Made by a program: the position numbers and the translations under genes. DNA of 64,000 nt. Source: Camelus dromedarius (taxonomy: Eukaryota). Below the pieces are notes generated by a model. That model saw only the letters and a program-made list of their open reading frames with translations, searched no databases and was not told the DNA's origin. The stretch spans positions 15,872,001 to 15,936,000 of the forward strand of contig NC_087436.1 in the NCBI RefSeq assembly GCF_036321535.1, in the 5' to 3' direction. This document shows, piece by piece, positions 1-64,000 of this stretch. Position 1 is the first letter of the stretch, and each line of letters opens with the position of its first letter.

Positions 1-95
1 TTATATATTTTGTTTAGTTTTCCAGTTGTGTGTATGGTAAGAAGTTAAATCCAGTGTTAATTACTCAGTTGTGGCCAATGGGAGATGTGTTGTCC

Positions 96-96
<1 letters not shown>

Positions 97-173
<77 letters not shown>
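97..173. repeat. Perfect (ATT)25 microsatellite
   Basis: Direct count: 25 ATT units plus AT. Confidence 0.97.
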
Positions 174-303
174 GTTTTTGGTTGGGGGAGGTAATTAGGT
201 GTACTTATTTGTTTATTTATTTTTAGAGGAGGTACTGGGGATTGAACCCAGGACCTTGTGCATGCTAAGCATGCGCTCTAGCACTTGAGTTATACCTTCT
301 TCC
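174..303 (-). mobile_element. tRNA-derived SINE, camelid Vic-type
   Basis: Minus strand reads ...TATAACTCAAGTGCTAGAGCGCATGCTTAGCATGCACAAGGTCCTGGGTTCAATCCCCAGTACCTCC (A/B boxes) plus an A-rich tail. tcccattatt flanks both sides (93-102, 304-313). Confidence 0.9.
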
Positions 304-339
304 TCCCATTATTTTTTTAACATAACAACTTACTAAATA

Positions 340-1000
340 AATTTGTGCTGCCTAACAAATTAACCCAGAGCTTAGAGGCTTAACACAAATACACAAAATT
401 TCATACCATTACAGTATCTCAACAAACTCGAGAATCTCATCATCTAGTTCAAGTCCAAGTATGGGTAAGACTCCTTAGGTGTAGTTTCTTAAGAAAAGCT
501 TTTTGTGGACAGTTCCTCTAGCTCTGTAGACTTGTAAAATTAGAGACAAGTTATCTGCCCCGACGCCAATATTTAATGATGGACTAGTGTTGAGTAACTG
601 CTATACACATTCTTATTTAAAAGAGGGGGGAATACACAAGGGAGCCACTGGTCTAAAGTACTGAAATCCAGCCAAATGTTGAAACTTCCTTGGTTAGGTC
701 TCAAGCGGGGAATATATTTCTAGGGCTCTTGATTTGCCGTCTAGATTCTTTGTTCTGCCATCTGAATCATGTCCCCTTTTTCAGAAAGATAGCGTATCTT
801 TACAGCTGAGCAAAAGCCTCAGCTTGCTTCCTCCAGTAAAATTCTGGGAGTCCAAAGGCCTGTCCTCACTCTGTCCTATCTCTAGCTTCCTCAGTCCAAG
901 CTGGTGATGCTTCTGCATATTTACCTCTTTTGTGAACTTTGTGGGTTTACTGTGAATTGCTCCATTGGACAAAACCTCACCCATAAGTATCTTCTAGATG
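340..1000. mobile_element. Old MaLR (MLT1-type) LTR remnant, approximate bounds
   Basis: gctgcctaacaaattaaccc...cttagaggcttaa start motif and recalled MLT1 internal motifs. Confidence 0.5.
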
Positions 1001-1560
1001 TGGATTTGTTAAAAAGAGACTTGACTATACCTAATTGTAGGAGTTGGTTAAACTTTATAGTTTAGCTCTCTGTAAGGCTCTTGTCTTTGTGTCTGATTCT
1101 GGAGTTAGGCAAGCCATCAGGAAGAGAGGATGTATGTAAAGTGGAGGAAAGCAAGGGTAAGCTGGAGTCCACAGGACAAGGTGGAGCCCACAAGAACAGA
1201 CTAAAAACCTTATCAGGTCTGGCTTGTTGCCTCTGACCTTGATGGTGTGAGTGTCCTGCAGAAGCTGGGTTCCTTTGTCATTAAGGTTAACACACGCATC
1301 TGAACCAGAAGTATAAAAAGCCAAAAGAAAATGTAGGGGAAGGTAGGGCAGTGGTAGGCCCAGCCACTGTATCACACCATTGAGGTGAATCATCAGGTAA
1401 GTGAAAATGTGTGTGAGCTATAGAATGGGTGCTGCCTTAATTTTAGCTTCTGTGTTTCCCACAAGAATATCTGATATGGACCACCCTGACTAGATATGAG
1501 CAGGAAAGAGAATTCTGGGAAATGTAGCTCTGCCTAGCCACGTTGACACGTTACAGTGCC
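1000..1560. mobile_element. ERVL MLT2-type LTR remnant, approximate bounds
   Basis: Ends in gggaaatgtagctctgcctagccacgttgacac, resembling the MLT2 terminus. Confidence 0.55.
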
Positions 1561-2554
1561 ACCTCATTAGATATCTGAGTTGTTTGTTGCTATTTGTTAC
1601 AAACAATACTAAAACTTAACTAGTGTGTACAAAGTGCTTTAAATATTTTGGTTTATTGGGATAGATTTCTATAAGCCCAGTTGCTGGATCCAACAGTATG
1701 AAATTTTCCTTAAGGCTTTTGAGATTTTTATAACTATATTTCATTCCAGAATGCCTGTATTAATACATAATCTCATGGTGGTGTATCAGTTTTACTGTAC
1801 CATTGCATACGTATATGCATTTATACATTTATTCAAATATCTTTTTATTTGTATCATTCACTACATTCAGATACCTGCAAAGAACAGAATTGATTGAGGT
1901 ATGGTCTGTTTTCAGTTTTTTCAGTTTGATACTTAACACACTTAAATTTATACCATTGCTTTACTGCGAGTAATATATGGTTTTGGCTCTATGAGTTTTA
2001 TTGTTGTTGTTGTTGTTGTTAGTACTTTGCATGTATTTCACGTTAATTTTGCCCATGGAACATGAATATTATCCCAAATCAATGAGTGCATCTTATATTT
2101 GATCTTGTGCATTGTTGCTGCTTGATTAATGCTTGTCGATAGATTCATTTCCAGTGTTCTGCTCTTTTGAACTTTTCTCCACTGCTGATATTTAAAAGCA
2201 TTTCTGGTTAATTTTTAATTTAGAGCTACTGAATGAAGATTGATTGAAGCTGTCATATTTCAATGTGGGCAGGGTAAATGCAGTTAGTGTTCTCATTTTG
2301 GATAATGATGCTTAAAATTCTCTTTTAGAGGATTGTATGAGATAATGTAAAGATAAATTTCATTACCATTAATACTTTCAGTCTTTTTTATCTTGTTAAC
2401 TTAAAAATGGTAGAAAATATAAGGGCTTTAATTGATTTTAGTATCTTTTAGTTTTTAAACATCTTAGTTAACTGTCATTTGTAATCATATCTAACTCAGT
2501 AATGTGAGAGTTTCCCCCTCACCCTTTTAATTTGCAAATACATCAATGTGTATC

Positions 2555-3100
2555 TTTTTTTTTTTTTAATTTTGTTGAAGTACAGTCAGTTACAGTGTGT
2601 CAATTTCTGGTATATAGCATAATGTCCCAGTCATGCATATACATACATATATTCATTTTCATATTCTTTTTCATTAAAGGTATTGAATATAGTTCCCTGT
2701 GCTATACAGAAGAAATTTGGTTTTTATCTTTTTTGTATATAGTGATTAACCTTTGCAAATCTCAAACTCCCGAATTTATCCTTTCCCGTCTCCTTTCCCC
2801 AGTAACCATAAAGTTGTTTACCATGTCTATGAGTCTGTTTCTGCTTTGTAAGTGAGTTCATTCATTTCCTTTTCTTTTTTTTTTTTTCAGATTCCACATA
2901 TGAGTGATAGCATATGATATTTTCTTTCTCTTTCTGGCTTCACTTAGAATGACGATCTCCAGGTCCATCCATGTTGCTGCAAATGACATTATTTTATTCT
3001 TCTTTATGGCTGAGTAGTATTCCATTGTATAAATATACCACAGCTGCTTTATCCAGTCGTTGATGGACATTTAGGTTGCTTCCATGTCTTGGCTATTGTA
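2555..3100 (-). mobile_element. 5'-truncated lineage-specific L1 (ORF2 C-terminus + 3'UTR + polyA)
   Basis: ORF 2858..3070 (DWIKQLWYIYTMEYYSAIKK...FAATWMDLE) is the L1 ORF2 C-terminus; poly-T at 2555-2567. Confidence 0.9.
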
Positions 3101-3910
3101 TCAGATAAAGACTTTAAAAAAATCAGTCACACCACAGTACCATCATCATTCTTAAAAGCAGTTCATCGAATATTCAGTGTTCAGAATTCCCTTACGTGTT
3201 ATTAATTTTTGGTTTGTTTTAAATATAGTTGGTTTATTCAAGTCATGAGCCAAGTAATGTGTACACATTTCATTTGGTGTATGTGTTTCTCAGATATTTT
3301 TCAGTCTGCAGTTTCCCCTCCCCCTTTTTTCTTGCCATCTATTTTTCTATAGAATTGGGTCTTTTTTTCTATAGAATTTTCCACAGTCTGGATTGTTTTC
3401 TGTAAAGTGATCAAGACTTGGTTAGATTCAGATTCAAGTCTTTCATACTGAGTGTTCTTTTTAGGCAGTATGTTTATTTACCGTTTTATCCCATCGGGAA
3501 GCACATGAAGTCTAGTGTGTCTCTTTCTGTGATGTTAAGATCAGTGGGTGTAAGGTTACTAATCCAATGGGTTTAGATATTTTAGCTTGATCCATCTATT
3601 TTCAAGTTTCCTTGAACCTTTTACTTTTTACCTAATGGCTTTAGCAGTCATTAATAACTGTTGCTTAAATCCATTATTTCACCAGGGGTTCTAAGTGGTG
3701 GTGCTCTAAATCTATCATTTTCCACATTGATTAGCTGAAATTTTTTATAATGAAGAATTTTATAAAGTCAACAATTTGGTTCCTATAGGAAAAAAAAAAA
3801 CAGAATAAATGCTTGATTCTTTCCCTTTCTTTTACATTTTTCAGAATGAGTTGGTTTCTTTAAAGGGAATTGAATAATATCATACTTGGCAAAAATTCAC
3901 ACAAATTTTC

Positions 3911-4066
3911 TTTTTTTTAATATTTATTATTATATTATTTATTTTTTTAATTTTGGCAGTGGGGAGTAATTAAGTTTATTTATTTTTGGAGGAAGTACTG
4001 GGGATTGAACCCAGGACCTTCTGCATGCTAAGCATACACTCTACCACTTGAGCTATACCCTCCCCC
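3911..4066 (-). mobile_element. tRNA-derived SINE, camelid Vic-type
   Basis: gtactggggattgaacccaggacctt...gagctataccctcccc; degenerate TSD cacacaaattttc / cacaccagttttc. Confidence 0.9.
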
Positions 4067-6119
4067 CACACCAGTTTTCATTCAGACATCTTTTAATCTC
4101 ATGTATCATCACATAGTTATGAGAACAGGATTATTAGAAGTTTTTACTCTAAGTTATAAAAAATATTGATTTAGATAGTTTGTTTCTCTTGAAATATTAC
4201 TGTAGCACAAAAAGATTAAACTTGAAAAGACCAATGTAAAATAATTACAGTTTTTGTCCTCTCCATTTGCCACTCCTTTTGACACTATAAGAAGATACTT
4301 GATCAAACTATTAACTTACAGAAAGTGAGTCCATGTAACCTGAACTAAGAGAGAATGTGATACTGAAGCGCTTCAGTGACTGTATATTGCTTCTATTGGA
4401 TGAAATTTCAGGTAGGAAATAATTGCATTGTTTGGTGTCAGGTAGTCAAGTTAGTATATTCCACTTGAGTGCTTTCAGAAAATGAACTACATGAGGGGTC
4501 AGAGAAGCTTTAACAAAAGTTGCTTTAGTCTTAAAATACTTGTTTTTCTTTGAGTGAGAAATGCCTGCATTGTGAAATGCACATTAGAGGAAATATGACC
4601 TCCCCTCGTTTTTTTTAAAAGCATTTCTTCTGACTTTCTTTTAAGATAGAAAATGTGTTGGTTACTGTAAAAAAAAAAAAAAGGCTCAGTTTATGTTACT
4701 TACACAGTTGCCAAGCATATCTAAATGCGTGGTTCATCTTTATTAAATACTAATATGTTGTTTTCCTTTTTTCCCCAGTTTTCGATTTTGCTTCTGTTTA
4801 ACTCTTCTATGGTGTTTATTTATATTTGTCATTGAGAATCATTTTTTGGCTCTTACCCTAATATTTGTTGAAGCTATTTAAATACTGACTTAAATATTTC
4901 TGTTTATTTAAACCATTTGCTAACTTTTTGGGTTATATGTACAAAATTTGAAATTTCGAAGAAGATATTATAATCAAGCCTTTACTGAGTAGCCTGGCTT
5001 TTTAAAGCCATTGCAAAGGCTGATTTTATATTACTTCAAATTCCCATGAGATGGTGCTCATTTGTTTCTTTTTGGTAGTATTGATGCTCTGTAAGATGCT
5101 CATAAAGGACTTTATAAATATATTATAGCTGTAAACTCCTAATTACTTTCTTAGTAATTATTATAGTGTAGAGGTACATTATGCCAGCATGATATAAATC
5201 TGTTACTCATCTTAGTCTAATAGTATTTATTTTCTAATCATTTTTTTCCTAATCTGTTAGTTGGCTAGCATACATTGATTTGCTGTAGGTCTTCAAATGA
5301 ATGATACCTTAAGCACATCTCAGTTTTGACCTTTAACAAAACTTTAGATTGCACCTCTGTTTTTTCATAATGTGTCAGATCTTTTCCCTTTCCTCTTTGG
5401 GCTTAGCCAGTAACTCTTGTAAAACATTAGATGAAATTTAGAGCTCTTTCCTTTTTAACTTGCTGTAGCTATTTGCCGAGTAAACTTCAGTACATCTTAA
5501 GATTAGAAAGAAGATGGTGTTTTGTGATCTGAGTCCTCTAAACTGAGAGCATTCTACTAGTTCCTTGACTTTTATTTTTTTGAATATAGATTTTAATAGG
5601 ACATGAGAAACCAACTGTTTCCAGATTGTTATCCTTGTCCCAGATATTCCTTTTGGAATTATTGAACTTTTATTAAACTTGTATTGATTTGAGAAAAGTG
5701 AACATGGCCTGCATGAGGTAGAAAGAATTGTTCAGAGATAACATCATGAAGAGGCTCAAACTCCTTGAAAGACTGGCCTGACTTAGCATCACGGCCATAC
5801 CACTGAAACAGTCACTACATCTGATGTATGTGCTATTCTGATTGCCTAACCGGTGTCCCAGACCACTGTGTGAAACTGCACTGTGACTGACATCCCTACC
5901 AGGACTACCTGAAGTCAGGCAAGAGTTCCCCAAAAGAACCAGAGGAAGGGGAATATGAAAGCATGTTTACCAGGGAGTGGTGGTAGTAACTGTAAATATA
6001 CATCACCTTTAAGGGTTGCTACAAAGAGGAAATTAGTGAATAAGTGAACACACTTTTAAAATATGCTGTATACTGTAGAGCTTTATAACAGTTTTAATTT
6101 TTTTTTTTTTTGACAGATA

Positions 6120-6300
6120 GTATCGTGTATGGAATCAAACAGACACCAGTTTGATTCCTAATTCTGTCACTTGTTAGGTTTGTGATCTTGGGCAAGCTAT
6201 ATGATCTTTCTGATCTAGTTTCTTTGTCTGTAAAATGGGAATAATAGTACCAGTCTTACAGGGTTGTTGTTAGAATCTTCAGGAATAATGCCTGACATGT
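6120..6300 (+). mobile_element. MIR SINE remnant
   Basis: Core motif tgtgatcttgggcaag...tctgtaaaatgggaataatagtacc. Confidence 0.7.
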
Positions 6301-9300
6301 AGTTCCTTCTACTATTTTCCTTCTCAGGAGCTTACAGTCTGGTGGCGACAAGACTCATGTTAAGATAACTAATAATCCAAAGCAGTAAGTGTGAACTCCG
6401 CATGCTTTGGAATAGACAGACTTTATGAGGGGAAATCATTACTTCTTTTTGGTTTCGTCTAGAGGTATCTTTGTAGAGGTGAGAGTTGAGCTTTGAAGGG
6501 AGAACAAAGGTAAGGAAGTAGAATTTTAAAGCTTGTTCTTAGTGGCTTGACTACTAATACTGTATGGGGACAAAATGGGAGGTGAGGCTTTTTGAGATTT
6601 TGTGGGGTAGTCCAAGTGACTGGGAGTTTATTCTGTAGATGATGAGCCATGATGACTCTTGTCCAGGGGTTATTACATGGTCAAAATGCTCTTAGGAAGT
6701 GTGAAATGGTGGCAATGACATGACATTATTAGAATTATGAACTAAATTGGATTATTTTTCAATAAGTTTTTTATGTACATAATATATTACTGATTTTAGT
6801 TCTTATTTATCTGAATTAAATTAGGCTTTCATTAAAAATCAGTGTTTAGCTGATACTTTAGTTTACTAAGTGAATAGTAGATCTCAAATAGCTAATAGGA
6901 GTTAGGTGAAGGCTTATGTTTCTGTGTTGTTTAGATTTCAAGGCCCTGAGCTTGTCTCTGGCCTCAGCCTGGGATTTCTGATGGCAAGATACTGAGAAAG
7001 TCATTTAAATATTAATTCTTACCAAAGCTGTCTAATTTTAACCCTGTCCTTTGTACTTCTGTTTGTTTATGTTGTTAGAAAATGTGTGGTAATAAATGTT
7101 TTGGGAAGTATAGGTTCATTGACTTTAATGTGCTCTTGTTTGGGAATATCTGTTAATTTTGTTAAATACTTCAACTTCTACAGTGTGTGTGTACCTTCCT
7201 GGTTTTATAATGTGTTAAGATCTAGAAAAATCCTGATTTAGTATCTAGACAATTTGATCAATTAAGACTGAACTATCCACATAAGAACAAAAAGAAAAAG
7301 CCTAGCACTTCTGAGAATGAGCTACAGAAATACCACTTGGATGTTTTGCTTTTACTGCATTTATTTTAGAAGTAGCTGATTCATTAAATTCTCCTTCACT
7401 ACCCATCATCCACCACAACCTACACTTTGCATTTCTCTTTCTTTCGGGGGTTAAACACTCCACGTAACACTGAGATGAAAAAAAATGAAGATGAATCATG
7501 TATTAAAGGTCGTTTTTATTGATACTAACGTGTTAGTTGGCTGCAGTATCTGAACTAGCATTAGTGATCTGTGGGATGGTATTTTTCCAGGATTTTTGAG
7601 CTGTCAAATACATATTTTTGTGTAATACTTTATGTAGGTAATACATTAACTGTTCAAAAAAAAAAAAGTCAATATAAATGCTTATCTCCCTCCGACCTCT
7701 GGTCTCCCATGTTTTCAGCATACCTTATCCCTGCTAAATCCTGTCTCACCCAAACTTAAGTCAGTCATGGCTAAAGAAGACCTGAAAAATAACTATTATT
7801 AGTATCTTATATATCCTTTCCAATTTCTGTAGGTTTCTGTAAATATAAAATATTTGTATGTTTAACTTATTTTAAAATGTATATTTCCAAGTTTTTATGT
7901 GAAGATTTGAAAAAGTGGTCTCACAGGAATATTTTAATGTTCAATCCATCTTAGTTATTTCACCATTTTAATTTCTTGCATATTAAAAAATATTTCATTG
8001 TGGTAAGAACACAACATGGGATCTAACCTTTTAACAAATTTTTAAGTTTAGAATATGTATTATTAACTATAGGCACAAAGTTGTACAGCATCATTGGAAC
8101 TTATGCATCTTGCGTAATTGTCCATTATGCAGTTTATGCCCATTCATTAGCAATTACCCATTTCCTCCTTCCCCCAGCCCCCGGCAACCACCATTCTGCT
8201 CTCTGATTCTATGACTTTGACTATTTTAGGTAGTTCGTAGAAGTGGAATCATGCAGTATTTGTCCTTATGTGACTGGATTATTTCACTCAACATAATGTC
8301 TTCAAGTTTCATCCATTTTGTCACATATTGTAGGATTTCCGCCTTTTTTGAGGCTGAATAATACTCCATTGTATTTATAAACACATTTTCTTTTTCCGTT
8401 CATCTGTCAATGGACATTTATATTGTTAGCACATTGAATAATGCTGTAGTGAACATCAGAGTGCTAATACCTCTTCTAGCTCCTGATTTCAATTCTTTTG
8501 AATTAGAAGTGAGATTGCTAGATCATATGGTAGTTCTATTTTTAATTTTTTGAGGAACTTTCATGTCTTCCATAGTGGCTGCACCATTTTGTATTTCTAC
8601 CCACGTGTACAAGGATTCCAGTTTCTTTACGTTCTTGCCAATACATGTTGTCTATTTTGTTTTTTTGAATAATAGCTGTCCTTTTAGTTGTGAGGTGATG
8701 TCTCTTTGCAGTTTTGATTTGCATTTCCCTGATGGTTAGTGCATCTTTTCATACAACTTTTGGTCATTTGTATGTCTGCTTTGCAGAAATGTATTTTCCA
8801 GTCTTTAGTAGCACATTTTTTTTAACATTTTTTTATTGAGTAATAGTCATTTTACAATGTTGTGTCAAATTCTAGTGTAGAGCACAATTTTCAGTTATAC
8901 ATGAACATACATATATTCATTGTCACATTTTTTTTTCACCGTGAGCTACCGCAAGATCTTGTATCTATTTCTCTGTGCTATACAGTATAATCTTGTTTAT
9001 CTATTCTACATTTTAAAATCCCAGTCTGTCCCTTCCCACCCCCTGCCCCCTTGGCAACCACAAGTTCGTATTCTATGTCTATGAGTCTGTTTCTCTTTTG
9101 TATTTATGTTTTTTCTTTAGATTCCACATACGAGTGGTCTCACACGGCATTCCTCCCTCTGCTGGCCTACTTCTCTTAGAATGACATTCTCCAGGGACAT
9201 CCATGTTGCTGCAAATGGCGTTATGTTGTCAGTTTTTGTGGCTGAATAGTATTCCATTCTATAAATATACCTCTTCTTCATCCAGTCATCTATTGATGGA

Positions 9301-9622
9301 CATTTAGGCTGTTTCCATGTCTTGGCTATTGTAAATAGTGCTGCTATAAACATTGGGGTGCAGGTGTCATCCTGAAGTAGGGTTCCTTCTGGATATATGC
9401 CCAGAAGCAGGATTCCTGGGTCATATGGTAAGTCTATTCCTAGTCTTTTGAGGAATCTCCATACTGTTTTCCACAGTGGCTTTCCTTGCTTCCCTCTCCC
9501 ACTCTTAATGATTTGTATGTCTTCTTTTACAATTTTGTGTTTATTCTATTTGTAATTCATGGCACTTATCTCCTTTCCAGTTATGAGTTTCTCATTTTTG
9601 TAACATCCTGCTGCTTTTCTAT

Positions 9623-10523
9623 TTAGAGTACACCTGTGAATATTCCTTTTAGCATGGGTTTAGTGTTGCTAAACTCTTTTAGTTTTTGCTTGTCTGTGAA
9701 GTTCTTTATCTCTCCTTCTATTCTAAAGGATAGCCTTGCTGGATAGAGTATCGTAGGCTGCATCTTTTTTTCATTCAGGACTTTGAATATATCTTGCCAC
9801 TCCCTTCTGGCCTGTAGTGTTTGTGTAGAGAAATCAGCTGAGAGCCTTATGGGGGTTCCCTTGTAACTCACTCTTTGTTTTTCTCCTGTTGCCTTTAGGA
9901 TCATTTCTTTATCCTTGACTCTGGCCATCTTGATTATGATATGTCTTGGTGTGGGTCTATTTGGGTTCTTCCTGTTTGGAACCCTCTGAGCCTCCTGTAC
10001 TTGGATATCTGATTCCTTCTTTAGGTTTGGGAAGTTTTCAGTCATGATTTCTTCAAAGACCTTTTCAATCCCCTTTGTTCTTTCTTCCCCTTCTGGAACC
10101 CCTATTGTGCGTAGATTGGCACGCTTTATGTTATCCCATAGGTCCCTTATATTGTTTTCATTGCTTTTTACTTGTTTTTCTGTCAGCTGTTCTGATTGGG
10201 TGCTTTCTGTTGTCCTGTCTTCTAGGTCACTTATTCATTCCTCTGCATTATCTAGTCTGCTTTGCACAGCCTTTAGGTCAGCTCTCATCTCAGCAAATGA
10301 GTTTACTAATTCTACTTGGTTCTTCTTTATAGCTTCTACTTCATTTTTGATATATTTTATATCTCTAAACACTTTCTTTTAGTTCCTTCAGTACTTTGAT
10401 CAGTCCTGTTTTGAAATCTTGATCTAGTAAGTCATCAATGTCTATTTCCTTGATCATGCTTTCAGGGGATTTCTCTTGATCTTTTAATTGGGAATGGTTC
10501 CTCTGCTTCTTCATATTGCTCAT
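9623..10523 (-). pseudogene. L1 ORF1p (~300 codons) with one frameshift near 10375 and one TGA at 10235-10237
   Basis: MSNMKKQRN...LKELKE, then shifted frame ...RLDNAEE*ISDLEDR...RDLWDNIKRANLRTIGVPEGEE...MTENFPNL...PRHIIIKM...PIRLSADFS...ARREW...YPARLSF, canonical ORF1p motifs. Confidence 0.9.
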
Positions 10524-11645
10524 ATCTCTGGCACTGTGGCCGGTGGGCGGGTGGGTCACTTCGCCTCCCAATGCCCCAGTCAGATGCTGCGCTCAGGTGA
10601 GGCAGGTGGGCAGATCACGCCCCCTCCAAGCACCATGGTCAGGTGCTGCACTCCTGCCAGGAAGATGGGTGGCTGCCCGCCCTCTCCTGGCGCAGGTCAC
10701 TCTGCTGCTCTGTGCAGCTGCCCACTCCGCCTCAGGTTGGCGCTGTGTAGGTGGCTCAGGAAGACCGTGGAACAACTCTGCCCCTGCTCTGTGCCAAATC
10801 TCAGCTCCTTGTTTGTCTTGGCGGCACGAGTTCTCTGAGGTGCCAGGGCAGAAAGATCCTATCTGCCTTGGGCTGTAAACAAGTCTCAGTCTTGCCTAGG
10901 AGGTTGCGGAGCCCCTGGGTGCAGATTCAGGTCTTGGCCCACCCCCGCCTGGGTGCTGCACACAGGAGGAGATGGCACACAGGAGGAGATGGCAGCTGTG
11001 GCTGCAGCCTGCCTCTCTTCTTGCAGGAAGCGCCAGTAATGGCGCCGCGGGTCTGAGGAGACAAAGGCTACAGTGCCCCTCTCCCCAGGGCACACCAGCT
11101 GTGTTGCTTTGCTTTTTTCTCAATTTATGGGGGACCGAGGTTGTTCTGCTCCTTGTATCCCCTCCCAGTCATGGTGCGCAGCACCCTGCAGTCCCCTGGG
11201 GCTGCCTCAGTGCAGCCGCCCCAGTCCTCTGCATGGCTTGGGCGGCCTGTCCCGGCCCCCAGCTGCCGGCTCACATCTTGGGCTGGGTGTCGCAGGGACC
11301 CCTTTGTGCCTGTTTAACTTCGTTCTGTCAGTCAAGGGGTGCTCCAGGCAGATCTGAGCCTCAGAGGCTCCCCTTCTGTCCTGCTGACCTCTTCATTGGA
11401 GAGGGGAGACCCAGTGAACGAGTGCTAGTCCTCCTTTGCCTCTCCCTCTCCGTGGGACCGGGCCTGCACTGTTTTGTTTTTTCTTCTGTTTTTTTCCTTT
11501 TCTCCTACGAGATTTTTGACATTCTGTCTCTGGAAGAGGGCGATGTTCTGTTGGAGTTCGGCAGGTGCTCTGGTTGGCTGAGTGGGTCTGTAGATGTGAG
11601 TTTTGGTGTATTTGTGGGAGAGGGTGAGCTACAAACGTCCTACTC

Positions 11646-11655
11646 CGCCATCTTG
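11646..11655 (-). promoter_or_regulatory. YY1-type motif CAAGATGGCG at the 5' end of the L1 internal promoter
   Basis: Lies 8 nt inside the element 5' end, the position where mammalian L1 5'UTRs carry the YY1 site. Confidence 0.75.
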
Positions 11656-13170
11656 CTTCTCTCAGTAGCACATTTCTTAATTGGACTGTTAAGTTTTTTG
11701 CTGTTGAGTTGTAAGTGTTCCTTATATATTTTGGAAATTAATCCCTTATTTGATAAATGTTTTGCAGATATTTTTTCCCATTCTGTAAGTTGCCTTTCTG
11801 TTTTGTTATTTATTACCTTTTCTTTGTGGGAGTATGTTAGTTGATGTAGTCCTGCTTGTTTATTTTTGCTTTGGTTGCTTGTGTGTTGGTGTCAATCCAA
11901 AATATCATTTCTGAGACCACAGTCCAGGAACTTTTCCCCTACATTTCCTTCTAGCAGTTTATGGTTTTAGATCTTAATTCTTAAATCCATTTTGAGTTGC
12001 TTTGTGTTTGGTGTAAGCTAAGGGTCTGATTTCAGCATATGGATATCCAGTTTTCCCAGCACTATTTGTTGGAGACTGTCCCTTACCCATTGTGTATTTT
12101 TGGTGTATTTGCTGAAGATAAATTGACGTATGTGCATAGATTTATTTGTGGGCTCTCTATTCTGTTCCATTGGCCTATATATCTTTTTTCTTAATGCTAG
12201 TACCATACAGTTTTGATTATTGTGGCTTTGCTATGTAGTGTAGGTCAGGAAGCATGATGCTTCCAGCTTAGTTCTTCTTTCTCAAGATTGCTTTGGCTAT
12301 TTGTGTGGTTCCATTTGAGTTTTAGGATTTTTTTTTCTATTTCTATGAAAAATGCCATTGATAGGAATTTTGATAGGAATTGCATTGAATCTGTAGCTTG
12401 CTTTGTATAGAATGAACTTTTAACAATATTAATTTTTCCAGTCCATGAATATGAGCTATCTTTCCATTTATTTGCATCTTTTTCACTTTCTGTCATCAAT
12501 GCCTTATAGTTTTCAGTGTACAGATCTTTCAGTGCGCAGATCTTTCACCTTTGGTTAAATTTATTCCCAAGTATTTTATTCTTTTTTTTTTTTTTTTTTT
12601 GCTATTGTACATGAGATTGTTTTCTTAATGTCTGTTTGAGGTACTTCATTGTTAGTGTATAGAAATGCAGTTGAATTTTTTAATGTTGATTTTGTATCCT
12701 ATAACTTTTTAATGAATTCATTTATTTTCACAGTTTCGTGGTGGAGTCTTCCAAATTTTCTGGAGGGTCATCTGCAAACAGATAATTTTATTTCTTCCTT
12801 TCTAATTTGGATACCTTTTATTTCTTTTTCTTGTCTAATTTCCGTGGGTAGGCCTCCAGTAATTGTGTTAAATCATGGTGGTGAGAGTGGACACCCTTGC
12901 CTTATTCCTGATATTAGAGGAAAAGCTTTCAGCTTTTTACCAATGAGTATGATCTTAGCTGTGAATTTGTCATATATAGCTTTTATTATGTTGAGGTACA
13001 TTCCTTCTATATCTAATTTATTGAGTTTTTAGGTGTAGAAGTTTGTTAGTTGCTTTTTCTGCATCTATTGAGATGAACACGTGATTTTTTTTCATTTTGT
13101 TCATGTGTTTATTGACTTGCATCCCAGGTATAAATAGGAGCTGATCATGATGTATAATCCTTTTAATGTG

Positions 13171-13310
13171 TTTTGTTTATTTTTAATTTTTTAAATTGAA
13201 GTACAGTCAGTTACAGTGTGTCAGTTTCTGGTGTATAGCATAATGGTGTACAGTGTAATGTCCCAGTCATGCATATACATACATGTATTCATTTTCATAC
13301 TTTTTTTTCA
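13171..13310 (-). mobile_element. Very short 5'-truncated L1 3' end (same 3'UTR type as 2555-3100)
   Basis: gaagtacagtcagttacagtgtgtca...tcccagtcatgcatatacatac is shared with ~2577-2660; degenerate TSD ccttttaatgt / ccttgtaatgt. Confidence 0.85.
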
Positions 13311-13629
13311 CCTTGTAATGTACTTTGAATTCAGTTTACTAGTCTTTTTGTATCCATGTTCATTAGGAATATTGGCCTGTAATTTTCTTTTTTTGTAGTG
13401 TCCTTCTCTGGCTTAGGTATCAGGGTAATAGTGGCCTTGTAAAATTAGTTTGAGAGTGCTCACTTCCCCTCAGTTTTGGGGAAGAGTCTGAGAAATGTTC
13501 GTATTAATTCTTTAAATGTTTGGCAGAATATATCAGTGAAGCCATCTGGTCCTGGATTTTTGTCTTTTGGGAGATTTTTGATTACTGATTCATCTCTTTA
13601 CTTGTTATGGGTCTGTTAAAACTAACTTA

Positions 13630-13674
13630 CTTTTCTTTCTTTCTCTCTTTCTCTTCTTTCTCTTTCTCTGTCTT

Positions 13675-13706
<32 letters not shown>

Positions 13707-13757
13707 CCTCTCTCTTTCTTTCTCTTTCTTTTTTCCTCCCTCCCTCTCCCTCCCTCC
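13630..13757. repeat. CT-rich low-complexity / (CT)n tract
   Basis: Nearly pure pyrimidine run. Confidence 0.9.
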
Positions 13758-13886
13758 TGCTAGAACCAGGCCCAGAGTTTCTCTACCCACAGGTCTCCCA
13801 GTATGGGTCTAAGGCCCAAAGTCATGTCACTGGGGAAAACATATCTAAGACTTGTTTCCTGAGCCTCTTAGTTTCTGCTGAGTAGC

Positions 13887-14004
13887 ACTGCCAGATTTTA
13901 CCTATAAAATGAGCAACATTTGAGGGGCACTTAAACTAAAGAAGTATTTGTTGTTTATCTGAAATTCAAACATAACTGGGCATCCTAAATTTTATCTGGC
14001 AACC
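13887..14004. mobile_element. MER53-like hAT MITE remnant
   Basis: Terminal inverted repeats tgccagat...atctggca and the internal motif ttgtttatctgaaattcaaa..taactgggcatcct. Confidence 0.65.
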
Positions 14005-15799
14005 AACTCTACTTGAGAAGAATCCTCCAGACTTCAGCTCCTGGCTGCTAGCATTCCTTGGAAGTGGAGTTGGGATGACGCTTAATCATTTTGCTGCTCA
14101 ACAAATAAACATTCCTGCAAACTCTGTTTTCAGAACATGATCTGCAGCCTTCGTTAGGCTGGCATCTCTGAGTCCGGGTTCCTCTAGTTCCAACCATCAG
14201 AGGAAACCTTGTGTCTTTTCTTGGGATGAGAAAGGGCAGATGCTCAGATGTGCAAAGTGTTGGAGAAGATCTTGGGTCTAATTGTTTCTTGTAAAATCTG
14301 TCCACCAGTCCTCCTATTTTCCTTCTCATTCCAGGGAATCCTTGATGGTTCATTCTTAGTAGGTTGTGTGTTTCTAAGAATTTATCTGTTTCTTCTAGAT
14401 TTTCTAATTTGTAGGCATATAGTAGTTCATAGTAGTTCTCATGAGCCTTTGTCTTTCTGGGGTATCAGTTCTGAGGTATCTCTCCTCTTTCATTTCTGAT
14501 TTTAATTTATTTGAGTATTTAATCTTTTTTTCTTTCTCAGGCTAAAGGTTTGTCAACTTTATCTTTTCAGAATACCAGCTCTTAGTTTCATTGATTCTTT
14601 CTGGTGTCTTTCTAGTGTCTGTTTCATTTCTTTCTGCTCTGAGCTTTATTTTCTTTCTTCTACTAACTTTGGTCTTAGTTTGTTCTTTTTCTAGTTCTTT
14701 AAGATGTAAAGTTAGGTTTTTTTATTTGAGATCTTTTTATTTTCTTAATGTAGATGTTTATTGCCATAAACTTCCCTTTAAGAACTGCTTTTGCTGCATC
14801 CCATAAGTTTTGGTATGTTGTGCTTCCATTTTTGTTTGTCTCAGGATAACTTTTTGATTTCCCTTTGACTTCTTCTTTGACCCATTGGTTGTTCAGGAGT
14901 GTTTTACTTAACCTCCACATATTTTTGAATTTTCCAGGTTTCCACCCATCACTGATATGTAGTTTTATACCCTTGTGGTTGGAAAAGATACTGGGTGTGA
15001 TTTCAGATATCTTTAACTTGTTAAGACTTGTTTTGTGTTTTAACACATGACCTGTCCTGGAGAATGTTCCATGTGCTCTTGAGAAGAATGCTTATACTGC
15101 TGCCGTTGGAAGAAATGTTCTGTATCTCTCTTAGGTATTTTTTGTTTAAAACATAATTCAGGTCCAGTGTTTCCTTATTGATTTTCTGTTCATACTTTGT
15201 TTTATTTGGAACTTTACCAAGAATTAAAAATTATGTCTGGTTGGAATACAACAGAGTATGAGTGTTCAGTGCAGTTCTTAGTGTGCTTTGCTATTGTCAC
15301 ATACATTCATATAAAAGTGTTTACATAGGTGGTCATTAACAGGCATTTGCATATTTAAAATATATTTTAAATTATTTTGTTTCCCCTTTATTTTGGTTAG
15401 GGCACTTTTTTTTTTTTTCTTTAGCTCTTCTGTTGTGTTTCTTGGTCAGTCTTATCTGTTGCATTTTATCGAATCTAATATGCTAACAGCTGAAACATTT
15501 GCCATTTTTTAATTCAACATTAAGGAAAAAACCTGCCAATTATAATTTATGATGCCATTGATTGTAAGACACATTCTAAGTTTTTAGGGTGTTTTTAATA
15601 GAAATGATAAAATTCAGCATATGAAATTTATTTCAGGTAGTATAGTGGTGTTACAAAATTTTTTTTTTTTTTAATGAAGGCATTGGGTCTAATTTGGTTA
15701 GACTGTCAGTAGGGAAATGTGGATGAAAATGAAATACTTTGTTTTTAAAGTGGCTGCATTATATACAGTTGTATGGTTGTGCCTCAGTTCAGCTAGTTC

Positions 15800-16375
15800 T
15801 CTCTTTTTGAAATTAGTCTGGATTTTTTTTTCTGGTTGCAGAGATAGAAACTTATATCAAACTAGCTTAAGTATAAGTTGAGATTGATTGATCTGTAGGA
15901 CCAGGATAGATCATTGAGTGAACCTGGGAGAACCAGGAAAGCTCTGGGAACAAGGTGTTGAAACTAGAAAGTTGATGCCACCCGGACATTCTTTTTCCAT
16001 TCATGGTGCAGATGGGTTTCTCTGTACACATGGCAGGGAAGATGTCTGCTTTAGAAGCTGCCAATTTACGTATCTTTTCAGCTTTTGACCCCAAAGGCCA
16101 AAAGCTCTTCTTCAACTCCCAATTAAAAAAAAATTCTGAAAAAAGAAAAAGTTCTGGTAATGATTTTAATTAGCCTGATTTAGGCCATGTTTTCACTTCC
16201 AGATTAATCATTGTGACCAGGAGATTGGGGAACTATATGTGCCAGGCCTGAGTTAAGTGTTCTCTTTATGGCCTGGGTGTGAGGCAGTGTGACTTCATTG
16301 CCTGGAGAATGCTGCAAATTGAATGGGGGTTTAAAGGAAGAGTGAATGCAATACAGAAGAAACAACAGATGTCTA
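15800..16375. mobile_element. Old MLT1-type LTR remnant, approximate bounds
   Basis: tctggttgca...agaaac...aactagcttaag start; gatttaggccatg...aatcattgtgaccagg motifs. Confidence 0.5.
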
Positions 16376-17444
16376 TTACGGTGGACATTCAGTTTATTAC
16401 TCTGTTAATACAGTTCTTTCTTTCACATCTGATAAATACTTAGGAATATTGGTGTGAAACTATTATAAGGTTCTAAAAGTCCATCTATTGTGGAGAAAAA
16501 TTAGTAATATAGAGCTTTCTTTCATATATGCTAAATTTTCCTATTCCTTTAAATAGGACTTATAGAGTCTGCAAATAATAAACTATGAAATTTAACAGTG
16601 TATTTTAAAATAGTTTGGAAGCACTGAGACGATAATAGAGCTAAGCTTGCTAAAGTGCATGTGATGCTGTAGTTTTAAATAGTTATAAACATAAAATCAA
16701 ACTCAAATACTGGAATAATTGATTTGATTATGGACTGCATGACATTTTGCTATCATCTATTTATTTACTATGATGTTTTGATTTCGAGAAATACAAGTTC
16801 AGTGGACTTCTGACTGGTTGTCACATGGTGACAGATTTCTGATTTTGAAAATATGTCACTGCTGTAAATCACCAGTTTGCTAGATTGAACTAGCAAGCTA
16901 TTAAGGAACATGGCAGTATTTACTGTAGATAAATGCAAATTTAAAAAGGTTCTGTGTATGAAGGTTTAAATGATTTATTAGCTTTCAGTGCACATATGAA
17001 TCTGAAGTTATGTCATGGGTTTCGAAAATTTCATTTCCTGTTTGAAGGTTTGAATTTGCATATTCTATAATGTGACTGTTTGATCTGCGTCGATAGAATA
17101 TACAGTTAAACTATGTGATATCAATATATGTTTAATCATTTTCTGTCTGTTGTATGGCAAATCTTTTTTAGGTGTAGAGTCAGTTATTAAATGTTATACC
17201 AACATTTTTGGAGGGGGTTGGGTTGGGGTAGTAGGGAGAATTAAAGAAACTGGCACTGTGTGTCTTTAGGTGGCTTCAGAATTTGTACTCATAAGGGTTT
17301 CCTGAATGCCCTTTAATTTGACTCTCATTTCCTGTCAATGAGATATTCTTTTAGGTTAATATAGTTTTCATTTCAATGGGAAATAATCAGTGGAACAGTT
17401 AATCCTATGACAAAGTTACACCTCATATACAGTTGCTTATTTTT

Positions 17445-17948
17445 TTAAATTAGAGTTTATTTCAAGATAATTGTAGATTCCCTTTCAGTTGTAAGAAATA
17501 ATACAGAGAAATTCCTTATGCCCTTTACTCAGTTGCCCCTAGTCGGAAAATCTTACAAAACTCTAGTACAATATTGACATTGACATAATCAAGATACAGA
17601 AAATTTCCATCACGCTTAAGAATCCCTCCTGTTGCTCTTTTATATTCACGTTTACTTTTCTCCTTGGTGCACCCCTCTTTAACCCCTGGTGGCCACCAAT
17701 CTGTTCTCCAGTTCTATACTGTTGTCATTTCAAGAATTTTGTATAAATGGAATCCTGTACTATATGACCTTTTGTTTTGTTTCAGTCAGCACAGTTCTCT
17801 GGAGATTCAGCCAGATTGTTGTGTGTACATCTATAGTTTATTTTTTATTATTGAGGAGTATTCCCTTGTATGAATATGCCAGTTTGTTGAACCATTTATC
17901 TGTTGAAGGACATCTAAGTTGTTTCCAGTTTTTGGCTGTGATGAATGA
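17445..17948 (-). mobile_element. Old L1 (L1MB/MC-like) 3' end
   Basis: Minus ORF includes ITAKNWKQLRCPSTDKW; typical 3'UTR motifs. Confidence 0.7.
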
Positions 17949-19009
17949 AATTCTATCAGATAATTGGGGAGTGAATGCATATTTCTTACTGTAAGAATAA
18001 ATGCAACAATGATTAGTTATTATGAAAGCTACTAATTTTACATACAAAATAATTGAGAACTCCCAATAGCTAAAATAATAGAAAAATGGGCTGTCAGTAA
18101 TATGATTTTTAAAAGTGTTAGCTAGATACATTACTGGAGGAAGAACATTATATTCTTTTTTAAAAAATAAAACCCAAAATGTTTACAAATGGACAAAAGC
18201 CCATGATAACTGAATTCAAATAAATGATTGGTTATTGCCCTTCACCCCAACTCTGCCACCAAAATTCTCAAGGGACTGGAAAAACTGCATCTAGCAGAGA
18301 AGGACATTTCTCATAAGAAAGTGCCTCCTAATCATGTAGAACTTTCTCAGTTCAGCTGTGTATGGTTCTAAATTTCACTGTTACTTCACTTCTGTGCTTC
18401 CTAGGACAACGTAGACTAAAAAATAATATAATTAATCTTGAAATAGCGCAGTCCTCAATTTTACACAAGTGAATTTTTTAGACTGTACATGTCTTATCAA
18501 GGTACAGTAAAACTTACAACACCAGACAGAAAAGATAACATCTCATTTCTCAGTGCTTTATCATAACTCTCTCATACCATCATCCCTTTACTATTATTAA
18601 TTTAATGGACATGCTACCTCCTCTATCATCACCATCACATGACACTCTACACCTCTTTCCTGGTACCTTAGATATACTTCATTTCAAGGGGTACGGATGC
18701 CGTACCATCTTCACCTTTCGGAAGAGTGTTGTGAAGTGTCTATATTATACTCTCATCACTTTTTGTGCATTATTCTCCATTTTGGCACCCCCTCTTCTGT
18801 CTCCAGATGGAAGTAATCTTATATTTTCCACTAGATGTTCAGTCATTTTCCTCCAAGAGCAAAATCCCACCCAGATCTGTACTCTATTAAGGTTCCCAAA
18901 GCTCCAATATTTCCTGTACATATATTATTGTCTTCCACTCAGAATCATGATCTTTCCCATGGAGTTCTCCATTCTGAGGGGAAAAAAAGCATTATATTAT
19001 AAAAGTAAC

Positions 19010-19450
19010 TCTTTCTCCCTTAATAATTGATAGAACTACGAGACAGAAAATCAGCAAGGATTAGAACTCGGTAACACCATCAACTAATAGGAACTAATTG
19101 AATTTTATAGAGGACTGTACCCTAAAACAGCAGAATACATATTGTTTTCAAGTGCTCATATAACATACACCAAAATGGACTGTGTCTCCTGGGAGATAAT
19201 ACAAACCTCAACAAATTGAAAGGAATTGAAATGATACAGAGTGGATTCTCTGACTGGAATGAAATCAAACTAGAAATCAGTAACAGAAACATAAGGATAC
19301 TAGAAGAATCTTCATACACTTGAAAACTAAAAATTAAACTTTTAAATCAGTGGATCAAAGAGGAAGTCTCAAAGGAACTTAAAAAATACCATGAACTGAA
19401 TCAAAATAAAAATATAACATCAAAATTTGTGGGCCATAGCTAAAGGGAAG
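19010..19450 (+). mobile_element. L1 ORF2 fragment (endonuclease-adjacent region)
   Basis: cagaaaatcagcaagga...aacagcagaatacatattgttttcaagtgctcat...gaaatcaaactagaaatcagtaac. Confidence 0.8.
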
Positions 19451-20885
19451 CCATAAAAGCCTTAATGACCTAGTCTTGGAAATCACACATTACTTGTGCT
19501 GAACTCTGTTGGCACACAGAGCAGCTCTAATTTAATGTGGGGGATTATCCATCTTACTTGGCTTTTGGACTGAATTGTTCACAGAGGGATGGGGGTTCAC
19601 TGTGATAGATTTTGATAGTATTTTATTTTCCCTTAAAGTAATCCTAATTTAAGATTTCTTTCTTTGTCTAATTATTATATTCTATAAATCATAAAAAGAA
19701 ACCTATGAAAAATAAATGGGTTGTTTAAACCATTTACCTGAAAATTTTGAAAGGCCTTCTAAATGTTTGCCTAGAAGATAGTTAATTCTGTGATATTCAT
19801 AGCAATGAGCTTCAAGAGCACAAATATATTATCCAGTGTTCCTAAAAAAAGCTTTTGAAAAATGCTATTACTGTGAAAAGCTCTTGCCAAAAAAAAAAAA
19901 AGAAAGAAAAGCAAAGAAAGAGAAAAAGGAATTCTGTTTTATTGTCAAATACATTTTGGGAAGTCCATGCATTGGTTATAAATCTTTTTGACAAGTATAA
20001 TACTCAATAGCATATTAAAGCTCTGAGAATTTTATCATGTAAACATCTTTAGCCTTGTTTAATCCAGTGTTTCTCAGTCATATTTAGTTATGGAAACTTT
20101 CTGCTTAGTACTGGTTTTGTAGACATGCCATAGTTCAGTGAAAATGTCTAATTCTTATGAAAGATACAACAAACAATGAGAGAGGAGAGGTTATTTGCTA
20201 CTTTCTAGTACACTTGGGGATTTTAAAAACTAGAAAGATGATAATTTATTATCAGTAAGATATGCATTTTGACTAATTTCTTATAGATAGTGAAGTTGAC
20301 AAATTTATCAAATTCTTACTTTAGCTCACTATATAAAACTATAGAAAACCCAACTTGAATGTTAGATTATTAATGAAGATGTAAGGAAAGCATAAGTTTA
20401 CTGGTCAAATAGTGTGACGAGAGGTTTTGGTTGTCAATTAATATGCAATCTTTTGTTCCTCTGTAAAATAGATGCGCAATAATTGATCTGTATGATCTAC
20501 TTGGTTCTTGTAAAGATCAGTTGAAATAGTAGAAATGGAAATTTTATATCAGTATAAGTGTGTTGGTCCTATAACTGAAACTGCTGTTGCATCTGGGCAT
20601 TCCAACAAATAGTGAAAGACCCAGGAGACAGTAAGTGGGAGGAGGACACAAACCTCAAAGGGAGTAATTTTCAGTTCAAAATATTAAATGACTGACAGGA
20701 AATTATAATTGTTCCCCATGGAGTTTACTTTAATTCTCTTAATATGCATATTTGGAATTTTATGATTATAGAAAATCTTTATAATCTTTGTTAATAATTA
20801 ATGTGAAGCCTCCAAGCCCAAACCAGTCTCATTGTGAGACTATGGTGTAATTCCATTCTTTTTAGTCTTCCCAGGGTATTTGTGA

Positions 20886-21011
20886 TTGTAGCATACATTA
20901 CAAAATGCTAAGGATTAAAATTTTCTGTTCGCTGCTGCTAATTTCCTTGTAGTATACTTTACAAAATGCTAAGGATTAAAATTTTCTGTTTGTCTCTGCT
21001 AATTTCCTTGT
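20886..21011. repeat. 61-bp tandem duplication (2 copies)
   Basis: Units start ttgtag at 20886 and 20947 and differ by a few substitutions. Confidence 0.92.
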
Positions 21012-21119
21012 GTTCCATGTCTTCTGCCTCTGAATTCTACATTGTTACCTTTAGTCAGTGGATTTTACTTTCCCTTGCCTTTGATATAAATAAATTGAGC
21101 TTGCTTTTTAAAAACTTTA

Positions 21120-21620
21120 CTTTAAACCTTAGGTTTACTAAGATATACAGTAAAATTCACTTTTTAGGTGTACAGTTTTATGAAATTTGACAGATGGATA
21201 CACTTGTATATTTGATACTATAATTAAGATGTTGAAACTTTTATCACCTTCAAAAGTCCCTTCATGTTTTATTTGTGGTTAATTCTGTCCCTCCATCCTC
21301 AGCCCCTCAACCATTGCTCTAACTTCTTTCCATATGATTTTACCTTTTCCTGAATGTCATATAGATGGAATCATATAATATGCAGCTTTTGTGTCTGGCT
21401 TCTTTGACTTAGCATAATGTTTTTGAGATTGATTGATATTGTTAATGGTATCAGTAATTTGCTCCTTATTATGCTAATTAGTGTTCTGTGGTATGGTTGT
21501 ACAACTTGCTTGTCCATTTACTAGCTGATGACATTTGAATTGTTTCCAATTTTTGGTGATTATGAACAAAGGTGCTGTAAACATTCACGTACAGATCTTT
21601 ATGTGGGCAAATGCTTTCAT
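21120..21620 (-). mobile_element. Old L1 (L1MC/MD-like) 3' end
   Basis: aatgtcatatagatggaatcat...gtctggcttctttgacttagcataatg motifs. Confidence 0.7.
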
Positions 21621-21786
21621 GAAATGGGTTGAGCAGGAATCTTAATACTTCATTATTATAGTGTTGAGAGTTTAGTGCCTACCTTGTCTTCTGGAGAGAG
21701 ATTAAGATACTAGAAGTAGGAGTTCAGGTTTCCTGGTTATTGCACTGGGATATAGTAAGAACTCAAATCTATTTCCTTAATTTTTA

Positions 21787-21977
21787 TTTATTTTTATTTT
21801 TGAAACATTTTTTATTGATTTATAATCATTTTACTATATTGTGTCAAATTCCAGTGTAGAGCACAATTTTTCAGTCATACGTGAACGTATATATATATTC
21901 ATTGTCACAGTTTTTTCTCCGTGAGCTACCATAAGATCTTGTATATATTTCCCTGTGCTATATAGTATAATCTTGTT
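21787..21977 (-). mobile_element. 5'-truncated L1 3' end with the same 3'UTR type as the 8819-11663 element
   Basis: Aligns by eye with ~8824-8996 (gtgtcaaatt..agtgtagagcacaa...gtgagctacc..aagatcttgtat); TSD cttaattttta at 21776-21786 and 21978-21988. Confidence 0.88.
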
Positions 21978-22264
21978 CTTAATTTTTAAATTATGAAAAT
22001 AATGAGTAATACTTAAACTTAGTGGTATATATCCTATGGATCCATTACATGTCAAGTACAGTGCTAAGATTAAAAAGGATAAAAAACAATTTTTTGAACT
22101 GGTTCCTATTTTCAGTGATCATTATTTCTGCTATTTGAGTAGAAAAGATTGATAGGAAATAATTGAATAAGTGATTAAAATTTAATATGAACAGATATGA
22201 TTAAAATATTAGATTAAATCATATGAAATTGCTGTCTTATAGTCAGAAACATTTGTATATTGGT

Positions 22265-22785
22265 AACATAATACATATACATACATATATTCATTTTCAT
22301 ATTTTTCATCAAAGGTTATTACAAGATATTGAACATAGCTCCTTGTGCCATACAGAAGAAACTTTTAAAAAAATCTATTTATATATATATATAAATTTAT
22401 ATGTAAATTTCAAACTCCCAAATTTATCCCTTCTCACCCCTTTACTCAGTAACCGTAAGATTGCTTACTATGTCTGGGAGTCTGTTTCTGTTTTGTAGAT
22501 GCATTCAATACTGTCCTTTTTCTCTTCTTTTTTTTAGATTCCACATGAGTGATAGCATATGGTATTTTTCTTTCTCTTCCTGGCTTACTTAACTTAGAAT
22601 GATGATCTCTAAGTCCATCCATGTTGCTGCAAATGGCATTGTTTTATTCTTTTTTATGGCTGAATAGTATTCTATTGTATAAATATACAATTTCTTTATC
22701 CAGTCGTCTGCTGATGGACAGTTAGTTTGCTTTTGTGTCTTGGCTATTGTGTATAGTGCTGCTGTGAACATTGGTGTGCATATAC
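22265..22785 (-). mobile_element. Lineage-specific L1 3' fragment
   Basis: ORF 22589..22771 MFTAALYTIAKT...FAATWMDLEIIILS; 3'UTR similar to 2640-2950. Confidence 0.88.
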
Positions 22786-24051
22786 AGGAGATTTTTGATC
22801 CGAAAGTAGACCTGACATTACCAAAATAAGTCTGGTTATATTACTGTAGTATCTGTAGTGTTAAATTTTGTGTAAGAATTGGGGCTTTTTGTGTTCTAAT
22901 TCTGAGGATTTGCATTATTGTTGATTACTATAAAGGTCTTAGTTATTATAGCTGGATATACCATCTTTCCTGCTTTTCAACGTTTACTCTTGGACCTTTC
23001 TATTAAACATGTGTTTGTCCCTCTCATATTCCCCTCTATGTGTCTCAGCCTCTCTTTCGTATTTTCTGTTTCCTTGTCTGTCTTTCCTGCCTTCTGGGAC
23101 ATTCCTTAGCTCTTTTACTTCCCAAATTCTTTATTCAACTCTTTATAACCTGTTTTCTAACCTGTTGAATTTTTAATTTCAGTGACTTCTTATTTTGAAA
23201 GTTGTTTATTGTTATCCTTTCAAATATGCTGAGTAATCTTCCCCCTTTTCCTTCATAATGTTTAAATGTCTTTTTTCCCTTATTTTCTTGTATGTCTTCA
23301 TGATGTGAAAGTCTCATTATAATAGTATATTGTAATTTTATAATTATTTATAATTGCATACATTTGATAAATATACAATTTTAAGTTCGTAAGCATGTAA
23401 TGTTATGAGTAAATCTGCTGACTTTTCCTTATGCTGTATTGTGTTCTCACATGTTTGTTTGTTTTTGATTTTGGTTTGTGAGTTTATTTTATCTGAGAGA
23501 ATGTGGCTTTTTCTAAGAGTATTGTGTAGCCTGTGCCGTTCTAGATTGAATTTATGTCTCTTCTAGCTGCTGTAGAAATAGCTTCATCATGGAACCACTT
23601 AAATTTTTATATCATGAAGTGTAGCAAACATACCAAAGATACATGTGTAAAATATATAAATGTACTGAAATATTACATATACCCAACACCAGATTAGTGA
23701 TAGAACAGTGTTAATAGCTTGGAATCTTTTTATCCCCACCGGGACAATTATCCATATCCTAACTTCGGTGTGAGCCATTCCTTTGTTTTTTTAAAAAATG
23801 TTTATCATCTATGTATGTATCTTTCAACAATATACTGTTTATTTTTGAAAACCTGAGTGCCAGTTACAAACCTCTTTCTGTGAGGAAAGCACAGTGCTGT
23901 CTCTATTAAATGAAGGTTCTGGGAGAAGATAAGATAAGCTGAACAGGGTCTCTTAGATCATGATCTGGCTTTTTTTTTTTAGAGTTTATATCAGTCCTCA
24001 CTGGGATATTTAGTAGGCAACATCAGAAATGAACCCTGGAGAATATAAAGG

Positions 24052-24509
24052 TGCATCAGTTTGCTTGTACTGCTGTAACACAGTACCCAAAATTGAATGG
24101 CTTAGACAACAAATTTATTGCCTTAAAGTTCTCTTGGCTGGAAGTCCAAGATAAACATTTGGGCTGGATTGATTCTTTCTGAGCACTGTGAGAGAGAATA
24201 TTTTCATGCCTCTTTCCTTGTTCTGGTGGTTTTCTGGCATTCTTTGGTATTCCTTAGGTTTTGGAAGCATCACCCCAATCTCTCTCTTCATCTCCATATG
24301 GTGTTCTCTCTATGTGCGTGTCTCTTTGTCCAGATTTTCCCTTTTTTTGGGACACCAGTCATATTGGATTAGGGCCCACCCTAATGACCTCATCTTAGCT
24401 AATTACATCTGAAACAACCTTGTTTCCAAATAAGCTCACATTCTGAGGCACTGGGGGTTAGGACTTAAAAGTAAGAATTTTGGGAAGAGATGCAGTTCAA
24501 CCTGTAACA
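24052..24509. mobile_element. MaLR solo LTR (MLT1C/D-like)
   Basis: tg...ca termini; gggcccaccctaatgacctcatctta...tttccaaataag.tcacattctgagg.actgggggttaggactt hallmark. Confidence 0.8.
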
Positions 24510-25069
24510 AGGGGCATCTGGCATACTGGCAGCGCAGAGCAAGTGTTAAGCTTTCTAGTAAGAATGCAATCAGAGAGGTTAGGCTGCTGTGTAATTTCTG
24601 TTTCTAAACTTATCAGGGCATACTACCATCTCTTAAATGTAGCTCGAAATACACTTAGTGAGTTAACACCTGCTATAGTGTAAGAGGTGGGGATGGGGAT
24701 ATGTCATATGAGATGGTGATAAATATATATTTTGTCAATTTCTGAGAAAGTGCAGCTAATAGCAATAGCATATATATTAGTCAGAATATAGGTTTTAGGC
24801 TGATATGACAGAGATGCCCCCCAAAACAGTGGCTTAAATGAGGTAGAAGTGTATTTGTCCTTCAGGTGAAAATTTGGGTAGTTAAATGGTCTAGGGCTAC
24901 TGATGCAGTTCTATAATTGTCAGGGCCATTTTTTTTGCTTTGTTACCCTCAACATAAGACTTACAGTAGACATTCCAAGGTGACTACCCTAGCTCTTGCC
25001 ATCATTTCAGTATCTTATGTAACAGGAAGGAGGAAAGTTGTAAAGAGAAATTGTTTCTTCCTTTTAAGA

Positions 25070-25576
25070 TGTGTGTGTATTAATATATATATTAGTGTGT
25101 ACACACACACACACACACACAATGCAATATTACTCAGCCATATAAAAGGATGAAATAATGCCATTTGTAGCAACATGGATAGACCTAGAGATGATCATAT
25201 TAAGTAAAGTAAGTCAGACAGAGAAAGACAGATAGCATATATCTCTTATATGTGAAATCTAAAAAAAAAAAGACCCAAATGAACTTACTTACAAACCAGA
25301 AATAGGACTCATAGACTTAAAAAACAAACTTTGGTTACCAAAGGGGAAAGGGGTTGAGGGAAGGGATAAATTGGGAGTTTGGGATTAACATGTACGTATT
25401 ACTATATATAAAATAGATAAACAACAAGGACCTGCTGTATAGCACAGGGAACTATATTCAATATCTTGTAATAACCTATAATGGAAAAGAATGTATATAT
25501 GTATAATTGAATCATTTTGCTATACACCCGAAACTAATACAACATTGTAAATCAGCTATACTTCAATTTAAAAAAG
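25070..25576 (+). mobile_element. 5'-truncated L1 3' end inserted in an older MLT1-type LTR (~24775-25780)
   Basis: gcaacatggatagacctagag...gtatagcacagggaactatattcaatatcttg...A-tail; tccttttaaga on both sides. Confidence 0.85.
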
Positions 25577-27884
25577 TTAGCTCCTTTTAAGAGTAATGTG
25601 CAGGGTTGTATATATTACTACCTGTCCTTGGTCAGAACGTGGTCACATGGCTATAACTTCAGGAAAGCTGGGAAGTGAGATACTTCACCTGGGCCCCAGG
25701 TACCAAACTAGTAACTGTTACTATGGAAGAAGAAAATGTAAATTGAGACACATTGCAGTTTGCGTCAGAATGTAATTTTTCTTCAGTTTCTCCCTATTAA
25801 TAAGTTTCAAGTGACTGTAAACAGGTATAGGGTCACATTCATGCAAGAATGGGTTCTTAGGGATAAATTGGATTCCTTGAGATTGGAATTTTTAAAAAGT
25901 CAATACATTTTTCAAGATGTAAATAAATAAAGCTAACTATTTAGTTCATTTTATAAATGAATAGACAGATCCAAAGAAAAAAGCTGATTTGTCACAAGAA
26001 GCAGAAACTACCTAGTTAGAGGCGTAAGCTGTGATTATGCTCTGTCCAGTGCTCCTGCTACATCTCTGAGGAAAAATTTAGCAAGTTTCCAGGGAAAACA
26101 TAGCTTTCCTTTGAAGTATTAGAATTTTCTGTGTATAGGAGTCTTTCCAGTTTTATAAACCTTTTGAAGAGAAGATAATTATTTCTGATCTGAATTTGTT
26201 TTTTGGCTTTTTGAAAATACAGGTGACTTAGGCTTAGTGACTAATTTCAGCTTAAAGCCTTTTATTAATATAATCATTGTGAAGAAAATACTCATTGTGC
26301 CCAATTACAGTCCCTATACAAAACTTCTGAAGGTTTATTTAGATTCTTTGAGTAATAGGCTTTAAAATTTCTATAATCTTGTACATTAAACTATAACCTA
26401 TAGAAAGCATGTTTTGCCACCCTGAAGGTGGCTATAAAAATTGTTTATGAAGTTCAGGCCAAGACTAAAATATGTTGAAGTGGAGAGTTTTGAAAAATGT
26501 TCTATATCGCAAAGGAGACCAAATCATGCTAAAATGCAGAAAGAGACTATACATCAGTTTCCAGCCTACATTATTCAAAAAAAATACAACCATAAAAAAG
26601 GTAATAAGATTACATTTTCACATTTCATGGCTAGTAAAGTGCATTAGGCTGCTCAGATATTCATAACTTACTGTGACATTCGGGAAGATTACATTTTGTA
26701 ATGCACAGCCATTACTACAGCTCAGATAATAACTAGCCAATGCCTGGACCTGGATTATGATCCCTGTCATTGGAAACAAATTTGTGTTTTGAAGGTTGAT
26801 CAAATTCAAATAACTATTAGAAAGGGTTAACATGACATACTGTAGACCCTGTGCATGCTTTTTAGGTATAATAGATATGCATACATATAGTATATCAAAT
26901 ATGCCACATATTTGTATGTACCAATTTCTGCCATCAATTTTCTCCTTGAAAGCCATATTTTATGATATTTAAAGCAATGGAGAAATATTTAAAACACCTG
27001 TCTGGATACTGCTCTCACAGTATAAACTCAATTTAAAAGCTGGTGAAATATTTGGAGGTTTTTTGGAAATTACTTTGAAAAATTAATTCTATAGCTTCTT
27101 GGGAGGGTGGTTACTGATGGTAATAAACACAGATCAAAATGAAACATTGATGTAAGTGGTATTAAGGTGAAGGTAAGGTCTCTTAAGTTAGTTGCAACTA
27201 GGTCTTTGACCTATTTAGATCTGTGTGAAGGATGCCCCAAAGTGTATATATACTAAAAACCCTGCCCTTGTCCTCTTTCCCCAGATGCTCAGTTGCCTTT
27301 TCAGAGGTAATCACAATTTAGTTTCTGGTGTAGCATTCTTAGATATATATCTATATGTATATGTTTTACACTCAAATTGTAACCTACTGTTCATGCTTTT
27401 TTCCACTGCGATTTTTCTCACTTAAACAATATATTTCAGAGATCTTTTTTTATGTCAGATGGAGTTGCCTCATTCTTTTCAATGTGTCGTATTCTATTAT
27501 AGAATTAAATAACTTTACTGACTTTAGATTATAGCTTTTTTTGGGGGGGGTATTGTTTTTTCTGCGTTCCAATAGAAATGCTAAAGTGCAGTTCTTGTAT
27601 GTAACATCATTACCAAAACGTGTCTGTGGAATACATTTTTAGTGGTCGTTAAGGTAGCCATTTGTGTCTGGCTTCTATTTAGCATAATTCTTTTGAGACT
27701 GATTCATGTTGTTAACTATTCAGTAGTTCCATTACCAAATACTTTTCTCATTTATAGTAATTTTTCAGTTTTCCAGATATATATCGTATCATCTGAAAAT
27801 AATTGGAGTGTAAGTCCTCTCTCCTAATATTTATACATGTTGCTGCCTTTTGACTAAATGTGGCTTAATAATTAATAATTTAAA

Positions 27885-28410
27885 AATGAAAGACAGTATC
27901 TTTAAAATGGAAAAAATATGACAGATGCCTCCTTAAGCATGTGATCAAAGCTACTAGCTTTATCAGTAGTGAGACATAACTGGCATCAGTTACCATCAGA
28001 AATACCCTGAGAAGGGCACACATCACTTGTGTGATATTTTTGCCAAAAATGCTTAATTTGAATTTAGACATATACATTCAGAATGGAAGACAGTCTGTAA
28101 AATAACTGGCAAATACACTTCAAAAAATGTCCAAATCATGAAAGTCAAAGAATGTGTGTGCGACTGTCTCAGTTTGGAGAAGACACTAAGGGGATGTTGA
28201 TCCTGGATCTGAAAAATGGCGTTAGTATGATAAATGGCAATATTTGAGTAAGATCTGTAGTATTTGTACCTGGTTTTAATGATTGTACTGTGAGTATGTA
28301 ATATACTCATATTAGGGAAAGCTGAGTAAAGGTACACAGGAACTCTGTACTATTTTGCATTTTTTAAAATGCCTGAAATTATTTCAGAATAAAAAGTTAA
28401 AGACAAAACA
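27885..28410 (+). mobile_element. Old L1 (L1MC-like) 3'UTR
   Basis: Ends ggaactctgtactattttgc...gaaattatttcagaataaaaagttaa. Confidence 0.65.
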
Positions 28411-29030
28411 AGCGAATAGTAGTCACAAATGGCCACAAAAGCAAAAAAACAAGTTTCTAGAATTCTTACGTAGTTTATAGAATTCTGAGGTGCGCTTTGG
28501 GAACCAGGCACACATACTTCACAGCCAGGACCGTGTAGCCAGGAGGATCAGCCTGGTCACGCCAAGGGACTCCCTATGCTGCGTGTTACTGATGATGCAA
28601 AGAGTTGTACACTAAAATCTCTGCCAGAGCTTTCCTAGAAGAACCAAAAGCCTTTACCACTGTGCTTGCCAGGTGTTCTTAGTTCCCTGCATGCAGATAC
28701 TGCCTCCCCTTGTTCATTTTTCCATTCCTTCTTTTGCATGCCAGTGTGTGTCTTTAACAGAACCTGGGGTGCATATTGATCCCTGGCTGCAAGGACTTTT
28801 AATTGATTTCCTAATTCTGAACTGTCTTTGCTTTTTCTAGAGTAAACTATTTGTTCATGTCTGTTATGTTATGAGCTGTTGGATTTTGTTTGAAAGTTCA
28901 CTTTTTCCAATTCTGGCCTACCTTTTGGGTTTAAGAAAGCATACTGAACAAAGACATATTCAGAAGGACAGGAGGGTAGGTGAATCATGCATGTAACTTT
29001 CTGACAGAGATCTTTAAAAAAAATCAATTC

Positions 29031-29127
29031 GGAGGGAGGTTATAGCTCAAGAGCACCTGCTTAGCATGCACGAAGTCCTGGGTTCAGTCCCCAGTACCTC
29101 CTCTAAAAATAAAATAAATAAATAAAA
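29031..29127 (+). mobile_element. tRNA-derived SINE, camelid Vic-type, short-tail form
   Basis: tatagctcaa...cttagcatgcacgaagtcctgggttcagtccccagtacctcc + A-tail; aaaaa.atca.ttc on both sides. Confidence 0.88.
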
Positions 29128-29943
29128 CTAGTAAAGTAAAATTGTCTGCCTTTAAAAATATCAGTTCAAAAAGATAGACCTGCAAAGGCAATTCTAAAAG
29201 TGTTTTACTTTAAACCATTGGAGTTTGTTAAAATTAATAGCACTTGCCCTCTGTGGGAAGCTGTGTGTGAGTTGTCAAGATAGGAATAGGTCAGTATAGC
29301 TTTCTCTGGATGGATTTTCTGATAGTATCAGTGAATTAAGTTTTCTTGGTTCCTGACTTTGAGTGTGTGACTAAGTTTAAGTTAGATTTAAGGTATGCTG
29401 ATTATTGACCAAGGGGATCAAAATGGATAGGTGTAATAAACCAAGAACTTGACAAATAAAGACTGTCAGTTTTATGTTTACTCTGAGCCTTTTTCAGCTT
29501 TTCATTTTTGCTGTGAGCCCATACCTTGTAGAGTGTGCAAAGGACCTTTAGGTTGCTGTGAGTAGCTCACAGACTTCCTAATTCATAGATGAAATATTGA
29601 ATTAGAAGCAATTATGGAGCTAAATTAGACCTTTATTAGTATCAGGGCAGTAGATAGTGATTTCCCTATGACATCCTGTATTTGTTTTTGTTGAAAAATA
29701 TCTCCATTTTTATATTCTAAGTCTTGCCTGACTTTGTGCTATCTTAACTTGAGTATTTCTTTAGAAGCTTTATTTTTTAGAGCTGTGTGTGTGTGTGTAT
29801 GTGTGTAAGATCTTTTTATTGTTGTAGGGGTAGAGAAGAATGTATATGGGTGGTTACTGCCAGTCTGAAGCTTAGCAGTATACTCTAGTTATACTGAATA
29901 TGTACTAATACTTTTAATGTTTCTTTTCCCCCCTCCTTGGAAG

Positions 29944-30175
29944 TTGGTAGGAGGGCAGTTTGATTTAGAAATGAATTTCATTATTCAAGAAGGTGAGAGT
30001 ATCATCTGCATGGTGGACCTCCTTGAAAAATGTGACGTTACTTGCCAAGCAGAAGTCTGGAGCATGTTTACAGCCATTCTGAAGAAGAGTATACGAAATC
30101 TTCAAGTCTGCACTGAAGTAGGCCTTGTTGAAAAAGTGCTTGGGAAAATTGAAAAAGTTGACAATATTATAGCAG
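29944..30175 (+). CDS. LRBA: LRBA coding exon (probably exon 3), 232 nt, LVGGQFDLEMNF...EKVDNIIA
   Basis: Pyrimidine tract + aag acceptor, G|gtatga donor. The peptide matches the LRBA N-terminal region as I recall it (LRBA-type rather than NBEA-type residues). Frame joins the next exon. Confidence 0.96.
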
Positions 30176-30399
30176 GTATGACTTTCTATACTATGATGGA
30201 TGTGAAGAAATGAAGTTTGATTCTTAAGTACTCTATTTTTCTTATTTTATATAGTAATATTTATTTAAGAAGTATTTGAGCATTTAACATGTATCTGGAA
30301 CTTTAGTTTCCAAACTCTTAAGTAACCACAGTGTATTAGTATATTTTAATTTTTCAAGAAATACAAGTAGCTTAATTTTTGTATTTTCTTTGTTTCCAG

Positions 30400-30500
30400 A
30401 TCTTTTAGTTGACATGTTGGGAGTGCTGGCTAGCTACAATTTGACAGTTCGAGAACTAAAGCTGTTCTTCAGTAAACTTCAAGGAGATAAAGGACAATGG
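30400..30500 (+). CDS. LRBA: LRBA coding exon (probably exon 4), 101 nt, DLLVDMLGVLASYNLTVRELKLFFSKLQGDKGQW
   Basis: tttccag acceptor, gtaaac donor. Phase-1 start completes the GAT codon with the previous exon. Confidence 0.95.
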
Positions 30501-31229
30501 GTAAACTTAAATACTCTTTGGTATTTGAAAGAACCCCCCCCCCCAACATATTAGTGGCTTTTAAGCAGTTGGTATTGTTGCAGAGGGGATAAATGTCAAA
30601 TTGAGGGGAAGAGATCAATTAGAATCGTATTTAGACGTATACAGCTGCTTTTGTTACGACTTGACACAACTGTGGACCAGGAGAGCTTGGTGTTCCAGGC
30701 AGGTGGATAATTTGGTCCTTCTTCAAATGGTTATGTTTTAAATATACATTCAACATTTGGGGGGAAAAGGATGAGGACAGAGAAATAAAAATGTTGGGTA
30801 GCAGCACCTAGCTTCTGTATCAGTCTGAGTAGTTTTGCTGTGGCCCTTAAACTTGAATAACCCACTCAGTGAACAAAAACTCTGCAGTTAATTGGATGCA
30901 CCCTCCTTAGACGCAGTTTTGTGGTCCTTTGCAATGGATGCTGCTGGTCAACTGTGGTTGAACTCCAGGTACATTATCAAACTGTTTCTTCCTACCCTTT
31001 AATTACTTATTCCTTAGAGGAATACTAGTAAATTTTTCTCCATTTTTGTTGCATTTCTAGGCTTATTTAGAGCTCTTTAGAAAACACTGCTGTAGCAACT
31101 ACTTAGCCAGCTGATCCTTAATCTGGTTCTGTTTTAGGTATATCTACATTTGTGCTCTGTAATTGCACACTCTAATTTATTGTGTTAAAGCGTTTAGACT
31201 CTGTAGCATCTTTGTATCAAACTCTAGCT

Positions 31230-32700
31230 CTCTGGCTGCTTTTAAGATTTTCCCCACTGATTTTCAGTGATTTTATTATGTTTTTTGCTGTGGTTTACCT
31301 TGTATTTATCTTTATTAGAGTTCTTGCACATGTGGATTTATAATATAGTTCTCATCAAATTTAGAAACATTTTGGTCGTTATTTTTTCAAATATCATATT
31401 CTTGTCCCTCTTCCCTTCCTTCTGGGACTCCAGTTACACGTGTGTTAGTCTTGGTAGTGTCCCTCGGGTCCCTCAGAACTGTTAACTTTTTTTTTTTTTA
31501 GTTGTTTCTCTTTGCGCTTCATTTTAGATTGCTTTGATTGCTGTTTTTAAGGTAATCGATCTTTTCTTTTGCAGTGTGTTAACATTCATTAAAATTTTCA
31601 AAAATTTTTTTCAAATTTCATATGTTTTTAATCTCTAAATTCCATTTGGCTCTTTTTAATATCTTCCATTTTCCGCCTCATTTGTGTTTTCCTTTAAATC
31701 CTTGGGAATATGTAGCATATTCATAGTTGCTTTAATGTTCTTGTCTACTAATTCTGTCAAATCTGTCATGTTCTAGATCAGTTTTTTGCTCACTCATTCT
31801 CCTTTTACTTATAAGTCATATTTTCCTTTTTTTTCTTTTTTAATGGAGGTACTTGTGATTGAACCCAGGATTTCATGCATGCTAAGCATACGCTGTACCA
31901 CTGAGCTATCACCCACCTTTATGCTAGTGATTTTAGACATGGTGATGTTAGACAAAGTGAGTTATTCCTTGTTCAGTGCTAGATTTTGTCGTATTCCATT
32001 TAAGATTGTTAGACTGTTTTTGGAGGCAAATAAGTTACTTGTGGATTAACTTTATTTTTTCAGGCTAGTTTTAAAGGTCTTTTTGGTCAGATCCAGATTG
32101 GCTGTTACTCTAGGGCTAGGTCAGCCTTGTTATTCAGGCCTGACTTTTCTAGGTTACCTATAAATGACCCTGATTCTCAGACATGAGGCAACAGGTCGTG
32201 CAAGACGATCTCCATAGTACCTACTAGGGTCTCAACAATTTATGGCTTCCTACCAGCTCTGGGGATTCTTTGACTTACAGCTTTCAAAATCTTGTTGAGT
32301 TTATGGTAGAAATGAACAGTTTGGTATTAATGTCAAACAGTGAGTGCAGATTTCTGGAGCTTCTTCTCTGCATAGGCCCTTCCTCTGTAGTACTGTACCC
32401 TGAAGGTTCTATCCACCTCACACTATCCTTTTTCCAATTCCTACCTCATCAACTCAGTGAGACTTACAGATTCTCTTTGGTTTCCCTCTCCCTGTGCAGT
32501 GAAATGTGATATGGAAATTGACTCCAGGTAGAAAGTTAGGGTCCTCTGATGGCTCATTTTGTTTCCTCTTCTCAAGGCTCACAGTCTTTACCTACCTCTT
32601 TTCTATGCCTGAAAACAGTTTTCTTTCATACATTTTGTTCAGTTTTCTAGTTGTTTATGGTGAGTTGGTAAGTGTAGCTCTTGTTACTGTGTCATATCTA
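31230..32700 (-). mobile_element. Very old L1 (L1MD/ME-like) ORF1/5' region, approximate bounds
   Basis: ctggctgcttttaagatttt...cttctgggactccagttacac motifs; T-rich decay. Confidence 0.5.
31825..31917 (-). mobile_element. tRNA-derived SINE, camelid Vic-type, short-tail form
   Basis: ggaggtacttgtgattgaacccagga...gcatgctaagcat...ctgagctat. Confidence 0.85.
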
Positions 32701-34269
32701 GAAGACATATACTGGTTTGATTTTGGGTTTGATTTATATTCAAATAATTTATTTATTCTGAATATGTAATTAAAACTTTTTTTGTTACTTTGGTGAATAT
32801 AGAAAACTAGAAGAAACTAGCAAAGGATATGAACAAATATTTATTTACAGGGATAGAAACCCCATAATCAAATAAATGCTAAATCACTAATAACTAGAGA
32901 TGTTTAAATTAAAACGATATTGATATGTCACCTTATATCTATTAGTATCAAGAATTATAAAGTTGGATAATATCAAGTATAATTGGGGGGATTAGAGTTA
33001 TTTTAAACCTGTGTACTATTGGTTGGAATGAACACCAGTGGATCCAAACTCAAGACCAATCTAGCACTGCTTAGTCACTTAAATTATACCCATATCCAGT
33101 GACTTAGGAGTTAAGGAGAGTGCGTGTTCCAAGAAATTGTCACATAGTTCTGTAAGGAAATATACATGAGAATGTTCACTGAAGCATTATTTTTGATGGC
33201 AGTGAATTGTCAACATGTGTGTCTATTAGAGTAAACAGGTAAAATGTATTGGATGCATGGAGTAGATTATGACATAGCAGTTAGAATCAGTGCGTAGAGT
33301 GATATGAATAGATACCAAAAATCAGGAAGAAAGTAAGAAAGAGAATGATATATCTAACCCAACATCATTTAAATTATAAGTAAAATCATACAGAAACACA
33401 TTTTTGAAGGAATACATATAAAAAGATTAAACATGTTAACATAATTGCTTATGGGATTGGGAGTAGGAAGAGAATAGGTGTAGTGGATAAAGGAGAAAAA
33501 AATTAATGAACCATTGTTAGTTTAAAAAAAAAAAAAGAGCAAGGCTTTGCTCAGACATTATATTTATGTAGCTTTTGCTATCATGTCAGTGCAGTGAAAA
33601 ATCCCTGTATCTGTATCTGCCTTTCTGATTATTACTTTAGAACAGATTTTCACATATGGAAATAGTGTATCAATGGGAATAAACATTTTTAAAGACTCTT
33701 GAAATATGACTAAGTTATTTTCTGAAAGGTTTTCCTAGTGTACAATCTCTCAGCAGTGTCTGTGGAAGAAAGTGCTTATCCTAATGCATTTTTTTTTTGA
33801 TTGGTGTATGAAGAGGAAATTTGGAGGAATGATTTCTCTAGATGGAAATGCTATAATACTATGTTTTAATTTTTGACTGCCGTTACTTTTGGTAATTTCA
33901 TCTTAGAATTTATTTTAAAAAAGTGTGATTGTAGTAACTTGTTCCTATACTTTTATAATTGAGCAGTGTGGTTAACTGAAAATTTCTTGAATACTTAAGA
34001 TCAACGTTTCCACTTTTTAGGTAAAAGATTGCTGAACTGTTTTAGATAGTAATGGAAATTTAGAGTAGCTACCAAATAAGATGAAGGCAAGCCAATGATT
34101 TCACTTGAGTTTGACACTGTTTTGAACTTTGAACTTTTAAGAGGAATGTACTACACTTATTTGCTTGTAATCTGATTAAAATGATAGCGTATATCTGATT
34201 GTCCTTTGCTTTTCCTTGTAAATATAAATGTGCCTTTTTGTCTTAGCTATTGGTTGTTTAATGTATTAG

Positions 34270-34910
34270 AGGAGACTTGTGGGTCAAAGAGGCATTAATC
34301 AAGTAAATGTAATGTTACAACTTTTATGCATGCTATATAGTAGAGGTATATTGTAGAATGAAATATGATAGGGAGTTTTGATCCAGCCTCAGAGGTCAGG
34401 GAAGACTGCCCTGAGAAGTGACCATTAAGATGAGCTCTGAATGATGGGTAAGATTTATTTAGTTAAGGAGGGGGAGTGAGGAATCGGCCCAGTGAGAATA
34501 TTTTAAGCACAAGGATTAGCTTGTGCTCAGTCCCTATTATGGGAGGAAGACAGAGAAGACATTGTAGATGGAGTGCAGAGAGAAGGGGAGATGAGATGCA
34601 AAAAGAGGCTGAGGAGGTTAAAAAAAAAGTATCTTGTGGGCCATGTTAAGGATTTTGGTCTTTATTTTAAAGGCAGTGGGAAGCTACAGGAGAGATAGTA
34701 GAACATAATGGTGAAAGTGTAGTGATTAGCTGCATGGACCTTAGATTCACATTGAATTCTGATCCATCCTGTCACTTACTACCTGTGTAAACTTGGACAT
34801 ATTCCTCTGCCGCAGATTCATCCTCAGTAGAATGGGATAGTAATAACCCCTACTGTGGTTATGAGGCTAAAATATTTTATTTTTAAAGTGCCTTTAACTA
34901 TGGGGCCTGG
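34270..34910. mobile_element. L2 remnant followed by a MIR remnant
   Basis: gtcagggaagactgccctgagaagtgac / ggccatgttaaggattttggtctttat (L2); MIR core at ~34770-34870. Confidence 0.55.
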
Positions 34911-35270
34911 TAAGTTTGTTTTTTTTGTGTGTGTGAAATTAAAAAGTGTTTTAAAGAGGTATGGGTGGTGAGTTAATGTAGTTTGTAATTTTAAAAGCTC
35001 GTTTTTGGTGTAGAGTGGAGAAGAGTTCCAAGTGTCAAATGATACTGGCTCCTATTTACCCAACGCCTCGTGCAAAAAAGTGGCATAGACAGTATTGTTT
35101 ATTTCTTGAAGATAGTTAAAAATAACCTTTCTTTGGTTATTTTGAATGCTTTTTAGCTTATAGAATTATTTAGTTATTTTGGGGTATATTAAATTGTGGC
35201 TGTATTAAAAGTAGGTATTTTTGTTCTATGGTGAATAGTGTGGTTAATGAATTATTGATTATGTTTGTAG

Positions 35271-35366
35271 CCTCCACATGCTGGGAAGTTGCTGTCTGTG
35301 TTAAAACATATGCCTCAAAAGTATGGCCCCGATGCCTTTTTCAACTTTCCAGGAAAGAGTGCTGCA
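35271..35366 (+). CDS. LRBA: LRBA coding exon (probably exon 5), 96 nt, PPHAGKLLSVLKHMPQKYGPDAFFNFPGKSAA
   Basis: tttgtag acceptor, gtaagt donor; hand translation is open and in frame. Confidence 0.95.
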
Positions 35367-36837
35367 GTAAGTAAATCTTAATGAGGAAATCACTTGGAGT
35401 TCTTCTTTCCTTTGCTTCCTGAAAATACAGCCCTGTAAACACTCCTGACAGGTTCTGTGTTAGGTAGAAACTTCTCTGCACAACCTAACTTAATCCTCAC
35501 GGCAGTTGTGCATGTTGCTTTTTCCTGACTGTTTTAGAGGTGAAGAAATAAAGGCTCAAAGAAGTTAAGAAAGCTTTTCATTCACTCCTTGGGGCAGAAA
35601 TGGAATAAGAACCCAATTCTTTTCAACATAGGCTGTGTCATCTTATGAATTTTATCTCTGCATTCTGAAATAGAAATTTTTCTGTAATACTTTGACTTCT
35701 ACTTTCTGAACATCTTTCTTTAGCTTTACATTTCCCAATTCCTGTTTCTTTAGCATGTGATGTATAAAATGAGAGTAACTCTTGAGAACTTTCTAAGGCA
35801 AGTTTTCCTAACCTGTGAGTTTCCATATTGTATTAGTCTCGGCATTCTTACAAGCTGTTAACCAGTTTATAAATAAGACAGTTATGTATGGCAGTTATGT
35901 ATGGCAGTAATGTTATAGGATTACATTATATAATGTATATGTGTTGTTTATGAAGGCTTTTTCACCTCATGATTACATTGGTCTGCCTGTTAAAAGCAAA
36001 CATTTTTTGAAGATATTTCAGCCTGTTCTTTTTCTGACCTTACCTTTTATTCATTTTTTTACTTTTGTTTTCATTATCTCTTACTTGATTATGGCCCCTA
36101 TGTAGCCAGGCAATACTTACAGAAGGAAAAAAAAAAGTGTTTTAAAAGGACATTTGTGATATTTGAATGCTTCACACACTATATACTGTTTTGTTTGAAA
36201 AGTTTTATTGCTAGTATTATCTTTTCTTTATAATTTTTCCTCAGTAACTATTTTGGATTTGAAGCTTTTCAGAATAACTTTCCTCTTTTGGCTTTGAGCT
36301 TATCATTTGTCTCAAACATTAAAAAAAAAGTATTTTCATGAGATTAACCTTTTTTCATTCATGTTATACTTTTAGTATTTATAATTCTTTGAGATTATAA
36401 TATGCCCATTCCATTTACTTGTATGTATATTAAAAGTGGGGCAGTTCAGCTATGCAGCTTTTGGAACTTTCAGAGAATAGATATTTTAAATATAATCAGT
36501 GACTCATTTTTTCCCCCCTTAAATATAGCTTTTAAAGGGAAACTAAAGTATTCAGGGATAAATTATTCTGACACAGCTTTCACATTTTCTACTCATTTTT
36601 CAGTGAGAGAGAACATATATATACAGTGAATATGTATTCTTTTATTTTTTTTCTTAATGTAGCTTCACTTTAAATCAGCCTCTTGAAGGTCTCAGTAGTG
36701 TTATTACATAAATTTGACTCTGATGTTTTTCATGTTTTATGGAATATCTTATACATACAAAAGAGTATATGTGTATATATGATGTATAAACATAAATGTA
36801 TATGTAAGTTATAACAGTCAAACAAAAGCTTTGTAGC

Positions 36838-38300
36838 TTTTTTAAACAGCTTTATTGAGTTATAATCCACATATCATATAGTTCACTCATTTAAAGTGTA
36901 CATTGAATGATTAAGTGTATTCAGCAAGCTGTGCAACCATTATTACAATCAATTTTAGAACGTTTTCATCACACCCAAAAGAAACCCCACAATCATTAGC
37001 AGTCACTGCACATTTCACCCCAAACTCTCAGGCCTAGGTAACCACTCTTCTACTTTCTGTGTCTGTGGATTTGTCTACTCTGGAGACAGATGGAGCCATA
37101 CAATACCTGGACTTTTGTTACTGGCTTTTTCCACTTACCATACTGTTTTCAAGGTCCATTCATGTTGTGACATGTATCAGTGCTTCATTCCTTTTCATGG
37201 CTAATATTCTAAGATAAGAATATACCATATTTTGTTTAATTATTCATTAATTAGTGGATGTTTGAATTAATTCCACTTTTGGGGGCTGCTCTCTGGGCCT
37301 TTGTGTACTAATTTTTATGTGGACATGTATTCATTTCTCTTGTGTATGTACCTAGGAGTGGAATTGTTGAGTCATATTGTTTAACCATATGAGGGACTTC
37401 CAGAGTGTTTTCCAAAGTGGCTGTATTATTTTGCAGTCTCACCTGCAATTTATGAGGGTTCCAGTTTCTCCATATGCTTGTCAACACTTGTTAATGTCTG
37501 TCTGTTTGATTATAGCCCTCCTAGTGGGGATGAAGTTATACCTCCTTGTTTTGTTCTGCATTTCCTTAATGACTGATTATGTTGAGCATCTTTGTATGTC
37601 CTTTTTGGCCATTTGCACGTCTTTGGAGACATACCCATTCAGGTCTTTTGTCCGTTTAAAAATTGCATTTGTCTTTTTAGTATTGAATTGTAAGAATTCT
37701 TTATATATTCTTCTGGATACAAGTTCCTTATCAGATAAATAATTTGCAAATATTTTCTCGCATTCTTTTGTCTTGTTTTTCATTTTCTTGATGGTATCCT
37801 TTAAAGCACAGAAGTTTTTAATTTTAATGAAGTCCAGTTCATTTATTTTTTTTGTTGCTTGTGCATAATTAAGAAGGATTTACCTAACCCAGTGTCATAT
37901 TTACCCTTATTTTTCCTTATAAGAATTTTATAGTTTTGGCTTTCACATTTAGATGCATGATGGACTTGAGGTTAATTTTTTGTATATGATATAAAGAAGT
38001 GGTCAGCTTCATGCTTTTGCTTGTAGATATCAGTTTTTTCAGCACATTTGTTGAAAACACTATTCTTTCCTCATTGAACTGTCTTGACACTGTTGTTGAA
38101 AATTAAGGCACAAACGTAAGAGTTTATTCTGGGCTCTTGATGCCACTCTGTTGGTCTTTATCTGTATCTTTATGCCAATACCACACAATCTTCATTGCTG
38201 TGTCTTTGTGTTATAGGTTTTGAATTTGGTAATTTGAGTCCTCCAACTTTGTTCTTTTTCAAGATTGTTTTGGCTATTTTGTGTCCCTTTCATTCCATAC
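36838..38300 (-). mobile_element. Old L1 (L1MB-like) 3' part
   Basis: ORF 37577..37783 EKIFANYLSDKELVSRRIYKE is ORF2-like; typical 3'UTR. Confidence 0.85.
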
Positions 38301-38850
38301 TGTGATATGGTAAATAAAATTTTAAGCCAAGTGGTGAAGTAATTTATATAGTGACTTATGAATATAAATTTTAAAATGTTATGAAAAAATGTTATGAATG
38401 AATCTTCTTCAGCTTGATATATTTGGTTAAAAATTTATATTTCAAGCTTTTTCCTTAACTTTTTTCTTTCCTCTTGTCCATCTTTCTCTGTTCTGTTACC
38501 TTGACATTTTAGTAATGGATTTCCAATTTGATATAATTACCTATCTCATTTAATTGGAATCTCTTTGTATATATTCACTGTAAGAAATGAAGCAAATAAG
38601 ATTAGTGTGTCAAGCAGGTCACATGGAATGTTTCTGTTGTTTAACTAAATTAACATCATTACTATGCATTTTCGAAAATTTAGGAGTTATTAAAAATCTT
38701 CTTTCAGATAAAGAGACTACTTCTGCATATTTTAATCATGACATAGAATAATATGTAGTAGAAATATATATAACATTGTAAGGTCTCATTTTCATGATTT
38801 CGATAACAGTTTTCCAGTGTGAGCCAGTAACTCAGAGTTTGTTCCTTCAG

Positions 38851-38972
38851 GCTATTGCATTACCTCCTATAGCCAAATGGCCATACCAGAATGGTTTTAC
38901 ATTTCATACGTGGCTTAGAATGGATCCTGTAAATAACATCAATGTGGATAAAGATAAACCATATTTGTACTG
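38851..38972 (+). CDS. LRBA: LRBA coding exon (probably exon 6), 122 nt, [40 protein letters not shown](C); start of ConA-like domain
   Basis: ccttcag acceptor, TG|gtatgt donor; overlaps ORF 38794..38988. Confidence 0.96.
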
Positions 38973-39060
38973 GTATGTATTTCTGTAACATAGTATTGTA
39001 ATTTTACTTTGAAAATGAGAAGAGTATTTTGAGATGAAATAAAAAATTTACTCTTTATAG

Positions 39061-39187
39061 TTTCAGAACCAGCAAAGGTCTTGGTTATTCTGCTCACTTT
39101 GTTGGGGGCTGTTTAATTATAACATCAATAAAGTCAAAAGGAAAAGGGTTTCAACACTGTGTGAAATTTGATTTCAAACCACAAAAG
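39061..39187 (+). CDS. LRBA: LRBA coding exon (probably exon 7), 127 nt, [42 protein letters not shown]
   Basis: ctttatag acceptor after an 88-nt intron, AAG|gtatgt donor; phase-2 join makes TGT (Cys). Confidence 0.95.
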
Positions 39188-39876
39188 GTATGTGATCTTA
39201 CTAAGTCATAGTTATGTTACCAAGCTATTCTAAGGTATTCTAACCTTCACAATGCTTTGTTGTAATGTTATTGACATCATAATATGTGGTAAATCACAAC
39301 TCTGATTTTAAACTGTTTTAGAAAATGAAGTATAAATTGCTGGACAATTGTTAACTGCTCTGAGTTGGATAATAAAAAGAGTGAATATTTAGTTGTTTGT
39401 AGAGTTTAAGGGCAATATAAGGGGAAAATGTCAGTGGCAGTTATTTTAGTAGTGGTAGTAGTACTATGTGTTTTCTTTTGTACCTTTACATTTAGATATA
39501 AAAGAATGGTTTATTAACAAAATGTGCATACATACACATGTAGATAGGCAGATAAAACAAATATGACAAAATGTTGACAGTTGTGGAAACTAGGTGGTGG
39601 GAGAGAGTGTACTAAACTCTTCACTTTTGAAGGGTATATTTGAACATTTTCATAGTAATTTCATAGGTAAGGGAAAAATAATTTAATGGGTAAGCTCTTA
39701 TCTGTTGAAAGCTCCCTTAAATCAGTATTATTCCAGGGGTAGAATATTGAATTTAATAAAGGTAGTCTTTTTTTTAGATTTAATTGTAATTTAGCATTTA
39801 ATTTTTACTAATTACCAATGTGATTGAGTTATTGGAAAGATCATTATCTTTTATTAAAACTGTTTTGCTTATTCAG

Positions 39877-39996
39877 TGGTATATGGTAACTATAGTGCAC
39901 ATTTATAATCGATGGAAGAACAGTGAGCTACGATGTTACGTGAATGGTGAGCTTGCTTCCTATGGAGAGATAACATGGTTTGTCAACACCAGTGAT
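39877..39996 (+). CDS. LRBA: LRBA coding exon (probably exon 8), 120 nt, [40 protein letters not shown]
   Basis: attcag acceptor, gtaagt donor; within ORF 39820..40149. Confidence 0.96.
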
Positions 39997-40569
39997 GTAA
40001 GTACTCTGAAAAAGTTAGTTAAATTTTTGAAAAATATATTTTACACGGAGTATAAACTTCAGAATACCACAGTGGTGGATTATTATAATCATAGTTTGGC
40101 TAGTATGTTTAATATATTAATATATATTAATAGAGTGGAACTGTGTTAATGTGTCACATAAGGTATTACTCAGTCCTTGTTATAAAATTATTCTGGATAG
40201 GGTAGAGATAAGGATTCATTGATAACAGTAGGTGTATCCTGAAAGAGTTCGTGTCATCAGTCCATTGATCAAATTAAATTTTTCGATCATTTTTATGAAT
40301 GCACTAGTTGATGCATGGTTATAAATTTTCGATATAATTCATACCTGCTATACATAACTATTATAATATTTTCAGGATTCAAAAAGAGATCCATAGTTAG
40401 AATTAAATTCAAATGTTCTTTTTTTCTGCCAATTACATTTTTAATAGAAAACTTGAAAAATACAGATCAGGAAAATAAATACAAACTTGCACCACCCGTT
40501 CACCATTAACTCTTCCTTTCACATCACTATGCTATACATATTTACATATTTTGAAATGCTAGCCTTAGG

Positions 40570-40785
40570 AGCTCAGGTTGTTATAACAGATAGACTTAGG
40601 TTTGGATCCCTGCTTTGTTACTTATTGACTACATGACCTTATTTAATCTATTAGGGCTGAGTTTGCTCTATCTAAAAATGAGTGTAAAATAGTACCTATC
40701 TCAGAAGGTTGATTAAATGAGATATGTTCACAAAGCCATCGGCAGAGTGCCTTGTACAGCATAAGTGCTCAGTGAGTGTTAGCTC
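40570..40785 (+). mobile_element. MIR SINE remnant
   Basis: cagatagacttaggtttggatccc...aatagtacctatctc...attaaatgagat...agtgctcagtgagtgttagct. Confidence 0.7.
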
Positions 40786-41781
40786 TTATTTTTTTTTTTT
40801 AATACGAAAAAGGAGTTGGATATGTGTATTGTTTTTCAACCTGTTTTTTCCTTACATAACCTTTATTGAGTGCTTCTTGCATTGTAATACCTTTATTTTC
40901 TGTAAGCCCCAACCTTGCAAGATAAGTACTGTTGTAATCTTCATTTTGCCAACATCAGCAGCATGGGAAGCAGTGGTTTCATCTAGGTGGTTTGTCTTCA
41001 AAACCCAAGTCTTAAAAATTTTTCTATATTCCTTAATGTCAATACATATGTATTTTTCAACATTCTTCATAATGGTTTCATGTATAAAAGGATACTTTTA
41101 AAGAGCTATGAAGTGCTTTACTTCTTTTGCTCTTTGTTGTACACATGGGTTTTTAAAATGTGGTCTTTGCAACCTGGATCATATTAAGAGGATTTTTTTA
41201 ATGTTAGAAGAAAAACATACACCTGTTTTTTAGATTTACATATTCCTTTTGGGAGATTGCATCTGCCCCCATGACTTTACCCATTATTTGTATCTTGATG
41301 TCTGCAAAAATCTGTCGTTACAGTTTTCGCTTCTCACCAGACTAATAGAACCCTGTTGGCAATTGCTTCTTCATCCATATTAGTTCACAGAAAAGACAGA
41401 TTTATTATATGTCCCAAACTTAACTGGTGTTTTTCTCCTTGCTCTAAAGCCTGCTCTTCTGTCTGGTTCTTTGGTTGACCAAGTATGAACCTTCAGAATC
41501 CATAGTGATTCCTCTGATGCTGTTTCCTACAGCCACTTTATCTTCAAGTTTTGTTTATTGTACTTTGGATAATTTGCCTTATCTCTTTCTCTCTGATGTC
41601 TTTTCTGATCTCTACACCAAATGGGAATGGATGAACTGAAATGCTAAGTGAATTGTTTTAATCTATTTGGATTATATTTTAGAGTGGACAGAATATTTAT
41701 AACAGTATAGGTTGTCATAATTTCTGGAGGAGATGGTTTTTTGTTTTTTTCTCTAAAAAATTTTTCTGTTTTCTTTCCCAG

Positions 41782-41928
41782 ACCTTTGACAAATGTTTCC
41801 TGGGCTCATCAGAAACAGCGGATGCTAATAGGGTATTTTGTGGTCAGATGACTGCAGTTTACCTTTTTAGTGAAGCTCTTAATGCAGCTCAGATTTTTGC
41901 TATTTATCAGCTGGGCCTGGGATACAAG
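41782..41928 (+). CDS. LRBA: LRBA coding exon (probably exon 9), 147 nt, TFDKCFLGSSETADANRVFCGQMTAVYLFSEALNAAQIFAIYQLGLGYK
   Basis: Long pyrimidine tract + cccag acceptor, AAG|gtactt donor; hand translation is open. Confidence 0.95.
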
Positions 41929-41989
41929 GTACTTTACTTGCTGTTCACTGCTTAACATGTGTTAGTTGATCTTGACATACAGGGGGGTG

Positions 41990-42595
41990 ATGCATGGGGC
42001 AGTTTACCTTGGGTAACTAAACTGTGTGTTGGAGTAACCAGGGGCACCACAGGGAAGTCACAGGTGTCCAAAGGGTACTTGAAAGTTTGTGGGAAACACA
42101 GTGTACTTGCCATGTGTGGGGCACTGTGCAAACTACTAGCTTAAGTTTCAACTTTACTTTATGCTGCATTTCTTGTGGTCATACCATATCTTTGCACAGC
42201 TAAGTTTTTAATAGTTGCTGTGATAAAAAACAAGTACCATGTGAAAATCAGTGTGGAACAGGAAATGAGGAGGTTTGAAATCTGATTCCAAAATTTGAGA
42301 AGTTGTGTAGTGCCCGAGATGCACATTCCGTTAATAAATAATTTTGCTGATATACTAATGAAGGAAACATTTTTCCTTTTAATTTGTGTGTTAATTTTCA
42401 ATTGGCTAGTAAATTGTTAGGATGTAAAGTTAAAATATAAAATATATTTGTTAAAATATAAATAATAAATAATAAGTAGTTGGTTCAAACTACTTAATAA
42501 ACAGAAATATTTAGTATTTATTTTGGTCTAGAGCACCATAAAAAATTACTGAGAAGCTATAAGTGTCATGCATCAAGAAAGTTTGGGAACCTGTA
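41990..42595. mobile_element. hAT-Charlie (Charlie4-like) DNA transposon remnant
   Basis: gtgataaaaaacaagtacc.tg.gaaaatcagtgtggaacaggaaatgagg; terminus aaaaattactgaga...aagtttgggaacc. Family recalled from memory. Confidence 0.55.
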
Positions 42596-43612
42596 GGTTA
42601 AGTCATTGTTAGTATAGTTTCGTTTCAGGGAGTGATTTAATGTCTGCTGTGTTCCTTTGAAAACAAAATCAACTTTATTGAGTTAATTTACATACAGTTG
42701 GAGTCAATAAAGTATACATATTTTAATTAGTTTGGACAAAAGTGTAACGATGGAATAATCAAGAAATAGAACATTTCTACCACTGCAAAAGTTTCCTGTC
42801 TTCTCCCTCCCAGTCAATTCCTTGTGCTTCTCTAACCCTACCCTGTTCCTGTTGATGATCAGAGCAAACCACTGATCTATTCCCTGTTACTATCAGTAAG
42901 ACTTTTTGTTAATGTTTTATGCAAACAGAATAATCCAATGTGTGCTCCTTGGAGTTTGGCTTCTCTTTAGCATGTTTTTAAGATTCATCTGTGTTGTTTT
43001 GTATTAGTAGTTCCTTCTTGTTGCTAAGTAATCTTCCATTGATTGTATCAATACGTTACAGTTTTTTAACCCATTCATCTGGTGATGGACATTGGGCTAT
43101 TTCTAGGTTTGGCTGTTATGAACAAGCTACTTATGAATATTGGTGTCCAAATCTTTGCGTAGACATGTGTTTTAATTTCATAAATTTATAAAGTAGAATT
43201 GCTAAGTGGTATGGCAACTGAAATTGCCAAGCTCTTTTCCAAGGCAGTTGCACAGTTTTACATTTCTACAAGCAGTGTATGAGCTTTCTACTTACTCCAC
43301 ATCTTTGTTAACACCTGATATTGCTGGCCTTTTTAATATTAGATGTTTGAGTGGGTCTGTAACAGTATATCACCGTGGTTTTAATTTATATCCTTATAAT
43401 GCCTAGAGAGACTGAGTATCTTTTCATGGCTTATTGGCTATTTGTCTATCTTTTTTTTTGTGAAGTGTGTGTTCAAATCTTTTACACATTTTTTTGTGTT
43501 TTTATTGTTGAGTTTTGAGGCTTCTTTATATATTATGGATGTGTCTTTTATCAGATGTATGAGTTAACAAATATTTCCCCCCCCAGTCTGTGTCTTGCCT
43601 TTTTGTTTTCTT

Positions 43613-43841
43613 TTTTTCTTTTTTTTTTAATAAGGAGGTACTGATTGTGTTCTGAAGTCCGGTTTAAGTATGTTTTATTATACAATAACTTTTATTTATC
43701 TATTCAATAATTTTTTGGAGGGGAGGTAATTGGATTTATTTATTTTATTTTATTATTATTATTTTTAATGGAGGTACTGGGGATTGAACCCAGGACCTTG
43801 TGCATGCGCTCTGCCACTAAGCTGTACCCCCCTACCCTCCT
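43613..43841 (-). mobile_element. Vic-type SINE with a 3' extension, inserted in an old L1
   Basis: SINE body ~43705-43841; TSD tttttgttttctt at 43600-43612 and 43842-43854. Confidence 0.85.
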
Positions 43842-45887
43842 TTTTTGTTTTCTTAATTTGGCTTTGAAGAACATAGGAATTTAATTTTCATTAATTGCAA
43901 CTTAACAATTTTTTCCTGTTATTCTTAGATGATTTTTGTGTCTTATCTAAGAAATCTTTGCCTGTTCCAAGATTGGAAAGATTTTCTTACGTTTTCTTTT
44001 GAGTATTATAGTTTTGGCATCTATATTTAGGCCTGTGATCCATTTTCAGTTAATTTTAGTGTATGGTATGAGGTAACTGTTAAGGTTGATTTCTGTCTCT
44101 TTCTTCCATAAAGATACCCTGGTGTTCCAGCACAGTTTGTTTCTTTAAATACTATTCTTTCTCCACTGTCTTACCATGGCATCTTTGAGGCTCTTTTTGA
44201 TTTCAGTGACTTAACATGTTTTTTTTTTAATGCCAGTACTTTACTGTCTTATTGTAGCTTCATAGTAAGTCTTGAGAACAGGAAGTCTAAAACTATCAGC
44301 TATATTCTTATTCACGTCCTTTACGCTATTTTCCCTTTGCATTTCTAGGTATATTTTAGAACTAGCTTGTCAGTTTATACAAGATAGCCCACTGGGGTTT
44401 TATTTGGTACTGTATTGAATATATAGGTTAATTAGAGGATAATTGACATCTCACTAATACTGGATTTTCCAATCTGAACATGATATATCTTTCTATTTAC
44501 ATAGGTCGTCTTTAATTTCTCTCAGCAGTGGTTTTTAGTTTTCACTGTGTAGGTCATGCACACATTTTGTTCAATGCATTTTAAAGTAGTTCATGTTTTT
44601 TGTATTATATCTTAAGTTGTAATTTTTAAACAGTCAATTTCCAGTCATTTGTTTCTAGTGTATAGAAATACAATTGAGTTTTATTGACTTTTTAACAAGA
44701 CCTTGCTAAACTTGCGCATTAGTTTTACTGGGTCTTTTTCTTTGTTGTTTTAGTATTTTCTACAGATACATTCATGTAGACTGTAACTTTTACTTCTTCA
44801 TTTCCAATCTGTATACTTTTCCTGTTTTTTTGCCTTGTTACACTAGATAGGACCTCCACGATAAATAGTAAAAATAGAAGTGGCAAGAGTAGACATTTTA
44901 CCTTACTCCTGATTTTAGGGGGAAAGCATTCCTACATATTTTATAGATTCCTTTTCAAGTTGAGAAATTTCTTTTCTATTTCTAGTTTCCTGAGAGTTTT
45001 TGTTAGAAGGATATTAAATTTTGTAAAATGAATCTTGCTTTTTTTGGGTCAGACAATCTCTGACTTTCATTGAAATGTTTACATTCCATTGTAAGTATAG
45101 ATATTGTGTGATTTAAATCTACTATCTTTCTGTTTGTTTTCTATTTCTTTCATCTGTTTTTTGATACTTCTCCCTTTCTCTGCTTTGATTTAGGTTAGTT
45201 GTCTCTTATTTAGTATTTGATTTATTTCTACCATTGGTTTATTAGTTTTTTTTTTTTTTTTTGAAAACTTTTTAACTTACCATAGTCTACCAGTAAATGA
45301 CAGTGTAAGATGTAAGACCCTTCCAGCATAATCCTGCAATTCTCCCTCCTGCCTTTGGTTTTGTATTTTTGTTGATTTTACTTCTTCAAATATTATGGTC
45401 CTTTTGATACATTCTTATGATTTTTGATTCATTTGCTTATATTTCAAAGAAATTAGAAATAAGGAAGATCATGTGTTTTATATTTACCTATGTATTTATG
45501 TATTACCATTTCTAGGACACTTCTTTGTATAAATTCATGTTTCCATCTCATAGCAGTTTCCTTCCATTTGAATTACTTTGTTATTTCTTATAATGGGGAT
45601 TTATTGTCAGTGGCTTTTCCCAGCTTTTATTTGTCTGAGAAAGCCTTTAGTCTTTCAGTTTAAAAAAATAGTTTCACTGATTATAAAATTTCAAGGTGAC
45701 AGTTTTCTTTTTGAAGCTTTCTAATGATATTCTTTTGTTTAACTGACTTGCATCAGTTCTAACAAGAAGTGTGTAGTCTTTATTATACAACTTCATCTGT
45801 ATGTAATATATATTTTTTTCTCTTGCTGGTTTTAAGATTTACTCTTATCACTGATTCTTAGAAGTTGAGTATAGTATATGTTGGTAT

Positions 45888-45929
45888 GGGTGTGTGTGTG
45901 TGGGTGTGTGTGTGTGTGGGTGTGTGTGT
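45888..45929. repeat. Interrupted (TG)n microsatellite
   Basis: Direct reading. Confidence 0.9.
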
Positions 45930-48329
45930 ACGTACGTACATATGTGCTTAGCCTGCGTCAGGTTACCTGAACTTCTTGGTTCTGTGGGTTTCTGGTTTTG
46001 GTCAAATTTTGGCCATTACATCTTTAAATATATTTTGTCTTTTATCTTCTTCTAGAATTCATATTACATTTACTTTAGACCTAGATATAAGCAAACAAAT
46101 CATTGAGGTACTGTTTCTTGTCTGATTTATAAAAAAGTTTTATTTTGGATTGTTTTCATGGCATTATCTTTCTGTTCACCTATCTTTCCTTATCAAATGC
46201 TTGGTTGCTGTAAATTCCATAAGATGAATTCATTTCACATATTTTTTGTATTTTTTTCTGTTGATAAGTTTTGATTCTTTTCATTGTTATCTGTTTTTTC
46301 TTCTTACAAGTTTGTCTTAAAAAAAACTTGACCATAGTTATAACTATTCTAATGTCTTTTTCTTATAATTTCATCATCTTTATTTCTGGGTCTGTTTTTC
46401 TTTACTGACGTTCTCCTGATTGTTTTACACTTCTTGGTTTGTTTAGTAATTTTGGGTTGGCTATTGGGCAATATGATTTTTACCATTTAAGCGTCTGAAT
46501 TTTGTTGCCTTTTTTCTTTTAAAAGAGCATTGGTCTTTGTTCTGCTGTTCAGTAGGTTATTTTCAGTTAAGTTTTTTACTTGAAGTTTGTTTTATTTTGG
46601 AGCTTTGTTAATGGATCTCAGAATAGATTTTTTAGTCTATTCTGAGTGATTTTTTAAAAATAGAAGCTTTATTGAGATACAGTTCATATCTCATACCATT
46701 CACCCGTTTAATATGTATAATTCAGTGCTTTTCAATATATTCAGAGTTGTACAAATATCACTCTCAATGTTACATTGTGTTCATCGCCCCCCTGTGCCAA
46801 AATACTACACTCATCAGTAGTCATTCCCCATTTTTCCTCCTTCCCAGTCCTCAAATTTACTTTCTGTCTCTTTGGATTTGTCTATCCTGGACACTTCATG
46901 TAAATGAAAGAATACAATATGAGATCTTTTGTGGCTGACTTTTTTTTCGATTAGCTTAATGTTTTCAGGGTTCACCCGTGTTTCTTTTTATTACTAAATA
47001 ATATTTTGTTGTGTAGATATGTCACATTTTGTTTATCCATTCATCAATTGATGGACATTGGACTGTTTTCCACCTTTTGGCTATTATGAATAATGCTGCT
47101 AAGAAGCCTTGTGTACAGGTTTTTATGTGGACACATTTTTTTTTCCCTCTTGGGTTTATACCTACAGTGGAATTGCTGGTAATATGGTAACTCTATATTT
47201 AACTATTTGAGAAACTTCCAGATTGTTTTCCAAAGAGGCCACATGATTTTACATTTCTATCGCTTTTTATCAGGATTCCAATTTCTTCATATTTTCTCCA
47301 ATACCTGTTACTATCTGATTTTTCTATTATAGTCATTTTATTGGGTATGAGATGGTATGTCAGTGTGGTTTGGTTTTGATTTGCATTTCCTTCATGATTG
47401 ATAATGTTGAGTAGTTTTTTGTGTGTGTGTTTATAGGCTATACATAATATTTTGAGGGGAATATTTTTTCATATCCTTTGCCCTTTTAAAAACTGAGCTG
47501 CCCTTTTATTGCTAAGTTTTAAGAGGTTTTAAAAAATATTTGTGGTAAAATATACATAAAACTTACTACTTTAAGCATTTGTAAGTGTACAGTATATTAA
47601 TAGCTATTCTTTTCCTCACTTGTATGGTTAGTGATAAAACTACTTAAAGATGATATAAAGTGAGAAATTGATGATCAAAGAATTATTCCTTGCTTTACTT
47701 ACTACTTTTAATTCTATTGTGTAGTATAATACATGCTTTAGATAATTCCTTAAAACTTGTTTAAGATACCTGAGATATGAAAAAATCTTTAAAAGTTTGC
47801 AATTAAGTACTTTAAGGATTAAAAAATATATATTTCAAAAGAAATGAAGGGTTGAATGCTTCTTTTGTATGTTCTTAACGTTTGGTGAAGCACCATATTG
47901 CTTAAAGTCCTTTGAAAGGGCTTTTTTATTTTAATCACATTAAATAGTATTTATACATGCAAACTATTTCCATAAAATTAGCAGCAATTCCTGAAAAATG
48001 TCAAATACTTTGTTTTAACTTTGTTTATATTTAGTTTAGTTTAGAGTGGTTAGTAGGAATGATTTATTCCCAAATTCCACACATAATAGAAAATAAAATG
48101 TTTAGCTATTTCTTTTCAAAACTGGTACTTAAGAATGCTGACATACTGTACTTTGTCATACTGTTCAAAGAGTAAATTATTATTTTTGATTGAACTTGTT
48201 TCCAGTCTCTGCTCTGCCACAAATTAATTTTCTGGACTCAAAGAAATACTGAATCAGAATTCACAAGTTGTTCGAAAAGACATTTCTTATACCTTTAAGT
48301 GGCTACAGTTAATTAAAAAAACACCCTTG

Positions 48330-51300
48330 TCTGTGATTTCTTAGAAATATAATTTAAAAGAGCTATATAAATATGTAGATAAATATAGAATTCTGTAGTA
48401 CTGTAATGTTGGTGCATAAATCACTTAATTTTGGAGACAAGCAAAAAATTTTCTTAATCTATGTTAATGGGTATACAATATAAAAGATAAAATTTTTGAC
48501 ATCAATAATGTAAAGTAGGGTGATGGAGATATAAAAGAACGAAGTTTTTGGTTTGTGGTTAAAGTTGTTACCAGTTTAGAATGTTGTAACTAATTATATA
48601 ATTTCCATCATAACCACAGAGAAAATACTTACAGAAGTTAAATGAAATATAAGGAGAAAGGGATCAAAACATATAAATAGCATATAAAGGGATGAAAGCA
48701 ATTAAATACAAAGGAAAGTAGTTAACAAGTCACAATGAACAAAATGACAATAGTAAATCTTTCCCTTTCAATAGTAACTCTTTAAATAATTATTTTAAAG
48801 GTGAATGGATTAAACTTCCAAAGCAAAAGAAATAGATTGGATGAATGGATTAAAAAACAAGTTCCAACTCTGTTTTGCCTTGGAGACATGCACTGAGGAC
48901 ATATATAGGCTTAAAGTGAAAGGATGGAAAAAGATAGTGCAAATGATAACCAAACGAGAGCAGAGGTAGCTGTACTTATGTTAGAAAAAAATAGGATTTA
49001 AGTCAAAAACTGTTTGTAAGAGATAAAAGAAGAAAATTATATAATGATAAAAGTGTCAGTTCACAAAGAAGATAAAACAATTAAAATATACACCTGGAGC
49101 AGTCCCTTAAAGCCGTCTGAGAGGCTGTCTCCTGAGCTTGAAGTTCTCAGAAAATCCACCCATTAAAACATAATTCTCCAAAAACAAACAAACAAACAAA
49201 CAAACAAACAAACAAACAAAAATATATATATACACACACACCCCTAACATCAGAGCTCCCAGATATATTAAGTAGATATTGACAGAATTGAAGGAAAAAT
49301 TATGCAGAAACACAATAATAGTGCATACTTCAATATGCTACTTTCAATAGTGGACAGAACAACCAGACAGAAGATCAGTAAGCAGAGATCTTAAACGACA
49401 ATATAGATCCATTGCACCTAACAGACATATAAGAACATCTCACCCAGCAACAATAGAGTACACATTCTTCTCAAGCTCACATGGAACCTTCTTTAGGATA
49501 GACCACATATTACCACATAACAAGTCTTAACAAATTTAATAATACTGAACTCATACCAGGTATTTTTTCCCTCACAACAGTGGAATGAAATCAGTAACAA
49601 AAGGAAACTGGAAAATACACAACTATATGGAAATTAAACAACATATTCTTAAAAAACTATTGGATCAAAGAAGAATTCGCAAGGGAAATTAGAAAATATC
49701 TTGAGACAAGTGAACTCTAAAACAACATACCAGAACTTACAGAGAAAGCAGTACTAAGAGGAAAGTTCATAGTGATAAATGCCTACTATAGAAAAAAGAA
49801 GGATCTAAAAATCAATAAATTAAGTCTACACCTCAAGGAACTAGAAAAAGAAGAGTAAACTAAACCCAAAGTTAGCAGAGGAATGGAAGTGATAAAAGGT
49901 TACAGCAGAAATAAATGAATTAGATATTAAAAAAAGACAAGAAAAAATCAGCAAAACTGAGTTTTTTTTTAAAGGAACAACAAAACGGACAAATTCTTAG
50001 GGTAATTAAGAAAAAAAGAGAGGACTTAAGTAATTAAAAGTAGAAATATAAAAGTAGGCATTACTCTTGAATATAATGAATGCCATGAATATAAAAAGAA
50101 TTGTAAGAGACTACTGTGAACAGTTACATGCCAGCAAATTGCATAGCCTAGAAGAAGTAGATATTCCTGGAAACATACAAGCCACCACTACTGAAGACAT
50201 AAAAATCTAAATAGACTATAGCTAGTAAGGAAATGGAATCAGTAATCAAAACCTCTGAATAATGAAAAGCCCAAGACTAGATGGCTTCACTGGAGAACTC
50301 TGTCAAACGTTAAAGAGTTAACACCAATCGTTAACACTCAACTCGTTCAAAAAATAAAGAGGAGGGAACACTTCCAAACTCATTTTATGAGGCCAGCATT
50401 GCTGTGAAAACAGAGCCAAATGAAGATGCTTCAAGAAAAGAAAGCTATAGATAAATACCCCTGATTAATATTAATACAGAAATCCTCAACAGTGTAGTAG
50501 CAAACCAAATTCAAGAGCACATTAAAAGGATTACACCCTATGAACAACTGGGATTTATTTCTGGAATGTGAGGCTGGTTCAACATAGGAAGATAAATCAA
50601 TGTGATACATCACATTAACAGAGTGGAGGACAAAAACTATATGATCATCTCAGTAGATTCAGAGAAACCATTTGATAAAATTCAACACCCTTTCATAATA
50701 AAAACACTCAACAAATTACATGTAAAAAGGAACTGCCTTAAAATTACAAGGCCATGTATGAAAAGCCCATAGCCTAACATCATATACAACAGTGAAAGAC
50801 TAAAATCTTTTTTTTTCTCCAAAATCAGGAACAAGGCAAGAATGCCCACTCTCACCACTTCTATACAACATAACACTGGCTGTCCTGGCCAGAGCAGTTA
50901 GTCAAGAAAGAGGAATAAGACGCATCCACATTAGAAAGGATAGTCAAATTATCTCTGTTCACAGATGACATAATGTATGTAGAAAACCCTAAAGATTTCA
51001 CAAAAAACTGTTAGTCAATAAACAAATTTAGCAAAGTTACAGGATACAGATCCACAACAACAAAAAGTTGCATTTTTATACACTAACAATGAAAAATCTG
51101 TTAAGGAAAATAAGACAATAATCCTATTTATAACAGCAAAAGAGGAATACTTAGGAATAACCTTAACAAAAAGGGCATAAGACTTGTACACTAAAAAGTA
51201 CAAAACATTGCTGAAAAAATTAAGGAAGACACAAATAAATGGAAAGATATGTTTATAGACTGAAAGACTTAATACTGTTAAAAATGCGTATTACTCAAAG

Positions 51301-52835
51301 TTCTGTGTAGATTCAATACAATTTCTATCAATATCCCAATGACCTTTTTTTGCAGAAATAGGAAAACTATCCTAAGATTCTCTTGGATCTCAAGGGTTCT
51401 CAAATAGCCAGAACAATTTTGAAAAAAATTAACAAAGTTAGCAGTCTCACACTTGAGTATTTCAAAACATATTACAAAGCTACAGCAATGAAAACATTAT
51501 GGTGCTTGCATAAAGGTAGATGCATAGTGTAATGGAACAGAGTGGAGTCCAGAAATGAACCTTTAATTTATGGTGAAATGATCTACAAGGATACAAAACC
51601 ATGCAGTGGGGAAAGATTAATCTCTTCAACACATCATGTTTTAAAAAGTGGATACCCACATGGGAAAGAATGAAGTTGGATCCTTACCTTATGCCATGTA
51701 TTAAAATTAGCTCAGAATGGATTAAATACTTAAACATAAGACCTAAATTCCTACATGAAATCAGAAAAGAAGCTTCCTGACATTGACTTTGGCACTGATT
51801 TCTTAGGTATGACACCCCCCAAAAATAGGCAACAAAGGCCCAAATAGACAAATGGGACTTCATCAAACTTAAAATCTTTTGTGCATCAAAACTTTTGTGC
51901 ATCACGGAACAGTGTGAAAAGGAAACCCGTGAAATGGGGGAAAATATTTCAAACCATTTATCTGATAAAGGGTTAATATCCAGAATATATGATGAACCCC
52001 AACAACTCAACACCATCAAAAAAAAAAAACCTCACTTAAAAAGTAGGCAAAGGATTTGAATAGACATTTTCCCAAAGATATATAAGTGGCCAGCCAACAA
52101 GCATATGAAAAGATGCTGAACATCGTTAGTCATCAGAGAAACATAAATCGGAATCACAGTAGATAATTACCTCACACCCATTAGGATGGCCATTGTTAAA
52201 CAAAATCACAGAAAATACGAAGTGTTGGCCAGAGTGTGAAGAAACTAGTCCCTTTATGCACTGTTGGTGGGAATTTAAAATGGAACAGCTCCTACAGAAA
52301 ACAATATGGTGATTCTTCAAGAAATTAGAAGTAGAATTACTACATGATTGAGTAATCTTACTTCTACATATATATATAAAAGACTTGAAAGCAGGATCTG
52401 AAAGAGCTGTATGTACACTCATGTTCACTGCAGCAGCATTCACAATAGCTAAGAGGTTAAAGCGGCCTAATTGTTTGGATGAGTGAATAAAGAAAATGTG
52501 ATATATATTTACAATGGAATATTATTCAGCTTTAAAAAAGAGGGGAATCCTGACACATGCTACAACATGGGTGAATTTTAAGGATGTTATGCCAGTCACA
52601 AAAAGACATTGCATGAATTATATAAAGTAGTCAAATTCATAGAATCAGGAAATAGAATAATGGTTGCCAGAGGATGGGGGAATGCTGAGATGTTATTCAG
52701 TGGGTATAGAATTTCCATTTTGCAAGATGTAAAAGTTCTAGAGATTTGTTATACAACAATGTACTGTAGTTAACACCACTGTACACTTAAAAATGTTTAA
52801 GATGGTAAATTTTGTGTGCTTTTTATCACAATTAA
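48330..52835 (+). mobile_element. Decayed L1 (L1MB-like), near-complete ORF2 + 3'UTR, sense to LRBA
   Basis: A-rich; EN start (aatggattaaac...aaaaga.atagattgg.tgaatggat), RT motifs (gatggcttcactgg, tctgttcacagatgacat = LFxDD), 3'UTR end ...gatggtaaatttt...cacaattaaa. Confidence 0.9.
49095..49220 (+). mobile_element. Short polyadenylated insert resembling an ERV1-type LTR U3/R end, with an (AAAC)n tail
   Basis: 85-nt non-L1 sequence, ATTAAA at 49162-49167, A/(AAAC)n tail from 49180, TT|AAAATATACACC target site. Confidence 0.65.
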
Positions 52836-53118
52836 AGGAATGAAAAAGACAAAATACGCTTTATATAGTACATTAAGTTCTACATTTTTTTCTAATGTAA
52901 GATTTTAATGTTAGGTTGACTTGATTTCCCTTATATCTTTAAAATGAGTTCAGTCTATTTTAGAAGTAATCAAGCATGCAGGGCTCCTCTTAACTGATAT
53001 TGTTAGAAGACTGATCAATGTTATGTGTCCCTGAATTTTTATATATGTGGTGATTTGCATTTAGCTTTTCTTTTTGTGGCATACAATCTTAACTGTTCCA
53101 CTTTTTATTAATTCTTAG

Positions 53119-53316
53119 GGTACATTTAAATTCAAAGCAGAAAGTGACCTGTTCCTTGCTGAGCATCACAAACTTTTATTGTATGATGGCAAACTCTCTA
53201 GTGCCATTGCATTCACATACAATCCACGCGCTACAGATGCCCAGCTCTGCCTCGAATCATCCCCTAAGGACAATCCTTCAATTTTTGTTCATTCACCGCA
53301 TGCGCTCATGCTCCAG
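53119..53316 (+). CDS. LRBA: LRBA coding exon (probably exon 10), 198 nt, [25 protein letters not shown]...SPHALMLQ
   Basis: ttcttag acceptor, CAG|gtacta donor; hand translation is open. Confidence 0.95.
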
Positions 53317-53486
53317 GTACTAACTTTTAAGAATGTCTTTAATGGTGAATATTGATGTATTATTGAGGTGTATGTGGTAGCTTCTATTAGTAAATACAGT
53401 CAATGTAACATTTGTTGTTCCTGTTATGTTTTAATTGTTTTGAAAAAGAATCATTGAATGCTTCACCATGTCTTCTATTTTATAAG

Positions 53487-53620
53487 GATGTGAAGGCAGT
53501 TTTAACACATTCCATCCAGAGTGCCATGCATTCAATTGGAGGAGTACAAGTGCTGTTTCCACTTTTTGCACAGTTGGATTATAGGCAATATTTATCTGAG
53601 GAGGTTGACTTGACTATATG
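53487..53620 (+). CDS. LRBA: LRBA coding exon (probably exon 11), 134 nt, [44 protein letters not shown](C)
   Basis: tataag acceptor, TG|gtgagt donor; within ORF 53412..53624. Confidence 0.95.
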
Positions 53621-54662
53621 GTGAGTGATTTTGTTTTTTCTTTAATTTGAAGTGAGATTTATTTTCATCGAGCTGCACAGTATTTATTCAGTGTATTAAA
53701 TTTGTTGTAAGGTTAAAAGAGAATATAAAGAAATTTGTGAACTATAATTATTATAAATTCAATAATAATAGTATTAATTTAAATTCTTTATCAGTAGGAA
53801 GCTTTAAAAACATAATAAAGTTTTTGAATAAAGTTGGGAACAGTGATAATGAATTTATCAGAAATGAATTCAGTTGTCTACAATGTATTTTTAAAATATT
53901 TTGAATTGTTATTTGGCAGTGATTTATTACAATAATTTAGCTTTTGATGGTTATTGATTGCAAGCAACTAATTAAAATCTAAAATTTTTGAGCAGTTATG
54001 AGTGATTTAGTGTTTTTTTAAAGTGTACATTCAGCACCTTTGTGTCTGCTGTTGAGCGTAAAGAAGAGAGACATATAAATTGCAGGATAAGTTATAAAAT
54101 GTTTAAGAGAATGTTGAAATTTTTCGCAGCTGTGTATTCTAGTGAAATTATAGTAATTATATTTCATTTATTACTTGAGCAATTTTAATGTTTTTTGTTC
54201 TCCCTTTTTGAAATTCTTTTTAATTTCTAATTTTATGCATAGCTTGACATATACAATGTATGTATTTAAGGATGTAATTTTTTTCAGGTTATTTTTAGGC
54301 AAAAAATGATTTTTGAAAAAGAATTGTGTATCGAAGCTAGTATTGACTGCATTTTAAAAAATTAAAATTATTCTTAACATATTACTACTTCATAAATTTT
54401 TTTTTTATCCTGATCTAAAACCTTTGTAACAGGGCTCAGTTATTTTTTTTCCTTAGTTATCCTTTTTTTTTTTTTTTTAAACTTTTTAACATCTTCATTG
54501 GAATTGCTGACAGTTAAAAGCACTTTTGCGGAGGAAGTTGGCTGCTCTCCCTTTCTTTGTGGGAGTCTCTCTTTGAGAAGGACGCTAACAGCTCACCTTA
54601 TTCCGTTCTATTTTGAGTAAAAGTTGTGCTGATGGAAGGATGGCTATTGCCCCTATTCAGTT

Positions 54663-54807
54663 GTTTCAAAAATTTTTATTCATTTATTTATTTTAAAGTG
54701 GGGAGGTAATTAGGTTTATTTATTTAATTTTAGGGGAAGTACTGGGAATTGAACCCAGGACCTTGTGCATGCTAAGCATGTGCTGTATCACTTGAGGTAT
54801 ACCCTTC
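54663..54807 (-). mobile_element. tRNA-derived SINE, camelid Vic-type
   Basis: Exact 13-bp TSD cccctattcagtt (54650-54662, 54808-54820); B-box ggttcaattccc on the minus strand. Confidence 0.92.
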
Positions 54808-55437
54808 CCCCTATTCAGTTCTAAAAGTCTTCTATATTGACTATGATTTTTTCTGTAGGGATAATGAGCAAAATTCTTAAATTAGTGTCTGAAGGCTTCA
54901 GTTTGTCTACAATTTTACTTTCTCATCTTTCCCTTTAGGAAAAACTCTGCTCCATTCAAATTAGTCCAGTCTGGAGCCCTAACACATTTTGAGGATTTCT
55001 ATACTAGTCTGTTTGCTCCGCATCTTTTCATTCTGTTTGTCCTCTAACCCTCCAAACTTGAATTTACTTGCTCATCCAAGTTACTTCCATTCTGAAAGGC
55101 TATGATATACTTTTATTAATATTTTATTACTTGTTTATAGACATTGCTAATTTTTCTCTATTTTTTGCATGTTTGTCATGTTGTTTCTAAGTAATTCACT
55201 TATTAATGTATTTGTGATAAAGTATATGAAATAAATATTTCAGTAATAAATCCTAATCTTACATTAGAATTTGAGTCCTAAAATAATGTTGGAGGCAGTT
55301 TTAGTAGAGCTTCAATTTCCTTGAAATGGACTCTTTTTATTAAGATAAATGAAGGACTGCATCTACTTAACCTTTTTTTTTTTTTTAAATAGAGTTTTGT
55401 TTTTTTTTTTCAACCATTATATTTTTTCTTATTCCAG

Positions 55438-55546
55438 TTCAACTTTGCTGGCTTTTATCATGGAGTTGTTGAAGAACTCAATTGCTATGCAAGAGCAGAT
55501 GCTTGCCTGCAAGGGCTTCTTGGTAATAGGATACAGTCTTGAAAAG
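55438..55546 (+). CDS. LRBA: LRBA coding exon (probably exon 12), 109 nt, STLLAFIMELLKNSIAMQEQMLACKGFLVIGYSLEK
   Basis: attccag acceptor, AAG|gtaaag donor; within ORF 55349..55582. Confidence 0.95.
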
Positions 55547-55852
55547 GTAAAGTATGAAATGCTTTACATTTTTTATTCTTAATTTACAGGCCATGAAACT
55601 TGGTCTCCTAAGTAGCTGAGAAATTCTGTCTGCAAGTGTGTCTCCTTGGTTATGGAAAATTACCTAGATTAAGATAACCTTTAGTTACTTTACCTTGCCC
55701 CCACTGCTTTATTAGAGAAGTGTGGTATTGGGTCTTAAGGCATCTTTAACTTTGACCGTAGTTTGTGAAACAGTTTTTTTTTCTGGTATTGACAGCCTTT
55801 AATTTACTTACTTTGCCTTGTGTTGGTAATGACCTTTGAAATATTTTCTCAG

Positions 55853-56005
55853 TCTTCCAAGTCCCATGTCAGCAGAGCAGTACTTGAACTTTGCCTTGCA
55901 TTTTCGAAATATCTGAGTAATCTGCACAATGGGATGCCCCTACTCAAGCAGTTGTGTGATCACATTCTTCTTAACCCAGCTATTTGGATTCATACCCCTG
56001 CCAAG
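55853..56005 (+). CDS. LRBA: LRBA coding exon (probably exon 13), 153 nt, SSKSHVSRAVLELCLAFSKYLSNLHNGMPLLKQLCDHILLNPAIWIHTPAK
   Basis: ttctcag acceptor, AAG|gtaata donor; within ORF 55820..56053. Confidence 0.96.
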
Positions 56006-57487
56006 GTAATACATATCTTGATTTTGTTTTTACTGTCTTTGCTAAGTTTTTGAACTTGAGAAGAGTGATAATTACGAGGATTTTCTTTTATTCTTTTACA
56101 TGCTGTTATTGTAAGATTTCAGTGGATTGCATTTTTGACTAAGTATACTAAGTCGATATTTCCCTCCCTCCCTCCCTTCCTTCTTTCCCTTGTAGAGTAA
56201 TACCAGTATTTTTAAAAAACAGAGCTATGGCTCTACTTTTCTGTTGTTAAATCAAATCAGATTTTATTTGAAAGAGACTTTGATTTGTTAAATATAAATC
56301 AAATTTGAATAGTTCAAATGTAACTGTGATTCCTATCAACTGTTGCTTTGTTCTATTGCAGAAGTACGTACATATATCTATGTATCTGTATGTATGTACA
56401 CATACATATATATATATATATATATACACACATAAGATATGTTTTTTCATTCTCTAACTCACCATGCTCTGTCTGCCGCTTCTTTACACACATATCCCTT
56501 CCAGCAACATGATGAACTCCTGAGTTTAATTAATTCTTACAGGAGCAGCTGAAATGTCACTCTTTCTTGAAGCCTTCCATGATATACTGGTCTCATTTAA
56601 TCATTTAAGTTTCACGTTAATTCAAATTATTAAATACAGTTATATTTTACACAGTAATGTATTTAGTAATAACAAAAACCAGTTGGTTTAAGTGAACATA
56701 AGTGAATTTGTGATAAAGAATATAAATGAAACCTTTGATATGTTGTAGTGTATTCAATTATCCTAAAAATTTAGTATTGCCAGTGTTAAGCAGGACTTGA
56801 AACAAATTTTTATTAAATTGCATAATTGTATCTGTCTTATCTGCAGTTTTGTTAGAGGTTGTGTTATTTCAAACCGATTAATTTCCTCTCTCCCCCTCTC
56901 CCTTTTGGTTCACTTGAAAGTGTTTATCATTGTTGAAGTTGGAATAGCACATACTAACTTTAGTTGTCAGTGTTAAGTTGCTTTTCTAGAGTCATAGTTT
57001 CTTATTTTCAGCTGCTCTTTTCAAATGTTAAGGAGAAAAACAGCTGCTGACTCTCTGATTGCCATTTGGAAATAATCAAAGGAGGCAGCTGGAGGTTGTA
57101 GCTTTTTATCTCCAGGTTCAAATTTGACCTCTTTCTTTTCTGTGACCCTCAGTCTTATTTCTTTTCAAGGATTGTTTCAAGTTACTTTTTAAACGTTTTA
57201 CTAAACACTTCTTTATCTTACTAAGCAGCATATTTGTAAGGCTTTGGACCTCTTTTGATGTGGTCAAAAAGCCTCTTTATAAAATTTTTCATTATATCAT
57301 TTCCTTAAGTTCCTAGTATTATTACACTCTATTTCTTACCTTTTCCTTGTTAATAATTTTCTTTAATTTCCTCTTTAGAATTTGCAATTGATTTGGTAAT
57401 ACTAAACTTAACTTTTGTTTCAGCCTTCTGCTTCGTGTATCCATGACGGGGGTTTATCTAATTTTATTATGAGGGTCGTTAATAACA

Positions 57488-57670
57488 AAGGGCAGATCCA
57501 AAGTTTGTTTGATCTGAAGGTCACACAGTTTGGGTGAGGAAGGGGCTTTTTATGAAAAGGAAAACAACATAATGCATACAAAATTCGTTTTAGGGTCATG
57601 GAAGGAACCTGTATAGATGGGTGGGTATATAGTTTAAGCTTCATTAACTTCATGGTAAATTCACCTCTGG
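57488..57670. mobile_element. hAT-Tip100 (Arthur1-like) MITE remnant
   Basis: gggcagatcc...ctgaag..acacagtttggg start; taagcttcattaacttcatggtaaattcacctctg end. Family recalled from memory. Confidence 0.55.
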
Positions 57671-58309
57671 TTACTGAAGTTAAGAGTATGGATATATGAA
57701 TCAAACTCTGCCTTTAGACAAGGATACTCACAGTCATTTGTGGTATCCATTTATCTTTGGTCTGCTCAGAGACAGGCTTTTTAATGACCTAACTAGAGAG
57801 ATGAGTTTTCTTGTAGGGAGTAGTCTTTCATTTGTTGAGTTGCTACTTTCTGCTGGGCACTATGGATACGGTGGTGAACATGACAGATGTAATTCCTGCC
57901 CTCATAAAACTTAGGTGTAATGGGAAAGACAGATGTTAACATGTAATTTGTGTGGTTATCAGATTATATAAAGAGTGAATGAAGAAAGGTTTATTCATAA
58001 TTAGAATGTGAATAATCTTGTCTCCATTCTTACCTCAATTTGTTGCTGTTAAATCCTATTCATTTTCTTTAATATAGTATCATTCTCAATAGAGTGACTT
58101 TCTACAGTTTTTTATATCTTAGTTTATCACTTTCTGTCTAGAATTCCAGTACGTTTTGAACATATCACTCTCATCAGATCATTTCTTAGCCCCCAAACTT
58201 GTAATGACTTCTCACTGTTTACTGCATTCAGTCTTCATACCAATTCTTCTTTCCAGTCTGAAAAACTTATTTATCCACAATGGCTGGGGAGTTACCAAAA
58301 GGTTATCCT

Positions 58310-58500
58310 AGAGTGGTAGTTCTTACTGTTGGGTGTCTGTATAGTTAGTTGGGAGAGGCTCTTTTTGGGAAACAAAAACAGAATTCCACTCTTTCCACCC
58401 TAGATTCTGATTTAATTGGTCTGGGACAGGACTCAGATATCAGTATTTAAATGTTTTTTAGGTGTTTTACTTCACAGTCAATATTGAGGATGGTTGTTCT
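58310..58500. mobile_element. MER5-like hAT MITE remnant
   Basis: ccaccctagattctgatttaattggtctggg motif. Confidence 0.55.
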
Positions 58501-59931
58501 AGATTTAGGGTAACCTTTTGTATCACCTACCATTTTCCCTGTTTGAAATTTCCTTTTTTGTTCTGTCTACCTGTTCTTTTGGGGATCTTCAACGCCTGCC
58601 TCAATACCTGCTCTATTAGTGAAGCTTTTCTTGACTATTTTAACTTATCCCAAATTAATTTCTCTGACCTCTGAATTCATAATATTTAGTAGCTCTGTGG
58701 CAGTCATTTTGCAACTAATTACGTATTGCCACATAACCTTTCTTATATTTCAGTAGGTGTCTTTATTACCTTTGGTTTTTCACTTAAACTTGTGTGTATG
58801 TTTTATCTTCTCAATTAGATTTTCAGCTACTGAGGGACAATGTCTATACCATTATTATTTCCAATTATACAGTGCTACGCATATAGGTAGATATAAATAT
58901 TTTTGAATGACTGAACTAGCACGGTTAAGAATTTGAACCATGCCATAGAAAGCATTACATGTCTTCAGTAACAAACTGATTTTATCCATTTGAACAGCAG
59001 TAGCTACATCAAACTAACGTTATCTTTCAGCAAGTCTATGGATCATAACATATTTATGGTTTTCTAAACTACACTCGTCTTCTAAGCCTCAATTTTATGT
59101 GGTTCAGAATCTACCAGCTTTTACCATGTATGGTTCCTGATTGACTCCCTAATTCATTTAGCCTTGATTAAGGCACCTCATTTTTATCTTTCAGGGTTAA
59201 AAATGAAATACTTAATATTGTTTAGTTTAAAAAAGTACATGCACTAGCAGTGCAATGAAAGATTACTGATTTTAATATGAAGTACAGCAAAAGTCGTCTT
59301 TATTTTGTGCTATTATGAGTACTGGAGTGTAGTTGTTTGTGAATTTTAGAGACTACAATGTTGTGGTTACAATCTTTGTAGTAATAAACTTATAACAGAA
59401 TCCTGTTTTTCTAATAAATATTTTTTAAGGTAGGCTTTATATGTCTTTGTATGATTTTCTTTCTTCTGACCTATTCTTACTTTTTTTCTTTTGAGTTACT
59501 CTCACTTTTTTCTTTCTTTTGAGTTATTCCATCTATTAATTTTTTTTATAAAACAAGACAATTTCTAGCTTTTTAAAACAACCATGCATAGCATAATAGT
59601 AGGTTTATTATAAAGAAATTATCCATGCTTGTGAATAATTGCTGATTGCTAAATAGGAATCAATTTTTTTCCATGGAGTAGTGCTGCAAAAATTTGATGT
59701 AATTGGGGTTTTTTACTTTAAAATGCTACTGTAAAAGAAGAAATTGCTTGGTTTCATCTTACAAGGAGTATATGTGCTTGTGAGTATGTTTACATAGATG
59801 TTATTATCAAGGTTAGTATCTTACTTTTTGGAACAAGTATGATCCAAGTAGAACAGCCTGAGGGTATCAGTGGAAACAGGTAGAATGCTGGTCTGCTTCT
59901 TTGATTTGAGCTCTTCATTTTGATTCTCTAG

Positions 59932-60100
59932 GTTCAGTTGACTCTCTATACTTACCTGTCCACGGAATTCATTGGCACAGTCAACATATATAATGCCATT
60001 CGGAGAGTTGGAACAGTGCTTCTCATCATGCACACACTGAAGTACTACTACTGGGCAGTGAATCCTCAGGATCGGAGTGGTATCACCCCAAAAGGATTAG
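59932..60100 (+). CDS. LRBA: LRBA coding exon (probably exon 14), 169 nt, [56 protein letters not shown]
   Basis: ctctag acceptor, TAG|gtatat donor; overlaps ORF 59938..60288. Confidence 0.95.
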
Positions 60101-62379
60101 GTATATCATCTGCATCTATATATTACGTTCTAAATATGGCAAGTCAGGATTTCCTTCCTTCCTTCCTCCCTTCCTCCCTTCCTACCCTTTCTTCGCAATA
60201 CAATTACATTATTCTGAAAATTTTTCTAAATCTCATCGTGGCAACTTTTATTTTAATCTTGTTGATAATTTTAATAGTTTGTCCTTAATTTTAGTAGTTT
60301 GTCCTAAATTGTGGTTGTCAGAGGTTAATAGCTTGATGCTTTTATAGAAGAATGCTGCTTTTGCTAGTTTGAGTTGTTTGGGGAGGAGATATGATTTGAA
60401 TGATTTTTAAGACATTGAGAATAAGAAGAAATGCTATATTAGCAACTGGTATCAATGCTGAGGCCAGTTATCACAATGAGAATCATTGACAACTTTTTTT
60501 TTTTTTTGGAGATGGAGATTTTTTGTAGGAGTAAGGAGTATCTGCTTCTAATAAATAATATAATGAGATTACAGAGTTTCAGTAGTTATTTTCCTGTATA
60601 ATCAGGACTAAATTACTGGAAGGGTAACATTCATTCGTCATGTCAGTAGTACATGGAAGGGATCAAAATACAAATTTTGACAAATGGTGGCTGTTTTGGT
60701 TATAAGTATTACAACACCTACTTCAAACCGTCTTATATCGTAAACGGGATTTAATCAGCTCATATAAGCTGGCAGTTTCAGTAGAACTTAGTGCAGAAGT
60801 TCTGAATATGGCCCTTGGACCCAATTTGTCTCTCTCCATTTCCCACTGCTGTGTTGGCTCTTTTCATATATTCTCTCCCTTTGTAGGAGCAAGCAGCCAC
60901 TCTCCCCTCACATCCTCACAACTTTAAATCCAGCAAAAGAGCATTTGCCTGCATCAGGCATTTCCAGTAAAAGTCCCTTTTCGTCTCTTTGCTGCTCATT
61001 GGCTCAGGTTGCATCATGTATCCATCCGTGTGGCAGGTATTCTTCACATTACCCAGGCATGGAGGCTCTTCTTACCTCCGTAACACAAGATCTGAGAGTG
61101 AAGATAGGTTCAGTCCCTTTATAAACATGGAGGGCTGTTGCTTGAAATCAGGAAATAGATTCTGGAAAGTCAAACAAATACATTCTGATTGTACTGAAAG
61201 GCTCTGGGCATTGAGTGACTCACAAAGACAAGGTTTCGTATTTGTACGTTACTTATTTTTTTTAATCCCTTTCAAAATAAACTGGATTTATTCTCAGAGA
61301 ATATGCTATGTATGATTTAGAAAGCTGTGAGGACACACAGAAGGTAAATGATCTGTTTAAGCTGGCAAGGTTGTGGCCAATCTAGTTAGGCCATAATTTC
61401 CCGGTAATTATTTCATGGTGCTGTAGGTGTATCATGTCCTGTCCTGGGTGTTAGTATTGTATTGTTGCTTTGATTTTTATAACTGATTAGTGACCTTGGG
61501 AAAGTCTCATACTTCAAGTGAGAGAGCTGGATGAATTTTGTGGTTCTGTTGTAACTCTAACCTGTTCTTTGTCTAGGAATTGTCATATGGAACAAATTTT
61601 AAACAATTTTCTTCCTATTTTAATTGATCTGTTCAAGGTCATGGTGGTCCTATGCTTTGGTGGTCTAGGGACTAGCTGTATATAGTGATTAGTGGGAGGA
61701 AAAGTGCAGAAAATATGAGGTGAACAATTACCTAAATTAGTATCTTAGAACAATGGGTGTTTTGTTTCAAAAACTTTCTTCTTTGGAATTATATGTTTGA
61801 GACATGAAAATTGACTATAATGTGAGCCATGTGTGACCAAGGACTTTTTCAAGAAGAGGAGACTCGTCAGAGGTAGTCAGCATAATGTTTCCCTTCTTCA
61901 TGAATGATACTGTGTTGAGGTAAACTTTTTGAGGTTTTTATGTTTGCTTATACAATGGTAACACTAGAAAAAAAGTTTTTTAAATACTAAATTCACATCC
62001 AAAGTTTAGATTTCTTTCTTTGTAAACTTATGTTACCATAGTAACATTCTCAGAGAGTCTTTTAAAACAAAATATAAATGCATGTTACTATGGAATACAG
62101 ATTTAACTTATTGCCTCATGTTTTGAAATTCCTTTGACTTTCCTCAAAAACAAACTTCTTCATTGCAGTTTCAACATAACCTATTTTGTACATTTAGAGC
62201 GTAGTATATACAATTGCATGTGAGACTGAGTGCTTGTCTTTTTAGAGACATAAAACTCTTTAGGAGACTGACCTTTATGTTTCTTGTAAATAAGTGGAAA
62301 AACTATTGGGAATGAGTATTTTATTTGCTTTGATGTCTTTGAAATACCCAGTATGTGTGTTTTTTCTTTTTTTTTAAAG

Positions 62380-62459
62380 ATGGACCACGACCTAATCAAA
62401 AAGAAATACTTTCCCTACGAGCATTCTTGTTGATGTTCATTAAGCAATTAGTGATGAAG
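62380..62459 (+). CDS. LRBA: LRBA coding exon (probably exon 15), 80 nt, DGPRPNQKEILSLRAFLLMFIKQLVMK
   Basis: Poly-T + aaag acceptor, AAG|gtgagt donor; phase-1 start matches the previous exon. Confidence 0.94.
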
Positions 62460-62694
62460 GTGAGTTTGTATTTCTTACCCTATAGCACGTGTGTATTGTA
62501 ACTTACAATTTCACATAAAATAAAATCTTGGTTTATTTACTCTTTGCTCTGTTAATAGGAAAACACTTTGAGAGATATTTATTTACTCCTTTGTATTTTG
62601 TCCTTCTTTCTTAGGCATCTGTTGATAAACATTAATGCAGACTTGGAGATTGTTAATTGTAATATATATTACATGAATTTCTGTGTCTAGGAGT

Positions 62695-62810
62695 TCAGGT
62701 GTATTCATTCTTTCATTCAGCAAATATTTACTGAGTTCTGTTACTTGTGCTGTTCTTAGAACTGGTGATGCAGGAGTCAACAAAGCCTCTCAAGGAGGTT
62801 TCATTTTTAG
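62695..62810 (+). mobile_element. L2 3' end remnant
   Basis: ttcattcagcaaatatttactgag...tgtgc..tgttcttag..actgg.gatgcag. Confidence 0.65.
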
Positions 62811-63756
62811 GGTCTCCTTGTACTTGATATTCAGATTTTGAGAAACAATTTTCCTGTGTAAATGTCCATGATATGTATATAGGCCTTTAGAAATGATGAC
62901 ATTTCCCCATTTCATTCTATTACAGGTAAAGTAAAATTTAATATTATTTTTTAATGAATGTGTTTTGGTTTTGTAAGATGGCAGTATATGAATGTGTTTG
63001 TGGCCAATATTCTATTCGGTATTTTCCTGTATCATTTTATTTCTTACTCTTACAATTTAATGCTTTATTAGCTGTCATGTAATATTGTGGTAAGTAGATC
63101 TAACTTTTACTATATCTTCCAGACTCAGATAGTTTATTTCTATTTATTAAAAAATTTATCCCTTGAATTGTCTGCTTCTATTTTTACCTAGTGTATTTTG
63201 TTTCCTAGTTCTCTTTCTTACAGTTCTTTTTTGAGATTTCAGCTTTATGGTTAATAAATTAATACAGTAGCTTGAAATTTTCCATAATAAATTCATATTT
63301 TAAAATAGTGTTTTTCCCAGTGAAATTACTGTTCAATTTTTAGTACCTGACATTTTAACCTGGCAATTTAACAACTGTTCATTTTACTCCAAATTTAATA
63401 GAAAAAAGTAAATAGAAAAATTGTCTTCTGTATTTAGAGGAGTGATAGGTGTGAGTAATATCCTTTTACTTATTGTTTATTATTTTTCCTTAGTTCAAGA
63501 TTCTGTAGCTTTACTAGATAGGTTATATGTCATAAGACGCTCAACACAGGATTCTGATGTCAGATCTCCTTTGACTTCTACAGAGTCTTGCATATGGCAT
63601 GTCTTTAGTGCTTCCTCCAATTTTTATTTTAAATTTAGATTCTATATTCCATTATCTTTTATATTTATAGCAGCTGACCACGTTGACAAATCTATGTGTA
63701 TAATTTTTTTTTTTTAAGTTTTTTATATGTAAGATTCTTGTATTATGTTTTTAAAG

Positions 63757-63819
63757 GATTCTGGAGTAAAGGAAGATGAGCTACAGGCCATCCTTAATTA
63801 CCTTCTCACTATGCATGAG
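63757..63819 (+). CDS. LRBA: LRBA coding exon (probably exon 16), 63 nt, DSGVKEDELQAILNYLLTMHE
   Basis: tttaaag acceptor, GAG|gtaaca donor; the gene continues beyond the window. Confidence 0.94.
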
Positions 63820-64000
63820 GTAACATTTGAATTTTATATTTGTGGTTTTATTTTTTAAAGCTGCATTATGGGCTTTTTTTAAAAGTAAAAAAGTTAAAGA
63901 AATCTTTTATTAATCATATAACTATAATGGAGAGTAAATGTATCTAGGAACTAAATCTTAGGAACCTTCATTTAAATATTCTTTATACCACAAAATTCCT

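Follow-up and report, generated by a model that had tools for sequence, protein, structure and literature searches.

Within an older L1 on the same strand, the minus strand of the window (the whole stretch of 64,000 bases analyzed here) carries an L1 derivative of 2,845 bp (8819-11663) that we consider likely to be a decayed full-length copy from a non-autonomous, ORF1-only camelid L1 family, built like rat RNHAL1. It probably belongs to a large set of such copies that borrowed the copying enzyme from complete L1s; this way of life is already known from RNHAL1 and other HAL1 families and involves no new mechanism. L1 proteins favour the RNA that encodes them; ORF1-only derivatives that still spread can therefore show which properties turn an RNA into a good target in trans. 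Selection keeping ORF1 has been proposed for HAL1. If the family is real, it would be young, with both break points readable against a living parent, which would allow a direct test of ORF1 selection; it would also matter for camelid repeat annotation, where each copy would appear as two separate L1 fragments. Should the join turn out to be unique, the element would be an ordinary L1 with an internal deletion.

Architecture of the element

The boundaries of the element and of its insertion site are given in Table 1. The 12-mer of the target site duplication (TSD) occurs twice in the window, at the two flanks of the element, and this search together with the segment lengths bears out the original prediction of a 2,845-bp minus-strand element between exact 12-bp TSDs. 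Because the duplication extends to 15 nt with a single mismatch, the cut can be placed at a TT/AAGA site. The A-tail, TSD and L1 endonuclease site indicate that the element was inserted as a unit by the L1 machinery; by themselves they do not show whether deletion or insertion came first. Over the empty site the host L1 is collinear with a second old L1 of the window (68% across 383 columns).

Table 1. Coordinates of the L1 derivative and its insertion site in the window
Feature	Position	Strand	Remarks
5' TSD	11664..11675	-	12 nt exact; extends to 11678 (15 nt) if one mismatch is allowed
5'UTR	10524..11663	-	1,140 nt, GC-rich
L1 ORF1, broken	9623..10523	-	901 nt; frameshift near 10372-10362, stop at 10237-10235
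Inter-ORF spacer, first 142 nt	9481..9622	-	
Deletion join, spacer to ORF2 end	9480..9481	-	1 nt shared sequence
ORF2 remnant, last 364 nt	9117..9480	-	
A-to-G patch at ORF2 end	9128..9180	-	
3'UTR, AATAAA, short A-rich tail	8819..9116	-	298 nt
3' TSD	8807..8818	-	12 nt exact
Older host L1, 3' part of ORF2, split by insertion	8169..13079	-	

Near its start, at the 5' end of the element, the 5'UTR contains the motif AAGATGGCGG, a putative YY1 site. Further features are a 17-nt tandem duplication at 10958-10991 and, over 10515-11663, a deficit of CpG (34 observed against ~100 expected). A complete, YY1-bearing, GC-rich 5'UTR of ~1.1 kb had been proposed; its length, composition and motif stand, and its completeness is judged from the terminal motif and the TSD rather than from a camelid L1 consensus. 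A 12-nt likeness between the 5' end of the element and the spacer beside the join was taken as chance.

The ORF1 region aligns with a 300-residue relative, P0121, in two frames over 10523-9626, with one frame switch and a single stop, in line with its original description as nearly intact. Identity is ~86-88% to P0121, the best relative without a species name, and 87% to a second such relative, P0133; each is a single record without accession. Pfam models PF02994 (E 4e-27) and PF17490 (E 2e-23) match one of the four pieces scanned, and together with the P0121 alignment they identify the L1-derived 5'UTR and ORF1 that are typical of half-L1s of the HAL1/RNHAL1 type. A search with ORF1 returned 32 loci from metagenome contigs, of which the closest is 63% identical and none resembles camel sequence, and none of 121 candidates from prokaryote genomes; both collections seemingly lack camelid L1.

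Downstream of ORF1 the anatomy agrees with the expected ~140 nt of spacer followed by only the last ~360 nt of ORF2, the 3'UTR and the A-tail: no more than 142 + 364 nt separate ORF1 from the ORF2 stop. The remnant matches the last 121 residues of ORF2 and includes no endonuclease or reverse transcriptase sequence; similarity to ORF2 begins only at PLWK, and the remnant starts four codons past the last Cys of the Cys/His motif. An ordinary 5'-truncated L1 loses its 5' end and has a continuous 3' part, whereas here the 5'UTR and ORF1 are present and the middle is absent. An autonomous L1 has two intact ORFs, whereas here ORF1 is broken and ~90% of ORF2 is absent. The arrangement of 5'UTR, ORF1 and 3' end without endonuclease or reverse transcriptase is thus that of HAL1, as originally proposed.

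A camelid L1 origin, also anticipated, is supported by the protein matches. Among the 120 listed, nine name Camelus dromedarius (76-86% identical) and those without a species name reach at most 73%; the best named relatives are dromedary L1 proteins. A point against a family is that each of the 120 (9 camel-named) covers at most 92% of the peptide that crosses the join, and that its spacer part was found in none of the 12 relatives inspected from this list. At the end of ORF2, A-to-G changes are clustered at 9128-9180; a duplex partner for this patch, sought within the element, gave a best value of -40.0 kcal/mol. As 13 control patches gave values between -11.9 and -43.2, no partner is indicated.

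Origin of the join

The spacer meets the ORF2 remnant at 9481/9480. Beyond 9481 the parent L1 continues as TATAGAG and then a T run (41 contigs in DNA run X1, 29 in X2; agreement 0.78 and 0.76). As the parent has no GT donor at the break and only 1 nt there is common to it and the far side, the join is a deletion and not a splice; the removed piece would begin with TA and end with CA, or with AT and GC if shifted by one.

Splicing was our first guess and was dropped once the parent continuation past 9481 had been read. In this scenario, which resembles that of human SpIREs, splicing of full-length L1 RNA would have linked the spacer to an acceptor close to the ORF2 end, and the product would have been retrotransposed, many times independently. 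Intact L1 does read GCAG, which is acceptor-like, just before the retained part of ORF2 (in the host L1, and as VQP in camel proteins), and recurrent splicing would also yield many copies with one join (PMC5860796). SpIREs have splice donor and acceptor ends, however, and the ends of the removed piece, with TATAGAG and the T run at the 5' break, are not GT-AG, GC-AG or AT-AC. We regard a splicing origin as largely refuted and this scenario as very improbable.

Fusion of two parts of one full-length L1 by assembly collapse is extremely unlikely. In favour of a collapse, no contig piece among those listed spans the aligned stretch, but the two sides share 1 nt, which leaves an assembler nothing to join on. 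Moreover, an independent run has a contig across the join, and each of 14 runs contains a fraction of 0.59-0.63 of the sampled words of 8300-12200.

Copy number of the joined form

The join is probably multi-copy, judging from contig depth and one contig with a foreign flank. On the ORF2 side the contig alignment was limited to 24-25 letters, which should exclude contigs consisting of ORF2 alone. In the bin 9457-9471, which lies wholly on the ORF2 side, the summed contig depth is 54,059 in X1 and 32,617 in X2. Single contigs have a median depth of 35.4 (n = 14) in X1 and 27.3 (n = 13) in X2, so the sums are 1,527 and 1,195 times as high; by the alignment program's own warning such a sum is not a copy number. 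Division by 8 for contig overlap gives ~190 (X1) and ~150 (X2) times single-copy. A two-part ramp model puts the joined form at 27% and 32% of spacer-bearing sequence, and the four depth bins used are fitted equally well by a no-family model. Few contigs run over an end (64 of 8,159 and 45 of 3,868) and none of 18 rows listed, from a total of 667, has a loose end behind 9481; ORF2-only contigs were thus apparently not counted.

In RNA run X15 one contig crosses the join, fits to 9494 (13 letters into the spacer) and then continues with 51 foreign letters. A search of the window with the first 20 letters of this flank gave one match, with three mismatches, that does not continue. We interpret this contig, a single one from a single RNA run with no stated host species, as part of a 5'-truncated copy located elsewhere in the genome.

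These data bear on the somewhat unlikely alternative of a one-off or few-copy internally deleted L1, in which reverse transcriptase skipped ~3.8 kb at insertion, or end joining deleted it later, and no family was founded. Such skips and end-joining deletions leave joins with 1 nt of shared sequence, the trace found here. The depth profile can be fitted without a family by parent contigs plus 31-letter ORF2-only contigs with mismatched tails, whose 26 agreeing letters out of 31 exceed the 80% threshold applied; no second genomic copy with flanks and TSD was read, in collections that seemingly lack camelid L1. This account requires, however, that short contigs were accepted despite mismatches at five of the final six letters, whereas elsewhere tails of 8-13 letters were clipped, and it leaves the X15 contig with its other 5' flank to chance or a library chimera. 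The original prediction of a lineage-specific HAL1-type family rather than a one-off gains indirect support from the depth across the join and from the X15 contig, set against the no-family model that fits the depth as well.

A single deleted copy could also have been multiplied passively, by segmental duplication or as part of a larger repeat, and depth across the join would likewise rise. Thousands of contigs match the spacer and the end of ORF1; over 450 positions, the present copy has 6-13 differences from the pooled family. Six of its letters are common to at most ~13% of the aligned depth, so near-identical duplicates of the locus are not common; this and the X15 flank, which differs 13 letters from the join, make passive multiplication highly unlikely.

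Exact 24-letter motifs gave no matches, left of the join in metagenome and viral contigs and across it in prokaryote genomes; camelid L1 is seemingly missing from these collections, so the lack of matches carries no weight. In the raw-read RNA run X21 no reads aligned, which says nothing on expression.

An ATG in the spacer at 9560 is in frame with the ORF2 remnant, with a stop at the fifth codon in the present copy. At that stop, position 9548, a sense codon accounts for 62%, 19% and 39% of the depth in the three runs, not phased with the join. It is improbable, to our mind, that the element represents an uncatalogued camelid half-L1 family making up ~30% of spacer-bearing L1 copies, with source copies that may make ORF1p plus a 147-residue ORF2 C-terminal piece from this ATG, and with the A-to-G patch as a genome-fixed ADAR edit of L1 RNA.

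Proposed history of a probable family

Under the preferred reading of an ORF1-only family, a stretch of ~3.7-3.9 kb that begins in the spacer and reaches almost to the end of ORF2 would have been lost from a camelid L1 with a nearly blunt join, most likely through a template jump in reverse transcription or through deletion at the DNA level. Going by what is established for L1, the retained internal promoter, ORF1, 3'UTR and polyA signal would allow transcription; the RNA would then be bound by the ORF1p that it encodes, and the ORF2p of complete L1s would copy it through target-primed reverse transcription. The present copy carries the marks of that route (A-tail, TSD and TT/AAGA site). Indirectly, contig depth suggests that the joined form may have spread to ~150-1,500 places. 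The frameshift, stop and CpG loss record later decay of the present copy.

Comparison with known systems

The defining paper on HAL1 is reportedly that of Bao and Jurka (2010). A camelid HAL1 name was not found in the published papers searched, a scope distinct from the Repbase and Dfam libraries. The main text of a camel repeat survey, as far as available, has no occurrence of HAL1 or ORF1 (PMC8605555), and its supplements may bear on catalogue status; PMC5203782 has no camelid or HAL1 passage.

Camelid LINE-1 names in Repbase include L1-2_Vpa, according to an excerpt of PMC6726744. The element resembles such L1s in its ORF2 end, which has 76-86% protein identity to gene models of dromedary L1, but it contains neither endonuclease nor reverse transcriptase nor the Cys/His motif. 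Human L1 SpIREs (spliced integrated retrotransposed elements) are likewise TSD-flanked L1 copies missing an internal piece at a fixed place (PMC5860796); they lose the 5'UTR or 5'UTR/ORF1 at splice sites, whereas in the camelid element the loss affects ORF2 and its ends are not splice sites.

HAL1 families are non-autonomous, encode only ORF1p and have several origins in mammals (excerpts of PMC5753468); a named one is pig HAL1_Ssc in Repbase (excerpt of PMC6501411). The camelid element shares the non-autonomous, ORF1p-only design but differs in keeping 364 nt of ORF2 and a native L1 3'UTR, and in its youth, as comparison with the parent still reveals both break points. Rat RNHAL1, with ~7,500 copies, arose from L1 by deletion of ORF2 (passages of PMC2241872). 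In those passages it is, like the camelid element, L1-derived, ORF2-deleted and ORF1-only, with a 5' part near the L1 of its own lineage; the camelid element differs in its separate origin from a camelid L1, its broken ORF1 and a copy number that is only estimated.

Anatomy and Insertion Site

The original prediction placed a minus-strand element of 2845 bp between exact 12-bp TSDs, and this was borne out: the half-L1 candidate comprises 2,845 nt, runs from 11663 down to 8819, and is bounded by two copies of one 12-mer (n = 2 in the whole window). Allowing one mismatch extends the target-site repeat to 15 nt, which makes the target TT/AAGA, one of the usual L1 endonuclease sites. The flanks, rejoined without the element, give an older L1 ORF2 whose alignment to another old L1 in the window is unbroken (383 columns, 68%). 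The measured parts agree with the predicted ~1.1 kb of 5′UTR, ~140 nt of spacer and only ~360 nt of ORF2; the single frameshift and single stop expected in ORF1 lie near 10370 and at 10237-10235. The C-terminal 203 residues of ORF1 match both PF02994 and PF17490, and the element has the anatomy of a HAL1, an ORF1-only half-L1, as proposed.

Parts of the element and neighboring features (window coordinates)
Feature	Position	Length	Strand	Basis
5′UTR		1,140 nt	minus	measured
ORF1	start 10523	901 nt	minus	measured
Spacer		142 nt	minus	measured
ORF2 end		364 nt	minus	measured
3′UTR + tail		298 nt	minus	measured
Exact tandem duplication in 5′UTR	10958-10991	17 nt		
Frame without stops, antisense to 5′UTR	10900-11844	314 codons	plus	
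3′UTR end, same L1 family	21797-21977	181 nt	minus	
Older L1 fragments	2560-3100, 22271-22780, 25119-25579, 37097-37848		both	
Further older L1 fragments	43015-43367, 46968-47426, 49416-52682			

The antisense frame lies in GC-rich sequence and is probably a chance product. The window overall is AT-rich and dense in L1, all the older fragments of the table being spread over both strands; the 3′UTR end in the table is a short 5′-truncated copy, 87% identical.

Nature and Extent of the Deletion

Contigs from 4 of 24 runs were placed on 9457-9906 at 80% likeness: two DNA runs from separate studies (X1 and X2), an RNA run (X15) and a further RNA run as raw reads. Contigs of the parent L1 diverge from the element exactly at 9481 (n = 41 in X1, n = 29 in X2), beyond which the parent reads TATAGAG and then a T run on the element's strand. 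Upstream of the retained ORF2 part, intact L1 has VQP at the protein level and, in the older L1 split by the element (8169-13079), GGTGCA. The two sides of the join (9481/9480) have one A in common. The ends of the removed piece are neither GT-AG, GC-AG nor AT-AC; a splice origin of the SpIRE type, the comparison class for spliced L1s (PMC5860796, in excerpt), fails this defining test and is rejected.

Translated across the join, the peptide matches C-termini of L1 ORF2 in a protein search. Camelus dromedarius is named in 9 of the 120 matches listed (76-86% identity), and alignment to these nine proteins begins only at PLWK of the element peptide. The break point lies four codons past the final Cys in the Cys/His motif; endonuclease, reverse transcriptase and this motif are therefore all gone. 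For comparison, a 6-kb L1 contig of a different mammal (L010) has its ORF1 match ending at 1371 and the corresponding ORF2 end beginning at 4940; in pig, most L1 subfamilies have a 390-529 nt spacer, and ORF2 measures ~3,800 nt (excerpt of PMC6501411). Provided that camelid L1 resembles these, the loss would amount to ~3.7-3.9 kb. Three mammalian L1 proteins in the protein searches (P0103, P0112, P0152) bear the names Escherichia coli and Delftia sp., which likely reflects contamination of those records.

On the minus strand (9117-9560), an ATG in the spacer, at 9560, shares its reading frame with the ORF2 remnant. In the element the fifth codon of this frame is a stop; an alternative letter at 9548 (62%, 19% and 39% of depth in the three runs) gives a sense codon. 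Because this letter is unphased with the join, and a join has a one-in-three chance of being in frame, the joined frame is a lead only.

Near the end of ORF2 (9128-9180, minus), G replaces A at 8/22 positions, compared with 8/85 in the rest of 9040-9300, scored against the majority letter in three older L1 copies from the window (Fisher p 0.004, the patch limits having been picked after looking). Against camel proteins, a single A-to-G change explains 6 of 10 residue changes at 9176-9131 and at most 1 of 8 upstream. G precedes 0/7 changed A with a known neighbor vs. 3/13 unchanged A; numbers are small, and the direction is that of ADAR. A search for a pairing partner brought out none. The patch looks like ADAR editing of RNA ahead of copying.

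Copy Number of the Joined Form

On the ORF2 side the placement stretch was limited to 24-25 letters, a choice meant to keep contigs of ORF2 only from fitting. Summed depth in the bin wholly on that side was 54,059 (X1), 32,617 (X2) and 2,018 (the RNA run X15). Relative to the median single-contig depth (35.4 in X1, n = 14, excluding one value of 192.2; 27.3 in X2, n = 13), this gives ratios of 1,527 and 1,195, or ~190 and ~150 after division by 8 for the overlap of short contigs. A ramp model assigns 27% (X1) and 32% (X2) of spacer-bearing sequence to the joined form. The four depth bins are matched as well by a model with no family, in which ORF2-only contigs of 31 letters are placed along their whole length, mismatched tail included, agreeing with the stretch at 26/31 letters and so exceeding the 80% limit. 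Three observations lean toward a family: no loose ends behind 9481 among the 18 listed of 667, few contigs running over the stretch ends (64/8,159 and 45/3,868), and clipping elsewhere of tails of 8-13 letters.

One X15 contig matches up to 9494, covering the join plus 13 letters of the spacer; past 9494 it has 51 letters not located in the window, where the first 20 of them gave a single hit with 3 mismatches that does not extend (n = 1, alignment itself not displayed). It is most simply read as the joined form, 5′-truncated, at a different locus; a chimera is possible. No second genomic copy came from the metagenome, viral and prokaryote collections scanned, which yielded no camelid L1 whatever. 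Overall, the joined form is probably a multi-copy family.

Age and Subfamilies

Over the 450 nt compared, at least 87% of placed depth has another letter than the element at six positions, and a majority of it does at 11 (X1) or 13 (X2). Divergence from the pooled contigs is 1.3-2.9%, a lower bound because unlike contigs are placed less often. With a mammalian substitution rate near 2 per thousand per million years, the element would be roughly 6-14 million years old. Over 9499-9708, a 215-nt X2 contig of depth 10,497 (~385 single copies) differs from the element at 25 letters; it represents a young, homogeneous L1 subfamily, younger than the element, which lies outside it. At the end of ORF1 (9631-9645, minus), a 15-nt cluster combines three private changes with one split site and alters the last residues.

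Relation to Known Half-L1s

The papers searched for HAL1 together with the names camel, alpaca or Vpa gave no camelid half-L1, nor did excerpts of PMC8605555, PMC6726744, PMC5203782 and PMC13756887. The candidate family may already be catalogued in a repeat library.

With parts, join, insertion marks and decay directly observed, the element is a real camelid L1 copy that retained ORF1 and had ORF2 deleted. The shortened form would have kept promoter, ORF1, 3′UTR and polyA signal and been transcribed; its own ORF1p would have packaged the RNA, and ORF2p from complete L1s would have copied it. Excerpts of the sources describe this mode for rat RNHAL1 (~7,500 copies), whose ORF1p is suggested to improve the RNA as a target (PMC2241872), give ORF1p as the sole protein encoded by HAL1s, which have several origins (PMC5753468), and call their use of L1 machinery likely (PMC4161310; PMC4859970). 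On copy number, depth models with and without a family fit alike; in anatomy the element matches RNHAL1 and HAL1, and we infer that it worked like them.
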